Positions 1 to 64,000 of a stretch of 64,000 bases of DNA are shown here, one piece after another. The DNA lies in the IMG/VR virus record IMGVR_UViG_3300029712_000001; one strand, given 5' to 3'. The DNA comes from a virus. The position numbers were made by a program, and so were the translations under genes. Positions within the stretch are counted from its first letter, which is position 1. The number at the start of each line of letters is the position of its first letter. Under the pieces are notes generated by a model. The model had not been told where the DNA came from and made no database searches. It saw only the letters and a list, made by a program, of their open reading frames with translations.

Positions 1-115
1 TTTGATAAACTTGAAACAGAATTTCCTTTTGTGTGGAAGTATGCGGTAAAGAAGGTACTGGATATGGAAAGCAGAGGAATGATCAAGGAAAGAGGTAGGT
101 TGATTATTGAAATAA

Positions 116-1444
116 TTGATAGGTATGATAGAAGAAAAGATTAAAATATTAATAGATTTAGGGTTTGTACCTATGGTGGAAGGAGAAGGAAATACGTTGT
201 TTAGAATGAACGACGTTGTGATGTCGGTGTCAGATCCTAACCAAACACCAGAGCAGTTGAAGAAGGAGGTTATGTCTTTAATAAAGAACAGAGACCTAGC
301 AGAAAGAGGCGGACAGGTTCCAGTAGTTGAAGAGCCGGCGCCTGAGCCAGAGCCGGTCCAGGGAGAGGAACCGGAAGCTCCGGCGGAGGAAGCCGCTCCT
401 AACCCTGGAGAAGAAGATTCGAATCCGTTTACAGAAAATCAGGAAACATTAGAGCCGTTTTATATCTGTGATGAGTTAAAGAAGATTGAGACCCCCAAAT
501 TCGTAAGATTGACATTAGACGATAATCGTTTTTATGTAAGAAAGATGGATGATGGGACGGCTAAGATATATGCTTCGGTAACAACCTTAATCAAAGATGG
601 GTATGTGGACGATAAGACAGCACTTCAGGAATGGAAGCAAGAGATAAAGATGCTTGGTCGCAATCCAGAAGAGGTGGCGCAGTATGAAGCCGATAAGGGA
701 ACGATCATGCACTACTTATACGGATTGTACCTAACAGGTAGAGATATGGTCTTAAATCGAAGCTTTGTGGTTAAGACAGTGCAAGAAGGCAAGCTGAAGA
801 TATCTAAGAAAAATCTTGATCGGTTCTTTAATAGCATAGATGATCTTGACGATATGATTGTCAGGGTCATGAAGTTTGCCAAATTCTGTTCTGATTACAA
901 GGTGAAACCGATGATGATAGAAAGAATCCTTTCTTTAGAGGATTACCTTGTAGCAACACCTATTGATGCGATGGTTAAAATGACATTCAAATACAAAGAA
1001 GAAGGTTATTTTGGAGCCGTGTATCAAAGGGCTACCGGACAGTTCAAAAAAGGTGATCCGAAGAAGGAAGTAAGAGAAGTGGAAAAAGAAAAAGTGGTCA
1101 TTCTTGACTTTAAATCGGGAGGAATATGGGAATCATATGCATTCCAATTGGAAGCTGAAAGAAGAATGGTTAAAGCATGGTATGGCATTGATGCACGTAT
1201 TATGAACTTTTCTCCAAAAAGCACGAGCAGTAAAGGATATACGCTGAAAGAATGGACAGAAGACAGTGTAGCACTTGAAAAGGCGGACTGTGTGTTCCAA
1301 CAAGGTATGTTGAATCACCTTAGAAAAGATAAGAAGTTTAAAGTGAGAAAAGGAGTGCTGAATATCAATAAGCCGTACAATGAAGAGGATCATATTGTCG
1401 TATATGATATTGCTGAGGAAATGTCTAAAAGATTCGTAATATGA
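116..1444 (+). CDS. PD-(D/E)XK-family nuclease-like protein
   Basis: 442-aa ORF. PIDAMVKM ... VVILDFKSGG ... YAFQLEAE fits the D / (D/E)xK / QxxxY core of RecB/lambda-Exo-like nucleases. Pro/Glu-rich acidic linker near the N-terminus. TTG at 116; ATG at 125 is an alternative start. Confidence 0.5.
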   Translation: MIGMIEEKIKILIDLGFVPMVEGEGNTLFRMNDVVMSVSDPNQTPEQLKKEVMSLIKNRDLAERGGQVPVVEEPAPEPEPVQGEEPEAPAEEAAPNPGEEDSNPFTENQETLEPFYICDELKKIETPKFVRLTLDDNRFYVRKMDDGTAKIYASVTTLIKDGYVDDKTALQEWKQEIKMLGRNPEEVAQYEADKGTIMHYLYGLYLTGRDMVLNRSFVVKTVQEGKLKISKKNLDRFFNSIDDLDDMIVRVMKFAKFCSDYKVKPMMIERILSLEDYLVATPIDAMVKMTFKYKEEGYFGAVYQRATGQFKKGDPKKEVREVEKEKVVILDFKSGGIWESYAFQLEAERRMVKAWYGIDARIMNFSPKSTSSKGYTLKEWTEDSVALEKADCVFQQGMLNHLRKDKKFKVRKGVLNINKPYNEEDHIVVYDIAEEMSKRFVI

Positions 1445-1674
1445 GTGATATTGTTATTCCTAAAGGAGATTATGTGGAAATCGTAAAACCGATATGTATC
1501 AATCCTTTTGGTAATTGTTTTATTAACATCAAAAGGGGTTCAAGATTAAGATTATCGAAAGATTTGAAAATAGGGGATAAGTATGCAATATGCATACTCA
1601 CATCTTACGAGAAATATGGCAAGACTGTTAATGTGACAATGCCTATACTGGTTAGAAACACAAGAATAGTATGA
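1441..1674 (+). CDS. hypothetical protein
   Basis: 77-aa ORF whose start overlaps the upstream stop (ATGA), suggesting translational coupling. Confidence 0.5.
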   Translation: MSDIVIPKGDYVEIVKPICINPFGNCFINIKRGSRLRLSKDLKIGDKYAICILTSYEKYGKTVNVTMPILVRNTRIV

Positions 1675-2021
1675 AAAGAAAAATTAGAAGAACCGGGGAG
1701 ATAATAGACGTAATCACCTTCAGTGGTTCAACTATAAGAAGTGACTATGACCAAATACAATTCTATGACAGCAACGGAAGTGTGATAAATGAGAGTTTAA
1801 ATTATTATCTCGATACCCTTCCTGTGGATGATGAGAACAAAGATGTAGACTGGGAACAACGTAGATTCGATCTTGTTAAGGCTTATTCTATTGAGTTCAT
1901 TAAAATGCAAGATAGAAAAGGAGAAATAGATTGCGGAGTATATATACCAGATGTGGTGTCATGGTCTATAACTATAGCGGATAGAATCATAGAAGCAATG
2001 AGAGGAGTTAAAAATGCTTGA
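1671..2021 (+). CDS. hypothetical protein
   Basis: 116-aa ORF, ATGA overlap with the upstream gene, same-strand operon context. Confidence 0.55.
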   Translation: MKRKIRRTGEIIDVITFSGSTIRSDYDQIQFYDSNGSVINESLNYYLDTLPVDDENKDVDWEQRRFDLVKAYSIEFIKMQDRKGEIDCGVYIPDVVSWSITIADRIIEAMRGVKNA

Positions 2022-3027
2022 TTTCAGAAGATACGAAAACGTACCCCGGTTTCAACTTGACCGCAGGCCCGGAAGGAGCCGGCTGAAGCTAACCTGCCCG
2101 GCTTGCGGAAAAAGCCGGTGCCTCACTCCTTATATTGATGTGGCAACAGGTCAGGTTGTTGGCAACGAGTTCGGAAGATGCGATCATGAACGGACTTGCG
2201 GTTACGATAAACGACCTACTGGTAAGGATGTAGGTGACAAAGATCTTTGGATTTCGGGAAACAAGTGTATAAGAGCTTATCGTCCTCCTGTAAATCCTGA
2301 CGTTGTAAATTACATACCTTTTAGCGAGTTTGAGAGGACTGTGGTTCCAGACGACAGAAACACCGTATTTAGATTTTTATCGTCTCTATGGGGAAAAGAA
2401 AGGGTATCTGATGTATTCAGGAGGTATCATGTCGGAACAATGGACTTATGGGGATGGAAAGGGTGTTGTATATTCTGGCAGATAGACAAAGATTTTGTAT
2501 GTAGAACCGGCAAGATCATGGACTTTTATATAAAGACCGACAGCCAGGGGAATGAGATTGATGTAAAAAGAGTGAAGGAAAAAGACGGTGACAATGAGCG
2601 ACCTCATGTCATGTTTTATCACTCGTTGCATGCAAGAGACTTCTTGTTTAGACAATGCCTGTTCGGAGAGCATCTTTTAAGCCAGTATCCGGATAAGGTA
2701 GTTAATTTGGTGGAGTCAGAGAAGACGGCTATTATATGCGCCGTGAATAAACCGGATGAGTTATTTGTAGCTACCGGTGGGTTGCAGAACTTAAGACCGG
2801 AAGTGATAGATGTTTTAAAAGATAGAAAGACTGTAGCTTTTCCGGACAAAGGACAAGCATTTGACACATGGAGTAAAAAGATAGATGGGATGATGATGAA
2901 GTCAAGGATAAAAGTATCGGACTATCTTCAGAGTGTTGAGAATGTAGGAGACGGAGATGATGTGGCAGATTTGATAATTAATAACAAAGTAAAAGAGAAA
3001 TATTATGAGCCTGGACGTTTATATTAA
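2014..3027 (+). CDS. Zn-finger / TOPRIM-like protein (putative primase or primase-associated)
   Basis: N-terminal Cys/His cluster (CPACG ... CDHERTC). C-terminal VNLVESEKTAIICAV ... VAFPDKG resembles the TOPRIM Glu and acidic motifs. GAGGAG Shine-Dalgarno upstream. Confidence 0.45.
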   Translation: MLDFRRYENVPRFQLDRRPGRSRLKLTCPACGKSRCLTPYIDVATGQVVGNEFGRCDHERTCGYDKRPTGKDVGDKDLWISGNKCIRAYRPPVNPDVVNYIPFSEFERTVVPDDRNTVFRFLSSLWGKERVSDVFRRYHVGTMDLWGWKGCCIFWQIDKDFVCRTGKIMDFYIKTDSQGNEIDVKRVKEKDGDNERPHVMFYHSLHARDFLFRQCLFGEHLLSQYPDKVVNLVESEKTAIICAVNKPDELFVATGGLQNLRPEVIDVLKDRKTVAFPDKGQAFDTWSKKIDGMMMKSRIKVSDYLQSVENVGDGDDVADLIINNKVKEKYYEPGRLY

Positions 3028-3358
3028 GAGCAAGAAGAAAGAAGAGGATCGTGAATGGGTTGCAAACATCACCCACAACATGAACAAGATGGCACAAAAA
3101 ATATTCGTATCAGAAAACAAAGAAACACTATACGATTATGTTTGGAGACCGGAAGAATTGGGCAGGGAAATAGATACTAAGGAGATGGTGAAGATACTCA
3201 CAAAAGGTATATATATTATGATCTCCAAGAGAAAAAGTCTTTTGAGATACGAACCAGAAAACGGATGGGGGTCTTATGATTCATTTCTTAAGTTTCTTAT
3301 CAAATACAAAGAGGCGTGTGAAGATCATCCGGGTTATATAATTGAAGCAAGTAGATAA
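3005..3358 (+). CDS. hypothetical protein
   Basis: 117-aa ORF in the operon; no motif recognised. Confidence 0.55.
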   Translation: MSLDVYIKSKKKEEDREWVANITHNMNKMAQKIFVSENKETLYDYVWRPEELGREIDTKEMVKILTKGIYIMISKRKSLLRYEPENGWGSYDSFLKFLIKYKEACEDHPGYIIEASR

Positions 3359-3620
3359 CAACATGGAAAATTATAAAAATACTTTAAATGAGGTAGTGGT
3401 GATCGAATCGTCACCAGAAACGTATTTTGTTTACGCTATTCGTAATGCTATTCGTATCTCTAAATGTGCGTATCCGACAGCCAAGAAAGTAATTTTCAAA
3501 AGAGAGGACGTAGAGGTAGAGATCTCAGAAATGGAAACTGAAAGCAGTTTGTATGAAAAGTTTAAAGAAAAACAAAAGAATAGGGTATGGAACTTAATGA
3601 GCGCCAACAACGGGTTTTAA
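3342..3620 (+). CDS. hypothetical protein
   Basis: 92-aa ORF; the internal ATG (MENYKN) may be the real start. Confidence 0.5.
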   Translation: MKQVDNNMENYKNTLNEVVVIESSPETYFVYAIRNAIRISKCAYPTAKKVIFKREDVEVEISEMETESSLYEKFKEKQKNRVWNLMSANNGF

Positions 3621-4153
3621 GAGGCGAAATTTGTCCTTATTGCGGAAGAGAAACTGAGCTGGTAAATGCCGATAAAATATATAGCAGAAAAGGCTTAGGG
3701 ATGGTTATGATGTGCAAACCATGCAACGCTTATGTCGGTGTTCATGAATCAGGGCCGAATAAGGGAAAGGCTAAAGGCCGGCTTGCGGGGCCATCACTGA
3801 GGTCTCTTAAGATAAGAGTCCATGCCGAACTTGACAGATTATGGTCTACGCCGGAGGAACGGGAAAGGATGTATAAAGATTTATCTGAATTTCTATCTAT
3901 ACCGGAAGAGTACACACATATAGGTATGTTTGGCGAGAAGACGATGGGAAAAGTCTTTCAATTCTGTCATGTAAACAAAGAGCGATCAGGTTCGAGAATA
4001 GAATGGCATAAACCTGGAGATAAGTGCCCTAATAAAAACAATCAAATAGTGTCAGGAAGTAGCGCATGTAGAGGATGTCCTGAGTATCTCCATGATGAGA
4101 AAGATGGGTATGTCTGGTGTGATCCTGATATGAGCTACGGCAGGTTGAAATAG
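3587..4153 (+). CDS. Zn-ribbon protein (DUF3268-like)
   Basis: CPYCG ... CKPCNAYVGVH paired CxxC motifs at the N-terminus; further Cys/His near the C-terminus. Confidence 0.45.
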   Translation: MELNERQQRVLRGEICPYCGRETELVNADKIYSRKGLGMVMMCKPCNAYVGVHESGPNKGKAKGRLAGPSLRSLKIRVHAELDRLWSTPEERERMYKDLSEFLSIPEEYTHIGMFGEKTMGKVFQFCHVNKERSGSRIEWHKPGDKCPNKNNQIVSGSSACRGCPEYLHDEKDGYVWCDPDMSYGRLK

Positions 4154-4166
4154 GACGCGAATTACC

Positions 4167-4174
4167 TATCTTTG
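4167..4174 (+). promoter_or_regulatory. Bacteroidota-type -7 promoter box (TAnnTTTG)
   Basis: TATCTTTG lies in the 52-bp intergenic gap, about 32 nt upstream of the ATG at 4206. Confidence 0.4.
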
Positions 4175-4205
4175 TGCTATTATTCATCAAAAAAAATATA
4201 AGCAC

Positions 4206-4484
4206 ATGGGTAGATCGACAGAGTACTACAGGACTCATCCCGAAGCCAGGAAGAAAAAGGCTAAAAAGGACAAGGAGATAAATGCCAGACCGGAACAGAA
4301 AGCCAAACGCCGGGAGCTTGGTCGTAAAAACTACGAAACGGACAAGAAGAAAGGCAAAAGCTGGAGGAAAGGCAAAGATTGTTCTCATACCAAAAACGGT
4401 CTTAGGTATAAATCAGTAAAAGCTAATAGGGGATCCAAATCGGATACAAAAGGTGACAAAAATGCACGAGGAGATAGCAAATAG
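4206..4484 (+). CDS. highly basic Lys/Arg-rich small protein
   Basis: 92-aa ORF, very K/R-rich, preceded by a promoter-like box. Confidence 0.45.
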   Translation: MGRSTEYYRTHPEARKKKAKKDKEINARPEQKAKRRELGRKNYETDKKKGKSWRKGKDCSHTKNGLRYKSVKANRGSKSDTKGDKNARGDSK

Positions 4485-5586
4485 GATAGATATAAGAAGG
4501 ATATTCAAAACCTCCAAACAGGTTATGGAAGAGGCGTATGAGAATATCTTAAAATACAGGCGGGGAGAGCTTATCCCCGCTAAAACCGGATACGATTATA
4601 TTGATGAGGCTTTGCTTGGAGGTATTTTCCCTCAGCACGCTATTGCCATAGGAGCCCGGCCATCTGTGGGTAAATCGTATGTGGCCCAAAAGATATTGGA
4701 AAATGTGATGAATCCGATGATCAACCCACAAGCAGAAGATTATTTTCTTGTCAATTGCGAGTTCGAAATGAATCCTCAGGATCTTCTTCTTCGCAGAATG
4801 AGTCAGGATATGAAAAAACGGGCTCCTGAAATATTAAGAAGGCAAGATTCTAATACAGTAGAAGAGATGAGGATGTTTGAAATCCTTCAAGGTGAAATCA
4901 GGAATAATATAATATACATCGATGCTCCGTGTACGGTAAAAGAGTTTGAGGCGGCTGTATATCATATAGCTACTAAGCATAAAGACAAACGTCTTATAAT
5001 ATTTAAAGTCGATCATATTGCTTTGATAAAAAGAATGGGATTGGATCCTAAGTCGGCTATAGATGATTTGGTGGCGGTTATGAACGAAGCTAAATTAGTA
5101 TATAAAAACATATTTTTCCTCATCATATCCCAATTCAACAGAGAGATAGAAGGAAGGATAAAAAGCCCTCAAGAGCAGCCTCCCCGTCTTTCTGACTTTT
5201 ATCAGTCTGATACGCTGGGGCAACTATGTACGTTAATGATAGGTTTGCATAATCCTCGCAGATACGGGCTGGACAAGTATATGATATTTGGGAAAGACTG
5301 GTATCAGACTCTTGACCGGTTTAAAACTGAAAACAAAACATCATTCAGGACAGCCGGACTGGTGTTTCATCATATACTGAAGGTAAGGCAAGTTAGTATG
5401 GAAGAGCTTACTAATACAATCCACCCAGAGATCCTGCCGGGGCATGGATGGATGTACGGGGAGGGAGGGACGAAGTTCGTGAACCCCAACCAGCCGCCGA
5501 CGCCGCCCAAGCTCTATACTGTGGAAGACGTTACGAACAATCAAGATCAAGAACAAGAGGTAAAGGAAGAACAGTCAGTATATTAA
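4453..5586 (+). CDS. DnaB-like replicative helicase (RecA-fold domain)
   Basis: Walker A GARPSVGKS, Walker-B-like IIFKVDHI, and SQFNRE resembling the DnaB SQLNR motif. Confidence 0.7.
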   Translation: MTKMHEEIANRIDIRRIFKTSKQVMEEAYENILKYRRGELIPAKTGYDYIDEALLGGIFPQHAIAIGARPSVGKSYVAQKILENVMNPMINPQAEDYFLVNCEFEMNPQDLLLRRMSQDMKKRAPEILRRQDSNTVEEMRMFEILQGEIRNNIIYIDAPCTVKEFEAAVYHIATKHKDKRLIIFKVDHIALIKRMGLDPKSAIDDLVAVMNEAKLVYKNIFFLIISQFNREIEGRIKSPQEQPPRLSDFYQSDTLGQLCTLMIGLHNPRRYGLDKYMIFGKDWYQTLDRFKTENKTSFRTAGLVFHHILKVRQVSMEELTNTIHPEILPGHGWMYGEGGTKFVNPNQPPTPPKLYTVEDVTNNQDQEQEVKEEQSVY

Positions 5587-5599
5587 AAAAAAGAAACGT

Positions 5600-6202
5600 A
5601 TGAGACTTACCGTAGAAGAAAACGAATACCTGATAAGTAAGTTCCTTTTGGTTCTTACTGAGTTCGCAGGGGATGAAAGAGAGATGTTTTTAATCAACTC
5701 CATACATGATAAAGCAGTAGCGGATATGAATTATCGTCTTCCGTCTTTAATAAGCAGAGAACGCAAAAGACGAGTCATTGAGCTTCTTAAAGAAGGGACC
5801 AGAATAATCAAAGACTTTTCTGGTTATGCAGGTGATATGGGTATGATTAACGAATACGATCGTCTAAAGAAAGAAATAGGTACCGTCCAAGACCAGCTTG
5901 GTGACGTAGAAGGTCAACTTCGGGCAGCAGGAGAAGTTATTAAAAAAGAACTTGATATGATTGCTGACCGGATCAAAGAAGACCTTCTCGACCGAGAGCT
6001 GGCTAAAAGTAATGCCGAGGCTGAAAGAAAAGCCAAAGTGGATCCGAGATACGAAGTAGCTTTAGGTGATTACAAGGAGATGCTGGAAGTGATTTTTACA
6101 ACCAGAAACAAGTATTCTACGGTAGATTCTGTACATGACGATCTTCGACAGTCGGTATCTACCGGTAGAAATTCGATTATCAAAGAAGGGTACAACAGTT
6201 AA
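5600..6202 (+). CDS. hypothetical coiled-coil protein
   Basis: 200-aa ORF with a charged heptad-like central segment. Confidence 0.6.
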   Translation: MRLTVEENEYLISKFLLVLTEFAGDEREMFLINSIHDKAVADMNYRLPSLISRERKRRVIELLKEGTRIIKDFSGYAGDMGMINEYDRLKKEIGTVQDQLGDVEGQLRAAGEVIKKELDMIADRIKEDLLDRELAKSNAEAERKAKVDPRYEVALGDYKEMLEVIFTTRNKYSTVDSVHDDLRQSVSTGRNSIIKEGYNS

Positions 6203-6217
6203 AAACAAGGAGGAAAT

Positions 6218-6424
6218 ATGGAAAAGAAGGAATTTAAAGTAGGAGAAGTGTTTGATGCCGGACTTGTGAGATTAAAATGTGTGGAACCTACGGCGCCAAA
6301 TGCAGGATGTGAAGGATGTATATTCAATTACTTTACATGCGGGGCAGTGGATGTGATTGCAGGTCCGTGTAGTCACGCGGAGAGGGAGGATAATAGAGAT
6401 GTTATTTTCATTAAAGCTGATTAG
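6218..6424 (+). CDS. hypothetical small Cys-containing protein
   Basis: 68-aa ORF with a strong AGGAGG Shine-Dalgarno 7 nt upstream. Confidence 0.55.
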   Translation: MEKKEFKVGEVFDAGLVRLKCVEPTAPNAGCEGCIFNYFTCGAVDVIAGPCSHAEREDNRDVIFIKAD

Positions 6425-6426
6425 GA

Positions 6427-7140
6427 ATGTACATCAATTTCAGACAACTTACAGCATCAGACATGACTCCTAATGATCTCGCTAATCTTCTTGCCATAAG
6501 ACAGAAGGATTCGGTTATGATCGAAGCCATACCGGAAGAAGATGCTGGTAGATATATAGAGCTTGGCCTGGTTGAGAAATTAAAATCAGGCGTGATGAGA
6601 TTAACCAACAAAGGAACGTCTTTTGTGAATTATATAGAGACACCGGAAATGACGGACGAGGTTCTGGAAACGTTGAAGATTATGATAGGAATGTACGAAT
6701 CGTATTCAAAAGACATAGGTGTCAGCAGAAAAGAAGCGGAATCCAGGTTGTGTTGGTTTATGGGTAACACCTCATTCAAGAAAGAGGTCATACTTCAGGT
6801 AACGGAATCTTATATAGCAGAGTCAGGAGATTATACAATGAGCTTATGTAACTTTATATGGAAACCGCCTTCTCAGGCTTTTTCAGTCCATATGAACCTT
6901 AAAAACTCAAAGCTCTTCGACTTAATAGCTGAAAAATTCAAGATCGCTACCGAGCCTTATTTGGAGTCTAAGAAGAATAAGGAAATGGATTGGTTGTTTG
7001 CCGTATCTAAATTGCCTACGCCGCCGGCTAAAGGCAATCCGGATTATTTGTTTACCGGAAGTTCTGAAACAGACAAAGAGAGATTGAAAAACATAAAAAC
7101 GTATTTATTTAACAAAATTAGAAAGCAATGGAAAAAGTAG
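6427..7140 (+). CDS. hypothetical protein
   Basis: 237-aa ORF, tightly packed in the operon. Confidence 0.6.
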   Translation: MYINFRQLTASDMTPNDLANLLAIRQKDSVMIEAIPEEDAGRYIELGLVEKLKSGVMRLTNKGTSFVNYIETPEMTDEVLETLKIMIGMYESYSKDIGVSRKEAESRLCWFMGNTSFKKEVILQVTESYIAESGDYTMSLCNFIWKPPSQAFSVHMNLKNSKLFDLIAEKFKIATEPYLESKKNKEMDWLFAVSKLPTPPAKGNPDYLFTGSSETDKERLKNIKTYLFNKIRKQWKK

Positions 7141-7379
7141 AAATCAGAAAGATTATAGAGGATATAATTATTATTCAGTTTCTTAATTCAGAAATGGATA
7201 TAGTTCATGAAGAAGATGTGACGTTTAAAGAACTTGGATTAGATTCTCTTGATCAAATTGAACTTGAAATGATGGTGGAACAAAAATTCAATATTGTTAT
7301 TATTGATTATAATATGGAGACCATCAAAGATATGACTGATCTTGTTTACAAAACAATAACAGAAGGATATGGGAAGTGA
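7128..7379 (+). CDS. acyl carrier protein-like
   Basis: 83 aa. FKELGLDSLDQIELEMMVEQKF aligns with the ACP phosphopantetheine-attachment motif (LGxDSLDxVEL). Size and helix pattern match ACP. Confidence 0.8.
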   Translation: MEKVEIRKIIEDIIIIQFLNSEMDIVHEEDVTFKELGLDSLDQIELEMMVEQKFNIVIIDYNMETIKDMTDLVYKTITEGYGK

Positions 7380-7863
7380 TATAATTTTATGCATGGCTTT
7401 AATAGCGTCATTTGCTTTTGTTATACAGTTTTTGTTGTCGATATTAGGATCTGATCTGGATACGGATATTGACATTGACAGTGCTTCTGATTTAAGCATG
7501 TCTTTGTCGGACATCATATCATTCAAGGGCATAACACATTTCATTCTTGGATATAGCTGGACTACTTACTTTTCGGGTTCCCATTTAGTAGGGGTTGTGA
7601 TAGGGTCGTTTTTCTTTATCGTTTTGTTTTACGTATATAAGTTACTTCTTAAGTTAAAGCAAGAAATGGTGTACGAATGTCCGGAAGATTTAAATGGCCG
7701 AGAGGTGGAGATAGTGTTTAGATCAGGGAAGAATCATTATATGGTAAATATTTCGAAAAATGGAAGACAGGAGCAAATGAGAGTAAGATGCTTGTCTGGA
7801 AAAACTTACAAAAACGGTGACAAGGTGAATATAAAATATGAAGAAGGAGAATTAAGTATCTAA
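7369..7863 (+). CDS. NfeD/YqiJ-like membrane protein
   Basis: N-terminal TM helix, acidic DLDTDIDID segment, further TM helices and a C-terminal beta-rich (OB-like) tail. 11-nt overlap with the ACP gene, and directly upstream of the flotillin gene as in yqiJ-yqiK type operons. Confidence 0.55.
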   Translation: MGSDIILCMALIASFAFVIQFLLSILGSDLDTDIDIDSASDLSMSLSDIISFKGITHFILGYSWTTYFSGSHLVGVVIGSFFFIVLFYVYKLLLKLKQEMVYECPEDLNGREVEIVFRSGKNHYMVNISKNGRQEQMRVRCLSGKTYKNGDKVNIKYEEGELSI

Positions 7864-7894
7864 TTTTTTTATCAACAATTAAATTTTAAAAGTT

Positions 7895-9595
7895 ATGACA
7901 ACAATCATGTACGTGTCAGCTATATTAGCTGTAGTGATTATTTTGACAATCATCGGAGTCTTATCAAGGTATCGTAGATGTAAGCCTAATCAGGTCTTGG
8001 TCGTTTATGGTAAGACAGGTGGGGAAAAGAAGTCGGCGAAATTATATCATGGTGGAGCGGCATTTGTCTTACCTATTATTCAAAGCTATGATGTTTTGTC
8101 AATGGAGCCTATGCAAATAGATTGCAAGCTTACCGGTGCTTTGTCATCTCAGAATATTAGAGTAGATGTACCTACAACCATTACAGTAGCTATCAGTACA
8201 AATCTCGAAATCATGCAAAATGCGGCAGAAAGACTTTTGGGGATGGATACCGAATCTACTGAAAATCTTATTACGGACATCGTTTACGGTCAGATGCGTT
8301 TGATTATTGCTGAAATGACAATCGAAAAACTTAATTCTGACAGGGATGAGTTTTTGGATAAGGCAAGAAAGAACATTGATAACGAGCTTAACAAGTTAGG
8401 TCTTTACCTCCTGAACATCAACATCAGTGACATCAGAGACGAAGCCGGTTATATTATGAACCTTGGTAAGGAGGCTGAAAGTAGGGCTCTGAACGAGGCA
8501 CAGGCTAATATCGAAGAACAGGAGAAGCTGGGTGCTATTAAGATTGCTGTACAGCAGAAGGAGAAAGAAACGGCTGTGGCTAATACCAAAAAAGAGCAAG
8601 AGATTCAAATTGCTTGTACTGAAAAAGAAAAGGAAACGATAGTAGCTGAAACGAAGAAAGAAAAAGAAATAGCTTTAGCTTTAACCGATAAAGAGAAACA
8701 GATCGGTGTAGCTCAAGCAGATAGAGACAGGGCTGCGGTTATCGCAAAAACTTTAACCGACAAGGAATCGGCGATCGTAAGATCTAAGGCAGAACTTGAA
8801 GTAAATAAAGCCGAGGCTGAAAGAATGGAAGAAGTCGGAAAGAATAAGGCTGAAGCTGACAAGGAAGCAGCTATAGCAATACAAGACTCTGAAGCTCAGA
8901 TTAAGAAGGCTGAGGCTGAGAAAAATGCGTCTATAGGATACAACAATGCCCAGAAGGAGGTTGCTGTATCAGTATCAGAACTACAGATCATCAAAGCTCA
9001 ATCAGAGAAGAAGGCCGGAGAAGAAAAAGTTAAATCGGAAGCGGCTGTAAAAACAGCAAAAGAGCTTGCCGACAAAGAAGTGGAAGAAGCTAAGGCTAAG
9101 AAAGTTCAGGCTGCGCTTAAGGCTGAAAAGATTGTGCCGGCTGAAACCCAGAAGGAAGAGGCTATCTTGCAAGCTGATGCCGAGGCCGAGAAGATCAAAC
9201 GCCGGGCTGAGGCTGAGGCAGCAGCACATTTGGCAAAAGCTGAGGCGGAGGCAAAAGCTATTCAGATGAAGCTGGAGGCAGAAGCCGAAGGTAAGAAAAA
9301 GTCGTTAATGGCAGAAGCCGACGGATTTAAGGCCATGGTGGAAGCAGCAGAATCCAATCCTCAGATCGCCATCCAATACAAGATGGTTAATCAGTGGAAA
9401 GAAATTGCCGGAGAACAGGTTAAGGCGTTCGAGCACATCAATCTCGGAAATATCACGGTATTTGACGGCGGTCAGAACAGTACCGGTAATTTCCTTAACA
9501 ATGTTGTCAAGACCGTCGCTCCGGCATTGGGAGTCATTGATCAGCTTCCGATTGCAGATACTTTAAAGAAGCTAAAAGGAGATGACAAAAAATAA
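7895..9595 (+). CDS. flotillin-like SPFH/Band-7 protein
   Basis: 566 aa. N-terminal TM anchor followed by RYRRCKPNQVLVVYGK...GGAAFVLPIIQ, typical of the flotillin/YqiK start. Long Glu/Ala/Lys coiled coil and a conserved C-terminal flotillin-like tail. Confidence 0.85.
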   Translation: MTTIMYVSAILAVVIILTIIGVLSRYRRCKPNQVLVVYGKTGGEKKSAKLYHGGAAFVLPIIQSYDVLSMEPMQIDCKLTGALSSQNIRVDVPTTITVAISTNLEIMQNAAERLLGMDTESTENLITDIVYGQMRLIIAEMTIEKLNSDRDEFLDKARKNIDNELNKLGLYLLNINISDIRDEAGYIMNLGKEAESRALNEAQANIEEQEKLGAIKIAVQQKEKETAVANTKKEQEIQIACTEKEKETIVAETKKEKEIALALTDKEKQIGVAQADRDRAAVIAKTLTDKESAIVRSKAELEVNKAEAERMEEVGKNKAEADKEAAIAIQDSEAQIKKAEAEKNASIGYNNAQKEVAVSVSELQIIKAQSEKKAGEEKVKSEAAVKTAKELADKEVEEAKAKKVQAALKAEKIVPAETQKEEAILQADAEAEKIKRRAEAEAAAHLAKAEAEAKAIQMKLEAEAEGKKKSLMAEADGFKAMVEAAESNPQIAIQYKMVNQWKEIAGEQVKAFEHINLGNITVFDGGQNSTGNFLNNVVKTVAPALGVIDQLPIADTLKKLKGDDKK

Positions 9596-9602
9596 ATACA
9601 AT

Positions 9603-9624
9603 GGCCCAAGGTTACACTTGGGCC
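9603..9624 (+). terminator. hairpin downstream of the flotillin gene
   Basis: GGCCCAAG-gttaca-CTTGGGCC, 8-bp GC-rich stem 8 nt after the stop; no clear U-tract. Confidence 0.4.
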
Positions 9625-9811
9625 TAATTGAAGAAATAAAAGCAGCATTCATAGATTTCCTGCCTGCTGGAACAGTGATTTTAAGTGCTTTACTAATTAC
9701 GATATTTTTAACATGGATTTTGGACAAGATTTAGAACCAGAAGAACTGACCAAGCATTATGATCAGTGTTATAACCCCAAATAGTATTAAACCAATATAA
9801 TTCTATTATAA

Positions 9812-10092
9812 AAGTTTAATACATCTCTTTAAGAGATCGGGTTATTAGCCTAAGCCTTGAAACAAAGGCTACGTTATTTAAGAATAGATAGTTACCTACG
9901 GATGTTTACCCAAGTCTGTAGCTCTAAGGTAAGTGATTAAACAGTTCTGGTATTCAGGAACAGTGTTGCTTATTCAAAACCTTAAATAACATTGGCGATG
10001 GGTACTTACAGGAGAAATCCTGACTTATCCCTAACGGGATTTACATCTACCAAGGAGACCGAAAGGTCTCCGAGGGGATGTATTAAAACATA
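9812..10092 (+). ncRNA. candidate structured RNA, class unknown
   Basis: Lies in a 533-bp ORF-free gap. Nested long-range perfect helices 9815-9825/10077-10087 (11 bp) and 9873-9882/9981-9990 (10 bp). Local hairpins at 9853-9870, 9892-9932, 9944-9961 and 10015-10042. Hairpin 10054-10071 is GGAGACC-GAAA-GGTCTCC with a GNRA loop. G-U pairs favour the + strand. Confidence 0.45.
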
Positions 10093-10128
10093 CGAATAGC
10101 TTTAAATATATTTAATAGAATATGGGAT

Positions 10129-10476
10129 ATGGAATTGATTTTGAAACAGAAGAAGAGGAGGATGAAGAGTATGACTGATGAGGAATTTGTATTGGATAAT
10201 AAGAAAAAGGTTGTTGCAAGAAAAAGAATATCTTATTTAAACAAAGGTGATAAAGTATGGATCGTGTCTTCCGACGGGTATCTGCTACACACGGACGTAG
10301 TTAGAGCCGAACGCGGATGGTCTTATGTGGAGATAGACGGGATTCTGTATTGGAAGCGAGGATTAGATGGCAAGCATCGTAATCGTAATAACTACATGCA
10401 GTTTGCCATGACACCAGAAGACGGTAAGAAGTATGTCGTATATTACCCGGAAGGATTTAAAGACAATGACTTATGA
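10129..10476 (+). CDS. hypothetical protein
   Basis: 115-aa ORF. Confidence 0.55.
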   Translation: MELILKQKKRRMKSMTDEEFVLDNKKKVVARKRISYLNKGDKVWIVSSDGYLLHTDVVRAERGWSYVEIDGILYWKRGLDGKHRNRNNYMQFAMTPEDGKKYVVYYPEGFKDNDL

Positions 10477-11492
10477 TGGTCCCGGAAACACATTTGCTAT
10501 ATAAGGAGTTTAATGGTGTGAAACGTCTTGCCATATCTTATTCCCAGATAGATACGTTTCTTACTTGTCCAATGAAATGGTATAAGACTTACGTAGAGGG
10601 TAAAAGGTCTACAGAAAAACAAGAAGCTACATCTTATGGTACGGTTATCCATAAAACACTGGAATACTTCTTTAAGAACGGAAGACAGCCTTCTGGTAAA
10701 GACCTTGGAGAAGCGATAAGTTACTATTCCTATCAAGAAGACATACCTTGGCAATCACCGGAAAATATGATGATAGCCATGAAACAATCTGGGGAGCTTC
10801 TTGCTTGGATTGTGGATCTGTTCAAAAAAGACGGCAATAGGTTTATGATAGCTGATAGTGATCTTAATCCCTGTGAGAAACTTATCAGACACGGCGCTAT
10901 AATTGGAGTCGAAGAAGATTTTGTGCTGCCGTATCGTCTTCCTAAGCCTGTTGATATAAATGGTGACGTTCATACACATGTGTACATAGTAGGATCGGTA
11001 GATCTTCATCTGGCTATAAAGAGCAAGAACGTAGTTCACCATTATGTCATAGATTGGAAATCAGGTAATAAGGTTTTTGATTCTAAGAAGTTGGAAACGA
11101 ATTTACAGCATCCTATATATTCGTTTTACATCTATAGAAAATATGGTGGGGTTCTACCAGATATGAACATCTATTTCTTTACCAGAACCAGGCAGTACCA
11201 AAAGGTTAAGATAGATGAAGAGCGTAAAACAAAATCTATAGAAATGCTAAATGACACTTTGTCTAAAATGTATGATTTTGAAGATAATAGTGTAAAAACA
11301 TTTCAAGCGTACATCCAGGGAGCAGAAGAAGCCAGGTATAGCAAGCGGCGCGCCACCCTAAGCCAGCCTGTTTCGCAAAACAAGCTACCCTGCCCGTCGG
11401 CGCTGTGTTATTATTGTGACTTTGGATTACATAACAAAAACGAATGCCCTTTCTCTTCAGATTGGGATCCGTCTAAAAAGATAAAACGATGA
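10473..11492 (+). CDS. Cas4/RecB-like PD-(D/E)XK nuclease with 4-Cys cluster
   Basis: N-terminal FLTCPMKWY plus C-terminal CPSALCYYC (a C...CxxxxCxxC arrangement, as in Fe-S Cas4/AddB nucleases). GSVDLH ... VIDWKSGNK (D / DxK) and QHPIYSFY (QxxxY). Confidence 0.7.
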   Translation: MMVPETHLLYKEFNGVKRLAISYSQIDTFLTCPMKWYKTYVEGKRSTEKQEATSYGTVIHKTLEYFFKNGRQPSGKDLGEAISYYSYQEDIPWQSPENMMIAMKQSGELLAWIVDLFKKDGNRFMIADSDLNPCEKLIRHGAIIGVEEDFVLPYRLPKPVDINGDVHTHVYIVGSVDLHLAIKSKNVVHHYVIDWKSGNKVFDSKKLETNLQHPIYSFYIYRKYGGVLPDMNIYFFTRTRQYQKVKIDEERKTKSIEMLNDTLSKMYDFEDNSVKTFQAYIQGAEEARYSKRRATLSQPVSQNKLPCPSALCYYCDFGLHNKNECPFSSDWDPSKKIKR

Positions 11493-11659
11493 AATACGAG
11501 GATGTTCAAAAGTTAAGAACGAAATACCGGCAAGATCCGGAAGTTATAAACGTAGAATACATGAGAGACGTTGCTGTAAGATGCGGGAATTTCAAGAAAG
11601 CGTTTGAGCTTCAGGAGAAGCTGGAGGATATATGGTTCAACTATTTAAAAGGAGTGTAA
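11489..11659 (+). CDS. small hypothetical protein (56 aa, below the track cutoff)
   Basis: ATGA overlap with the upstream stop and TAATG overlap with the downstream start; fills an otherwise empty gap. Confidence 0.3.
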   Translation: MKYEDVQKLRTKYRQDPEVINVEYMRDVAVRCGNFKKAFELQEKLEDIWFNYLKGV

Positions 11660-11982
11660 TGAAAGAAGATCTAATATGTGGAGTAGCGATCCTTTTGTAT
11701 TTAGTTTTATTATACTTACTCACGACAGCTTTCATAAAAACAGGTAGAGCAGTAGAGCGTTATAAGATGAAGAAGAAAACTGACAAAATCAAAGTAGGTC
11801 AAAGATACGAACATAAGAGCTACTTTGAGGATCCATTTGAAAGAGGCAAGCATGTGATTAAGATATTAGACATAAAAGAAGGGTACGCTCTATATGAGTA
11901 CGAAGAAAAACTATATATACGTTCTTCTGTGAGTCTTGAAGATATTGCTAAAATATATGTTTTAATTACTGATATAAAATAA
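11659..11982 (+). CDS. small membrane protein
   Basis: Start refined to MKEDLICGVAILLYLVLLYLL (TM helix); the track start at 11632 overlaps the previous small ORF. Confidence 0.5.
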   Translation: MKEDLICGVAILLYLVLLYLLTTAFIKTGRAVERYKMKKKTDKIKVGQRYEHKSYFEDPFERGKHVIKILDIKEGYALYEYEEKLYIRSSVSLEDIAKIYVLITDIK

Positions 11983-11988
11983 GGGATT

Positions 11989-12375
11989 ATGGAAAAGAAA
12001 GTCACAATCAAAGAAGGAATGGATATTTTTTACAAAAATGCAGGGAAAGGTATATGGGTCTATATTGGACTTTTTGGAAATAAAGTGCTATCCATTTTAA
12101 AAAACAAAGGTGTTATTGCATGCGAAAACGATGCTGAATATTGCGTGTTGATGGATGGAGAAGATCATTTCATAAGTATAGCAAAAGACATGAGTCACGA
12201 CTATTGTTGTGAGTACGTTGTAGAAAGAGCAGAAGCCTACAGAGACTACCCCTCCAAAGGTGCTACATGCAGTGTATGCCTGTTTGAAGATAATGAGAAT
12301 AAGGCAAGGGAGATGTTGAAAGAGGCGATAATAGAACTTTCAAAAAATAATATAATAGATTGTGATGGGCTTTGA
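11989..12375 (+). CDS. hypothetical protein
   Basis: 128-aa ORF. Confidence 0.55.
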   Translation: MEKKVTIKEGMDIFYKNAGKGIWVYIGLFGNKVLSILKNKGVIACENDAEYCVLMDGEDHFISIAKDMSHDYCCEYVVERAEAYRDYPSKGATCSVCLFEDNENKAREMLKEAIIELSKNNIIDCDGL

Positions 12376-13786
12376 ACTTAGACCTTACCAAAAAGAGGCA
12401 GTAGATGCCGGGCTTAAGTTTCTTACAGGAAGATCTAAGAAGCCTGGCATAATCGTAGCTCCATGCGGATGTGGAAAGAGCCTTCTGATATCCAAGATAG
12501 CACATGAAATAAATAGACCGACATTAGTATTACAGCCCTCAAAAGAGATTCTGGAGCAGAATTATGCGAAGGCCGTATCATTCGGTTCTGAACCTACTAT
12601 ATATTCTGCTTCATGTGGTATAAAGGAGCTGTCGGCTATGACTTATGCAACATTAAAGAGCATAAAGAAAGATGTAGCGAGGTTGAAGGATATAGGGATA
12701 GATACCTTATTGATAGATGAATGTCATTCAGGATATTCTCCTGAAGAAGGTTCTGAATTTATGGAGTTTATGAACGGGTTTCCAGAGGCGAAGGTGCTGG
12801 GCTTCACCGCCACTCCCTGCCGCCTCCGAACCTACAGTTCCATGCTGGAAGGAAACTATAGCAAGCTCAATATGCTGACGAAAGACGAGCATAATTTCTT
12901 CAAGAAAATAGTTCATGTGACTCAAATACAAGAACTAACCTCTCAAGGGTTTTGGTGTCCACTTAAGTACGAACGATGGTCGTTTGATGAATCGGCTCTG
13001 ATGTTAAACAGTACCGGAGCTGAATACACCAACGAATCTATTAAAGAAAGTATTGTAAGAAATGGCTTAAACAACTCTATCTACAAGCGCCTTCTTCAAC
13101 TTATGAACGAACGTAAAGCCATTTTGGTTTGCATGGATTCTATCGAATCATGTAATAGAATATCAGAGTTTATGAATGCCAAGATGGGAGCCATAACCGG
13201 TGTCGTAACATCGCTAACAACCAAAAAGAAAAGAGAACAAATTATATCAGATTTCAAAGAAGGTAAGTTGAAGGTGGTTTTTAATTATTCAACGCTTGCT
13301 ACCGGATTTGATTTTCCTGAACTTGATTGTGTGATGTTTGGTCGACCAACTTTCTCATATTCAACTTATTACCAAATATTAGGCCGCGCCGTCCGCATCC
13401 ATCCTGACAAGAAAGAGGCGCTGATAGTTGATTGCTGCGACAACATGAGACGCTTTGGTCGGATAGAAGACCTGACAATCGAGCAATTCCCTTCTAAGGG
13501 CTGGTGTATGTTTGCTGGCGATCAACTTCTGTCTAATATAAGGATGGGTGATATTATTACCAAAGACGAGATCCTTCGCCGGGCAGCCTCGCTTAAATCT
13601 GTGAATGGAGATGGTAGGAGAGAAGACGATCTTGACAGCATAATAATGTGGTTTGGAAAATATGAAGGAATTAGATTCAAGGACATACCGGTGTCGTATT
13701 TTAGGTTCTTGGCTGAGAATATGGCAGTAAAACCAGGAGACAGGAAAGAAAAGATTATCGAATATTATAATAGGATAAAGGCATGA
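12362..13786 (+). CDS. SF2 (DEAD/DEAH-type) DNA helicase with a DUF3820-like C-terminal tail
   Basis: RPYQKEAV (Q-motif region), APCGCGKS (Walker A), LLIDECH (DExH), GFTATPCR (motif III). C-terminal MWFGKYEGIRFKDIPVSYFRFL resembles the FGKYKG...Y..WL tail. Confidence 0.8.
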   Translation: MMGFELRPYQKEAVDAGLKFLTGRSKKPGIIVAPCGCGKSLLISKIAHEINRPTLVLQPSKEILEQNYAKAVSFGSEPTIYSASCGIKELSAMTYATLKSIKKDVARLKDIGIDTLLIDECHSGYSPEEGSEFMEFMNGFPEAKVLGFTATPCRLRTYSSMLEGNYSKLNMLTKDEHNFFKKIVHVTQIQELTSQGFWCPLKYERWSFDESALMLNSTGAEYTNESIKESIVRNGLNNSIYKRLLQLMNERKAILVCMDSIESCNRISEFMNAKMGAITGVVTSLTTKKKREQIISDFKEGKLKVVFNYSTLATGFDFPELDCVMFGRPTFSYSTYYQILGRAVRIHPDKKEALIVDCCDNMRRFGRIEDLTIEQFPSKGWCMFAGDQLLSNIRMGDIITKDEILRRAASLKSVNGDGRREDDLDSIIMWFGKYEGIRFKDIPVSYFRFLAENMAVKPGDRKEKIIEYYNRIKA

Positions 13787-14139
13787 ACAACAAGAGAAGA
13801 AAAAAAATATCGGATGTTATTAACAACGTAAATAAGTATAAAACAGATTTTGAATACATCAAATCAAAGTTATCGGAGTTGAAGTACAACATAAATTCAG
13901 CCAAAGATGATGTTGATATGATTTTAGATGAAGAGACTGAGGCGAGAGATAATATACCAGAATCGTTACAAGACTCAGAAAGATATTGGGAATCAGATCA
14001 GGCTGTAACTGATATGGAGGAGGTGGTTGATGACATGGAAGGCATTATAAATGATATAGATGATGTGATTTCAACCATAGATGGGAGCATTAAAACCATA
14101 AATGGTTCTATAAAAGTAAATTTAGAAGGAATAATGTGA
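13783..14139 (+). CDS. acidic hypothetical protein
   Basis: 118-aa ORF, Asp/Glu-rich, ATGA overlap with the helicase gene. Confidence 0.55.
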   Translation: MNNKRRKKISDVINNVNKYKTDFEYIKSKLSELKYNINSAKDDVDMILDEETEARDNIPESLQDSERYWESDQAVTDMEEVVDDMEGIINDIDDVISTIDGSIKTINGSIKVNLEGIM

Positions 14140-14172
14140 GTCTATAAAAACACTATAAGTAAAATTTAACAC

Positions 14173-14238
14173 AATACGCTTGTATTAAAGTTACACAATC
14201 TATATTTTTACGTCGTGTAATTTTAATACAAGCGTATT
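14173..14238. terminator. long inverted repeat (24-nt arms), terminator or operator
   Basis: AATACGCTTGTATTAAAGTTACAC (14173-14196) pairs with GTGTAATTTTAATACAAGCGTATT (14215-14238), with one G-T wobble and an 18-nt loop, followed by TTATT. Confidence 0.5.
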
Positions 14239-14259
14239 TTATTAAATAATTTAAAAGTT

Positions 14260-14997
14260 ATGATTTCTAAAGACAGGTTATTGTATGGAGTGGTAATCAG
14301 ACAGGACATTAAAACTTCCTTTATGTCATTAACTGGATTACAAGAGGCATATACAAGAAAAAGAGTGGAGATGGGGTGGAATGATAAGAGAATAGAAAAT
14401 ATTCTTTCGAACAAGGAGAGTGCAGAAAGGATATTTTATATTCTTAAAAAACAGAAATACATAAAAAGTGAAACCTTGAAAGAGTTTATGGATATAGTGG
14501 AAAACAACTCTTTGATAAAAGTAATGAAGTGGTATAATGCCTATAAGACTACAGGAAGAGGAACAAACAGAAATGTTATGTGTGATCCCTACATATGGGT
14601 ATTAGTCGCTATAGAATTAAATCCTATGCTGTATGCAGAAGTTACTGGATGGTTAAATGATAAACTTATTTTGGATAGAATAGAGATAGGGGATAAATAC
14701 AATACTCTTTCAAGGTCTGTATCAAAATTTGAAGATGTTGATTATATAGAAATGGCTGATAAGTTAAACTGGATTGTATTCAATAAACATAAATATGTTT
14801 TAGATAACAGAGCAACTCAAGAGCAGTTAAAAGAACTTGAAATGCTTCAATCCAATCTTGCATTTTGTATAGAAATGGGAACCATATCTTCTTTTTCTGA
14901 TTTAATAAACATGATGGGGGCTATATATAAGAAAAAGTGGGGATCAGGAGCAGTATCTTCTAAAAATATAAAATCTTCAAATAATGGAAACAAATGA
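14260..14997 (+). CDS. hypothetical protein (tentatively KilA-N-like DNA-binding N-terminus)
   Basis: 245-aa ORF. The N-terminal VVIRQDIKTSFMSLTGLQEAY pattern weakly recalls KilA-N; the functional call is low-confidence. Confidence 0.5.
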   Translation: MISKDRLLYGVVIRQDIKTSFMSLTGLQEAYTRKRVEMGWNDKRIENILSNKESAERIFYILKKQKYIKSETLKEFMDIVENNSLIKVMKWYNAYKTTGRGTNRNVMCDPYIWVLVAIELNPMLYAEVTGWLNDKLILDRIEIGDKYNTLSRSVSKFEDVDYIEMADKLNWIVFNKHKYVLDNRATQEQLKELEMLQSNLAFCIEMGTISSFSDLINMMGAIYKKKWGSGAVSSKNIKSSNNGNK

Positions 14998-15289
14998 ATT
15001 AAGGGAAATACTTAAATTGTATGGTCTTCAACATGATGTTGTTATCAACAAAAGTTCAAGAAGGTATTCTATTATCTTAGATAATAACATAATAGGAACC
15101 AATCACGACAAAGAGAGGGTGGTTGTGTTCCGTCCTATACCGGAAGGGAAAAACACATTCTGCATGGAGCGAGATAGGTTCTACACGGAGTTTGAAGAAG
15201 CTTTTGATGATGATAAAGCCATAGAAGCCGTAAGACAATATTTTGAAAACAATAAAACAGAAAGTCATGAACGAAAACGAAATATTTAG
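14984..15289 (+). CDS. hypothetical protein
   Basis: 101-aa ORF. Confidence 0.5.
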   Translation: METNELREILKLYGLQHDVVINKSSRRYSIILDNNIIGTNHDKERVVVFRPIPEGKNTFCMERDRFYTEFEEAFDDDKAIEAVRQYFENNKTESHERKRNI

Positions 15290-15608
15290 ATTAAAGGGCA
15301 GAATAGCCATATCCAACCTATCACGTGAGGACAAGGATATGATAAATAGCATCCTTGATGGTATCAATAAAAAGGATGAAGAAGAAAAAGGATATCTCTA
15401 TACCGTGAGAGTAAAACTAAACAACGGAAGGGTTGTGCATGCTACTTTATTTTTTAAAGACAAGAAAGGCCCTACATTTGAAGATTTAAAGAAGGAGCTT
15501 GATGACATGGGAGTTAAAAATGATAGTTATAGCAATAACGGCATAATTATCATTAACCGCATTGTCATGAGCGGAGAAGAATTTGACCGCTTTGCAAAAG
15601 AAAAATGA
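15243..15608 (+). CDS. hypothetical protein
   Basis: 121-aa ORF; the internal Met at 15267 would reduce the overlap. Confidence 0.5.
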   Translation: MKTIKQKVMNENEIFRLKGRIAISNLSREDKDMINSILDGINKKDEEEKGYLYTVRVKLNNGRVVHATLFFKDKKGPTFEDLKKELDDMGVKNDSYSNNGIIIINRIVMSGEEFDRFAKEK

Positions 15609-15652
15609 TGGACTATATTATTATATCAAATAATTAAAACAACGATAAAACA

Positions 15653-16210
15653 ATGGAAAAGATGGACAATAATACTAAAAACATCCTTTATCCAAAAGGA
15701 TCTATTTTTCGCATGTTGGAAAGTGATGTAATCAGTTCCGAATTAGAAATAGCCAGAGGAGCTATAGTGGAGGCAGTATCAGACATAGAGGTAGATGATG
15801 AATATGCTGAGGTTTGTTGCAATGGAGAGACGTTTATCGTAGGAACGGACATTATGGGTATTATTCCTGTCAAAGTATCCAGAGAAAACAAATCGGTGAA
15901 AAATGACATCATTGATGATAAACTACGATGGGATTTGCTTCCAATGGAAGAGATTGAGGACATTGTAAAAGTCTATCATGCCGGAGCCAAAAAGTACGAT
16001 CCTAATACTTGGCAGAACCTTGACAACGGGTTTGAACGGTACCGTGCTGCGATGTTTCGACACCTGATGGAATACATGAAAGGGGAAAGAATAGACTCAG
16101 ATACAGGATGTTTTCATCTTGCACAATGTGCATGGAACTGTATAGCTATGCTGTGGTATGACAAGCATGGAAAAGGGTTGATACCATTAAACAAGGAGGA
16201 AAAGAAATGA
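15653..16210 (+). CDS. DUF5664-like (dATP/dGTP pyrophosphohydrolase-type) domain protein
   Basis: LRWDLLPMEEIEDIVKVYHAGAKKYDPNTWQN...YRAAMFRHLMEYMKGERIDSDTGCFHLAQCAWNCIAMLW follows the conserved RWDL.P...GA.KY..NW...RH...GE.D..G..HLA pattern of that phage family. Confidence 0.6.
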   Translation: MEKMDNNTKNILYPKGSIFRMLESDVISSELEIARGAIVEAVSDIEVDDEYAEVCCNGETFIVGTDIMGIIPVKVSRENKSVKNDIIDDKLRWDLLPMEEIEDIVKVYHAGAKKYDPNTWQNLDNGFERYRAAMFRHLMEYMKGERIDSDTGCFHLAQCAWNCIAMLWYDKHGKGLIPLNKEEKK

Positions 16211-16515
16211 CAATAGAACAACTAAATTATTTATTAAGAAACGAGCTTTATGCTATAAAAAATCATAAAGACAATATTGATAGAATCAAAAAAGAATATT
16301 TTGATTCCAATTATGGGTTAAAAGAAGGAGATAAGATCCGTATTTTACACGAAACAGGAGATGAAATGATAGGCTTCTTGAAAAAAGTTGAAGTATGTGA
16401 AGACGGAGATCTGTACTTGACAATCCAAAAACAAAACGAAAAAGGTGACAGAGGCAGAAGAACATGGAATATGTATCTATCATCAAAATCAATTAAAATT
16501 GAAAAATGTGTATAA
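16207..16515 (+). CDS. hypothetical protein
   Basis: 102-aa ORF with an AGGAGG Shine-Dalgarno upstream. Confidence 0.55.
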   Translation: MTIEQLNYLLRNELYAIKNHKDNIDRIKKEYFDSNYGLKEGDKIRILHETGDEMIGFLKKVEVCEDGDLYLTIQKQNEKGDRGRRTWNMYLSSKSIKIEKCV

Positions 16516-16519
16516 TGCC

Positions 16520-17695
16520 ATGAGAGTGTTAAGTTTATTTGACGGAATGTCATGTGGTCAAATAGCGTTAAAAGAAATAGGGATTACACCTGAAGTATAT
16601 TATGCATCAGAAATAGATAAGTTTGCTATTAAACAAACGCAATTAAATTTCCCTAATACGATACAAGTAGGAGATGTAAGGGATTTGAATGTAGAAGATC
16701 TTGGACACATAGATCTTATTTTAGCCGGCAGCCCATGTACGGATATGTCCTTTTCTGGAAAAAGAAAAGGGTTGTCTACCGTAGAAGGAATAGAAATCAA
16801 ATCACTTAATGAGTATCTTGAATTAAAAAAACAAGGATTTGAGTTTTCCGGTCAGTCTTACTTATTCTGGGAGTTTATCCGTATTTTGAATGATGTAAGA
16901 AAAACTAATCCCGATGTGTTGTTTCTTCTTGAGAACGTTAAGATGGGAAAGAAATGGGAGCCGGTATTTGATGATGCTATAGGGTGTAAAGGCAATCATA
17001 TTAATTCAGCACTTGTTTCCGCTCAAACCAGGAAACGTATTTATTGGACTAATATTCAAGGCGGCATTATCCCTCAGCCTAAAGACGAGGGTTTGACCAT
17101 AAGTGATATATCTGAATATGAAGTAGATGAAAAATATTACTTATCTGAAAAAGTTTTAAACAATTTAGCTTTTCACTTGAAAAGAAATCACGACAAGGGA
17201 AATTATTATGGAGCTAATATTAAAACAAAAGATGAAAAATCCAATACTGTTACCGTAAAGGGTAAATACATGTACGATCTTATTTGTATAGCAATGAGAG
17301 GCAGGAATCCAGAAAAACCTACATGTAGAGAATCTGGTCTTAAAACAGTTCAGATGATTGAATTTAAAAACGATGGAAAAACCAATTGTCTCACAACAGT
17401 TCAGAAAGATAATCTTATTTTCCAAATACCAAGAGGATTTAACAAAGGTGGATTTCATGAAGATAAGGCTCCAACATTATCTTGTAATTCATATGATAGA
17501 AACAATTTTATCATACAGAGAGCATTACATGGAGATTTCAGAATAAGAAGATTAACCCCTACAGAGTGCTCCAGGTTACAGACTGTACCAGATTGGTATA
17601 AATGGGAATGCAGCGAAACCCAACAGTACAAGATGTTGGGAAACGGATGGACTATTAAAGTGATTGAACATATACTTAAAAGAATAAAAGAATAA
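16520..17695 (+). CDS. dcm: DNA (cytosine-5)-methyltransferase
   Basis: Start refined to MRVLSLFDGMSCG (motif I). GSPCTDMSFSGK (motif IV, PC), LLENVK (VI), QTRKRIYW (VIII), RRLTPTECSRLQTVPDWY (IX), LGNGWT (X). Confidence 0.9.
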   Translation: MRVLSLFDGMSCGQIALKEIGITPEVYYASEIDKFAIKQTQLNFPNTIQVGDVRDLNVEDLGHIDLILAGSPCTDMSFSGKRKGLSTVEGIEIKSLNEYLELKKQGFEFSGQSYLFWEFIRILNDVRKTNPDVLFLLENVKMGKKWEPVFDDAIGCKGNHINSALVSAQTRKRIYWTNIQGGIIPQPKDEGLTISDISEYEVDEKYYLSEKVLNNLAFHLKRNHDKGNYYGANIKTKDEKSNTVTVKGKYMYDLICIAMRGRNPEKPTCRESGLKTVQMIEFKNDGKTNCLTTVQKDNLIFQIPRGFNKGGFHEDKAPTLSCNSYDRNNFIIQRALHGDFRIRRLTPTECSRLQTVPDWYKWECSETQQYKMLGNGWTIKVIEHILKRIKE

Positions 17696-18237
17696 TGATT
17701 AGAACAAGATTTTACATTAAAAAATCCGACTGCGATAACGACTGCCGTCCAGTCAAATGGCCTATAAAATATCCATATTGGTGTAGTGGTGAATCCGATG
17801 ATTCATTCATACTTGTAGCGTATGCCGAAGACGAAGACAGCATAAAAGAGCTGTGGCCGGAAGCATACGATATTAATGTCTTAGAAAAAGATACTGAGGT
17901 TAAATTCACATTAAGATTTCCTAAGCCTAAATGGTATGAATTGCAAGAAGAGAGATTAGAAGAGTATGATAAATTATATGGTAAATTCGTATGGGTTACG
18001 GACATGTGTCTAAAAGATGGGAAAATAAGAAAGGTAAAAGCCAGAATAGAAGATTGTGGTGGTCTTTTATTAGCCGACACTCCTGGTCGTTACACCCCTT
18101 ATCAGATAGGGGATTGTGCTTTTGAAAGCAAGGAAGAGGCTTTAAAACATGCAGAGGAACAGAGAACGGATTTAATTAAGTCTCTTAGGTTACAAATACT
18201 CGAACTTGAAAATCTAAAATTCGAATACGATGATTAA
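17695..18237 (+). CDS. hypothetical protein
   Basis: 180-aa ORF. Confidence 0.6.
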   Translation: MIRTRFYIKKSDCDNDCRPVKWPIKYPYWCSGESDDSFILVAYAEDEDSIKELWPEAYDINVLEKDTEVKFTLRFPKPKWYELQEERLEEYDKLYGKFVWVTDMCLKDGKIRKVKARIEDCGGLLLADTPGRYTPYQIGDCAFESKEEALKHAEEQRTDLIKSLRLQILELENLKFEYDD

Positions 18238-18943
18238 TTACGCGGCAAAAGCCAGAAAAGCTTATTTGATAAACAATTTCGATAAGATTCTTAACAGTCT
18301 CAACACGCTTCATTCAACGGTTGAGACCATGACGTTATTCGTAAACGACCAGGCTTATAATTACATTCTTAAGCTGAAGGAAGTAATTAAGGGTGGTCCT
18401 ATGTACAGACATAATGTCAAACGATTCTTGAATGACATGGACAAAGAGATAAAGAGGTACAATGCTTCTATCTACTACATAAATAAAGAGCGTAGTGAGG
18501 TTATAGCTGATATAACACAAGCGATGGAAGATTGCCTCATGCCATACATAGACGACCTGGCCGGCGCTATAAGGGCAGCCGTGTGGTCGAGGGGTGTGTC
18601 CGAGGAGCGGACGGAAGCGGCGGTACTGTCCCTAATCGTATCCTCCTTGGCCATGACATCAGGCAGACTTATTTCAGGTGGATATCAGATCATGAAAGAA
18701 ATGGGTGGTGGCTGGGGTGGTAATCCATTTACGTTTATGAGCATTGATAAGATAAGACACTTATCTACATCATTATCTGATGCTACTACCGGTGGGGAAA
18801 TAGCTCTTGAAGAAAAAGAAGCCAATGACATAACTAAGGCAATGGATATTTTTATTGAGAAAATGTCTGATTCGGATATTGTTGATAAGGTGATCAGCAT
18901 ACTTGAAGAGGCTGAATCTAAAAATAAGGAGGAGCGATCGTGA
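18230..18943 (+). CDS. hypothetical protein
   Basis: 237-aa ORF. Confidence 0.6.
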   Translation: MINYAAKARKAYLINNFDKILNSLNTLHSTVETMTLFVNDQAYNYILKLKEVIKGGPMYRHNVKRFLNDMDKEIKRYNASIYYINKERSEVIADITQAMEDCLMPYIDDLAGAIRAAVWSRGVSEERTEAAVLSLIVSSLAMTSGRLISGGYQIMKEMGGGWGGNPFTFMSIDKIRHLSTSLSDATTGGEIALEEKEANDITKAMDIFIEKMSDSDIVDKVISILEEAESKNKEERS

Positions 18944-19131
18944 ATTATTTGGATGGGTATGTAGAAGAAGTTCTTTCTGAGCCGTACTATGATGATTACG
19001 GATCTGGGATTTTTAGGTGGTGGGTGAAAGTATCTTACGTTTGCGAAGGCATAGGAGCTGTCACTACCTTAATGTTTGATACGAGAGAAGAAGCGGAGAC
19101 AGTAAAACCAGGTTACAAATTTTTATGCTGA
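18940..19131 (+). CDS. small hypothetical protein
   Basis: 63-aa ORF, GTG start with an AGGAGG Shine-Dalgarno. Confidence 0.45.
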   Translation: MNYLDGYVEEVLSEPYYDDYGSGIFRWWVKVSYVCEGIGAVTTLMFDTREEAETVKPGYKFLC

Positions 19132-19138
19132 AAATAAT

Positions 19139-19375
19139 ATGAAGTATTTTATTTTATTGATGGCACTTGTGTTATCATCATGTTCGCATGATGATAGTCA
19201 GGTTAATAACGGATGGGTTATATATAATCTACGTCCTTTAGAAGATGGATGTATAATGTATTATGGTGAAGACGAAAGAATTTCAATATTTTATAATAAT
19301 AGGCTTATAAAATTCGTTGGATACCAAGGGGAATACAATATAGGAGATTCTATTAAAATCGTAAAAGTGAAATAA
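19139..19375 (+). CDS. small lipoprotein
   Basis: Signal peptide plus lipobox (LVLSSC). The acidic SHDDSQ after the Cys resembles a Bacteroidota surface-lipoprotein export signal. Confidence 0.6.
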   Translation: MKYFILLMALVLSSCSHDDSQVNNGWVIYNLRPLEDGCIMYYGEDERISIFYNNRLIKFVGYQGEYNIGDSIKIVKVK

Positions 19376-19376
19376 T

Positions 19377-19865
19377 ATGAAAAATAATTTAAAACTCGTA
19401 TGTCCAAAATGTGGCACCCCTCACCAGCCTCATTCTCCGCACACGATGGATGCAGATGGATTTGAAAGGTGTGAGATAAGAACGGTCATGGAAGACAGGG
19501 GATGGTGCTACGAATGCTCTTTTTGGCAAAATATGTACGACAAACACAAAGACGATCCGGGATGGGTTAGGATAGACGGTGAAAGCTGGGTGCTTAAGCC
19601 TATGGTGGAAAACGTACCGAGCGGATGGAACAGCCTTGGATGTGGTGGAAGAAAAATGTATATCAATATCGAAGGGAAAGGCATTGTTGTATCAAATAAC
19701 TGCTGGTGCCAAGGTGATGTTTCGGACGCATTCAAGGATCTGATGCCTGATAATGCTACTTGGGCTACGAAGGAGGAATTTGACAAAGCTCCTGTAGTAG
19801 GACATATCATAGAAGGTATTGGTTTAGTTTTCACAGATAGGGAAGGTCATGAAGTTAATGCTTAG
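19377..19865 (+). CDS. Cys-rich hypothetical protein
   Basis: 162-aa ORF; CPKCG ... CYEC suggests a Zn-binding N-terminus. Confidence 0.55.
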   Translation: MKNNLKLVCPKCGTPHQPHSPHTMDADGFERCEIRTVMEDRGWCYECSFWQNMYDKHKDDPGWVRIDGESWVLKPMVENVPSGWNSLGCGGRKMYINIEGKGIVVSNNCWCQGDVSDAFKDLMPDNATWATKEEFDKAPVVGHIIEGIGLVFTDREGHEVNA

Positions 19866-19908
19866 AAACTTATTTCATGTTCTGCTTATATAAGAAAAGA
19901 TGGTAACT

Positions 19909-19955
19909 ACAACAATCCCCAACCATACAATAGGCGTACGGTTGGGGATTGTTGT
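19909..19955. terminator. bidirectional terminator at the convergence point
   Basis: ACAACAATCCCCAACC (19909-19924) pairs with GGTTGGGGATTGTTGT (19940-19955): a 16-bp perfect stem between the last + gene and the last - gene. Confidence 0.7.
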
Positions 19956-20635
19956 CATATCGTAAAATTAAGTGTTTTTTCTAATATCAGATATTCAGTA
20001 TGAACTTTACTTCCGCCATCATCTATCAAGTCCAAACTAATATAAGCTGTATATGATACATGATGATCACCAGGAGCAAGACGTTTCATTTCTGATAAGA
20101 ACATAGAATTTAAACCTTGGCCAGACCATGATTCTGGATATGGCAAAGGTGTAAAGTCGGCGTCTGTACATCTTACAACCCAAGTAAGATTAGGATCTGC
20201 CCTAACTATTCTATCATGAGGTCCATCAATTACAAGATCTGGCATCTTATATTGGTAACTATCATAATTAAGGACAATAGGATCACCAAAGTTTACACTG
20301 TATATAGCAGCAGGTGGAGTAAAGCTTGTTATTAAAAGGGTTCTATTAATCCTATTGGTTGTTCTTAGCGTAAACTCATCAGGTGCTATCACACTTACTC
20401 CAAATCCATAATAAGGAGAGGTTGTTAAAGCAATAGCAAGAACCACCGAATCCTGTTCAAGCAATTCCTCTGTCGTATCAACCTGACTATCGATCTCTTG
20501 CCTATCTTCCATTGGAACACCGCCTTGGACACTTATGGAATCCAGCCGTTCTTTTTTAGACAGAAAGATAAATTGCCCGCCCTGTGGAATGGTGCCTACT
20601 TTCTTTCCTTCTACGATTACCCCCCCCCTATACAA
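19955..20635 (-). CDS. hypothetical protein (start uncertain)
   Basis: 226-aa ORF from a TTG start; the G9 tract lies in codons 3-5. An internal Met (MEDRQEID) is an alternative start. Confidence 0.55.
   Translation of the reverse strand: MYRGGVIVEGKKVGTIPQGGQFIFLSKKERLDSISVQGGVPMEDRQEIDSQVDTTEELLEQDSVVLAIALTTSPYYGFGVSVIAPDEFTLRTTNRINRTLLITSFTPPAAIYSVNFGDPIVLNYDSYQYKMPDLVIDGPHDRIVRADPNLTWVVRCTDADFTPLPYPESWSGQGLNSMFLSEMKRLAPGDHHVSYTAYISLDLIDDGGSKVHTEYLILEKTLNFTI
20620..20628. repeat. C9/G9 homopolymer tract
   Basis: Nine consecutive C on + (G on -) at the 5' end of ORF 19955..20635; conspicuous in an AT-rich genome. Confidence 0.9.
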
Positions 20636-20695
20636 TTGCTAACTATCTTATACTCATATAGTTTAGCATTATTTTCAAATCTTCTTCTCATAATT

Positions 20696-21313
20696 TCATA
20701 AAATTAATTCGGTAAAGGGGCGGACATAACGTGGATTACTCCTTGTACTTGTATCCAAATGATCCCCTTGGATGTTTATATCATAATACCACGAATAGGT
20801 AGATTGTGTAGATTGAGTGGATGTCCACATTTTATTACTCATTATCGTACCTCCTACCATTAAAAGGCATTCGTTTATTTCATTAGCATACAATGATATC
20901 AAAAAAAACTCTCCGGCGCCACCTACATATCCATTTTGACCATTTTTAAATAAATAGCTATTAGCTTTATTAAAAGCGTAATTTTCATTACTGGTATCAT
21001 ATTCAAGATACGCATTCTGATTTTCACGCCCCCAATAATCCTTTTTAACGGTCTCCATATAAGAACTATTTTGTGCAAATACATTGTCTACTCTTCCATC
21101 CTTACCCCAACGAAATGTGCCAATATATTCGGTGGCTATAACAAAACACACTTTATCTACAAGAGCTATTCCATTGTATAGATCATTGGAATATCCTTTA
21201 TTAGACCAATTTTCTTTTGTATATAATCCTCCATCTACATGTTGGATGTATATGCCTTTATTGATTATAAGCGAGGGATTTACCCCCATCCCTGTTTGAA
21301 ATCTTCGTCTCAT
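20696..21313 (-). CDS. hypothetical protein (DUF1566/Lcl-C-terminal-like, tentative)
   Basis: Start refined to MRRRFQ, because a terminator hairpin lies inside the longer track ORF. A W/Y/G/N-rich beta-type sequence ending RYVRPFTEL recalls DUF1566. Confidence 0.4.
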   Translation of the reverse strand: MRRRFQTGMGVNPSLIINKGIYIQHVDGGLYTKENWSNKGYSNDLYNGIALVDKVCFVIATEYIGTFRWGKDGRVDNVFAQNSSYMETVKKDYWGRENQNAYLEYDTSNENYAFNKANSYLFKNGQNGYVGGAGEFFLISLYANEINECLLMVGGTIMSNKMWTSTQSTQSTYSWYYDINIQGDHLDTSTRSNPRYVRPFTELIL

Positions 21314-21356
21314 GATTTTTGTTTGCAAGATAGCAATAATTGACAACATAAAAGAA

Positions 21357-21390
21357 ACCGGTTCCCTATCATCTCTGACTGAGAACCGGT
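21357..21390 (-). terminator. rho-independent terminator after the 2148-aa gene
   Basis: ACCGGTTC / GAACCGGT 8-bp stem followed on the - strand by TTCTTTTAT. Confidence 0.55.
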
Positions 21391-21527
21391 AAGAAAACAA
21401 TTTCAGAAAAAATTAAACCTACATAATCTTTCAAGTAAGAACAAAAAAACGTACAATCTACTCTTTGACGATGCTAATATAGCATATTGGAATCATACAA
21501 AAACAATGCAAGTCCGATATTCTTCGT

Positions 21528-24500
21528 CTATTTGTAACTAACATCATCGTCTCCTTCCGAATCAGGAGTGGCGCCGATGAAGAACATCATTGACTTGTTG
21601 TTCGTCTGCTGCCACCAATTATAGGCGCGCGCTACGTCTTCCGGCGTCTTGATATTATACCATTGTTTGATAAACGTCTGTTTGGCGAGTTGCCTAAATA
21701 ACTTAAACTCTCCTTTGTATGTACCGGACGTCACCTTATCAAGTGAGTAGTTCCTAAGATCGGTAAGATCCTTAAGTTTCCGTCCCATAACAAACGGGTC
21801 GTTAATGATATCTACCACATTAAGCTCCATAATAAACGGCATCTGTGAAGCTATTTCATTTATGGTTCTGAATCCGACGTAGGATCCGAATTGAGTAAGC
21901 CAACTTTCCTCGTTTTCATCATCATCACGCCATCCGGCAAGAAGCATAGATACGGCTTGCATGATAAGGAACGTGCCGGCATAGACACTGAGACGTTTTA
22001 TATTGGTTTTCTCTACCTCATTCATATTATCTTTATTTTCGTTCCAGGCATCTATGATGTTTTTCATACCAGACTCGGAAGCTAAGCTAAATGTTTTGGC
22101 TATCATATTCTTTAACGTAATTGACAGTCCTTCCTCTTCTTGCATTGTTTGGAAATTGAAGCCACGTCTTTTCCACAGGCGTTGAGCTGCCAGCACCAGC
22201 CAGCCTCGGTGGGCGGTCATGAACCTGGCTATCCAGTTGCGCGATGCGGCAGTTCGGTTTTCTTCATTCAAAGATCCGTTACATATCTGCGACAAGCTAC
22301 GGACTTGATTCCTGGTTATAGCCATCTGGGTTTCAACTTCCTCAACAGTAACACCCGATCCCGGCTTTACAACCACCTTTCCATCCACGACGTCTACCAT
22401 ACTCCATAAAGTGCGATCTTTTAATGCATCCCATTCTCTTTTTATGGTACTCTGTTCTTTATTGCGTTCTTTTTCCATCTTGAAATCTTGGAACGTATAG
22501 AACCGGCCTTTGTAATAACGAACATTGTCCATAGTAGCAATCATAACCTGCGGATCAAGAGGGTAGTTCAGGATTTCCATAAAAGCATACATAGGCGAAC
22601 GCATTAAGGTCCTGGCCACTCTATTATATCCGGCACCATACATACGATTTCGGATATTGAATATCCCCATTCTCTCACCTATGACATATAATTTGCTTTT
22701 CCTATCTATGTCTCCGGTTTCTGCTATACAAGATGGAGCAAGGCGTGAAAATTCAGCCGATGCGTATTTAAGGGAGTCTTTGCTTATATACTGTCCTACG
22801 GCAGATTCCATGATGAGGTTGATATGACCTGTCAGGGCGCCGGTAGCTGCCACAAACGGGGACAGCGCCAGGTTCATGACCGACATAAATCTTTCAACGG
22901 CCATCATTATCCTGGTAAGGTCTACTGTGTATCCACCGATGTTTACCGTCAGTTTTTTGGTGTTCATTCTAATGCCATAATAATGGTCATTGAAGAAGTC
23001 CCTGAACATCTGATATGCTTGGGTTGCTTCAGCTTTCTTCCCGCCTTCAAATTGCTTATTCAGTAACATCTGCTCCAGTCCTTGGGCAAGCTCTATAGAT
23101 TTCTGCTTTTCGTTGTATAATGATGATTGCATCATAAGCATCGAATAAGAGTAACCAAAATCATGAGATACGTCATCTTGGTTCTCTAATTCATATATGT
23201 AGTATTTAGGTATGGACCGAACCCTATCTTCCGGATCATATACCTCACCCTGGCGTGTTTTACCATACAGGGAGTCATCTACGCGGTCAAGACATAAGTC
23301 GGATACGAAGTTCCTGACCGTACTTTTAAGGCTGATACCTAACCCTTCTATACGTTCTATATCTTGTTTGGATATCTGTGGAATAGCATACAGGTTCGGG
23401 CTCTGCTCTTTGTATAGATCAAGGGATTGTCTTTTTATTTCCTTGAGTTTTTGAATCATATTCCACTGCTCTACGTTTTTAGTAGCGACCTCATTACCAT
23501 CAGCATCATATTTGATACCAAAGTCATTGAGATACGATTCATCACGATACAGGCTTTTCTTAGGCATGCGATGACCATACCCATGATCTTTTACATAATC
23601 AGGATTACGACCGCTATTTTCGGCTTCAGATTCAGCCACCCATGCCCTTGCAGGGTCGAAAGACAGGTACGATATGTCCATGCCATAATCTTGGGTGGAT
23701 GTACCGTTTTGTACGTCCTTAACCATCTGCGCCACATCTATCTCACCTCGACCAATTTTGTCGATCATAGCCGCATATCCGGTAGGCGCCATGCGTTTAT
23801 AATACGAAAAGACCTGGCTCCTGGCAAATTCATTAACAATAGCATTAGCTTCTTCTATGCCCGCTTTTATGTCAGCTTCTATACCCTCTTCTCTTGTATT
23901 ATTTAAAAATAAGCTGGCCATCTTAGTATTAACAGCATTCCTGAAATCTCTACCGTCTAATTCTTTGCTTATACCGAGCTTTTCTGACAGGTAGTTGGTT
24001 TCAGATACGGTAAACAGATATCGGTTATCAGCAGCCTTAAACAGCTTATCCCTTAAAGCCTGAATCCTTTTTGCTTTCTTTGCCGTAGTATGACGTTGCA
24101 CAAACTTCCATTCCACTTCCTTGGAGTCAGCAAGAGCATTTAAATAAGACTGATTTACTTCGTTTTCAGCCTTACTGCTTTTAGTAAGGTACTTATCAAT
24201 ATCTTCAAGACCCACCATCTTAGCATAATCTATTAAGATAGCGTAATCAGCTTCAATAGCTTCAGATGCGGCCCTAAAAGCATCTCTTTCAGATGAGGTA
24301 AATGTCGCTTCGTTAATTTCTCCGATATCAGCCACATCTCGGTTGTTTCCGATTATTTCCTTGATAATGGCCTTATTTTTTTCTATATCTTTCACAATCG
24401 AATCCACGTCAGTCGCATCTCTATCACTTGTCGTAGAACTAATGATATCATGCGCCATTTTAAGATACGAAGCCTTGTTATTTGATTCGGTACGTGCCGA

Positions 24501-27500
24501 CTGTTCCGATTCTACATCATTCCAAAACCGATCATTAAATGACAGGTGACCTCCCAACATAAGCGTCTTCAGCGCAGCTTCTCCTCCAGACTCGCTCTGA
24601 ATCGTTCTTAATTTTTGCAAAAACGATTCTGATACGGCATTAGTGGCATTATTTGATTCTTTTCTCCAAACTTCATTTATGGCTTGTATTTCTTTGGCCA
24701 TCTTAAGTTGGTCGCCGGTTTTTTCCACTCTCCTGGTTCCTACATATATGTATTCTGAAGCTGCTTCCTTACGTTGTTTACGAAGCAGTCCTTCTTCTTC
24801 GTAATTGCTGCTTTTAAAATAGGCAACCTCATCAAAATTACCACCGCTATCAATAAAAGGCTGCCTCAATATCCGTTTTTGCCGGGATAGGGCATTAAGG
24901 TATTCTTTGGTTGTTTGAGAAACCGGATACCCTAATTCTTCTTCAGCCTTTTTGTATATGGATTCCATTCTTGTGGCATAACTTTCGCTAAATTCCAGTT
25001 CCGAATTTTCAGCATCCCACTTTTCCATCTGCTCTGTATAGATCTTTTCCTGCTCGATGGTAAAAATATCGGTATTAACCCTATCAGACGATGGTTTGAA
25101 TTTAGCGTTTTCAGTAACCGTATTTCCATCCTTGTCAACTACTTCTCTTTTAAATACGTAATTACGGTTATTGTCAACCACATCACCAATTTCTTGTTCT
25201 GATATCTCTATGTTCATGGCAGTCGCAAACGCTCGCATCTGCGCCAGCTTCTTATTACGATCGTATTTAGCCATATCAAGAGCACTACGAAGGTAATTAG
25301 AAGTTTTGCCGTCTACTTTCTGAAGCAGTTTTTCAAATTCAGATTTGTTAAAACCATGTTTTTTAGCATATGCCAGGAAGTCGGATATGGCGGGCTGGGC
25401 ATTCACCATCGCATTGTAATTGTCTTTGGCAATCATAGCTCCAAGAGCGTTATTGAACGGACTGGAAGAATGCTCTAATATACCAAACCACCTACTTATC
25501 CAAGAAACATCGTGTTGAACCTTGTCGAAAAATTCTTTTACTCTCTTTACCTTATCTGCCGGCACATGAAGTTCGTTCATTAACTTATCAAGCAACGTAC
25601 TTTCATCAAGGTCTTGTACTGATTTAATATCAGACTGAATACCATTGATGTCGGCAATGACGGTATTGATCCTATTTGTATAATCCTGCTTTTCACGTTC
25701 ATCAAATTCGGTACTTCTGTTACGGATATATCCTCGAAGATCGTTCATGATCGGAAGAACCTGATTGTTGATAATATCTACGTTCTTTCGATCATTGGTA
25801 TTGAAATGAAGCTTACCGTCTTTGGTATCACCATGAAGGATAGTATTTACTACGTTGCTTAAGTATCTAACCTGAGCTTCGGCTGTAGAGATCATGCTGT
25901 TCATGGCAGCCGCCATCTCATTCTTGTCTATTTCGGTCTCTACCTTATTTATCTTATCTTCTATAGTCTTAAGCTGAGCAAGGGTCATAGACGTAGTTAC
26001 AGCCCTATCAGAGCTTATCTGACGTAAGTCTCTTAATGTTTTCCTTAATGCCAGGATCTTAGACTCAAGAAACTTGTTCTTGTTCATAGAAGAAAGGGAG
26101 TATAATGTAAAGTCATTATCCTTTAACAGAGAGGTGTCAAATCCTTTATCTATGTCAGTAATGGCAAGATCACGAATGTTTTTAATAACGTTATTCAAAT
26201 CTTGTCTTTGGGTTGATAAAGCTGATTTAAGCCAGCTTACGATTCCAGAGAAAAGCTGCCGGACGCGCCCCAGGAAGGAGGTGGGCTCTACCGGCGCCTG
26301 TGCTGTGCCGGTCTGCATCTCCCTGGCGAGGATCTTTCCAAGAATTTCTCTCCTAACAGCATTATCAAGCTCAGCTCCTTCATATACCTTACCGTATGTA
26401 TTATAATACTGACCTGCATACTGGTTCCACTCTTCCGTACCTTCTACATCTTGCAGAACAGCCTCAACAGCATTCTGATCTCTGTATGCCTCTACAAGGA
26501 AGTGGGCTGTTTCTTCTACTAAATCAGATAAAGTAGCATCTTCACCAACTGCTATTACGTTATTAGCAATATCCGCCAATGCCTTAGCAGAAGGTTCATG
26601 CCCGTATTTGGTTTGGTACTTCTCTATATAGTCGGTCATACCTATGACACTAACGCCAAGAGTTTTCAGTATCTCGACAATAGAATTTCGTTGGTCACGT
26701 TCCTGCCTGCTATAATCTGATACGATCTTAGCTTTAGTATCAGCATAAAGATCGTTGTCCTCTAATATGAATGAAACTACAAGCGCATCAAAATGATCGT
26801 ACTTGGCGTCCAATTCATTGTATCTTCCAGACTTAAGATCGTTCTTTATCTGTTCCCTACTAACCCTTTCCGTTCCTCCGGTGGCGAGTCTCATAGTTAC
26901 CTTACTGTTATCCAACGAGCTTATGGTTATCATACCTTGGTCGTTCATGGAAACATCGGAACCAAAATGATTACGGAGCTCGGTGTATGATAAGGCTGAA
27001 TTGAAAAGTCTAATTTGTCCTGTATGACCTTCTCCTGTAAGATAATAGCTTCTTGTTTCAGGATCGAATATCTTAGATCCTGACAAAAGACCTTTCTTTA
27101 TAAGGTAGTTAATTATACCACCTTTTGTTGATAAAGAAGTAGAAGCAGAAGCGGTCATGACCGGTATAAAAGATTTGGGGTTGTTAAGAACATACTTTCC
27201 AGCTTTGTAAGTAATGTCTGCCACGCCATCCACGGCAGATTCTTGAACGGTGCCTGATAAGAACCCTATTCTAATATCATTCCCGCCAGAGCGAAGAGCT
27301 TCTCCGTAATCTTCAAATAATTGGCTACGATCGTTCATGAAAAACAAACGAGGCTCTCCGGTCTGATACGTTACACCCACAGGATTAGAATCTGTTTCTG
27401 GTAGCTCTTCTGGGCTAAATATCTTAAGACCGTCTTTTATAACCATATAATTAACACCCTTATCCTGTACCATAGATACGGGAGTGAAGTCTGAAGATAT

Positions 27501-27974
27501 GGTATCTTGTAGATACTGCCCGGCGTCTATTCCAGGTCCTTCCGGTACGGAAATACTTGACGGGACCATAGCATCCACCAACATAATATTATCACCCAGA
27601 TTTTGGCTGTAGAATCCAAAGCCCGATTCTTGGATTTCATAAGGTGCATCTGATTTTGACACAAGAACAGGGTTACTCATCTTAGAAGCCTTATCCAGCA
27701 CCCTTTCCCTATAGGCTTCCGGAATAAGATCGATGTTGGATTTCACCTTATTGTAGGCCTGTTTATTAACAGGTACATTCCTTCTCCAGTCGCCAAAAGC
27801 CTTTAAGAACTTATTAGAAAATACGGTTTTAAAAACAGTAGTAGCCCGTTCCCTGTTCTCCATAAGAGGAATAGATGCTATTTTATCAAACAACATAGAC
27901 CTGTCCCCTGATCTGGTAGAGACAGAAACAACTTTCTTTTTATTATCTCTTTTAATAATACACGTTGATACCAT
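21528..27974 (-). CDS. giant virion-associated protein (putative ejection/cargo protein)
   Basis: Uninterrupted 2148-aa ORF in the late arm. Long helical, charged regions and hydrophobic C-terminal segments (LALSPFVAATGALTGHINLIM, VYAGTFLIMQAVSMLLAGW). The N-terminal 60 aa are homologous to the N-terminus of ORF 36898..39156. Confidence 0.6.
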   Translation of the reverse strand: MVSTCIIKRDNKKKVVSVSTRSGDRSMLFDKIASIPLMENRERATTVFKTVFSNKFLKAFGDWRRNVPVNKQAYNKVKSNIDLIPEAYRERVLDKASKMSNPVLVSKSDAPYEIQESGFGFYSQNLGDNIMLVDAMVPSSISVPEGPGIDAGQYLQDTISSDFTPVSMVQDKGVNYMVIKDGLKIFSPEELPETDSNPVGVTYQTGEPRLFFMNDRSQLFEDYGEALRSGGNDIRIGFLSGTVQESAVDGVADITYKAGKYVLNNPKSFIPVMTASASTSLSTKGGIINYLIKKGLLSGSKIFDPETRSYYLTGEGHTGQIRLFNSALSYTELRNHFGSDVSMNDQGMITISSLDNSKVTMRLATGGTERVSREQIKNDLKSGRYNELDAKYDHFDALVVSFILEDNDLYADTKAKIVSDYSRQERDQRNSIVEILKTLGVSVIGMTDYIEKYQTKYGHEPSAKALADIANNVIAVGEDATLSDLVEETAHFLVEAYRDQNAVEAVLQDVEGTEEWNQYAGQYYNTYGKVYEGAELDNAVRREILGKILAREMQTGTAQAPVEPTSFLGRVRQLFSGIVSWLKSALSTQRQDLNNVIKNIRDLAITDIDKGFDTSLLKDNDFTLYSLSSMNKNKFLESKILALRKTLRDLRQISSDRAVTTSMTLAQLKTIEDKINKVETEIDKNEMAAAMNSMISTAEAQVRYLSNVVNTILHGDTKDGKLHFNTNDRKNVDIINNQVLPIMNDLRGYIRNRSTEFDEREKQDYTNRINTVIADINGIQSDIKSVQDLDESTLLDKLMNELHVPADKVKRVKEFFDKVQHDVSWISRWFGILEHSSSPFNNALGAMIAKDNYNAMVNAQPAISDFLAYAKKHGFNKSEFEKLLQKVDGKTSNYLRSALDMAKYDRNKKLAQMRAFATAMNIEISEQEIGDVVDNNRNYVFKREVVDKDGNTVTENAKFKPSSDRVNTDIFTIEQEKIYTEQMEKWDAENSELEFSESYATRMESIYKKAEEELGYPVSQTTKEYLNALSRQKRILRQPFIDSGGNFDEVAYFKSSNYEEEGLLRKQRKEAASEYIYVGTRRVEKTGDQLKMAKEIQAINEVWRKESNNATNAVSESFLQKLRTIQSESGGEAALKTLMLGGHLSFNDRFWNDVESEQSARTESNNKASYLKMAHDIISSTTSDRDATDVDSIVKDIEKNKAIIKEIIGNNRDVADIGEINEATFTSSERDAFRAASEAIEADYAILIDYAKMVGLEDIDKYLTKSSKAENEVNQSYLNALADSKEVEWKFVQRHTTAKKAKRIQALRDKLFKAADNRYLFTVSETNYLSEKLGISKELDGRDFRNAVNTKMASLFLNNTREEGIEADIKAGIEEANAIVNEFARSQVFSYYKRMAPTGYAAMIDKIGRGEIDVAQMVKDVQNGTSTQDYGMDISYLSFDPARAWVAESEAENSGRNPDYVKDHGYGHRMPKKSLYRDESYLNDFGIKYDADGNEVATKNVEQWNMIQKLKEIKRQSLDLYKEQSPNLYAIPQISKQDIERIEGLGISLKSTVRNFVSDLCLDRVDDSLYGKTRQGEVYDPEDRVRSIPKYYIYELENQDDVSHDFGYSYSMLMMQSSLYNEKQKSIELAQGLEQMLLNKQFEGGKKAEATQAYQMFRDFFNDHYYGIRMNTKKLTVNIGGYTVDLTRIMMAVERFMSVMNLALSPFVAATGALTGHINLIMESAVGQYISKDSLKYASAEFSRLAPSCIAETGDIDRKSKLYVIGERMGIFNIRNRMYGAGYNRVARTLMRSPMYAFMEILNYPLDPQVMIATMDNVRYYKGRFYTFQDFKMEKERNKEQSTIKREWDALKDRTLWSMVDVVDGKVVVKPGSGVTVEEVETQMAITRNQVRSLSQICNGSLNEENRTAASRNWIARFMTAHRGWLVLAAQRLWKRRGFNFQTMQEEEGLSITLKNMIAKTFSLASESGMKNIIDAWNENKDNMNEVEKTNIKRLSVYAGTFLIMQAVSMLLAGWRDDDENEESWLTQFGSYVGFRTINEIASQMPFIMELNVVDIINDPFVMGRKLKDLTDLRNYSLDKVTSGTYKGEFKLFRQLAKQTFIKQWYNIKTPEDVARAYNWWQQTNNKSMMFFIGATPDSEGDDDVSYK

Positions 27975-27997
27975 GATAAAACATTTTTGTTATGAGA

Positions 27998-28005
27998 CAA
28001 AGGTA
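27998..28005 (-). promoter_or_regulatory. Bacteroidota-type -7 box (TACCTTTG)
   Basis: TAnnTTTG match on the - strand, about 24 nt upstream of the ATG of the 2148-aa gene and just downstream of a terminator. Confidence 0.4.
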
Positions 28006-28035
28006 GTTAAAAATCAAGCATATCATAAAAAATAA

Positions 28036-28065
28036 AGCCATCTAACTTCTCAGTCTGATGGCTTA
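28036..28065 (-). terminator. rho-independent terminator
   Basis: AAGCCATC / GATGGCTT stem followed on the - strand by TATTTTTTAT. Confidence 0.55.
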
Positions 28066-28116
28066 AAAATGATATGAAAAAAAATTATAATCTGACGAAA
28101 AATCGTCAAGTTCAGC

Positions 28117-28440
28117 TTATATGTAATGCATGTACCCATCTCGGTGTATAAACCTTCCCGATTCAAAGCGCTCAATATCTTCAGGGCAAATAGGGCCCGA
28201 ATCCTCTCTCCTGGCTTCAAACCAAAGCCCCGGCTTACGAAGTCGGCAAGTTATGATATAATTGAAGCAATTGTGCGTAAAATGGAAAACAGATCCTACA
28301 GGGAAATACCTATCAGCTTGAAATACGATTCTTTTTCGTTTAGTATCAAACGTGATATCCCCTACTATCTTAGCCACGTAATAGCTTCTGCCATTTAACG
28401 TTTCATCTGTCTGCGGTATCCAATAATAACCTCTTGCCAT
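28117..28440 (-). CDS. hypothetical protein
   Basis: Start refined to MARGYYW; the longer track ORF overlaps an upstream small ORF. Confidence 0.5.
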   Translation of the reverse strand: MARGYYWIPQTDETLNGRSYYVAKIVGDITFDTKRKRIVFQADRYFPVGSVFHFTHNCFNYIITCRLRKPGLWFEARREDSGPICPEDIERFESGRFIHRDGYMHYI

Positions 28441-28489
28441 GCCACAAATATATAAAAAAAGTCGGACAAGACACATGCCCGACTTTATA

Positions 28490-28660
28490 TTACTTTGATT
28501 CATTTTCAAACCGCTTTATAAGAGAAGCAATATCATCACCACAAATAAACATCATTCGACGTTCTTCTTTTGGTTTATGAGACACTGGAATGGTTTTGTT
28601 TATCTTAATCTGATTTGCCAGACCTCTACCTAAACGAATATCAACTTTTTTACCTTTCAT
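28490..28660 (-). CDS. small hypothetical protein (56 aa, below the track cutoff)
   Basis: MKGKKVDIRLGRGLANQIK...; fills the gap between the neighbouring - strand genes. Confidence 0.3.
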   Translation of the reverse strand: MKGKKVDIRLGRGLANQIKINKTIPVSHKPKEERRMMFICGDDIASLIKRFENESK

Positions 28661-28967
28661 GAATTATTTGTTTAAACAGATCAATTCCATCTATTATAAT
28701 ATGACCGCTTTGCATACGACCATTATTAGGATTGTAAAGAAAGTTGAAACCACTTTCTTTTTCCTGTCTTTCAAAAAAACTGATATCCTTTCCTCTACGG
28801 GCTCTTTCAAAAGCTTTCTTGAACAACTTGCCTCTAAAGGTCTTGACGAGGTTCTTGGTAGCGTTATTGCCGGCTCTTACCATTGCTTTCCTTGCCTGGT
28901 CCTCCGAGACAAAACTGCTTCGGAAAATATACGATGTTGCTGCTTGTATATCTTGCTTGGTGATCAT
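28650..28967 (-). CDS. hypothetical protein
   Basis: 105-aa ORF. Confidence 0.5.
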   Translation of the reverse strand: MITKQDIQAATSYIFRSSFVSEDQARKAMVRAGNNATKNLVKTFRGKLFKKAFERARRGKDISFFERQEKESGFNFLYNPNNGRMQSGHIIIDGIDLFKQIIHER

Positions 28968-29314
28968 ATGACAAACATTTCTTTCAAGATACTGATATTT
29001 ATTGTGTATATCATTTTCATTTCATCTTTATCATATACGTCAAAAAAGGATTTACTTAAGTCCTTTGAATCTTCGCTCAATTGAATTATGCAATTACCAG
29101 TATAAACCTTAAGCTTGTAATTATCGGAATATATATCATGCATGGTTTCAAATGTCTCAATTAAATTTTCAACAAGTGCTCTGTTAAATGAAAAAGATTC
29201 TTTACCATCACCTTTAAATGTGATATGATCTAAATCCCTGTTGTCAAATTCATACTTTAATTGATTGCCGTCCATCATATCATAAAATATTGACTTTCTG
29301 ATTATAAATCCCAT
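28964..29314 (-). CDS. hypothetical protein
   Basis: 116-aa ORF, ATGA-type overlap with the next gene. Confidence 0.5.
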   Translation of the reverse strand: MGFIIRKSIFYDMMDGNQLKYEFDNRDLDHITFKGDGKESFSFNRALVENLIETFETMHDIYSDNYKLKVYTGNCIIQLSEDSKDLSKSFFDVYDKDEMKMIYTINISILKEMFVI

Positions 29315-29331
29315 ATTGTTTTATTTTTTAG

Positions 29332-29637
29332 TTAATACAAATCTTCTGAATACAACTGTTCTCTAATGGCATTTCTATCTACCACCATCTCCTGATTATT
29401 GTTTCTAACAAGTTCAGACGCTTCCTCTCTTGTTAAAAACCGATTCTTGCTTGTCAAAAATCCTTGAACACTGCGGTTTTTATGAGCTATTCCGTATGCC
29501 GCAAGTTGCGATATTATGGAACAGTGTCTCAATCCACAAAATACGGTTCCGAATGGTATATTTACTGGACCGTGAGGCTTGTTCTTGTGATCTTGAACCC
29601 ATATAGCTGCACATACAACAATTTCCTTATCACACAT
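29332..29637 (-). CDS. hypothetical protein
   Basis: 101-aa ORF. Confidence 0.5.
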   Translation of the reverse strand: MCDKEIVVCAAIWVQDHKNKPHGPVNIPFGTVFCGLRHCSIISQLAAYGIAHKNRSVQGFLTSKNRFLTREEASELVRNNNQEMVVDRNAIREQLYSEDLY

Positions 29638-29640
29638 AAT

Positions 29641-29916
29641 TTACATATTTAAAATACCGTTTTTACCAATATGCTTCTTCTCTTCTTCAGTAGGCCATTC
29701 TTTCTTGAACTTACCATGCCACGTTCCAGGAACTACCACCACTTCGTCTCCCTTACTATATTCAATAGCGGCACATTCAGAACAAAGAGGCTTGCCTTCA
29801 TATCCCTTTAGCGACTTATCGTAAATACGATTCTTACAAGGTCTTATAAGAGCCCAATAACAGGATGTGGCTGTATTATCTATACAGCCACATTTTGAAC
29901 AAACAAACAAACTCAT
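29641..29916 (-). CDS. small Cys-rich (Zn-binding-like) protein
   Basis: CSKCGC ... CSECA motifs in 91 aa. Confidence 0.5.
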   Translation of the reverse strand: MSLFVCSKCGCIDNTATSCYWALIRPCKNRIYDKSLKGYEGKPLCSECAAIEYSKGDEVVVVPGTWHGKFKKEWPTEEEKKHIGKNGILNM

Positions 29917-30776
29917 CCCGCAATCTCCCAGTCATTAGACATAATATCATGTTCGGTTGGATTCCAATTTGATGCCACTTTTTGACCTGTATCTATCATC
30001 AATATATTTACGTCAAACATACAGATATACTTTTTACCCCAATCGATTCTTTTTATCTTACGACCTAATTTAAGCCGTTCTAAAGCCTGTTCGAATGTCA
30101 TGCCATGACGAGGCAGTTTGAGATACTTTTCAAGTCTGTCGGAGGCTTCATTTGGTGTATGGCCATCGTATTCGAAAGCGGTTTCTCTTTCAGGAACATC
30201 AAACAAATCCCAGTATTTGCTTTCATAGTGATTAGATACCTGACCGGTAGGTAGGATCGCCATCACAATAAACCAATCATCAGAACCGAAGCATTTTTCT
30301 CCGTCGCTGTGTCTCCTTGATTTGCAAACTTCAACCTGTCCGCTTCTGGCTAATAGATTAAAGAAGGCAGCGTTATACAACATGCGATACCGATACAATT
30401 CATTGAAAGTGTGGTATCCGTCAGAGACTTCTCCCACGTCTACAGGCTTCTTGTTTTGAATACTACCCAAAATATTCTCTATATAGAGCTGTATTTTATA
30501 CATACCCATTTCGGTGTGGCCGTATTTGTTCAAGATATTATTGACATCGTATTGTATATTAAAATCTTTTTCAAATTCTACTTCAGGATGATTAGGATAG
30601 TAGTAATCTACTGATGCTTCTAACACAGACTTGATATGCTCTACTATCCTCGTGGCATCATCATGTTTTAAGAAATTCTTGAATCCCTCAACGAATTTAA
30701 TATCTTCTTCGATTGTTGATTCGAACTCTTCTTTTGTCATTACTCTAACCACATCTTTAAAATCTTTTAATTCCAT
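29913..30776 (-). CDS. two-domain protein with a C-terminal DUF2829 (Tad2-like) domain
   Basis: C-terminal MTFEQALERLKLGRKIKRIDWGKKYICMF...NWNPTEHDIMSNDWEI follows the DUF2829 pattern (F.eAl..lK.G.k..R..W ... W.P...D....DWEI). The central GYHTFNELYRYR...FEYDGHTP recalls a WDGH-type phage domain. Confidence 0.6.
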   Translation of the reverse strand: MELKDFKDVVRVMTKEEFESTIEEDIKFVEGFKNFLKHDDATRIVEHIKSVLEASVDYYYPNHPEVEFEKDFNIQYDVNNILNKYGHTEMGMYKIQLYIENILGSIQNKKPVDVGEVSDGYHTFNELYRYRMLYNAAFFNLLARSGQVEVCKSRRHSDGEKCFGSDDWFIVMAILPTGQVSNHYESKYWDLFDVPERETAFEYDGHTPNEASDRLEKYLKLPRHGMTFEQALERLKLGRKIKRIDWGKKYICMFDVNILMIDTGQKVASNWNPTEHDIMSNDWEIAG

Positions 30777-30799
30777 GATTTGTTTTAAATTAATTGTTA

Positions 30800-31435
30800 C
30801 TATACTTTCTTTATCCTACAATACAAACCCCACAAAAACTCAGCGGAGAAACTATCCCATACATTATTCTTCTGCCAAAGTTCTACTTTGTTAACAAACC
30901 AAGACCATGTGGGACCCTCATATGAAGAATCAGATGATGATCCCAATCCGATTTTCTCCATTTCATTCGCCACATCAGAATAAGGATCTAAATCGACTCC
31001 CCTAATCATGTTAATAATATCATCCTTGTCTAACGTAAATTGAAACCGCTCCTTGTTAGTAGGCGGATCTTGATTCAATTTACCAGTCGCAAGCCATTTT
31101 CCATCATGATACAATTCGGCAAGTTTCTTTACCTTATTTTTAAGAAAAGAATACTCTTGTGTGACTTCTATAAAATCAGCTTCGTTAGCTTCACCCTCTA
31201 TGAAGATAACGGTTTTGCTTCCAGGTCTATGATCGTCTAAGCTTGCCGGGATTCCCAATATCGTCCATCCTTTAAACTCAGCTATCTTAAAACGCATGAC
31301 ATCAAACACCTTATAGAAATCATCACAATCTACAGATTCTATTACCTTAATATCCTCTTCTGTGAATTTACCTCGTATTGGAATAACGTGATGACCGGGG
31401 CAGCCATCGGTTCCGAAATATGCGATTCTAACCAC
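30800..31435 (-). CDS. hypothetical protein
   Basis: 211-aa ORF. Confidence 0.55.
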   Translation of the reverse strand: MVRIAYFGTDGCPGHHVIPIRGKFTEEDIKVIESVDCDDFYKVFDVMRFKIAEFKGWTILGIPASLDDHRPGSKTVIFIEGEANEADFIEVTQEYSFLKNKVKKLAELYHDGKWLATGKLNQDPPTNKERFQFTLDKDDIINMIRGVDLDPYSDVANEMEKIGLGSSSDSSYEGPTWSWFVNKVELWQKNNVWDSFSAEFLWGLYCRIKKV

Positions 31436-31455
31436 GATATTTACAATATTTTAAT

Positions 31456-31671
31456 TTATTTTGCTAAAACATTCATATAACATGGCACATCTACCACATC
31501 TCTTCTACGAAGTCCCTTATCAAAATAGGAAACCATATAAGTATTTTTACCTTCGTGATCAGGTCTGGGATCAAAACATTCAAAAACGAATCTTGTTATA
31601 CCTTCCAAATGACCAAGCATGAAAACAAATTCGCCACTGTATCTTTTATTAGCCAATTCTTCTACAGTCAT
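31456..31671 (-). CDS. small hypothetical protein
   Basis: 71-aa ORF. Confidence 0.45.
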   Translation of the reverse strand: MTVEELANKRYSGEFVFMLGHLEGITRFVFECFDPRPDHEGKNTYMVSYFDKGLRRRDVVDVPCYMNVLAK

Positions 31672-31895
31672 AATCTGTCCCCTCCTAATCCTGAATTGAT
31701 GCTAACGTACTTAACACGGACATCATTTCCACGTCCAAGCTGACCCCAGCCGGGCGACGGCGTTCCCTTGGCCGGAGCAGGGACAGCCCTAAGCCGAGAC
31801 CAGTCCTGCTTTTGCCTCATGGCTTCAGCCTCTTTGTAATACCGGTTACACAGTTCTTGATCTTCGTAACCAACGTAATCTTCCTTATTTTCCAT
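31668..31895 (-). CDS. small hypothetical protein
   Basis: 75-aa ORF overlapping the next gene by 4 nt. Confidence 0.45.
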   Translation of the reverse strand: MENKEDYVGYEDQELCNRYYKEAEAMRQKQDWSRLRAVPAPAKGTPSPGWGQLGRGNDVRVKYVSINSGLGGDRL

Positions 31896-32023
31896 AAAAA
31901 ATACTTTTTCAACAAAAGTACGACATTCATGAATTAATTAGATTTAAAATAAAACAATATGAATTAAAATAAAAACCCGATACGTTAAAATCGCATCGGG
32001 CCTGGTATTGGGAAAAAATAGGT

Positions 32024-32206
32024 TCAGATCTTGGGTAAAGATTCGAGCCAATTTTTAACATCTTTATATTTAGGGTCTTTGTCTATTCTATCTTTCAGTT
32101 CATGCAATGCTGAGTCCATAACCGTATTCGGTACGCCAATCAACTCTCCTATTAAATACAATGGGGTTTTATTCGATTTAGATTCGTGTGCTATATTCAT
32201 GTCCAA
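32024..32206 (-). CDS. small hypothetical protein
   Basis: 60-aa ORF directly downstream of a terminator. Confidence 0.4.
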   Translation of the reverse strand: MDMNIAHESKSNKTPLYLIGELIGVPNTVMDSALHELKDRIDKDPKYKDVKNWLESLPKI

Positions 32207-32225
32207 AAAAAGTTATGTGAAACAA

Positions 32226-32260
32226 ACCGGCCACGGGTATTCTATTGCCCGCCGACCGGT
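32226..32260 (-). terminator. rho-independent terminator
   Basis: ACCGGcCACGGG...CCCGcCGaCCGGT GC-rich hairpin followed on the - strand by TTTGTTT. Confidence 0.55.
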
Positions 32261-32288
32261 ATAATATTTTTATTCCTTTTTTTCCAAA

Positions 32289-32311
32289 CGGGAAAAACGG
32301 GAATGCGGGAA
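32289..32311. repeat. three short CGGGAA direct repeats
   Basis: CGGGAA at 32289, 32298 and 32306 in the 3' UTR of ORF 32364..32657. Confidence 0.3.
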
Positions 32312-32363
32312 TCATATTTTTTACTATGGCTCCCGCACCACCGGAAGGACCTGGGTCTGGATC

Positions 32364-32657
32364 TCAGGTCAGATCCTTCCAGTTTATTTTTTCGCCGAGG
32401 TAATCTTGCACGGCAAGCCATCTTATAAAGGCTACTCCTTCGGGAGCATCCGGATCATCCAAATACATTAACGTAGCTTTCACCAACTCGTTCTCACATT
32501 TGAAGACCTTCGGAAAACCATCCGAATAGTACATTGCAAAGACATATTGGACATCGCCCCATGTCGCTTTATCCGGCTTCTTCGCTCCGCACTTTTCAAA
32601 AATATCTTTTATTTCCGGCTGCTTCCAGATCCTCTTGGATCCATCGACGTTGACCAT
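32364..32657 (-). CDS. hypothetical protein
   Basis: 97-aa ORF, in the same frame as the upstream RG-rich ORF. Confidence 0.5.
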   Translation of the reverse strand: MVNVDGSKRIWKQPEIKDIFEKCGAKKPDKATWGDVQYVFAMYYSDGFPKVFKCENELVKATLMYLDDPDAPEGVAFIRWLAVQDYLGEKINWKDLT

Positions 32658-32750
32658 CTTCTTTACCGCCTCATCAGCAAGAGCATTAGAAAAATGGTAG
32701 CCGTAAGTATCTACATATTTCTGATAAGCTGGATCCTCTGCGTCTGCTCC

Positions 32751-33128
32751 TCAATAAGAACGACCTCTGCCACGTCCGCGACCTCTACGCATCTGAGGTC
32801 CGTCACCGTAGTATCTGTCGTCTCCATAGTAATCGGTCGGGTAGGATTCGTAACCCATCCTCCGGTATTCCCGGTCCTCCATTTCATGACGACGTTCGCG
32901 CTCTTCGAGCCTTCTTTCCCTTTCTTCCAGCTCGTTTTCGCGTTCTTCCATTTCCTTCATCTTCTCATGCATACCGTAATGATCATAAGGAGGAAGGAAC
33001 CCATGTCCGTACTCCATGTACGTCCCATCAGAACGACGGCTTCTGCCTCTGCCTCCACCTCGCCTGTCTTCTATCTCATCATATCCAGGATATTCTCTGT
33101 GTCCTGAATTTAAATCATATACTATCAT
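32751..33128 (-). CDS. low-complexity RG/RGG- and Glu/Arg-rich protein
   Basis: 125 aa with DRRGGGRGRSRR, EERENELEERERRLEERERRHEMEDREYRR and C-terminal RRGRGRGRGRSY; also Tyr/Asp/Gly-rich. Confidence 0.5.
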   Translation of the reverse strand: MIVYDLNSGHREYPGYDEIEDRRGGGRGRSRRSDGTYMEYGHGFLPPYDHYGMHEKMKEMEERENELEERERRLEERERRHEMEDREYRRMGYESYPTDYYGDDRYYGDGPQMRRGRGRGRGRSY

Positions 33129-33135
33129 ATTATAC

Positions 33136-33630
33136 TTATTTCAAACGTTCTACAATTAACTTCTTTAAATCTTCGAATGAATCAGTAAGGTCATTCACCT
33201 TATTTTCTATACCAGCTATTTTACGATCCTGCTCTCTCGTTTGTTTGAATGCCGGATTGATGTCTTCTAATATAGATTCACAAGCCTCTATCTTGGCACG
33301 ATGGGTATCTACGCTGTCTATTATGTCTTGACTGGTGCTTTTTATAGCATTCAGTTCGTTCATAATCGGATCTATGCTGGTAGATAATGTTATACCCATA
33401 GCCTTAGCCACATTCTGGGATTCCAAGACCGTATAGGTCTTGGTTTCGCCAGTGAGCTCTACCGTCAGATCCACCACGCGGGTCTGCATCGCCTGATACT
33501 GACCCGGCTGAGGAGGAAGATACCTGGGTTCGGATACGGCTACTACCTTTCCCAATTCGTATTTAGGTACTGTATTAGTATCAAGGGTATGTACCTGAAA
33601 CCCCTTCTTCAAATCTGAAAACATGATCAA
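33136..33630 (-). CDS. hypothetical protein with C-terminal coiled coil
   Basis: 164-aa ORF. Confidence 0.6.
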   Translation of the reverse strand: MIMFSDLKKGFQVHTLDTNTVPKYELGKVVAVSEPRYLPPQPGQYQAMQTRVVDLTVELTGETKTYTVLESQNVAKAMGITLSTSIDPIMNELNAIKSTSQDIIDSVDTHRAKIEACESILEDINPAFKQTREQDRKIAGIENKVNDLTDSFEDLKKLIVERLK

Positions 33631-33680
33631 AATATTATTTAGGTGAAAATAGGGTGATGATCTCCATCACCCTACTGAAA

Positions 33681-34094
33681 TCATTTACCTGCTTTAACTT
33701 CAGACGCCTGGGCTGCCGCTACTGGAACACAGCAATCCATTAATCTTAACACGCCACGAACTTTATTGAAGTACAGAAGGCGTTCTGTGCCATTTACCAT
33801 AGCAGCACCCGTTACAGCTACGTTAATAGGGTTCACGACATTCACTCCCGTAACCGAGCAACAGGTGTCGGCTCCTACTGTTGAAACTGTGCTGTTTGCC
33901 GGGACCGCAATCTGTACCGGTAGAGCACTTCCGGCTGTGGGGACTACTTGCCTTATCTTAAGAAGGATAAGACCCTCACACGGAAGGGCGATCCAAGCCC
34001 GTGGGTTAATACCGAAGATTGTATTTGTCGTACTGACAATAACATTCTTCGTAACCATCTCATACAACGATCCTATTTTAGAAACACAAGCCAT
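33681..34094 (-). CDS. small beta-rich protein with paired cysteines
   Basis: 137 aa, strong GGAGG Shine-Dalgarno. Cys3, Cys49 and two CC doublets (DTCCSV, MDCCVP). Val/Thr/Asn/Ala-rich beta-type sequence. Confidence 0.6.
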   Translation of the reverse strand: MACVSKIGSLYEMVTKNVIVSTTNTIFGINPRAWIALPCEGLILLKIRQVVPTAGSALPVQIAVPANSTVSTVGADTCCSVTGVNVVNPINVAVTGAAMVNGTERLLYFNKVRGVLRLMDCCVPVAAAQASEVKAGK

Positions 34095-34117
34095 ATTAGC
34101 CTCCTCTCTTAATAAAA

Positions 34118-35125
34118 TCAGACAGCAGCGTTGTTATTGCAACATCCGTTGTTACATCCACATCCGTTATTGCAGTAACCTCCTCCGAATACCTGTCCCC
34201 AAGAATAAGCCTGGTAAGGAGAACAAGAGGGGTAGGCTGGGACGGCCGTCGGGCGTAATTGACCAACGATATTCTGGGTTTGTTGCTGAGATAATGCCGA
34301 AGCTGTCAAAGCCGCTTTTTCTTCACGAAGTTGAGCAATAGTGTTCTGCATCTCCCTCATTTCCAACTGACAGAATTTGTCGTTGATCATAACGGTTTGA
34401 GCGTCAAGTTTCGCAGACAAGATATTGAATTGGCTTGTAGCTTGCTCACGATTGTTAGCCAGACCTTGGTTGAGACCGTTCTGCAAGATATTGGTTTGTT
34501 CCAACGTGCGAAGCTGGTTATCAAAACCTTGCTGAGTAATCATTCCCTGAGTCTGGCAAGTGCTTTGATTGATCAACGAACTCAGATTGCAGCAGCAAGA
34601 GCTGATTTGATTTCCGATTTCACAACCTTGTTGTTGAACTGCGTTGATAACAGCCTGAGAAGTCATACCTACCTGACCAGCTACTTTATCAATAGCACCC
34701 TGTACGTTGCAGATAGCGTTCTGAAGTTGAGTAGTAGAACAGTTCAAAGCAGAAGCGATCTGATCTATAGCGCTACGATTACCTTGAATTGCCTGCATCA
34801 GAAGCTCACGACCGTAATCGTTATTCAACTGAGCGGGTAAACCATTGGCGCAACAATCACCACCATTTCCAAAACCGTTACCGAAGCCGCGTCCACCCCA
34901 CAGCCAGAACAAAACAATTATCCAGAGCCACCAACCGTTAGCCCCACCGAAACCGTCCTGGTTGTTACGACCATTCATCAAAGCCGCCACCAGATTCGGA
35001 TCCATTTTATTACCACCTATTAAATTAGCAAACATGCCGGGAATCATTGAAAGAAGACCGTTAGTGGCTGCACCACCACCGTTAGCCCCGGCTCCATCTA
35101 AAAGGACGATTTTATCACCACCCAT
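34118..35125 (-). CDS. Gly/Asn/Gln/Cys-rich membrane-anchored coiled-coil protein
   Basis: Start refined to MGGDKIV. Gly-rich N-terminus, Trp-rich TM (WWLWIIVLFWLWGG), long Gln/Asn-rich helical region with many Cys (SSCCCNL), Pro-rich segment, and C-terminal GGGYCNNGCGCNNGCCNNN. Confidence 0.6.
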   Translation of the reverse strand: MGGDKIVLLDGAGANGGGAATNGLLSMIPGMFANLIGGNKMDPNLVAALMNGRNNQDGFGGANGWWLWIIVLFWLWGGRGFGNGFGNGGDCCANGLPAQLNNDYGRELLMQAIQGNRSAIDQIASALNCSTTQLQNAICNVQGAIDKVAGQVGMTSQAVINAVQQQGCEIGNQISSCCCNLSSLINQSTCQTQGMITQQGFDNQLRTLEQTNILQNGLNQGLANNREQATSQFNILSAKLDAQTVMINDKFCQLEMREMQNTIAQLREEKAALTASALSQQQTQNIVGQLRPTAVPAYPSCSPYQAYSWGQVFGGGYCNNGCGCNNGCCNNNAAV

Positions 35126-35259
35126 AATTTTATAGTATTTAATTGTTAAACATACGTGCATGAAGCACGTAACAAAGATCATGATTGTAAGGTGGAATAT
35201 AGGTGTGTTTATTTCCTATAGAAGAGAAGTATTTTCAGAAAAGACAGAAACAAAAAAAA

Positions 35260-35293
35260 GGTAGTGTTTTTTTTATTCTTTTAAAACACTACC
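35260..35293 (-). terminator. rho-independent terminator
   Basis: GGTAGTGTTTT / AAAACACTACC 11-bp stem followed on the - strand by T8. Confidence 0.7.
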
Positions 35294-35304
35294 TATAAAT
35301 AAAC

Positions 35305-36189
35305 TCAAGAAAATTTGCCATATTTTAAAAATACATTTTTAAGTTTTCCTTTTATGCCATTGAGGGTCACTTCATATCCGGAGCCTGTCATGTAGATAGT
35401 TTGTTGATTAACCCTTTCGCCGGAATACTTATCTACAAAATATGATCTATATACACCATATCCTTTAGCTACAACATTACTGTACAACTCCCATTTTCCA
35501 AGACCGTTTCTAAACATAAACTTAGCTTCTTCAAGAAATGAACGTAAATTCTTTTCAGCGATGATAACACCATTCTGTTCTAACTTTTTGGCAATATCAC
35601 GAATCAGCCACATATTGTTATGGTCTACTTTCCTAAAAGACTCGGCAAATTCTACATCGGGCTTATGTTCTTCTATTGTTTTCAAGGCTTGTTGCTTCTC
35701 TGCCTCTGCCTGCGACTTTTCGGCTATAGCTTTTTGAGCAGCTTCATATTGATCAGCCCAGGCTCTTGCTGCATCTGCCGGATTAGAAAAGTCAGGGACC
35801 AAAATTCCCTTTCCACCGGAACTTGTTTTATATTCTCCTGTTTTACGAATAGAAGGAAGAACCTCAGATGTTATCCATCGTTTAAATCTCTTAGCAGATT
35901 CTAATTTTGAAGATAATATAAGAGAATATAAACCAGATTCATTAATTATTCTTATACTATCTATATATCTGGTTTTCAATATGGATTGATTCACGCCCCA
36001 TTGATTATCAGATACTTGCAAAAGTATGGAATCATCATCATCTACATGTCTTTTTACCGCATCTTTAGCATTTATATATCCAAGAGATTTAGCCACATCT
36101 GACGCCACAAACCAAACATCTCCTTTTGGATCTACAATAATTCTAAGCTCTCCAAAATCCGAACTTTCAAAAACAGAAACTTTATCCAT
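35305..36189 (-). CDS. Bro-N / KilAC-type antirepressor-like protein
   Basis: FESSDFGELRIIVDPKGDVWFVASDVAKSLGYINAKDAVKRHV is a typical Bro-N pattern, with a KilAC/ANT-like C-terminal half. Start refined to MDKVSVF. Confidence 0.75.
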   Translation of the reverse strand: MDKVSVFESSDFGELRIIVDPKGDVWFVASDVAKSLGYINAKDAVKRHVDDDDSILLQVSDNQWGVNQSILKTRYIDSIRIINESGLYSLILSSKLESAKRFKRWITSEVLPSIRKTGEYKTSSGGKGILVPDFSNPADAARAWADQYEAAQKAIAEKSQAEAEKQQALKTIEEHKPDVEFAESFRKVDHNNMWLIRDIAKKLEQNGVIIAEKNLRSFLEEAKFMFRNGLGKWELYSNVVAKGYGVYRSYFVDKYSGERVNQQTIYMTGSGYEVTLNGIKGKLKNVFLKYGKFS

Positions 36190-36364
36190 GATAAAAAAAT
36201 AGGCCCAAAAGAGAATGTCAGATCCCACTATGACAAACCCTAATGAGCCAAAAATATCTTTCAACATCAAACAACCAGAGGTGGGATCTCGTTGTTCATT
36301 GTTTCTGGAACAAAGATAGGAACAGGATTTTAAATAACAAATATTTTAATACTTTTTAAATCAA

Positions 36365-36394
36365 ATCAGGGCCCGCATCACTGCGAACCCTGAT
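36365..36394 (-). terminator. hairpin downstream of the 65-aa ORF
   Basis: ATCAGGG / CCCTGAT stem with an inner CGCA/TGCG pairing. Confidence 0.35.
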
Positions 36395-36475
36395 CTACAC
36401 TAATCTAAACTAATACCATGAAAAACTTAAATCTAAAAACTAAAGAACACACAAATGTATGAAAATGTATGCTTT

Positions 36476-36673
36476 TCACAAAGAATCTGTATCCTGTTCT
36501 TTTGTGTGATTCAAGACATGGGATATAGTTCTGATACTTAATCCGGTTTGATTTCGTATCAGATTATAAATATAGGATTTTGAAACTACAGTTCTTAATT
36601 GACCTAAATCATTCATAATGTTTTTATACATAAGATGAATGCTGTTATTACGTTTGATGGTACTGATTCTCAT
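36476..36673 (-). CDS. small hypothetical protein (possible HTH)
   Basis: 65-aa ORF; a TAAGTTTG box at 36747-36754 (- strand) lies upstream. Confidence 0.4.
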   Translation of the reverse strand: MRISTIKRNNSIHLMYKNIMNDLGQLRTVVSKSYIYNLIRNQTGLSIRTISHVLNHTKEQDTDSL

Positions 36674-36826
36674 TTCCTACCGTTATTAGTTACGTCCGGT
36701 TCTTACTTTTTCCTATTTCTATAATCCCTTCCTGAAACTAATATTGCAAACTTAATAAAAATAATTCATAAACAACGAAAATCTAACTTTTCTTGTATGT
36801 TATTGATATACGTGCATATATAAGAA

Positions 36827-36852
36827 AAGTGAGACTTTCACAAGCCTCACTT
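36827..36852 (-). terminator. hairpin after the 752-aa gene
   Basis: AAGTGAG / CTCACTT stem followed on the - strand by TTCTTATAT. Confidence 0.4.
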
Positions 36853-36897
36853 CCCAAATTATAACTATGAAAAAACTATATATATGTATACAAAAAA

Positions 36898-39156
36898 TTA
36901 CCTGCATTCTAATTTGTTAAGATCATCCAATTCAGACTTGCTTATGGTCATATCTTGCGTCAAGCCAGATCTGTTTTGGTATGGAGCGTAATCGGTTTCT
37001 ACTGTCTTAGCCTTCTGGGTAGAATCGTATTTCACCTCCGATTCGGTCCCTGTCAGATTTTGGTAGATAGAGCCGGAACTACTTTCGCTTACTTTAGACC
37101 ATATCTTATTACCTACTCTTATAAAATTATCATAAATACCTTCGGCTGTTATAACACCATCTTGCTCTACGATATTAGGGCCCGATTTTTCTTTTAACAG
37201 ATACGGGTGCCTGGTGTAAAAATAGTGTTCAAAATCATTCTCGGCATACGAAGGGTCATACCTATCCAAATAAAACAATTTTGATAAAAAAGGGTCGGTG
37301 CTGGTCATGCTATAATCAAACAACATCAACCTGTCTTTTCCAGATAAAGATAATTCTATTGATTTCAAAATATCAGGATCATCAGAAATAAGACCCAAAG
37401 ATGGACCAGATTTGAAGTCAAGATACTTATAGGCATTATCATATAATTTTGTTTTATGGAGTTTATTGTCAAGGTAATATTGGTATAAATCGAATAAGGA
37501 TAATGGGTTTTCGCTATCTTGTTTTTTGTTCATGTACCGACTAAATTCCCGATCCACATCCGCGTAAGAAACATCAAGTACCGCCGGGTGCCCAAACGCC
37601 ATCCTGGTCATTATCATGTCCTCCGTGTTCTGAGAATCCATGAACGATCTGACGTATTTTTTAATGGAATCCATGAGCGTATTATTATCTACGTTCCGTA
37701 CTTTCTCTTTATCCAAAACGCCGTTCTTAAAACAAGATTCAGGATATATTTTAGCAGGAAAGTGAGTTAGGTTGTGCTTGGCTAACACTGTTGATATTTG
37801 ATACATCTCGTTAAGATCATCTTTGCTGATCCTTTGATATAGATTATCTCCTACCTTAAGCAATGAATGTTTCTCAAATGCTTCTACTGGGTCTATATTT
37901 GATTCAGAATAAACGATATTCAAATTATCCATATACTCCGGCAATAATCCAAAATAATAGTCTGTACTATCACCAAGAACATCATCAATAGAAGATGCCA
38001 ACGTAGGAGCATAATTTACATCATTGTGCCAGGCCACATAAATATCAAGATCCAGCATCAAATTATCTATCTTATTCAAAGATTCTTCTGTGCCATCATA
38101 AGTTTCCGATGTCCCTATTATATCTATGCCAAACCACGTACAAGCCTCTTCTATATCCCATATCATGCTTCTTAAATCGGATTCGGTGTCGGCATTAACC
38201 CTATGTAAATAAGCTGATATACGAGCTCTTAGGAACTCTATTTTGCCAGGATTGTAATAAGACAGATCTTGTAGCTTAGACAAGGATCTTCTCTTGCCTT
38301 CTACCATATCATCCCCTTCTATGTTTATTACCGGAATCTTATTCGTAGATGAAAACTCATCAAACATAGATTCGGCAAATTCTTTATCAGAAACGAATTT
38401 CTCAACCAGTTCAGGGTATGAGTTTCTCAACGATTCAAAAGCAGATGAAAATTCAGAAAATTTTTTTATGCCGGCTACTGTTTTACGCATAGCATAATAA
38501 AGCTCAGAAGGATTATATGGTACTTTTTTACCAAATTGGTTAAACACTTCCTCCTTGTAAACAATAGGACCATACTGATAGTCAACAGACATAAAATAAT
38601 TATCTTTTTCCCTATCATGTTCGTTATTGGAATAATCCAATAACTTCCTCATGGATGTCGAAACTTCATTAAGAACAGAAGGATCAGATAAGATTCTACT
38701 TATCTCTGTTTCATTATACAAGCCTGATCTTCTTAAATTCTGCTCATTCAGTATCAAACTACCATCTACATAAAAATAATGAAGAATGATGTTGGATAAT
38801 GATGGTGCCGTATAAACACCATAGGTAGATAAAAGAAAATCTCTTACATCCTTAACATCCTGATCCGTTAGAGGATCGGCAAAATAAGTTTGACGCTTCA
38901 TATACGACAGCACGTCTTCTAAAAGAGGTTCACCATTGGAATCGGTATTAAACATCTCCCCTGGAGCCGGGTTATTCCAATGACCGTAATACGACAAAAA
39001 ACCAGGAGTGTAAGCCTTAGCCCATACCTGAAGGGCCCGCTCGCTGTTTCCTAATAATTTTAAGGCACTTTCGTAAAGAACGGAAGGCTCCCCGTTAGGA
39101 GCCTTAACCCGTTTTATTTCATTTTCCTTTTTTTCTATCTGACATTTGACACCCAT
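36898..39156 (-). CDS. large virion-associated protein
   Basis: 752-aa ORF whose N-terminal 60 aa are homologous to the N-terminus of the 2148-aa protein. Confidence 0.6.
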   Translation of the reverse strand: MGVKCQIEKKENEIKRVKAPNGEPSVLYESALKLLGNSERALQVWAKAYTPGFLSYYGHWNNPAPGEMFNTDSNGEPLLEDVLSYMKRQTYFADPLTDQDVKDVRDFLLSTYGVYTAPSLSNIILHYFYVDGSLILNEQNLRRSGLYNETEISRILSDPSVLNEVSTSMRKLLDYSNNEHDREKDNYFMSVDYQYGPIVYKEEVFNQFGKKVPYNPSELYYAMRKTVAGIKKFSEFSSAFESLRNSYPELVEKFVSDKEFAESMFDEFSSTNKIPVINIEGDDMVEGKRRSLSKLQDLSYYNPGKIEFLRARISAYLHRVNADTESDLRSMIWDIEEACTWFGIDIIGTSETYDGTEESLNKIDNLMLDLDIYVAWHNDVNYAPTLASSIDDVLGDSTDYYFGLLPEYMDNLNIVYSESNIDPVEAFEKHSLLKVGDNLYQRISKDDLNEMYQISTVLAKHNLTHFPAKIYPESCFKNGVLDKEKVRNVDNNTLMDSIKKYVRSFMDSQNTEDMIMTRMAFGHPAVLDVSYADVDREFSRYMNKKQDSENPLSLFDLYQYYLDNKLHKTKLYDNAYKYLDFKSGPSLGLISDDPDILKSIELSLSGKDRLMLFDYSMTSTDPFLSKLFYLDRYDPSYAENDFEHYFYTRHPYLLKEKSGPNIVEQDGVITAEGIYDNFIRVGNKIWSKVSESSSGSIYQNLTGTESEVKYDSTQKAKTVETDYAPYQNRSGLTQDMTISKSELDDLNKLECR

Positions 39157-39173
39157 TGTAATTAACTTTTTTG

Positions 39174-39181
39174 CAAAGTTA
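39174..39181 (-). promoter_or_regulatory. Bacteroidota-type -7 box (TAACTTTG)
   Basis: TAnnTTTG match 18 nt upstream of the ATG at 39156. Confidence 0.4.
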
Positions 39182-39182
39182 A

Positions 39183-39677
39183 TTACAAAACCGACTTATA
39201 CAATGACGGATCCCAAATTCCTTCTATATAAATCTCCGGAAAACTCAAACTGCCATCACGAAGAGTGGTGACTTCCAAGCTGGGAATGTTGAAAACAGTA
39301 CTGGTATCACCAAACTCACCATTCAACTTGATAGCATTTCCGCTGTTATTAGCCTCATAATAAAAATAACAATAATTTTCATTAATACTTGGATCATATT
39401 CGTACCAATATGTTAGATCTTGTATATGATCTTCTATGTTACCAATTTTGTTTTCACCTAATATAAAAATACCATTATTGCTATGATTATAAACCATAGA
39501 TTCATAACCACCATAATTCCAATTACTATTAAACATTATGTAACTAACATCAGAATCATGATCTTTTAATACAGGTCCTATATGTATATGAATTTTATTA
39601 AACTGACATACATAAGGTCTTTTTCCTCCAAGCCTTTTTATATCTTCATTGGATAACTTATTATAACATCCTCCCAC
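39183..39677 (-). CDS. hypothetical protein
   Basis: 164-aa ORF, Asn/Tyr-rich beta-type sequence. Confidence 0.55.
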   Translation of the reverse strand: MGGCYNKLSNEDIKRLGGKRPYVCQFNKIHIHIGPVLKDHDSDVSYIMFNSNWNYGGYESMVYNHSNNGIFILGENKIGNIEDHIQDLTYWYEYDPSINENYCYFYYEANNSGNAIKLNGEFGDTSTVFNIPSLEVTTLRDGSLSFPEIYIEGIWDPSLYKSVL

Positions 39678-39716
39678 GAAATTATCCGCAGCATTAAAAA
39701 AATCTCCTTCTCATAC

Positions 39717-42700
39717 TCAACACTCCTTATTTAACTCATTTATCGAATCCGAATTATCAGAACCTTCTACGAGATTCTTATTCCTATCTATCTCTTCCTG
39801 GCTCATATTACTCATCATATTTTGTATTTTTCTACCAGATTGAGATAAAGAGCGGATGAATGCACTGGAACTTATCTTAACTCCAAGATCCGGTTTTGCC
39901 CTAAACGCTTCACCGGTACTGATATTATACAAATCATACACACCTGAGTTCATATAGAATTTATATATCCAGTTTCCACCAGCTTTTTTGTACCCTAATT
40001 TGGTTAACTCGACTACACTCATACCAAATTTAATGCCATTACGACCCATTATCTTCTCCGGTATAGGTTCTACCTTAGCCGGAACAGATGTATATGCTTC
40101 ATCACCGCCGTACAGGAAATAAGGGGTTGTCACCCTTGATATGTGAGTAAGCGGTTCTTCGGATATACGAGGCTCGTCTTTCGCAGCCTTATATTCTTCC
40201 CTTGGATTGGATATCCTAATAAAAGGATCGTATGTCAAAAAGGTTAAGCCGTATTCTACTTTATAACCTGATACGCCGTTAAGATCCCTTATAGCCTTAG
40301 TCGTATGCGAGTGATTGATGGTGTCTATACCATACCTTGATTCCATATCGGTCATAATACTATTAACCTCATCTCCCTCTACATAAACCTCTTCTCCTTC
40401 CGGGATAGAGGTTATGCCGGCAGCCCTTCTAAGTAGCCATAAAGTGACTTCAGCAATGTCAGAGAACTTATCTCCGTTCTTCCTATAGTTATCTACTCTT
40501 CCTTCTTCATATCCAGGTAATTCGATATTTCCTTTAACTTCGACATTTGTTCTGGATTGTCCTTTGCCTTCTCCATCTCCCTTTTTATCGCCATCTTCCT
40601 CAGTGCGTACTGCACCGCCTTCTGCACTTCCTTCTTTTCCATCATTTAAAATATTATCTGATTCTGACTCTATAGACTCCACGACAGCATCATACTCTGG
40701 TATGCCGCTAAGGAAATCTGCTACGTTATTCAAAAACTCTATTTTTTCCTCGTTTGTCATATCAAGGCTTTCCACGGGCTCCCATATGGCAGGCAAGTTG
40801 TTTGATTTTATTGCAGTAGAAACATCTTCTATAGTTTGGTTGTCCACCGTAGGCAAAACTTTAGAAACCAAACTATTGATATCAGATTCCATTTTTTCTA
40901 CTTCCTCTTTTGTGCCATATTCTTTTAGGGTATCCATGCCATTGACTCTAAGAGAATAATTCAAAGCCTTGCTTGGAACAAAATTAATATATTTCAAAAA
41001 GTTTTTCAACTCTGATATAATTTGTTCGTCAGATCTTGGCCCAACATAATCAACCACCACCTGATCTGTTTGAGAACGAAGCCAAGAAACGTATTCTTCT
41101 AAGATCTTACCACCTTTACTGGAAGGAGTGGATATTTTATCACCTACTGTTCCTTTAGGTTCTAATCCCATTTCTTCCTTAAGGCTTTTAGGATTACCTC
41201 TCTCACGAAGAAACCTCAAATCACCTCCTACAATCTTCCTTGCTATAAAATCAAAAATATTAGCATAAGACGGCAATCCTTCTTTTTCTATATGAGATTC
41301 TATTTCGTTTAACATAAGAGAGAAGTTTTTCCTGGAGGTACGCTTCTTGCCAGGTAAAGACTGCGTAGCTTGTGCCGCAGGAGCCGGCTGAGCTAATGGC
41401 GCCGGCTGAGTCTCCCGGGCAGCCCCTTCCTCTGGCATTTCCTCTTCATAAACTTCCACATCTTCTACCTTAGAAGTAACGGTCTTACCCTCATCAGAGA
41501 AAGGAAGATCATCCTCTATAAGCGATTTAGGTCTGGAAGATGATTTGCCAAACTGAATCCTGATCTTAGGAGCGACAAACATCTCACCTTCGAAATCTAT
41601 TCCAGATTCTACTTCAGACGTCACAATGTCTTTCACATTCCTGCTTTCATCTTCTACCCACTTAACAACATCAGGAACCGTAGATAATTTTTCTATAGCC
41701 TCACGAGCTTTTCTAAGCCCTGAAATAGGATTCAAATACGATACTTGATACGAAGCCGGATCAAGACCTAACTTGGTTAGATACGCATTAAGATCTTGTA
41801 TGTCATCTTGACCCATCTGTAGCAATTCAGAATCACCAGATTCAAGCAGCATATCTATAAAAGACATCCATTTCTGCCCTTCCTCTGATTCTACAGAACG
41901 TAGGCTAACTGGGAAAAGATAATTAAGACCGTTTTTACCTTTGATGACGACTACCGGAACTCTTACATTTTTGTAATTATTCCCCTTGTCATTTAATATA
42001 GAATAAGCAAATGGGAAGCCTGTGTATTTAGATCCGTTCTTAAGCACGACTTTGCCATTTAATACATATCCAACATCAGATACTTTTTCAGCACCTTTTT
42101 CGGTAATAGGGAGATTTTCTATCTGGCCATATCCTTGACCGTTCACCTTCATGTTAAACACCGGTCTTCCGGGAAGGGTCTGGGCAACAACATGCGTGCC
42201 GACGCCGATGGTAGCCGACCGGCCGGCGTCCTTCTTCCACTTGTTAAAAGCCGTTCTTCTTATTTTACTTATACCATCTATGCCTCCTGTATCAGCTTTT
42301 ACAACAGAAACGAATCTGTTCCCACTCATGACCTTGATAACCATATTGGACACCAGTTTATTCTCAGCAGATTCTATTCTTTTTTTATCGCCGGACTGAA
42401 CAGCATCATTGTATTCGGCAAAAAGAGACTGATTATAAGTATCATTTACATCTATTTCGAGATTAACCTTATCTCCTTTTTTCAAAGAAGATAATGCTTC
42501 CTGATCTATTTTATCTACCTCATTCTCTCCGAATCCGACACCCGTTCTGTACGGAACCAATTCATCTGAATCAAGACGCTTATAAACCAAAGAATAGGAA
42601 TTACCCACGTCCTGAATAGACACGTCTGTGTAACGGTTAAGAACACGAGCCGATTCTTTGTCTATAGACCATCTCGCATGATAAGGCAGTTCAATTATAG

Positions 42701-45700
42701 TAGCCGTTTCTCCACCTATGTTAAGAGAATACCTTTTAGTACCATTAGCGTTCGTTTCAGAGCTTATTTGAATAGGAACCAATGATTTTATAGAAGATAT
42801 AAATTTATCGGCTCTAAGACCCGCAATTTCATACCTTTCGTTGCCATCGTTGGATATTCTTCTAACCATCAACGTCTCTGGATTTTGGGCACTATCTATG
42901 TTAGCTCCAGGCGTATTATCGGATTCATCTAACTCATTTACAAGAGAATCTATATTGATATCATCCTCCCCAAAATTACTTAACGTAGATTCGGAAATAC
43001 GACCTTTATCAATAATCCTGTTTTGTTCGATATAAGGAAGGAGATCTGTGATGTTTCCAACCTGGCCAAGATCTTCTATGGTAAATACAGAATCGGCAAG
43101 CTTATCTTCGTCAACCTTCTCCCCTTTATCCCGTCTGTTCATTATATCAACATACGAAGAAATAGCATCATCAAGTTCCTTCCTTTGATCTGGTTCCAAA
43201 TTGGATTTAGCCATATCAATAATAGCTTTATTATCCTCATACACAGATCGATGTTCAGTAAGTCTCCTAACTTTATCTGATAAATCTTTTATCATCTTAG
43301 CCGGACTATCACCAAGATTTGATATATAATCATCAATATCCTGTTTATACTTTTCATATATCTCCTTCTCCCTTGGAGATAAAAGATCTTGATTACCTGT
43401 ATATATCTTATCTACGATACGTTCTTTAACCTCTATAGGTGCAGACAAAAGATCTTCCATTGCCGACTCATAATCAAAATCAGACAATATATCTTCTTTC
43501 GGCTTCTGAGTTATACCATCGTTTAGATGACCAAATACTTTCATGGTAAATGCTTCATCTGAATTTATTTCTCCATTATTCAGAAGCTCATCTATTTTTT
43601 CATCCAAACTGATATTATTACCCTCTGTCTGGTAAAAACGATCACTTTCTATAGATTTAGTATTAGAAGATACCATATCATTTAAGAACTTAGAAAATAA
43701 AGAAAAATCATGTCTCATGAATTTCTTATCCTGTATGGAGTTCATAAATGACCGTAAAACCTTATATTGGGTAATGGCTTTCTGGTATTTCACCACCATA
43801 TTTCTTAAATCCTCTGCTTCTTTCTTCCCTTTATTATTCTCAATATAAGTACTTAAAGAAGCTACAGAGTCATAAGCTTTCAATATATCTTCAGCAGTTA
43901 TTGTTTCGGATTTAAACAACTCAAGAGCTAATACTTCAGGATTAAAAGAATAAAATACTTCTTTATAACTACTAAGAAGATCTTCTGACAACCTTCTATA
44001 TTCCTTATTAAGATTATCGTATTTAATAGTTTTTTGTTTTATAGCCTCTGCTTCGGTATCATTGCCATCCTCTACTCTTCTCGGAGTTGTAGCCAACCTC
44101 TCTATTTCAGCATTCAGATCATTGATCTCATTACGCAATTCCCTTAACTGATTAACTGTATCAAAAGCTTGACTTGATAATGAATAAAACGTATTTATAT
44201 CATCAAACAAATTATTGTCATTTACATAAACAGCAATATCATTTGATGCTTCCATTGCTATATCTTCTGCATCCAACCCCTTAAACACAGCATTAGCAAC
44301 ATTAGATCGATAAAGATCAGATGAAGTCTCAGCAGTAATAGCCTCAGCAAAAGAAGAAGCTTTTTTATAATTGGCTAACTTCTTATCAAAATCTTTTATA
44401 ATATCTTCCTTGTATTTTTTAACAGTTTCTTCATCTACTTTCATTTCAGAAGCCAACTCATTTTCGTCAAGGCTTTTAACCATTGACCTGAAATTGTTAG
44501 CCGTATCCTCTAACATTCCCATTCTGTCAGATAATTCAAATTTAGAATAATAATCTGATTCAGGATCATTCATTTGGGCATTAAATTCGGCTAAATTTCG
44601 CATAGAGTCTTTTACGGATTGAGAAGTAAAAGCATTATTACTATTAAATTCCTCAACATCAGTATTAATAGTACGCTCTTTATTTCTCCTTTCATATAAA
44701 CCAAAAGCACCATTTCTGGCTCCAAATAAACCACCAATCAGGGCTCCTATGCCAATCTCTTTCAATCCTTCTTTGGTTGTAAATTGTTCAGCTATGGCCT
44801 TAGAAAAAGAATCAACTATAGAAGACGTAGCATCAAGATACGTCTTATCATATCTTGATCTAATAAAATCTTCTCCCATGCGCTGAGCAACACCTTGCAT
44901 GCCTTCCTCCCATACACCTTCAGATATGGGTCTTTTAGATACATTCCAAATAGTAGCTAAGGATTTCTGAAATAAATTTGCTTTTACCGTCTGTAATCTT
45001 CCAGCATCACCCGCTACCTTCTTAGTCCCTAATCCAAACAAATAGCGATCTACAAAACTCTTTGATCCCCTATATGTGTTTGATACACCCTTTAATCCAG
45101 GTATGTATTTAGAAGCAAAACCAGTGTCTACTCCAAGATATTTTCCCAGAAGAAGATAATTGGATAATCCAACTATACCCATATTAGCTAAAAATATGCT
45201 GTTTGCCGTATCGGAAATAGAACTCTTAAATTCAGCCATCTCAGACTGATTAGGATTCCGACCATACATATTTTTAAAATATTCCTTGTATTTACTTTCA
45301 GAGTCTTTCATAAAGGACTGAGCCTCCACGGCAGACTCCCAGCCGGCGCCCACAAACGTATTTACTCCTACCTTGGCCATATTGCCTATGGCCCTGCCGT
45401 ACATCGCTCCTGCCCTATACGCTCCAAAAGCAGATTTTACAGCACTTGCCGCAATCTTAGACGCCGCCATCTTTCCGGCCACCCTCATCCCTACTTTAGC
45501 ACCAACAGCTCCAAGACTTGACACACCCATCCCACCTGTAAGGTAGGCAGACAAAATAGCTCCTGTCGTAAACGATAGACCATTTCCAATAACATCATTA
45601 AAAATAAAATTTGCAGTTCCAAGACTCTGCAAAAATCCCATATCACGTTCTTCTCTTGTATAATAATGAGGAAGAGAGTGGTTTATTCTTTCATCTATAT

Positions 45701-46436
45701 CATTTATGGTTCGTGTAAAATCATTGTCAAATGCAGAAGATAACGTACCAGTCTTTATAAGATTATACGCAGCCGGGATAATACCTACTACTCCTGATAC
45801 ACCATATAATGCTGTTTTTGTGACAAGCTTCCCTATGCCATTAACAGCCTTATTCCAAGTAGTTTGACTTCTTCCGTAATAATCTTCATTATCCCTTCCT
45901 GGCATATAACTTTTAAACTTTGCAAGACCGATGTTCCCATCGGATAAAAAGTCATATGCTTCATCTAACTTAATAGTTCTTCCTTTACCAAATACACCAA
46001 AATCAGCAGCAGATGACTGTTGATTACCAGCTATAACCTCACCATAAGACGTTTGTTTACCAGAATAAGTATTCCTTGATTTATCTTGAATAGATTTTAT
46101 CATGGAATTTAACTTATTATAAGACTCCTCTTTCTTCTTTCTTGGATCATCTCCACCATTCAGAGCCGATTTTAGTCCAGAAAAAGATGTGTCTACATCA
46201 AAAGAAGTATCTATTCCGCTAATATCATATCCTTTTTCTGAATCATCATCAGGATTTATGGCTGATACCGGGGGAGTATATGAACCTACTTTCATCCTCT
46301 CCATCTCTCTTTTTGCTCCCTCAATAAGAGAAGATTCTTCTTCATATCGCGTAGGAACTCCGGCATTATACCCTCTCAATCCAGTAGATGGTAAGAAACC
46401 TGATTTCTCTACCAATGTCTGTTCCTTATTTTCCAT
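39717..46436 (-). CDS. giant virion-associated protein (putative ejection/membrane-interacting protein)
   Basis: Uninterrupted 2239-aa ORF. The N-terminal third contains long Gly/Ala-rich hydrophobic stretches (GVSGVVGIIPAAY, GGMGVSSLGAVGAKVGMRVAGKMAASKIAASAV, VGVNTFVGAGW) like tape-measure or ejection proteins; the rest is long helical, acidic regions. Confidence 0.6.
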   Translation of the reverse strand: MENKEQTLVEKSGFLPSTGLRGYNAGVPTRYEEESSLIEGAKREMERMKVGSYTPPVSAINPDDDSEKGYDISGIDTSFDVDTSFSGLKSALNGGDDPRKKKEESYNKLNSMIKSIQDKSRNTYSGKQTSYGEVIAGNQQSSAADFGVFGKGRTIKLDEAYDFLSDGNIGLAKFKSYMPGRDNEDYYGRSQTTWNKAVNGIGKLVTKTALYGVSGVVGIIPAAYNLIKTGTLSSAFDNDFTRTINDIDERINHSLPHYYTREERDMGFLQSLGTANFIFNDVIGNGLSFTTGAILSAYLTGGMGVSSLGAVGAKVGMRVAGKMAASKIAASAVKSAFGAYRAGAMYGRAIGNMAKVGVNTFVGAGWESAVEAQSFMKDSESKYKEYFKNMYGRNPNQSEMAEFKSSISDTANSIFLANMGIVGLSNYLLLGKYLGVDTGFASKYIPGLKGVSNTYRGSKSFVDRYLFGLGTKKVAGDAGRLQTVKANLFQKSLATIWNVSKRPISEGVWEEGMQGVAQRMGEDFIRSRYDKTYLDATSSIVDSFSKAIAEQFTTKEGLKEIGIGALIGGLFGARNGAFGLYERRNKERTINTDVEEFNSNNAFTSQSVKDSMRNLAEFNAQMNDPESDYYSKFELSDRMGMLEDTANNFRSMVKSLDENELASEMKVDEETVKKYKEDIIKDFDKKLANYKKASSFAEAITAETSSDLYRSNVANAVFKGLDAEDIAMEASNDIAVYVNDNNLFDDINTFYSLSSQAFDTVNQLRELRNEINDLNAEIERLATTPRRVEDGNDTEAEAIKQKTIKYDNLNKEYRRLSEDLLSSYKEVFYSFNPEVLALELFKSETITAEDILKAYDSVASLSTYIENNKGKKEAEDLRNMVVKYQKAITQYKVLRSFMNSIQDKKFMRHDFSLFSKFLNDMVSSNTKSIESDRFYQTEGNNISLDEKIDELLNNGEINSDEAFTMKVFGHLNDGITQKPKEDILSDFDYESAMEDLLSAPIEVKERIVDKIYTGNQDLLSPREKEIYEKYKQDIDDYISNLGDSPAKMIKDLSDKVRRLTEHRSVYEDNKAIIDMAKSNLEPDQRKELDDAISSYVDIMNRRDKGEKVDEDKLADSVFTIEDLGQVGNITDLLPYIEQNRIIDKGRISESTLSNFGEDDINIDSLVNELDESDNTPGANIDSAQNPETLMVRRISNDGNERYEIAGLRADKFISSIKSLVPIQISSETNANGTKRYSLNIGGETATIIELPYHARWSIDKESARVLNRYTDVSIQDVGNSYSLVYKRLDSDELVPYRTGVGFGENEVDKIDQEALSSLKKGDKVNLEIDVNDTYNQSLFAEYNDAVQSGDKKRIESAENKLVSNMVIKVMSGNRFVSVVKADTGGIDGISKIRRTAFNKWKKDAGRSATIGVGTHVVAQTLPGRPVFNMKVNGQGYGQIENLPITEKGAEKVSDVGYVLNGKVVLKNGSKYTGFPFAYSILNDKGNNYKNVRVPVVVIKGKNGLNYLFPVSLRSVESEEGQKWMSFIDMLLESGDSELLQMGQDDIQDLNAYLTKLGLDPASYQVSYLNPISGLRKAREAIEKLSTVPDVVKWVEDESRNVKDIVTSEVESGIDFEGEMFVAPKIRIQFGKSSSRPKSLIEDDLPFSDEGKTVTSKVEDVEVYEEEMPEEGAARETQPAPLAQPAPAAQATQSLPGKKRTSRKNFSLMLNEIESHIEKEGLPSYANIFDFIARKIVGGDLRFLRERGNPKSLKEEMGLEPKGTVGDKISTPSSKGGKILEEYVSWLRSQTDQVVVDYVGPRSDEQIISELKNFLKYINFVPSKALNYSLRVNGMDTLKEYGTKEEVEKMESDINSLVSKVLPTVDNQTIEDVSTAIKSNNLPAIWEPVESLDMTNEEKIEFLNNVADFLSGIPEYDAVVESIESESDNILNDGKEGSAEGGAVRTEEDGDKKGDGEGKGQSRTNVEVKGNIELPGYEEGRVDNYRKNGDKFSDIAEVTLWLLRRAAGITSIPEGEEVYVEGDEVNSIMTDMESRYGIDTINHSHTTKAIRDLNGVSGYKVEYGLTFLTYDPFIRISNPREEYKAAKDEPRISEEPLTHISRVTTPYFLYGGDEAYTSVPAKVEPIPEKIMGRNGIKFGMSVVELTKLGYKKAGGNWIYKFYMNSGVYDLYNISTGEAFRAKPDLGVKISSSAFIRSLSQSGRKIQNMMSNMSQEEIDRNKNLVEGSDNSDSINELNKEC

Positions 46437-46439
46437 ATA

Positions 46440-49400
46440 TTATTCCCTATTTACACTATTCAACAACTTCATCAACTTGCCGTTTTTATTCAAAGACGTA
46501 GGCAAATTACCTCCTTCTTTTGCTGCCACCATATCCTTAATCTCTTCTGTTATGGCTGCCACAACAAAATCAACTATTTTTTTCTGAGGCGCAACAGCAA
46601 GTTCTTTAGACACATTATCCGCAAACCATACATTAGGAGTATCAAACGAATCTATTAACTCAGGTTTACCATTCTCCATAAGATAAAGCCTTGTCTCATA
46701 TCCATAACCGTAACTTGTCTTAGGATCATAACCTTCAACCTTTACACCAAGCTTTCCACTGTTATCCAATATATCTTTAGCTGCATTAAGAAGCCAAACC
46801 TTTTGTTCTGGCATATCATCTAAATTATTACCAGATTCATTTATCATATCCGATAACACTTTCATCATTGAAGATACAGAAGCATAAGCGGGTGATATAT
46901 CTGAATTTTCAAGCATCTTCGGATACCACATATTGGTATCACTTCCAAATGTAGGTCTTATAATACCACTTTCATATCCACCTATATCGACGGAAGGAGT
47001 ATTAATACCAGGATCTATGCCATTATTTATCAACTCTGTTTCAGATACCTCAACAATATCTATTTCCTCTCTTTCACCAGTATGATTAGCAACCAAACTG
47101 TAAGTCTTCTCTCCATTGTCGGCTATTCCCGATTCTGTCAAAGAAAATGATTCAATAGTTGCCGATGATGATTTCGATTTACCAACAGGATACTCTGCCA
47201 TTTTCTTAGTAAATAGATCCCTGAGAACCCCCATCTCTCTATAACCAGCCTCCTTGGAGGTTAATTTGGTTGAATACGTTACTGTGTTAGGTGAATACAG
47301 TTCGAGATATTCTTTACGTATCTCATTTATACCATCATCTTGAACCTTAGTTATTTGATCAGCTATATTAATATCACTTACTGCATAGTTTCCAACGCCC
47401 TCCATTCCACTAATAGAATACAGTGCATTAAAAAACACCTTTTCTTCACCATCCGAGAAACTATTTTTTACATCATCGTATTTTTTTAAGAAATACCTGC
47501 CACTTTTGCTATCCCTCTCAAATACTTTAGATAAATCAATGCCATCATTTTTCACCCTCTTTCTTATAGTAGCTATATCAGCAGGCGAGAATCCTTTTTC
47601 ATAATATCTTACTCCAGATTCTACATCGCCGACTGTACCTCTATTTTTTCTTAAAATATCATTAAGGGATAACGCTGTAGCATAGGCTATATATTCTTCG
47701 GGTTTACCTCCTTCCTTCTGCGCGATCGCATTTGCTATTTCAGATACAATATTATCATAAATCTTATTCTCCTTCTTAATTCTATCATTCTCTATATCCA
47801 TCTTGTCTACAGCGCTATTAAGCTGCATATAAGCATCTGTGGCAGCTTTTCTCTCTGCCATAGGTAGCTTATCAAACATATCATTAGAAAGACCTCCATT
47901 GTCCTTTATATACTTAAGAAGTTTTTCTTCATCCATAAGATACTTGTATCCTGATGTTTCATCCGTCATATTTCTTGATATGGCAGCTTGAATATTTTTC
48001 ATGTTTTCAGCACCAAGGGCCGTAGATAGTCTACTTCCGGATGTTACAAGATCTGTATATGCCTTATTAAACTTCTTATGAGTTTCTTCTGATATGCTAA
48101 TATTTTTAGTTTCGATAGGATTAGCTGAAATAGTTCCACCAGAGTTTGTGCCAACGCCCACCTGCATGGCTCGGCTTCCAGCTCTGCCGCCTGCCGCTCC
48201 TGCACCAGAGGACATAAGTTTTGCTATTCTGGCTTCATTAAGCCTATTCTGCATCTTCAGACGTTCTTCGTCTAATCCAAATCTGGCTTCATCCTTATTC
48301 TTACCATATTCAAACTCTGCAATATCCCTATTTCTTTCATATTCAAATTCTATCTTCCATTTTTCGAAATTCAAATTAGCTAATCTTTCCCTCTGATTAT
48401 ATTCTTTGGTTTTCCAGTAAAGCTCGTCGGCTTTGATTATGAAAGACGAATTATCATAAGCATATGAAGCAGCAGCATTATTAATAAAATTATTTTCAAT
48501 AACCTTCATCGCTCCAAGATACGGATCGTAAGTCCTTTCATCCATTCTGCTAAATTCAGATTTCATGGAAGCTATTTCAGATTTGGCTCTCTTTATTTCA
48601 TTTTCAACCATTTCTTTCTTTGCAGGATCAGAACCCAAACCGGAAAGATCGGCAGTAAGAGCATCAACATACCTCTGCTTATCACTTATCTGCTTATTCA
48701 TAAAACCAAGAACAGAATCATACGAATATAAAGAGGGATTAGAGTCTACCATGTAAATAGCCTCCACCTGCATCTGCTGCCTTGCTTTATCTGATAACCC
48801 TGACAATGCGAAAGAAGCTATCTGTTCAGGAGTAAGCATATCCTTAGTTACTTCTTGTACTGCCCCGGTAGGATGACCATCCTTGTCAAGAATAGGAATC
48901 TGAACTTTAGCTCCTTTATGAAGCTTGCTTATAAAATCTATCCTATCTTTTAATTCCTTATTATAATCAGTATAAGGAGTATATTGAAGAGGAGCAAGAC
49001 GGGAACCAGCCTTTCCATCATTCACCCATTCATTATACGGCTTTAAAGCCGCATAAGCATTCGCAGCAGAATAAAGTTCTGGATTATTTATTTGTAAATC
49101 AGATAGCATTTTATGCATTCTCCTGCCTTCTTTTGTGCCGGCAATCGCGTTAATGACCGTATCATCCAACACTGAACTGATCTCTCCTTGTATAGCTCTC
49201 GTAACACCATCAGAAGAAAGATCCACGCCTTTGAATTTTTGATTGATGTTAGCAATCACACCTGACATCTTATCTTCCATATAAGCGCGGGCTTCAGGCT
49301 TATCTATCTCTTGACCCATAAGATAATCTACCTGGGTATAGATCTTTTCACGAGCAGCATCAACCTTCTGCTGTTTGTACATCATGACGTCCTTAACAAG

Positions 49401-49463
49401 ATCTATGTTGTAAGGACTAACATACGGGGCATATTGCCTTAAAATACTATACTGTGAAGCCAC
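46440..49463 (-). CDS. large virion-associated protein
   Basis: 1007-aa ORF, 3-nt gap to the next gene. Confidence 0.6.
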   Translation of the reverse strand: MASQYSILRQYAPYVSPYNIDLVKDVMMYKQQKVDAAREKIYTQVDYLMGQEIDKPEARAYMEDKMSGVIANINQKFKGVDLSSDGVTRAIQGEISSVLDDTVINAIAGTKEGRRMHKMLSDLQINNPELYSAANAYAALKPYNEWVNDGKAGSRLAPLQYTPYTDYNKELKDRIDFISKLHKGAKVQIPILDKDGHPTGAVQEVTKDMLTPEQIASFALSGLSDKARQQMQVEAIYMVDSNPSLYSYDSVLGFMNKQISDKQRYVDALTADLSGLGSDPAKKEMVENEIKRAKSEIASMKSEFSRMDERTYDPYLGAMKVIENNFINNAAASYAYDNSSFIIKADELYWKTKEYNQRERLANLNFEKWKIEFEYERNRDIAEFEYGKNKDEARFGLDEERLKMQNRLNEARIAKLMSSGAGAAGGRAGSRAMQVGVGTNSGGTISANPIETKNISISEETHKKFNKAYTDLVTSGSRLSTALGAENMKNIQAAISRNMTDETSGYKYLMDEEKLLKYIKDNGGLSNDMFDKLPMAERKAATDAYMQLNSAVDKMDIENDRIKKENKIYDNIVSEIANAIAQKEGGKPEEYIAYATALSLNDILRKNRGTVGDVESGVRYYEKGFSPADIATIRKRVKNDGIDLSKVFERDSKSGRYFLKKYDDVKNSFSDGEEKVFFNALYSISGMEGVGNYAVSDINIADQITKVQDDGINEIRKEYLELYSPNTVTYSTKLTSKEAGYREMGVLRDLFTKKMAEYPVGKSKSSSATIESFSLTESGIADNGEKTYSLVANHTGEREEIDIVEVSETELINNGIDPGINTPSVDIGGYESGIIRPTFGSDTNMWYPKMLENSDISPAYASVSSMMKVLSDMINESGNNLDDMPEQKVWLLNAAKDILDNSGKLGVKVEGYDPKTSYGYGYETRLYLMENGKPELIDSFDTPNVWFADNVSKELAVAPQKKIVDFVVAAITEEIKDMVAAKEGGNLPTSLNKNGKLMKLLNSVNRE

Positions 49464-52303
49464 TATTTGGTCCTCCTTCTTCTTTTATTTTCGTCATCTT
49501 CTTCATTTAAACTTCTCAAGTAAGGTGTAGAATAATCACCCATATTCATCACATCCTGATTACCTTGAACGTAAATAATTTGGCCACTTGGAAGCATTCT
49601 CATATTCGGAGCTATGGAAGCTATGGTATTCAACGATGTACGAACATTGAACTTATTCTGTATTTCGCTGTTTATGCTATCATAATAACGAGCAAGATTT
49701 TCATCCCTTATAGCCATAGCCTTCAATAACCCAGATTCATAACGTTGCCTTTCCGCTATGTTCTTATCGTCTGTCTGAACATAAGCCATTTCATTGAATC
49801 TATCAGCTTCGTTTATTTGCCTTGCGTTATTGAAATTTACTTCGTTAATGTACTTGGCTATATTGCTTCCGGCTATGGCGTTCATATTAGCCAGAATAGC
49901 AGAGCGCTGGGAGTCGGGCACGTCACCTACTGCGTCCAACTGAGCCGATGTCGCGCGGTTGAGCTCGTTGATATACTGATCAGCAGATTGCAGAACCGGA
50001 TCTATTCTCGGAGCCTGATGCCTTTCCAATCCCTCTATCTCCAAGCCTGTATCGAGCGTTCTCAGCATCTCCGGGAAGATAGGACCGAACGCCGCCGGTC
50101 TGCCCTGTCCTTTAGGTCCGTTGTCTTCAACCACCTCCTCTGTATCGGTGTCGGTTGCAGTCGTAGGCGTACTCGCTTTCGGTTTTACCTCTATCCTTCC
50201 AGGAGATCCAATCTTAGGCGGTGTAAGGCCTGGTGCTATGGGACCGGCCTCAATAGGCTTCATTTCTGGTTTAACAGACTCAAGAACGAAGTCTATTTCC
50301 GGCATTAACCCACTATCTCTTAAAGCAACAAACTTATTATAATCGGAGCCCAGAATCTTCTTAGCGGCATCAGATTTATCACCAAATAAGTCAACATAAT
50401 TCTTTATTCCTTTTTCGTTTAACAATCTTTTTTGCTCTGCCGAAACAACGTCCAACCCATAATAAGAACGAGTAGCTGTTGTCTGACCAAACTTATCATC
50501 TACGGCAAATGAATTATAAGCCTGATTCCCTCCGTAGCTTCCGGCGTCCTGGCCCCAGAATCCGTATTCATCTCTGAATTTCTTGGCTGCATCAGCATTC
50601 GTAATAGCGCCTACATCAGCTAACGCCCACAATGCATTTAATTGCCTGTTGTATCCTTTCTGGAAACCTTCTGTATCAAAATCACCATCCGTATTGTACT
50701 TGTTAGCCCATCGGTTTACGTCGAGCAAATTAGATACCGCCTTATCATTTACCCTGCCGTATCCTAAATTGCTTCTATGTTGGAGATTCTGGTTGGCATT
50801 GACACTGGAATCAGGATTAAGAATCTGCTCACGACCACTAACATCAGATACAGTCATATTAAGAGTTCGTCCAAATAACTGATTGATAAGCTTATTGTAG
50901 CCGATAGCATTCTTTCTAAGCTCCTCCAGCTCCTTCTGAGTAGGTCCACCTTCAGCCATTTTTCTGGTTTGCTTAACATACTCGTCATATATCCAGTTCT
51001 TAGCATCTGATTCTGCAATATTAAAAGCCTTAGCTTGTTTCTTTACCTGATTCAGATCAACAACCCCGCCATCCCTGAAAAAAGCATCCATCTTCTCGTT
51101 ACGCTTAGATTCTTCCTGTTTGCCATAAACGATTTCAGCGAAAGAACGAAATTGTGCTTCAAGCTCGTCTATCTCTTTCTGGTTTTCATTGACGTACTTG
51201 GAAAGAATAGAAGCATTAAGATTAGATGTGTTTTTGTCTTTTACATCTTCATTTTTCTCTAATCTCTTATATACACGCTCCTGATCTTCGTACTTATCAG
51301 ACAAACCAATCTTCTTCTTATATCGATCAAGGAGTGTAGCGTATGTATCTTTTGACGTTGCCTTAATACCATAATTTTCTCTAACGTAAGAGGCAAACTC
51401 ATCATCTATCTTACGATAATCGGAAACAATATAAGCCTCTGGCAAATCAACCGGAGTGCCACCATTTTCATGTCTGTTCCCTTTGGCTTCCATAGGCCCT
51501 ACGGAGTCAGGAGTCAGCACGTACTCGCCTTTCTCTATCTCTACATTCGCAGCATCTTCCATAGACTTGGGAAGAGGATAAATATATTCGCCGGTCATAT
51601 CAGACGTATCTATCTTCTGACCGTTACCTAAATTCACGCCACCACCTTCACGTTCCCACTTGATGAATTGCTGCCGGCGCTCCTTGGCAAGTTTTTCCCT
51701 CGCTGCCTGCTCGTCTCTGCTGGCTGCATACGCAGCAGATGAAGCTCCCATGATATTACGGGTAAGACCTAATCCTAAACTAACACCAGACAAGGTAGCT
51801 TGAGCCACATTAGCACCGACCTTATTACCGGCTCTTATCCGGCCAAGACTTGTACCGAACATTTGAGCTCTGCCGGTTAGATCGGGTGAATAATATGGGG
51901 TAGTCATAGGATCAAGAGGATTACCATCTTGGGAACGTTTTTCTTTAGAGGAATCAGCATCAACACCACCTACATTCATTGCATTATCAACGACTGATTT
52001 CTCTACGTTTTTAACCATACCCCTATTATCAGCGAGATATCCTGCATATCCTGCATCATGATTTTCAAAAAACGGATCGGATGTAGGCATACTACTAAAT
52101 GGATTTATCTCCCCCTCCTCTGTTTCTAAAATCACATCAGAAGGCATATATATATTCTGAATATCAGATTCACCCCATTTATTAACAGGCGTTCCATAAT
52201 CAAGAATAGGCTGAGTAGAGGATACATTAATATCCTGTTTCTTATCCTGAACACTACCGCCAGGAGCGAATATCGGACGATTTTTTATGATTCGTAATTT
52301 CAT
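49463..52303 (-). CDS. large virion-associated protein
   Basis: Start refined to MKLRIIKNRP (946 aa); its stop overlaps the next start by 1 nt. Confidence 0.6.
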   Translation of the reverse strand: MKLRIIKNRPIFAPGGSVQDKKQDINVSSTQPILDYGTPVNKWGESDIQNIYMPSDVILETEEGEINPFSSMPTSDPFFENHDAGYAGYLADNRGMVKNVEKSVVDNAMNVGGVDADSSKEKRSQDGNPLDPMTTPYYSPDLTGRAQMFGTSLGRIRAGNKVGANVAQATLSGVSLGLGLTRNIMGASSAAYAASRDEQAAREKLAKERRQQFIKWEREGGGVNLGNGQKIDTSDMTGEYIYPLPKSMEDAANVEIEKGEYVLTPDSVGPMEAKGNRHENGGTPVDLPEAYIVSDYRKIDDEFASYVRENYGIKATSKDTYATLLDRYKKKIGLSDKYEDQERVYKRLEKNEDVKDKNTSNLNASILSKYVNENQKEIDELEAQFRSFAEIVYGKQEESKRNEKMDAFFRDGGVVDLNQVKKQAKAFNIAESDAKNWIYDEYVKQTRKMAEGGPTQKELEELRKNAIGYNKLINQLFGRTLNMTVSDVSGREQILNPDSSVNANQNLQHRSNLGYGRVNDKAVSNLLDVNRWANKYNTDGDFDTEGFQKGYNRQLNALWALADVGAITNADAAKKFRDEYGFWGQDAGSYGGNQAYNSFAVDDKFGQTTATRSYYGLDVVSAEQKRLLNEKGIKNYVDLFGDKSDAAKKILGSDYNKFVALRDSGLMPEIDFVLESVKPEMKPIEAGPIAPGLTPPKIGSPGRIEVKPKASTPTTATDTDTEEVVEDNGPKGQGRPAAFGPIFPEMLRTLDTGLEIEGLERHQAPRIDPVLQSADQYINELNRATSAQLDAVGDVPDSQRSAILANMNAIAGSNIAKYINEVNFNNARQINEADRFNEMAYVQTDDKNIAERQRYESGLLKAMAIRDENLARYYDSINSEIQNKFNVRTSLNTIASIAPNMRMLPSGQIIYVQGNQDVMNMGDYSTPYLRSLNEEDDENKRRRRTK

Positions 52304-52371
52304 ACTATCTTTTTTCACAAAGATAAGAGAAACGAACGAGAAAATCCAACGGAATCGAATCCATTTAAAAA

Positions 52372-53397
52372 TCAAGATGGTAGAGGTGGAGCCTCTTTGG
52401 TTATAGGAGCGTTGACAGCCTTTTCTTTCTTCTTGTACAACTTGAGAACTTTCCTGTATATAGATAACACAACCGGGCTCTGGATTTTCTTCATAGCCTT
52501 AGCAATAACATCTGATGATAAGACAGACATCACCACCGCATTGAGGAACGAACGAACAGAATTGTATTTCCCATCAAATCGCTTTAATAACCTAATCCTA
52601 AATGATCTATAGAGATAAGAATCAGACAATTCCTTGAGACCGTTATTCTTGAGCCTTCTATTTAAAAATGCAACAGCTTTCTCCGAGAAGCACATTCGAT
52701 TTTTACCTTGTTTATCTGTTACATGTGAAAACCAGGACCATGCCGTGCTTGGGTGTTTGGCAATCCTATCAGCAAAGCTATCCAATATGTTGGTTCTGAG
52801 ATCTCTTTTATGAGCATGGCAAGCGGCTATCTTCTCATTTCTACTAAGAGCTCCATTAAGACATCTAAATGTGGTACGTTCTTTTCCAATGAAATATTCA
52901 GGATGCTCTTCTGCGAATTGAGCCCTAAAAGACTGATATCCACCCTTTCTCATCAAGTCTATCTGAGACCTAACATAAAACCTAACACACTTTTCTTCAG
53001 CTTCTTGAACTTTCTTGCTACGAGGATTACAAAGACGACCAAAACGACGGTAGTCATAAACCATAGCCTCTACAAAATCATTGTACGGGAAATAACGACC
53101 AAATCCGTAGTTCCAGACCATGAAGCAACGCACACGATCCTTCCAGTAGTCGGTGATGACAAAGTATTTACCAACCCTTTGTTTCTCATCAACTTTGTAC
53201 CACCTATCAAATCTCCCGTTATAAAATAGATTAAAATACTTTAAATTGCCTAAACATTGACCGGCTGGTCTGCGTACTACATTATAGCCTAACTGATTGT
53301 GATTATTATAGATAACCTCAAGGGGTGAAACCGCCTCCTTTTTAAGGAGTGATTTGTGAAGCTTGTCGCAATATGTCATTTCTACTATCTTTGCCAT
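52372..53397 (-). CDS. basic Arg/Lys/aromatic-rich hypothetical protein
   Basis: Start refined to MAKIVEM, which has a TATATTTG box 19 nt upstream and a 10-bp hairpin further upstream. No catalytic motif confidently recognised. Confidence 0.5.
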   Translation of the reverse strand: MAKIVEMTYCDKLHKSLLKKEAVSPLEVIYNNHNQLGYNVVRRPAGQCLGNLKYFNLFYNGRFDRWYKVDEKQRVGKYFVITDYWKDRVRCFMVWNYGFGRYFPYNDFVEAMVYDYRRFGRLCNPRSKKVQEAEEKCVRFYVRSQIDLMRKGGYQSFRAQFAEEHPEYFIGKERTTFRCLNGALSRNEKIAACHAHKRDLRTNILDSFADRIAKHPSTAWSWFSHVTDKQGKNRMCFSEKAVAFLNRRLKNNGLKELSDSYLYRSFRIRLLKRFDGKYNSVRSFLNAVVMSVLSSDVIAKAMKKIQSPVVLSIYRKVLKLYKKKEKAVNAPITKEAPPLPS

Positions 53398-53414
53398 TGT
53401 TTGTTTGTTTTGTG

Positions 53415-53422
53415 CAAATATA
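53415..53422 (-). promoter_or_regulatory. Bacteroidota-type -7 box (TATATTTG)
   Basis: TATATTTGCA, identical to the box upstream of the tRNA-like array at 59285-59292. Confidence 0.45.
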
Positions 53423-53460
53423 CGAAAAGTATTCATACTGACGGTAAAGAAATTGCACGA

Positions 53461-53495
53461 CCCTGTATCCGGTTTGAGAAAAATAGGATACAGGG
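53461..53495. terminator. 10-bp perfect hairpin
   Basis: CCCTGTATCC (53461-53470) pairs with GGATACAGGG (53486-53495). Confidence 0.4.
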
Positions 53496-53728
53496 ATTTT
53501 TGTTTCATATAGGCATGGTAAACGTAACCGATTCGTACCGTACCCGTAAGTCACTGAACATCAGTGGTGGGACAAGTTATCTAAAGGTATAATAGGATAA
53601 ATGAATTTCCCCTATTATATATTCCATTCATACTCCATTCAGTCGTATTAATTTTATATATTTATATGTTATTCATATTTTTTAAATATCAATACTGTTT
53701 TAAATATACTTTTATAGTTTCGGAATCG

Positions 53729-53922
53729 AATCGAACGTAGTGAGTGAGATTTCGAAACAATTAATAATTTATCATTACGACTATTTACTTTTTAGCCTGA
53801 TTGATATTAAAAGTGATTGAGTATATCGACCGGAGGGAGATATACGAAAGAACGAAAATATATTTTTATATTTTCAATATCTATATAAAGCGATTGAAAC
53901 CGAATCGACCGAAGGGAGTGAG
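53729..53922. repeat. three iteron-like direct repeats
   Basis: AATCGAACGTAGTGAGTGAG (53729-53748), TATCGACCGGAGGGAGA (53824-53840) and AATCGACCGAAGGGAGTGAG (53903-53922), flanked by very AT-rich DNA (53590-53720). Confidence 0.45.
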
Positions 53923-54084
53923 GTTGAGAGAAGCGATAACAGTTTCACGAGTAGCCACGAGATAAGCAGGCAGGCGGGTAGGAGAGGCCGTCGTGTGTTG
54001 TGAGGCAGGATAGCGTTAGCCCAAGCGTAGGTTCGGATCATTAGCTCGTATCATTGCAAATTGTAATCGTTACGAAGTATAAAA

Positions 54085-54151
54085 AAGCCGGATTATCTTG
54101 ATATCGTTCTTCAACCTTTGGTATCCGCATAACGAGTCTCAAATCCGGCTT
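54085..54151 (-). terminator. long hairpin after the lysozyme-domain gene
   Basis: AAGCCGGATT / AATCCGGCTT 10-bp stem with a 47-nt loop, followed on the - strand by TTTTTAT. Confidence 0.4.
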
Positions 54152-54184
54152 CGCTTTATTAATATGAGAAATAAAATAATTGTT

Positions 54185-56587
54185 CTAATTTTCAGTGACG
54201 CCTTTAATGCGAAGCTGTATATTGGGAAGCACGGCATTAATCAAAGCCATTTTCTTATCCTCTTCGCTTTCTTTTTCATGCTGTTTATACATCATGCTGT
54301 AATCACTGTCATCACCATCCTTTTCCCCATCTAACGTCAGTAAATGATTTATGATGTCCTTACCATACGTTTCAGTCCATGTACGGAATCTCTCTTCCTC
54401 GGACTGTTCCTCCTGGGACGGGGCTTCCGGGTTAGGGAGGGCGGCTGCCACTTCTACCTCTGGAAGTGTTACTGATGCTGCTATTTCACCATCATCTCCG
54501 AATCCCATTTGACCATACAAAGATACTGAATTTTCTTCAATTTCCAAACCAAGATTTTTAGCAACTTCCATAGCATAGTTATAACGGTCATCATTTCTTA
54601 TAACACTCTTATGAGGGCGCCCTGCTCCTTGGTTCCAAGCTATTACAGCATCTTTAAGGTTATCGGCGTTCATAAAGTCCTGCCGGCTGTAGTTGTAATA
54701 CCCTGGTCCTTCTTTTCCTTTTCTTGTGTATAAGAAATTAGAATATCCGGTTTTCCCTTCGTATTCGTCAGCCAAGAACTCAAGTTGGTCTTTGAATGTG
54801 GGTGTAGAATGACCTTTCTTTTTAGCGTGCTTGAATAGCTTATCCATGCGCTCATTATGCCATTGCTGTATGCCGTATGATGTTCTGTTGTCTCCGTATA
54901 TGTCATCTTTAAGGCCGGATTCAGCCATGAGGTTACCTATGATGGCGAGCGCCTGTATCTTGGACATGCCGCGCTTATTAGTAAAGTATTCATATGCTTC
55001 ACGCTGCTTGCCAACTACGCCACCTTCCTTCTTGATGTTGGTATTGTATCTCTTTCCATTCCATGTAAATTCCTTAAGACCTCTTTTCCTGGCTTCTTTA
55101 AAGGCTTCACCTCTTGTAGTGGAAATAGAGTCTTGTAGCTCAAGATCATTTTTTATTCCAAGAATAGCATCAACAATAGTATTATCATTTTTATCAACAT
55201 TATCCAAAACATAAGATTGACTTATCAAATTTGATACGCTCTTTCTGTTTTTATAAGTTCCTTCTTTATCTGATGGAGCTTCAAAAGCATATACAAGTGG
55301 ATACGAATAATCCGTATCTGGATCTTCTGACATAAATTCGTTTACTGCATGAATAGCTTTTTTGTATTTAGTATCTTTTATACTATACTTCCCAGCATCT
55401 TGAACATGATCATAAAATCTGTCTATCATATAGTTGATATATCCACGCTTATCGCTCTTAAATCTCTCTTTATCTCTTTCAAACTCTTTTGGCGGATATC
55501 TTTTGTAATATTCTTGAAAAAGTCCCCTAAATTTTCCATCCTCAGATACAGCGTAGGGGTTTCCACCAGATTCTTCAATAATATTTCCAAGTACGGCTTC
55601 TATCTGGCGTTGATTAAAACCTTTATCATATAAAGCATCATAGATCATATTCATCCCTTCTACGTCCATAGTACGATGCTTACCCTTACCCACACGCTTC
55701 ATATTTTCATATTTGGATTTGAATAAATCCCAATCTATTTCCGGCTTAGAAGAATCTCCTCCTTGTTTTTTGGATCTTATCTCCATCCTTTTATCCAAAT
55801 CATTCTTTGAATCAATAATGGATCTAAACAGGATCTTGTTTGGATCATTCTCTTCGTATGGGATTTTATCTTCTACATAATCCCTTATTTCAAAAGGATA
55901 TCCTATTGTATCAAGAGTCTTAGTAACAACCCCAACACCAAAAGGTTGATCGCTTCTATAAAAATCGTACTTATCTTTCACAACCATCCTACCTCTATCA
56001 TCACGGTACATGGTAAAACTTGATAAGCCTGATAAATCATTTAAATCTCCGTAAGCATCCGGTATAAAATTATATTCGTTAAATACCTGATGTTCCCCGG
56101 TTCTGGCTTTTTTTAAGAGATCTATACCCTCTTCTACCATTCCAAGTTTCCTACTTGTTACATCCCTTAACTCCTCCAAATCAGATACGTCCTTGCCTGC
56201 AACTTTTCCATCAATTATCTTATTATCTAAGGAATCAAGCTCCTTTCCATATTTTTTAGCCATTTTCTCCCACCCACCATTTATCCTGTCAGATATAATG
56301 GATTTGATATTGTCTGGTATTCTAACAATCCCGTTTTCCTCTTTCAGGTTATTTGGTTGGTTTAAAAATCTAAACCAAAGATTTTGACTAAAATCATCTA
56401 CATTGGCTTTCGGAACATCTTGACCAAAAAATTCCATTATTTTGGTTTTCAATCCTCTTTCATTGGCATACACGTCAGGTGTTATATTAGATGCCAGATA
56501 TTCTCTAAGTCTTACAAACGGACCAATTTTATTCCATAATGTTTTTGGTTGTTTGTCCTTTACATAATTTTTATTTTTCTTTGCCAT
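54185..56587 (-). CDS. virion protein with two phage-tail-lysozyme-like domains
   Basis: Two copies of the AxxGNxxxESGxxP...GxxQW pattern: IEAVLGNIIEESGGNPYAV...GLFQ and ALAIIGNLMAESGLKDD...GIQQWHNERMDKL. Start refined to MAKKNKN. Confidence 0.7.
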   Translation of the reverse strand: MAKKNKNYVKDKQPKTLWNKIGPFVRLREYLASNITPDVYANERGLKTKIMEFFGQDVPKANVDDFSQNLWFRFLNQPNNLKEENGIVRIPDNIKSIISDRINGGWEKMAKKYGKELDSLDNKIIDGKVAGKDVSDLEELRDVTSRKLGMVEEGIDLLKKARTGEHQVFNEYNFIPDAYGDLNDLSGLSSFTMYRDDRGRMVVKDKYDFYRSDQPFGVGVVTKTLDTIGYPFEIRDYVEDKIPYEENDPNKILFRSIIDSKNDLDKRMEIRSKKQGGDSSKPEIDWDLFKSKYENMKRVGKGKHRTMDVEGMNMIYDALYDKGFNQRQIEAVLGNIIEESGGNPYAVSEDGKFRGLFQEYYKRYPPKEFERDKERFKSDKRGYINYMIDRFYDHVQDAGKYSIKDTKYKKAIHAVNEFMSEDPDTDYSYPLVYAFEAPSDKEGTYKNRKSVSNLISQSYVLDNVDKNDNTIVDAILGIKNDLELQDSISTTRGEAFKEARKRGLKEFTWNGKRYNTNIKKEGGVVGKQREAYEYFTNKRGMSKIQALAIIGNLMAESGLKDDIYGDNRTSYGIQQWHNERMDKLFKHAKKKGHSTPTFKDQLEFLADEYEGKTGYSNFLYTRKGKEGPGYYNYSRQDFMNADNLKDAVIAWNQGAGRPHKSVIRNDDRYNYAMEVAKNLGLEIEENSVSLYGQMGFGDDGEIAASVTLPEVEVAAALPNPEAPSQEEQSEEERFRTWTETYGKDIINHLLTLDGEKDGDDSDYSMMYKQHEKESEEDKKMALINAVLPNIQLRIKGVTEN

Positions 56588-56984
56588 CTTTTTCTTCCTC
56601 CTTCTTGAATTTGTGGTAGGCATCACAAACCTTATCAACTAACCATCCCATCAGATAGGCGGCATGCTCATCTTCTCCGGCTTCAAAACTGTAGTTAATG
56701 TTAAGATACTTACAATAAAGGGAAAGACCATGTAGACATTCGTGTCCTATGGTTCTCACATCCATGTCAGACAGCGAATGAAATAAGAAACATATTTCTT
56801 TCCTGTGATTGGTTCGGTTTCCCACGAAAATAGTTCTGCCGCCATAATCGTCAGTCCATCCTTCCCAGCTCTGATCTTCTACTTCCAAGTTGGCGAACGT
56901 CTTTGCTATATACTCTTCATCTGCTCCAAGCAATACCCTTACATTATAGGGGTATATATCATTTTTATATAATACTTGTTTCAT
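56571..56984 (-). CDS. small HExxH zincin-like protein
   Basis: 137 aa with IGHECLHG (HExxH) and a downstream acidic GEDEHAAY. Confidence 0.5.
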   Translation of the reverse strand: MKQVLYKNDIYPYNVRVLLGADEEYIAKTFANLEVEDQSWEGWTDDYGGRTIFVGNRTNHRKEICFLFHSLSDMDVRTIGHECLHGLSLYCKYLNINYSFEAGEDEHAAYLMGWLVDKVCDAYHKFKKEEEKDGKEK

Positions 56985-57109
56985 AACAAACTGTTTTTCA
57001 ACAAAGGTAAATAAAAAAAGCCGAAGATATACTCACGTACTTCTTCGGCTATACCTTTAAAGCTAAAACTTGTTTACTATGGAAATTACAATTGAAGCAA
57101 AATCAATGA

Positions 57110-58744
57110 TTATATTTTTATTTTCTTAATTTCCTCAATCATATTCTTATATCCGCAGAACTTGCTGTTAATAACATCGAAAATAGATTCTGACCAGCCA
57201 GCTATGTTCAAGATATTAGATCCTCTGTAAAACATCTCACTTCCATATCCTTGAATAGAAATAGAAACGATCTTGCAATTTGGATTTACTTTCTTGAACT
57301 CTTTCAAAAGTTCGGCGAATTTACCATATTCATAATTGGAACTTTTCTCCCATACAATAGATTCACCATCTCCTATCTGCATATCTGAAATAACGTACAA
57401 GTTATCTACTTTGATCTTGTCTTTAACGCACTTATCCAAGAATGCAAAAAGACCGTTTTCGGTAGCACCACCGCATTCTCCTCCGGCAGTAAAAGATTTT
57501 TTGTTATTCCATAAAACACCTTTACTTCTATCATATTCGTAATTGATAAGTTTGTCACCAAACATACCGATAAATACGTCAGGAAGCACAGAAGCAATCA
57601 TACAGCCAAATAAGTTACCAATGACAGCCGTACTTGTTTTGCTAAAGGCAGACACCTCAGAAGATCCTCCCATATCTCCACGTACAGAGCCAGAGTGGTC
57701 AATCAGGATAGCCGACCGCCCCTCCAATACCGGCAGGTTCTTGCAGGAGATGGTTATGGCTTTCTCCAACGCATCTAAAATCTTATCTTTATTACGCGCT
57801 GTTAATTTAGCACGTTTTTTATCCGACTCAAATACAATATCATTATCGGAACCATCAGTGCCCATATTTTCAACCTCTTTGAAAGCTGAAGCAAAACGGA
57901 AAGGAAGCATCTTCGAATTAAGTACCTTCTCTTCTATTGTAAGCTGCCTACAAACTTCATCTATTTGATCAGGTGCGTATTTGATTATGTTTATAAGGTT
58001 ACGAACCATATTAAAAATAGGCATACCTTTTACATTAGAAACCACGTCTCGAATAGCGTCACCTAAAGCTTCTTTCTTTTCCTTATTGTCTTTCTTATCC
58101 TGTCCGGCTTTAGACATTTCTTTTTCAAGAATCTTACTTTCGTATAATCCAGACAAAGGCCGACCTTCTATAAGGTACTGGAAAGCCGTTTTATTAGCCT
58201 GATTGCCTTTAGGGTGAAATAAGTTTACGAGGTCAACCATAGTAATGACCCTACTGTCCATCTTGTACTTGTCAATCCGATACGGATCAAGACCCTCCAA
58301 AGCCGTCTTAAATCCTTTCTTAATAGCGCTGGATATACCTCTTAACTTCTTTGGATTTTTGTCGTTAAGAGCCGCATAGCAGCCAAGGATTTCGCTCATA
58401 TCATCAGGACGCATAACGATCTTATTATAGAACCTTGAAGCCCATTCCTTACCCGATGCTTTGCTGGCAAGGACAGAAGCCATAAGATGCGTTACTGACC
58501 TAAGCTTTCCTTCTTTCCTTACATACAATGCTGTTTGTGCTGCAAAATACGGATCCACCTGATCCATAAGGTTCTTAATTCTTCCTACTTTATCTTTTTC
58601 TTTCTCATAATAAGAATCAGATAACATGGTAGTCATTACCGTAGATACCAACTCTTCTTCTGCGTTAGGCTTATACGCCTTCTCTCCCATGTGATTCACG
58701 ATCGTAGGTTTAACACCTTCATTCTTTTTGTTAAACTTTCCCAT
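57110..58744 (-). CDS. rsr: Ro60-like protein (TROVE domain + vWA/MIDAS domain)
   Basis: 544 aa. The N-terminal two thirds follow the TROVE pattern (NHMGEKAY...FYE...DPYFAAQTALYVRKEGKLRSVTHLMASVLA...RPDDMSEILGCY...IDKYKM...VTMVDLVNLFHPKG). The C-terminus has a DxSGS MIDAS motif (ILIDHSGSVRGD) with a vWA-like alternation. Confidence 0.8.
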   Translation of the reverse strand: MGKFNKKNEGVKPTIVNHMGEKAYKPNAEEELVSTVMTTMLSDSYYEKEKDKVGRIKNLMDQVDPYFAAQTALYVRKEGKLRSVTHLMASVLASKASGKEWASRFYNKIVMRPDDMSEILGCYAALNDKNPKKLRGISSAIKKGFKTALEGLDPYRIDKYKMDSRVITMVDLVNLFHPKGNQANKTAFQYLIEGRPLSGLYESKILEKEMSKAGQDKKDNKEKKEALGDAIRDVVSNVKGMPIFNMVRNLINIIKYAPDQIDEVCRQLTIEEKVLNSKMLPFRFASAFKEVENMGTDGSDNDIVFESDKKRAKLTARNKDKILDALEKAITISCKNLPVLEGRSAILIDHSGSVRGDMGGSSEVSAFSKTSTAVIGNLFGCMIASVLPDVFIGMFGDKLINYEYDRSKGVLWNNKKSFTAGGECGGATENGLFAFLDKCVKDKIKVDNLYVISDMQIGDGESIVWEKSSNYEYGKFAELLKEFKKVNPNCKIVSISIQGYGSEMFYRGSNILNIAGWSESIFDVINSKFCGYKNMIEEIKKIKI

Positions 58745-58778
58745 TTGTTGTTGTTTTCTTTAAAGTGTTATACAAAAA

Positions 58779-58804
58779 AAGCAGTGATATTACTACCACT
58801 GCTT
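58779..58804 (-). terminator. rho-independent terminator between the tRNA-like array and the Ro60 gene
   Basis: AAGCAGTG / CACTGCTT stem followed on the - strand by a T-run (A-run 58773-78 on +) and preceded by T10. It ends 34 nt before the Ro60 ATG. Confidence 0.6.
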
Positions 58805-58865
58805 GAAAAAAAAAATATATCAAAATGAATACTCAATGAGGGAAAAGCTGAAGTTAGTGTAAACA

Positions 58866-58938
58866 ATGAAATAATGGATTTGAACCATCGACCTATACTT
58901 TAAAAGAGTATCGCTCTATCCATCTGAGCTAAATTCGA
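58866..58938 (-). tRNA. tRNA-shaped RNA with UUU (Lys) anticodon and a defective acceptor stem
   Basis: Minus strand: TCGAATT TA GCTC-AGATGGATA-GAGC G ATACT-CTTTTAA-AGTAT AGGTC GATGG-TTCAAAT-CCATT ATTTCAT. U8, G18G19, U33, G53, T54-C56 and C61 are present. Only 4 of 7 acceptor pairs are Watson-Crick, and no CCA is encoded. Confidence 0.45.
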
Positions 58939-59009
58939 AGTAACTAACCCCATCACCACTCATTAGTTTTTATATATTTCAAACAGAGGAAAAACGGAGC
59001 CGGACAAAA

Positions 59010-59081
59010 TGAAAATATTGGATTCGAACCAATGAAAAGTATTATTACAGAATACCGCGTTATCCACTACGCTAATTTTCG
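59010..59081 (-). tRNA. tRNA-shaped RNA with GUA (Tyr) anticodon, class-I type (short variable loop)
   Basis: Minus strand: CGAAAAT TA GCGT-AGTGGATA-ACGC G GTATT-CTGTAAT-AATAC TTTTC ATTGG-TTCGAAT-CCAAT ATTTTCA. All canonical tertiary positions are present. It has a C1xA72 mismatch, U73 and a 5-nt variable loop, whereas bacterial tRNA-Tyr normally has a long variable arm. Confidence 0.55.
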
Positions 59082-59148
59082 AAGTAACCGAACTCCTCAC
59101 CATCTATATATTTTATTAAAACAGGGAGAACCTGGAATGTGTTTTAAT

Positions 59149-59245
59149 ATGAAAGGAGGTTTTGATCTACCAACTGATCTAATTTTTCTTACATGAAAAA
59201 TATAGGACTCAAACCTATGACACAAACCGAAGTATCACCTTCCAT
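59149..59245 (-). ncRNA. circularly permuted tRNA-like RNA (YrlA-type Y RNA candidate)
   Basis: Minus strand 5'->3': ATGGAAGG(59245-59238) TGATACTTC GGTTT(59228-59224) GTGTC ATAGG-TTTGAGT-CCTAT(59218-59202) ATTTTTC-ATGTAA-GAAAAAT(59201-59182) TA GATC-AGTTGGTA-GATC(59179-59164) A AAACC(59162-59158) T CCTTTCAT(59156-59149). All stem and loop lengths match tRNA geometry, but the order is T arm, then closed acceptor hairpin, then D arm. Confidence 0.55.
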
Positions 59246-59284
59246 CACCACTGTCTTACATTATAATCTCTCTTGATTACGATG

Positions 59285-59292
59285 CAAATATA
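59285..59292 (-). promoter_or_regulatory. Bacteroidota-type promoter (-7 TATATTTG, with TTTG 19 nt upstream)
   Basis: Minus strand aaTTTGtaaatcatattttagtgtcTATATTTGcatc, directly upstream of the tRNA-like array and downstream of the terminator at 59402-59435. Confidence 0.5.
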
Positions 59293-59401
59293 GACACTAA
59301 AATATGATTTACAAATTAAAATGATTTAAAATGTATTAATTTGGATAAATAAATGTAGTGAATAATATAAAGTGGTTATACACAGCCTTGCACTTAAAAG
59401 T

Positions 59402-59435
59402 ATTACCCTCTACTTGCTAATAGGCAGAGGGTAAT
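59402..59435 (-). terminator. rho-independent terminator after the >1518-aa gene
   Basis: ATTACCCTCT / AGAGGGTAAT 10-bp stem, followed on the - strand by ACTTTTAAG. Confidence 0.65.
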
Positions 59436-59441
59436 ACGATA

Positions 59442-62400
59442 TTATCTATTCTTAATCTTATCTTCGGAAATCAACCACTGGAATATAATTTTCCGGCTGC
59501 TAATTACTTTCTTTATCCTCATCAGCATCCAACTTCCTCTTAACCTATCCAGCCATGACCGTCTGAAATTAAGAGCATCAGGATTAACTGACTTATTTAT
59601 ATCGTTATCGTCCTTGATCCAAATAGGGGTATCTGACCGGTCATCGTCAACCCTGTTGAAGAAGTCATTTAACTTATGTCTTCTATATACCTCAGTATCC
59701 AGGACCTCAGTATAGTCGCCTACGATTTTCGGATACGATATACGTTGCGCTAAATTATTCTTTTCTTCTGGAACAAGATGAATTTCACCTGAGTTGTTTG
59801 TGTCGTTGTAGATAGTTATCGTATCTAAACCTACTTTCCTGTCAAGAGTGTAATTCACATCATCGACGTATTTCCTTGCATCAAGCTCGTATTCTACAGA
59901 AGCCAGCGTAGAGCCATTATATTTCTCTTTTATCGGCACTTCTAATATAAATGGATATGTTGCTCCGTAGAATGTCTGGAAGCTCTTATTCGTCAGCAAA
60001 TGACTCCATAAGCCGCCTTCTTCGTCTGATGTCGGGAAGTTTATTCCTGTCTGAAAATATTGTTGCTGTTCTATATAATAGTCAGGACAGAACGAATAAT
60101 AAGAAATCCATTCTTGCTTCAGACACGAATATCCGATAGTGAACGACACGTCTTTAAAATACTGTTCGTCTTTTAAAGATATTTCCTTATCGTTTGATAA
60201 CACCTCTGTTTCATTGTACAAGAACCTTCCACCATCATATTTGTAATATGCCGGGTTCTTAACAGGTATATAATCTTTTTTCGTGATAAGTACTCTCTTA
60301 TACCTGTTATCCCATCCAAGAGACAGACCAAGACCGATAAATTTATTGTCTGTATCTTCTTCTGTCATCTCTGTGCCGGTTAAGATATTAGTTATTCCGT
60401 ATCTAAGAATCTTAAACGGAAGATGACGCTTGAGCCAATGTCTGATACCTACACTAAGTTCCTTGAGATTACGTCCGTTCGGATCGGTCATAAATACCTG
60501 TGCTCTTTTAGTATCTACCCAGAAGTGACCAAATTCTGAACTAATTATTTCAGTACTCTGGGTTCCAGAATAACCGAGGTCGGTCGTGTTGTACTCCAGA
60601 GGTCTGGACGCGAACAGACCGCCGGTGCCCATCTCAGCCTGCCCAGGGGAGGTGCGCTCCTTGATTACATCTATGGCGTTATGGAGTGAAACCTGATCCT
60701 CGAACCTGACAAGAATCTGATTAGACTCGATACGCTTCATGTGAATAAGCTTCCCGTTGCTGGTTGGAAACTCATGATAGTCCATAGGCTTGTACGTTAG
60801 CCACGGATCTGTTTGACTGTTTTCAGATACGTCAGCCCTACTCCATATAACACCATTAGGTCGCTGGTAAGCACAATCATAAAAACGACGTTCGTATGTT
60901 GCCGGCAATACATTAGGAGTCAATGTCATCCTCGATGAATAGATAGGACTTATCTTGTAATCATTGTCCCTATGGATAGACACGTTCTTTTCTTGTGTCC
61001 ACCAAACAAAATCTCCTACTTTTGGATAGAATAATTCATGAGGCTGAGGACCCTCTAATCTGAAATTACAATTTATTTCAGATTCTACAAGGAACTGAGG
61101 AATGCCATAGAACCATGTATAAAATCTGCCATCTACATACTTACCGGAGGTGTCACCGTTCAATTCATACAAGCTCTTCCTATTTGGGTAAAAAGCATAT
61201 CTTCCTTTATTAGACGATGTCCAACTATTGAAACGTTCGTTATCCGTGGTTTCAAGCGCATCTTCCCCTGTATCATAATTAACAAAATATCTTGGATATC
61301 CTACATTTCTATAATCCATGTAAGGGAAAGGTATCATATCTCCAATACCAAAAGCACTATTATAAAAAACAGGAAATTTTCTCTTTAATGAAAATCTGGT
61401 TATCACCGTATCACCACCGAACATCAGTTTCTTTTCATTAGTGAAAAATCCACATCCACCTATGGAAATCCATTTTATATCTTCTATTTGACCATATTGA
61501 TCCGGCCTATATCTCATAAGCCTCATATACGGAGAACAGATGTATGAAACTGATTTGGATTGCTCGAATGTTCTTCCTGCTACAACATCTCTTCCAGCAA
61601 TAACCGAATCATCTATACGGCTACTGTCGTAGTTGTAGACATAGTTCGGATATTCCAATAAATATTTCGATTTACCATCTCCTTTTTCACCTGGATCACC
61701 AAATGATAAAAATAACGAAGATTCACGATCTATATTATTAACAAATAAGAATCGTCCCTCATTATCGTTTTTACCGGTTCCCCATTTAGATGACATGCTG
61801 GCATCCATCATAGGATATACACCAGACTTCATGTACTTAACAGAAGATAAACCACGAGCAAAATTTCGTTCATACTTATCCTGGTCTGTTATACCTATCA
61901 TTGAATTATATAATCCTACAGAAGTATAATACCATGCATGATTACGTCTCGGTCCATTGTTTATAAACGTATTAAGCCAATCATAACGGTACTTACCGTA
62001 CAATATCGGGCCCTTAGCAAGAGTTTGACTGATGGTTGACACCATTGAAGAAAACAGCATGGCTACACTTAAATTCGTTAGGAATCCTCCTCCGGTAAGA
62101 CCGGCCGACCCTCCTATGTATCCAGACTGAGCCCTTATCTGAAGCTCTTCTGCTATCATAGCGGCTATTGTGGCACTTGATTCAACTGCGGCAAGTGACG
62201 CAGCCATCGTATAAGCAGCAGGACCTAAGATAGTCCATTTTGGATGATCTTCTACAGGCACAAAACTGCCTACAGACATTCCTCTTTGGAACCCGTCTAT
62301 ACATACTTCATTTGGAAGTTCGGGCTTGTTAAAATAAATATCAGGCGAACAAAATGAATACCACACGTTTCCTCCTTTGTCGAAAGGATGGGATATAAAC

Positions 62401-64000
62401 TCGTCTCTTTTGCCAGACGTATAATTATATTGATCTTGTGATAGGTCGTTATATGGGTAATTAGGATAGATATTTACATTACCATCGTCTCCTATGTATC
62501 TAAGCATATCATAGGCTAATCCTGAAGCCACAACCGACCTATTTAGCCTCCTATCTCCACGATACAGTTCATATCCTACGATCGTATCTCTTTGTTGTTG
62601 CGTAATCAAACCAGAATCTACCGCAAAATCCAAAAACACTTGTATGGTGTTCTCATCCACCATAATACCTACCGGATATATTTCAGAAGCTATGTCATAT
62701 CCACGTTCATCACTGTTCATAAAAGGTATATGCTTGTTATCTGGGAACCGGTAATGACGTATAGGTTGTTGGCAAAATACGGTAGAAGTATCTACTCCTC
62801 CATAAGAATGACCCTTGAAATAAGATAATCCATTTTTGTCTGACAAAGGAGCACCATAATATTCCGTTAACTTATTCATAATATTAGAATAAGCTTCTGT
62901 TTTTTTTGGATCATCATAAGATCTTCCTGTATCTATTTTCATCCTACTACTATCATAAAGTTCAAAATTAGCAGGATATTTCTCAGATGATTCCCAATAT
63001 GCAAAATCCCCGTATTTATAAGGACGAGGCTTGCAATTGATGGGCCTATCTCCACATGTCTGACATTTAGATGCAAATAAGACAGTTGATCTAAGTGTTA
63101 TAGAATCCACAGACAAATCAATCTTATTTACCTCCTTTTCTCTTACACCAAAAATATACGGATATATAGTTTTACCTGTAGCAAAAGAAACGCCTAAAAT
63201 AGCACGAGACGGTTTCTTGCTTGGTTCCTCCTCCTCGTCTGGAGTATCCTTATTCTTATATTCACAAAATTGTATTTGTCTGAATGTCATTATCCAAGGA
63301 ACAGCTACAACCGGAGATTCTATTGTTACATAAAAATAATCTTGTTTTATCGTTTCTTTAAAGAATTTATCATCTATAGTTCCCCATGCGGGTCTTGCTA
63401 TATTGATAATAACCGAATGTCCTGAAGCATGTTCCGGCCTATCGAAATCTACTGGTATTATGCCAAGTGGATTCCATGTCTCTATATCCTTCCAAAAAGA
63501 AACACGAACGTAATTGGTAGACACAGCATCCATTATACCATCTATCTTCCCAAGGGCTTCAAGATAAAGGACCTTATTTTCTTCCTTATATCCTTCTATA
63601 TCCCATTCCTCCGGCCTATTGATTCTAATAAACCTGGCATTGGTCATTACATTCCTCACAAACTTGCGTACTACAAATTCAGAAGCAAATCCTATATTAA
63701 GTTTATCTCCAGTAGGATTTTCAAATGTTGCATTATTTACATACCCCTCAAATTCCCAGTCCGTTTCAGGTATGCCAGTGTCCGCATTTTTGTATATCAT
63801 ATCCTGGAGCTTCTTGGAAGCATCAGGCCAGAACTGTTCAATGCAATATTTCGGTCCGTTCTTTGATCGGTATTGATCATTTATTACCGTACTCGTTGAT
63901 CTTCCAGCCCTCCAATTACCTTTTCCATTTATCTCTTGACTCCACCCATCTATATGTAAAATATATCCTCCAAGGATGTAATTATTGTTTTGAAAGTTAT
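59442..64000 (-). CDS. very large virion structural protein (putative tail component), 5'-partial at the window edge
   Basis: The track ORF starts at the Met at 63800, but the same frame stays open to position 64000 (...GGYILHIDGWSQEINGKGNWRAGRSTSTVINDQYRSKNGPKYCIEQFWPDASKKLQDMIYK...). The real start may therefore lie outside the window. Aromatic, Gly/Asn/Tyr-rich beta-type sequence. Confidence 0.65.
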   Translation of the reverse strand, partial: NFQNNNYILGGYILHIDGWSQEINGKGNWRAGRSTSTVINDQYRSKNGPKYCIEQFWPDASKKLQDMIYKNADTGIPETDWEFEGYVNNATFENPTGDKLNIGFASEFVVRKFVRNVMTNARFIRINRPEEWDIEGYKEENKVLYLEALGKIDGIMDAVSTNYVRVSFWKDIETWNPLGIIPVDFDRPEHASGHSVIINIARPAWGTIDDKFFKETIKQDYFYVTIESPVVAVPWIMTFRQIQFCEYKNKDTPDEEEEPSKKPSRAILGVSFATGKTIYPYIFGVREKEVNKIDLSVDSITLRSTVLFASKCQTCGDRPINCKPRPYKYGDFAYWESSEKYPANFELYDSSRMKIDTGRSYDDPKKTEAYSNIMNKLTEYYGAPLSDKNGLSYFKGHSYGGVDTSTVFCQQPIRHYRFPDNKHIPFMNSDERGYDIASEIYPVGIMVDENTIQVFLDFAVDSGLITQQQRDTIVGYELYRGDRRLNRSVVASGLAYDMLRYIGDDGNVNIYPNYPYNDLSQDQYNYTSGKRDEFISHPFDKGGNVWYSFCSPDIYFNKPELPNEVCIDGFQRGMSVGSFVPVEDHPKWTILGPAAYTMAASLAAVESSATIAAMIAEELQIRAQSGYIGGSAGLTGGGFLTNLSVAMLFSSMVSTISQTLAKGPILYGKYRYDWLNTFINNGPRRNHAWYYTSVGLYNSMIGITDQDKYERNFARGLSSVKYMKSGVYPMMDASMSSKWGTGKNDNEGRFLFVNNIDRESSLFLSFGDPGEKGDGKSKYLLEYPNYVYNYDSSRIDDSVIAGRDVVAGRTFEQSKSVSYICSPYMRLMRYRPDQYGQIEDIKWISIGGCGFFTNEKKLMFGGDTVITRFSLKRKFPVFYNSAFGIGDMIPFPYMDYRNVGYPRYFVNYDTGEDALETTDNERFNSWTSSNKGRYAFYPNRKSLYELNGDTSGKYVDGRFYTWFYGIPQFLVESEINCNFRLEGPQPHELFYPKVGDFVWWTQEKNVSIHRDNDYKISPIYSSRMTLTPNVLPATYERRFYDCAYQRPNGVIWSRADVSENSQTDPWLTYKPMDYHEFPTSNGKLIHMKRIESNQILVRFEDQVSLHNAIDVIKERTSPGQAEMGTGGLFASRPLEYNTTDLGYSGTQSTEIISSEFGHFWVDTKRAQVFMTDPNGRNLKELSVGIRHWLKRHLPFKILRYGITNILTGTEMTEEDTDNKFIGLGLSLGWDNRYKRVLITKKDYIPVKNPAYYKYDGGRFLYNETEVLSNDKEISLKDEQYFKDVSFTIGYSCLKQEWISYYSFCPDYYIEQQQYFQTGINFPTSDEEGGLWSHLLTNKSFQTFYGATYPFILEVPIKEKYNGSTLASVEYELDARKYVDDVNYTLDRKVGLDTITIYNDTNNSGEIHLVPEEKNNLAQRISYPKIVGDYTEVLDTEVYRRHKLNDFFNRVDDDRSDTPIWIKDDNDINKSVNPDALNFRRSWLDRLRGSWMLMRIKKVISSRKIIFQWLISEDKIKNR

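What the first reader, a model, noticed from the sequence alone, without database searches (positions are those of the whole stretch)
59149..59245. Circularly permuted tRNA mimic: T arm, closed acceptor hairpin, U8-A9, D arm, with ends at the anticodon-stem position
**Order of elements, read on the minus strand**
1. A 5-bp stem with 7-nt loop (ATAGG-TTTGAGT-CCTAT), preceded by a 5-nt variable-like GTGTC.
2. A perfect 7-bp helix closed by a hexaloop (ATTTTTC-ATGTAA-GAAAAAT).
3. The dinucleotide TA.
4. A 4-bp/8-nt D arm with GG (GATC-AGTTGGTA-GATC).
5. One nucleotide.
6. AAACC, which pairs with GGTTT located just before the variable segment.

**Why it matters**
- Every length equals the tRNA canon (7 / 2 / 4-8-4 / 1 / 5 ... 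5 / 5-7-5 / 7), but the order is permuted so that the acceptor stem has no free ends.
- This is the published architecture of the tRNA-like domain of bacterial YrlA Y RNAs.
- Beyond the 5-bp stem, an 8-bp helix (ATGGAAGG/CCTTTCAT, one G-U) is offset by a 9-nt bulge. That gives a bulged terminal helix, as expected for a Ro60-binding stem.
- The T-loop has U instead of C at position 56.
Basis: seen in the sequence. Interest (0 to 1): 0.85.

Follow-up and report, generated by a model that had tools for sequence, protein, structure and literature searches.

The report
Phage Y RNAs beside Ro60 gene
The flagged sequence is a real tRNA-shaped "Y RNA" of the YrlA type in a crAss-like gut phage, lying just upstream of the phage's Ro60 gene, and the two annotated tRNA genes between them sit inside the same Y-RNA stem, which gives a testable clue to what these tRNA mimics are for.

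Summary
On the minus strand, 59228-59158 reads variable loop, T arm, closed 7-bp acceptor hairpin, U8-A9, D arm, and a 5-bp entry stem, all with canonical tRNA lengths.

The interpretation as a YrlA-type Y RNA is supported:
- A TROVE/Ro60 (Rsr) gene lies 374 nt downstream on the same strand.
- Rfam YrlA matches below its threshold (27.8 bits; gathering score 69).
- Sixteen related units from different phage contigs show strong covariation: 26 of 31 pairs have compensatory changes, and 88.9% of cells are paired against 61.9% when shuffled.

Two corrections:
- The RNA is longer than flagged, about 59257-59118.
The conserved stem is an outer helix with a bulged U, GG:CC, a GGUGA motif (a variant of GNCGAA), and a second helix with a distal partner.

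New finding: the annotated tRNA-Tyr and tRNA-Lys lie inside the same scaffold. A covariance model built from YrlA units hits exactly these three RNAs in the 64 kb window. Other phages put permuted, acceptor-less or complete tRNAs in this scaffold, and close relatives differ in the anticodon.

Verdict: RNA1 is a new, divergent member of a known kind. The scaffolded tRNAs are a new variant. Function is inferred, not shown.

The parts
59260..59292 (-). Promoter-like region upstream of RNA1: a Bacteroidota-type TAnnTTTG (TATATTTG, 59292-59285), overlapping a sigma-70-like TTTGCA-17-TATAAT (59288-59260).
   Evidence: Consensus scan and direct reading. The same GTAnnTTTGCA box precedes Y RNA units in L083, L084 and L271. 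No comparable box precedes RNA2 or RNA3. Inferred, not shown.
59118..59257 (-). RNA1, a YrlA-type Y RNA (full extent). It contains: the outer helix 59257-59251 with 59124-59118; bulged U 59250; GG 59249-59248 with CC 59126-59125; the GGUGAUGG motif 59249-59242; helix 2, 59244-59236 with 59141-59133 (one G-A mismatch in this window); AUACUUCG 59235-59228; and the permuted tRNA-like domain 59228-59158.
   Evidence: RNAalifold consensus and pair counts on alignment A1. Model R1 scores 103 bits here, but this sequence is in the seed. Rfam YrlA scores 27.8 bits over 59245-59146.
59158..59228 (-). In order: entry stem GGUUU/AAACC, variable loop GUGUC, T arm, closed 7-bp acceptor hairpin, U8-A9, D arm, A26.
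   Evidence: Direct reading. Among 36 distinct domain variants, each position of the T stem, acceptor hairpin and D stem shows 2-6 pair types except the two invariant G-C pairs of the T stem. Against L083, the entry stem changes on both sides at one pair (G-C to C-G) and at two further pairs through a change on one side (G-C to G-U, U-A to A-U).
58981..59109 (-). RNA2: the same Y scaffold enclosing a complete cloverleaf, annotated as tRNA-Tyr(GUA) at 59081-59009. The scaffold consists of: outer helix UAGA(U)GG 59106-59100 with CC-UCUG 58989-58984; GGUGAGG; helix 2, 59096-59088 with 59003-58996; and UUACUUCG.
   Evidence: R1 hit at 25.9 bits, E 3.5e-5, covering model positions 1-138 with the tRNA as a local insert; this sequence is not in the seed. 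tRNA called at 55 bits. The minimum-energy fold reproduces the scaffold plus the cloverleaf.
58834..58965 (-). RNA3: the same Y scaffold enclosing a complete cloverleaf, annotated as tRNA-Lys(UUU) at 58938-58865. The scaffold consists of: outer helix AAUGAG(U)GG 58964-58956 with CC-CUCAUU 58842-58835; GGUGAUGG; helix 2, 58951-58943 with 58858-58850; and UUACUUCG.
   Evidence: R1 hit at 41.3 bits, E 1.3e-9, covering model positions 1-138; this sequence is not in the seed. tRNA called at 53.3 bits. Fold.
58771..58804 (-). Intrinsic-terminator-like hairpin and U run after RNA3. It is the only such site in 58600-59500.
   Evidence: L083 has an equivalent hairpin in the same place.
57110..58744 (-). 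rsr: a Ro60 / TROVE-domain protein of 544 aa.
   Evidence: Pfam TROVE, E 4.8e-14. PHROG 850 'RNA-binding protein', E 2e-29. Matches Thermus phage phiLo Ro60 structures 9L5Y/9KOP at E 1e-15. GenBank OR575929 annotates the orthologue as 'Ro sixty-related protein'.

Best explanation
**What it is.** The window comes from a crAss-like phage of the human gut. On the minus strand it carries a small operon of three Y RNAs, followed by the phage's Ro60 orthologue (rsr).

**The three RNAs.** RNA1, the flagged element, is a YrlA-class Y RNA. All three RNAs share one stem, formed by their 5' and 3' ends. It consists of:
- an outer helix with a bulged U,
- a GG:CC step,
- a GGUGA(N)G 5'-strand motif,
- a second helix,
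- an internal loop holding UUACUUCG.

By analogy with characterised Y RNAs, this stem is where the Ro60 ring binds.

**The effector end.** The far end of each RNA is tRNA-shaped.
- In RNA1 the T arm, a closed acceptor hairpin and the D arm are circularly permuted. There is no CCA end and no anticodon loop.
- In RNA2 and RNA3 a complete cloverleaf sits in native order, with its acceptor stem growing out of the Y stem.

**Inferred steps.**
- One transcript runs from the promoter upstream of RNA1 to the terminator after RNA3 and is cut into three RNAs.
- Rsr binds each stem.
- The tRNA-shaped modules recruit or occupy host proteins that recognise tRNA.

**Shown versus inferred.** Shown here are the structures, their covariation, the shared scaffold and the linkage to rsr. 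Expression, Rsr binding and function are inferred.
For: **Context**
- The window is 96.7% identical to phage csAssE-Sib.
- The TROVE/Ro60 ORF at 58744-57110 is on the same strand.

**Structure of RNA1**
- Rfam YrlA gives a sub-threshold, end-to-end match.
- RNAalifold on 16 units from different contigs predicts the outer helix with bulge and GG:CC, helix 2, the T arm, the closed acceptor hairpin and the D stem. 26 of 31 pairs carry compensatory changes.
- The controls are passed: 0 of 500 shuffles reach the observed values, and slid partners score 0.14-0.23 against 0.747.
- The outer helix was tested on units chosen without reference to it. 11 of 16 have 9 of 9 contiguous pairs, against 1.07 expected, and GG:CC covaries with AG:CU.

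**Shared scaffold**
- GGTGA-N10-TNCTTCG occurs three times in 64 kb, once in each RNA.
- Model R1 finds exactly these three sites in the window and 173 units in 97 phage loci.

**Motif and linkage to rsr**
- Relatives carry the literal published motif GGCGAAG at the same position, for example L120. The motif definition is in PMC4201824.
- 40 of 85 loci retrieved by an RNA pattern alone encode a TROVE homologue, as far as five tblastn queries at E<1e-5 could detect.

**Transcription signals**
- There is one promoter-like site and one terminator.
Against: - The Rfam YrlA score is far below the gathering threshold (27.8 against 69), and the full-window gathering scan reports nothing here.
- The literal GNCGAA(N)G motif is not present in this window. 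It reads GGUGAUGG.
- Folding energies are no better than those of shuffled sequence.
- Helix 2 of RNA1 has a G-A mismatch in this window, and T-loop position 56 is U, so this particular copy could be slightly impaired.
- Some Rsr loci (L087, L298, L299, L373) have no detectable unit within the stretch fetched.
- There are no expression or binding data.
Confidence: 0.85

Rival explanations
1. RNA2 and RNA3 are ordinary phage tRNA genes. The shared flanks are leader and trailer processing stems of a polycistronic tRNA transcript. RNase P and 3' trimming release decoding tRNAs. Ro60, if involved at all, only chaperones the precursors.
For: - Both score as tRNAs (55 and 53 bits).
- Compensatory changes maintain the D, anticodon and T stems among close relatives.
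- L242 has a scaffolded tRNA(UCA) with an encoded ACCA end.
- M. smegmatis YrlA is cut by RNase P and receives CCA while still bound to Rsr (PMC4201824). Processing and Ro binding are therefore compatible.
Against: - RNA2 has a 5-nt variable loop. As far as I know, bacterial tRNA-Tyr has a long variable arm.
- The C1-A72 mismatch is fixed by the scaffold motif.
- 54 or more relatives have G33, or a 3-bp anticodon stem.
- Seven relatives have lost the tRNA but kept the scaffold.
- The RNA2 counterpart in L083 lacks a T arm.
- L271, L214 and L226 carry acceptor-less versions that cannot be charged.
- L271 also has unscaffolded tRNA-Pro and tRNA-Lys genes with the same anticodons.
- The RNA3 acceptor stem has only 4 of 7 standard pairs.
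Confidence: 0.3
2. RNA1 is a non-functional remnant of recombination between tandem tRNA genes (the T arm of one copy joined to the D arm of the next). It only resembles YrlA.
For: - The T arm and acceptor strand of RNA1 (CCUAUAUUUUUCAU) resemble those of RNA2 (CCAAUAUUUUCAU).
- One relative carries an RNA1/RNA2 recombinant joined at that point.
- Chen et al. warn that dimeric tRNAs can mimic YrlA in searches.
Against: - No tRNA halves flank the element.
- The same permuted order, with a closed acceptor hairpin, is kept across many phage lineages with wholly different stem sequences.
- The nucleotides that form tRNA tertiary contacts are kept: U8, A14, G18, G19, U54, A58 and G15:C48.
- It is linked to rsr.
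Confidence: 0.04
3. The shared stem does not bind Ro60. It is the target of another factor, for example an RNase III- or RNase E-type processing site, or an element recognised by a different phage protein. Its linkage to rsr would then be coincidental synteny.
For: - Binding was not tested.
- Some Rsr loci lack units.
- About half of the loci fetched by RNA pattern show no TROVE hit in the stretch held.
- L271 units sit in a tRNA array with no rsr in the 11.5 kb held.
Against: - The 5'-strand motif, its position and the following YUAY/UUAC match the features that define Rsr-bound YrlA and YrlB in Salmonella and M. smegmatis.
- The Rfam YrlA model aligns end to end.
- In 40 loci, units lie next to TROVE genes that share only 23-45% identity with one another.
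Confidence: 0.08

Closest known systems
YrlA Y RNAs of Salmonella Typhimurium, Mycobacterium smegmatis and mycobacteriophages (Chen et al. 2014, PMC4201824; crystal structure in bioRxiv 10.1101/312249; Rfam RF02553)
   Same: - Encoded next to rsr on the same strand.
- A terminal stem formed by the two RNA ends, with a conserved 5'-strand motif followed by YUAY.
- An effector module ordered T arm, closed acceptor-like hairpin, D arm, with the tRNA tertiary nucleotides kept.
- No CCA end and no anticodon loop.
- A 7-bp acceptor hairpin, as in M. smegmatis.
   Different: - The motif is GGUGAUGG rather than GNCGAA(N)G.
- It scores 27.8 bits against a gathering score of 69.
- None of 15 phage loci with the same scaffold reaches the threshold either.
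- The host group is Bacteroidota-infecting crAss-like phages. The papers searched do not link these phages with Ro60.
- It sits in an array with two siblings that carry complete tRNAs.
Deinococcus radiodurans Yrn1
   Same: A Y RNA whose tRNA-like part is in native order: D-like element, anticodon-like arm, T arm. The Ro-binding stem takes the place of the acceptor stem (PMC4201824). This is the topology of RNA2 and RNA3, and of the acceptor-less units in L271 and L214.
   Different: Yrn1 is degenerate, with no full D arm, a 6-nt loop and no variable arm. RNA2 and RNA3 are complete cloverleaves that tRNA finders call as tRNA-Tyr and tRNA-Lys.
Thermus phage phiLo Ro60 with Yrl1 and Yrl2 (PMC12135203)
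   Same: A phage-encoded Ro60 with Y-like RNAs just upstream. The proteins are homologous (E 1e-15). That paper shows RNA binding and a complex with host PNPase.
   Different: That paper identified the phiLo Yrls by a CGAA motif and predicted stems. The passages read here do not describe a tRNA-like module or embedded tRNAs.
Circularly permuted tRNA genes of Cyanidioschyzon merolae and some archaea (from my own knowledge)
   Same: The 3' half of a tRNA lies upstream of the 5' half, and the acceptor ends are joined by a loop.
   Different: Those genes are processed into normal decoding tRNAs with an anticodon loop. RNA1 has no anticodon loop; its entry stem continues into a Y RNA stem.
Phage-encoded tRNAs that counter tRNA-cleaving host defences, for example phage T5 tRNAs (from my own knowledge)
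   Same: Phage tRNAs with the anticodons seen here (Lys UUU, Tyr GUA) have been linked to escape from anticodon nucleases.
   Different: Those are free-standing decoding tRNAs. They are not embedded in a Y RNA stem and not linked to Ro60. The connection is a lead only.

Membership tests
YrlA Y RNA (Chen et al. 2014; Rfam RF02553) | Encoded within 4 kb of a Ro60/TROVE gene, on the same strand. | tested here: met
   RNA1 ends at 59118 and rsr starts at 58744, both on the minus strand. The criterion is quoted.
YrlA Y RNA (Chen et al. 2014; Rfam RF02553) | GNCGAA(N0-1)G motif near the 5' end, followed by YUAY. | tested here: inconclusive
   The window reads GGUGAUGG, which differs at two positions, followed by UUAC/AUAC at a fixed 10-nt spacing. 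At the same position, relatives read GGCGAUGG (L037), GGUGAAG (L083) and the literal GGCGAAG (L120).
YrlA Y RNA (Chen et al. 2014; Rfam RF02553) | Long stem formed by pairing of the 5' and 3' ends (the Ro60-binding module). | tested here: met
   The outer helix with its bulge and helix 2 are each supported by 7 of 8 pairs with compensatory changes. An independent test gives 11 of 16 against 1.07 expected.
YrlA Y RNA (Chen et al. 2014; Rfam RF02553) | Effector module ordered T arm, closed acceptor-like stem-loop, D arm, with conserved tRNA nucleotides, no anticodon loop and no free CCA end. | tested here: met
   C56 is U in this window only.
YrlA Y RNA (Chen et al. 2014; Rfam RF02553) | Score at or above the Rfam gathering threshold (69 bits). 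| tested here: not met
   27.8 bits, and absent from the gathering scan. L083 scores 31.1 and L084 scores 38. None of 15 other phage loci passes. This is a curated score cut-off, not a biological feature. I therefore file RNA1 as a divergent phage subfamily with the YrlA architecture, outside RF02553 as currently thresholded.
YrlA Y RNA (Chen et al. 2014; Rfam RF02553) | Bound by Rsr in vivo, and carrying tRNA modifications (pseudouridine 55, dihydrouridine). | not testable with these tools
   Needs immunoprecipitation or EMSA, and modification mapping.
Decoding tRNA (considered for RNA2 and RNA3) | Cloverleaf that scores above the tRNA model threshold. | tested here: met
   Rfam tRNA scores 55.0 and 53.3 bits (gathering score 29). 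ARAGORN calls Tyr(GUA) and Lys(UUU).
Decoding tRNA (considered for RNA2 and RNA3) | Intact 7-bp acceptor stem. | tested here: not met
   RNA2 has a C1-A72 mismatch, and RNA3 has 3 non-standard pairs out of 7.
Decoding tRNA (considered for RNA2 and RNA3) | U33 and a stable anticodon stem kept across relatives. | tested here: not met
   54 or more relatives of RNA2 have G33 or a broken anticodon stem. Seven have lost the tRNA but kept the scaffold.
Decoding tRNA (considered for RNA2 and RNA3) | Class II variable arm, for a bacterial tRNA-Tyr. | tested here: not met
   RNA2 has a 5-nt variable loop. That bacterial tRNA-Tyr has a long variable arm is taken from my own knowledge.
Decoding tRNA (considered for RNA2 and RNA3) | Processing to a CCA-tailed, aminoacylated molecule. 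| not testable with these tools
   No CCA is encoded in the window. Needs tRNA sequencing and charging assays.

The most novel reading that the evidence does not exclude
Phage Ro60 particles carry Y RNAs whose effector end is a real or near-real tRNA with an exposed anticodon arm.

**Evidence**
- The same scaffold holds, in different phages, complete tRNAs, acceptor-less tRNAs and permuted tRNAs that still have a full anticodon arm.
- Anticodons seen include Tyr GUA, Lys UUU, His GUG, Gln UUG, Pro UGG and Cys GCA.
- In three cases, near-identical bodies in close relatives differ in the anticodon: GUA/GCA/GUU, UUU/UUC/GUU and GAU/UUU/UCU.

**Reading**
The anticodon arm is the working part. The RNPs would act against anticodon-specific host factors, either as Ro60-tethered decoys or competitive inhibitors of anticodon nucleases, or as protected spare tRNAs. 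This would extend the suggestion of Hughes et al. (PMC7790460) that YrlA may inhibit an anticodon nuclease. If true, it would assign a function to the tRNA-like domain of bacterial Y RNAs.
Probability: 0.25. Interest if true: 0.85.

Novelty: new variant of a known kind. Interest (0 to 1): 0.6.

Why it matters
**The open question.** The role of the tRNA-like domain of bacterial Y RNAs has been unresolved since 2014.

**What RNA1 adds.** Taken alone, RNA1 extends the YrlA class to crAss-like phages of Bacteroidota. It also shows that the Rfam model misses a large phage subfamily: 173 units in 97 loci here.

**What the surroundings add.**
- The same Ro60-type stem encloses complete tRNAs that public records annotate as plain tRNA genes.
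- Related phages place acceptor-less or permuted tRNAs with intact anticodon arms in the same stem.
- Close relatives differ in the anticodon.

**What becomes testable.** These points lead to direct experiments:
- Are the RNAs bound by Rsr?
- Are they processed and charged?
- Do they protect against tRNA-cleaving defences?

**Practical caution.** tRNA counts and codon-usage arguments for such phages may include RNAs that are not decoders.

Tried and rejected
**Tried, uninformative**
- The Rfam gathering scan of the window finds only two tRNAs and a HEARO RNA. YrlA appears only at an E-value threshold.
- Folding-energy z-scores are not significant for any of the three RNAs.
- A scan of viral contigs with the 5' motif alone (14 specified bases) returned mostly chance matches in coding DNA.
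- A viral-contig scan with the 73%-identical Rsr (P0024) returned only the window's own clade.
- The genome-contig scan gave one MAG contig, with no Y unit.

**My own tests that I discard**
- My first two controls for the outer helix were spoiled by near-identical relatives and by false regex hits. I replaced them.
- My first test for excess anticodon polymorphism fixed the non-anticodon positions in the regex, so it was biased (p 5e-6). The unbiased count gives 6 of 9 against 66 of 226, p 0.026. That is suggestive only.

**Interpretations rejected**
- Tandem tRNA false positive: no flanking tRNA halves are present.
- Permuted decoding tRNA gene: there is no anticodon loop.
- tmRNA: neither ARAGORN nor Rfam finds a match.
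Full report
**1. What is in the sequence**

- GGUUU (59228-59224)
- a 5-nt variable loop, GUGUC
- T arm AUAGG-UUUGAGU-CCUAU (59218-59202)
- a perfect 7-bp hairpin AUUUUUC-AUGUAA-GAAAAAU (59201-59182)
- UA
- D arm GAUC-AGUUGGUA-GAUC (59179-59164)
- one A
- AAACC (59162-59158)

The nucleotides that build the tRNA core are in place: U8, A14, G18, G19, U54, A58 and G15:C48. Position 56 is U instead of C. That change is private to this window; none of the other 35 distinct variants of the domain has it. ARAGORN calls no tRNA here.

**2. Context**

The window is 96.7% identical to phage csAssE-Sib, a 151-kb phage from the human gut. It carries crAss-type structural genes: a muzzle or virion protein upstream and a tail lysozyme downstream.

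On the same strand, 374 nt downstream of the element, lies a 544-aa ORF (58744-57110) with these matches:
- Pfam TROVE domain (E 4.8e-14)
- PHROG 850
- the solved Ro60 of Thermus phage phiLo (E 1e-15)

Between the element and this rsr gene lie two genes that tRNA finders and GenBank call tRNA-Tyr(GUA) and tRNA-Lys(UUU).

Rfam's YrlA model aligns end to end with 59245-59146, but at only 27.8 bits (gathering score 69; E 0.0025 in a 2-kb search).

**3. One scaffold shared by three RNAs**

All three RNAs begin with GGUGA, then exactly 10 nt, then UACUUCG. The pattern GGTGA-N10-TNCTTCG occurs three times in 64 kb, and only here.

In relatives, the position of GGUGA(U/G)G reads GGCGAUGG, GGUGAAG or GGCGAAG. 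The last is the literal GNCGAA(N)G motif that Chen et al. found near the 5' end of Rsr-bound YrlA and YrlB. They related it to the GGUCCGA contacted by Xenopus Ro60 (PMC4201824). The UUAC that follows corresponds to their YUAY.

Upstream of the motif lie 6-7 nt, a bulged U and GG. These pair with CC plus 6-7 nt at the far 3' end, which is preceded by a U-rich stretch.

| RNA | 5' strand | 3' strand |
|---|---|---|
| RNA1 | AAGACAG(U)GG | CC-CUGUUUU |
| RNA2 | UAGA(U)GG | CC-UCUG |
| RNA3 | AAUGAG(U)GG | CC-CUCAUU |

A second helix lies inside the 10-nt spacer.

**4. Comparative test**

I collected related units through Rsr homologues and through two DNA-pattern scans of viral contigs.

A structure-blind MAFFT alignment of 16 YrlA-type units from different contigs (A1) was given to RNAalifold. 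It predicted five elements on its own, and 26 of 31 pairs carry compensatory changes:
- the outer helix with a one-nucleotide bulge and GG:CC
- helix 2
- the T arm
- the closed acceptor hairpin
- the D stem

Pair counts for this structure:

| Measure | Observed | Shuffled | Partners slid |
|---|---|---|---|
| Cells paired | 88.9% | 61.9% (0 of 500 reach observed) | 40-53% |
| Covariation score | 0.747 | 0.240 | 0.14-0.23 |

Further tests:
- I chose units by their 5' motif and YrlA cargo only, without reference to the outer helix. Of 16 non-redundant units, 11 have a 9-of-9 contiguous outer pairing, against 1.07 expected from cross-unit controls. GG:CC also switches to AG:CU.
- The entry stem GGUUU/AAACC is not in the consensus, because that region aligns poorly. 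In L083 it becomes CGAUU/AAUUG, which keeps all five pairs: one pair changes on both sides and two change on one side.

**5.

ATGGAAGG/CCTTTCAT can form in this window. However, about half of the close relatives have deleted CATAT from its 3' strand.

The conserved partner of the 5' strand is the distal CAC(C/A)UUCCA (59141-59133). It lies 6 nt before the CC of the outer helix, as in RNA2. RNAalifold and the full-length minimum-energy fold both choose this partner.

In this window the distal helix has one G-A mismatch, so the two pairings may compete. RNA1 therefore spans about 59257-59118, not 59245-59149.

**6. RNA2 and RNA3**

A covariance model built from A1 (R1) finds exactly three sites in the whole window:

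| Site | Score | E-value | In the seed? |
|---|---|---|---|
| RNA1 | 103 bits | 1.9e-27 | yes |
| RNA3 | 41.3 bits | 1.3e-9 | no |
| RNA2 | 25.9 bits | 3.5e-5 | no |

The RNA2 and RNA3 hits cover the model from end to end, with the tRNA treated as an insert. The minimum-energy fold of RNA2 gives the scaffold plus a full cloverleaf. The CG of UUACUUCG forms the first acceptor positions, which fixes a C1-A72 mismatch in RNA2.

Several facts argue that these are not ordinary decoders:
- RNA2 has a short variable loop.
- RNA3 has only 4 standard pairs in its acceptor stem.
- In the window's own clade, the RNA2 anticodon arm exists in three deep haplotypes. Two have G33, and one of those also has a 3-bp stem.
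- Seven relatives have lost the tRNA but kept the scaffold.
- The L083 counterpart keeps a GUA anticodon arm but has no T arm.

**7. The scaffold in other phages**

R1 finds 173 units in 97 phage loci, in arrays of up to nine. Of 85 loci fetched by an RNA pattern alone, 40 encode a TROVE protein.

The cargo is modular:
- None or short, like YrlB: L191, L091, L002.
- Permuted tRNA-like, the commonest kind.
- Permuted with a closed anticodon arm: L271 has a GUA loop, and L297 is similar.
- Acceptor-less, in native order: L271 Lys UUU, L214 Cys GCA, L226.
- Complete tRNAs: L083 His, L271 Pro, cr111_1 Gln, and L242 UCA with an encoded ACCA end.

L271 also has unscaffolded tRNA-Pro(UGG) and tRNA-Lys(UUU) genes.

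In three cases, near-identical bodies in close relatives differ in the anticodon:
- window RNA2: GUA, GCA, GUU
- window RNA3: UUU, UUC, GUU
- cr111-clade unit A: GAU, UUU, UCU

An unbiased count gives 6 of 9 anticodon positions polymorphic, against 66 of 226 other positions (p 0.026). This is suggestive, not decisive.

**8. Most likely mechanism**

*Shown here:*
- three structured RNAs with a common, covarying stem
- tRNA-shaped distal modules
- linkage to a Ro60 gene

*Inferred from the family (PMC4201824; bioRxiv 10.1101/312249; PMC12135203):*
- Rsr binds the 5' strand of the stem.
- The distal module engages other proteins.
- A promoter-like site upstream of RNA1 and a single terminator after RNA3 suggest one precursor. 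This resembles M. smegmatis, where YrlA and YrlB are cut from one transcript.

What the tRNA modules engage is unknown. The candidates are:
- host PNPase, as shown for phiLo;
- tRNA-recognising enzymes;
- anticodon nucleases. Hughes et al. suggested that YrlA might competitively inhibit one (PMC7790460). The exposed and variable anticodon arms found here fit that idea but do not prove it.

The main rival for RNA2 and RNA3 is that they are released as working tRNAs. That is compatible with Ro binding, because M. smegmatis YrlA is cut by RNase P and gains CCA while still bound.

**9. Comparison with known families, and novelty**

RNA1 has every architectural feature of YrlA, but it fails the Rfam score threshold and carries a variant motif. 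I file it as a divergent phage member of the YrlA class.

Native-order tRNA-like Y RNAs have a precedent in Deinococcus Yrn1, but that RNA is degenerate. I found no description of complete or acceptor-less tRNAs with real anticodon arms inside a YrlA-type stem, and no paper linking Crassvirales with Ro60. The library searched is incomplete. Chen et al. also discarded hits that overlapped tandem tRNA genes.

**10. Limits**
- There are no expression, binding, processing or charging data.
- Loci were gathered by patterns taken from this family, so the frequencies of cargo types are not population estimates.
- Several contigs are represented by more than one locus, so I counted distinct sequences.
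- E-values from R1 are rough.

Noticed in passing
window 9771-10009 (+): A HEARO RNA (the IscB/HNH-associated omega-type RNA; 112 bits, gathering score 83) with no HNH or IscB ORF beside it. Upstream lies a flotillin/SPFH protein (7895-9595). Downstream lie a 115-aa ORF with no Pfam match and a PD-(D/E)XK nuclease (10473-11492).
   Followed up: partly
window 59211 (-): T-loop position 56 of RNA1 is U here. It is C in all 35 other distinct domain variants, including a contig whose Rsr is 100% identical (L003). This is either a private substitution at a nearly universal tRNA position (the G19-C56 elbow pair) or a sequencing error.
   Followed up: partly
window 59081 and 59010 (-); L002 5612-5540 (-); L242 1630-1705: In scaffolded complete tRNAs from three lineages, the C of the UUACUUCG motif is acceptor position 1 and faces A72. 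This C1-A72 mismatch is otherwise known, to my knowledge, as a hallmark of bacterial initiator tRNA. Whether it matters for RNase P or EF-Tu is unknown.
   Followed up: no
relatives of the window: L132 7296-7460; one RNA1/RNA2 chimera and two RNA1 copies with a 12-nt D-arm duplication: The RNA array is structurally unstable among close relatives. Rearrangements seen: a 17-nt duplication inside the tRNA-Tyr D arm; a deletion fusing the RNA1 T arm to the RNA2 3' half; a TAGATCAGTTGG duplication in RNA1; and a 5-nt CATAT deletion in about half of the RNA1 copies.
   Followed up: partly
L242 1602-1733, next to Rsr at 2083-3207: A scaffolded complete tRNA with anticodon UCA (it would read UGA) and an encoded ACCA end. 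It could be a working suppressor tRNA delivered from a Y RNA stem.
   Followed up: no
L266 101-374 (-): A permuted tmRNA (Rfam 110 bits) at the end of a phage tRNA array that also contains Y-scaffold units.
   Followed up: no
L001 (GenBank OR575929, 72756-73240 in the record): The published genome of the near-identical phage annotates the Ro sixty-related protein, tRNA-Lys and tRNA-Tyr. It annotates no Y RNA and no feature over the RNA1 counterpart (L001 8117-8250).
   Followed up: yes
window about 20000: GC skew and the coding strand flip at about 20 kb: positive skew up to 20 kb, negative after. This marks the boundary between two divergently oriented gene modules of the phage.
   Followed up: no
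window 59280-59263 (-): A small hairpin, GUAAUC-AAGAGA-GAUUAU, lies between the promoter-like box and RNA1. It is conserved almost letter for letter in L083, whose Rsr is only 73% identical. Its role is unknown.
   Followed up: no
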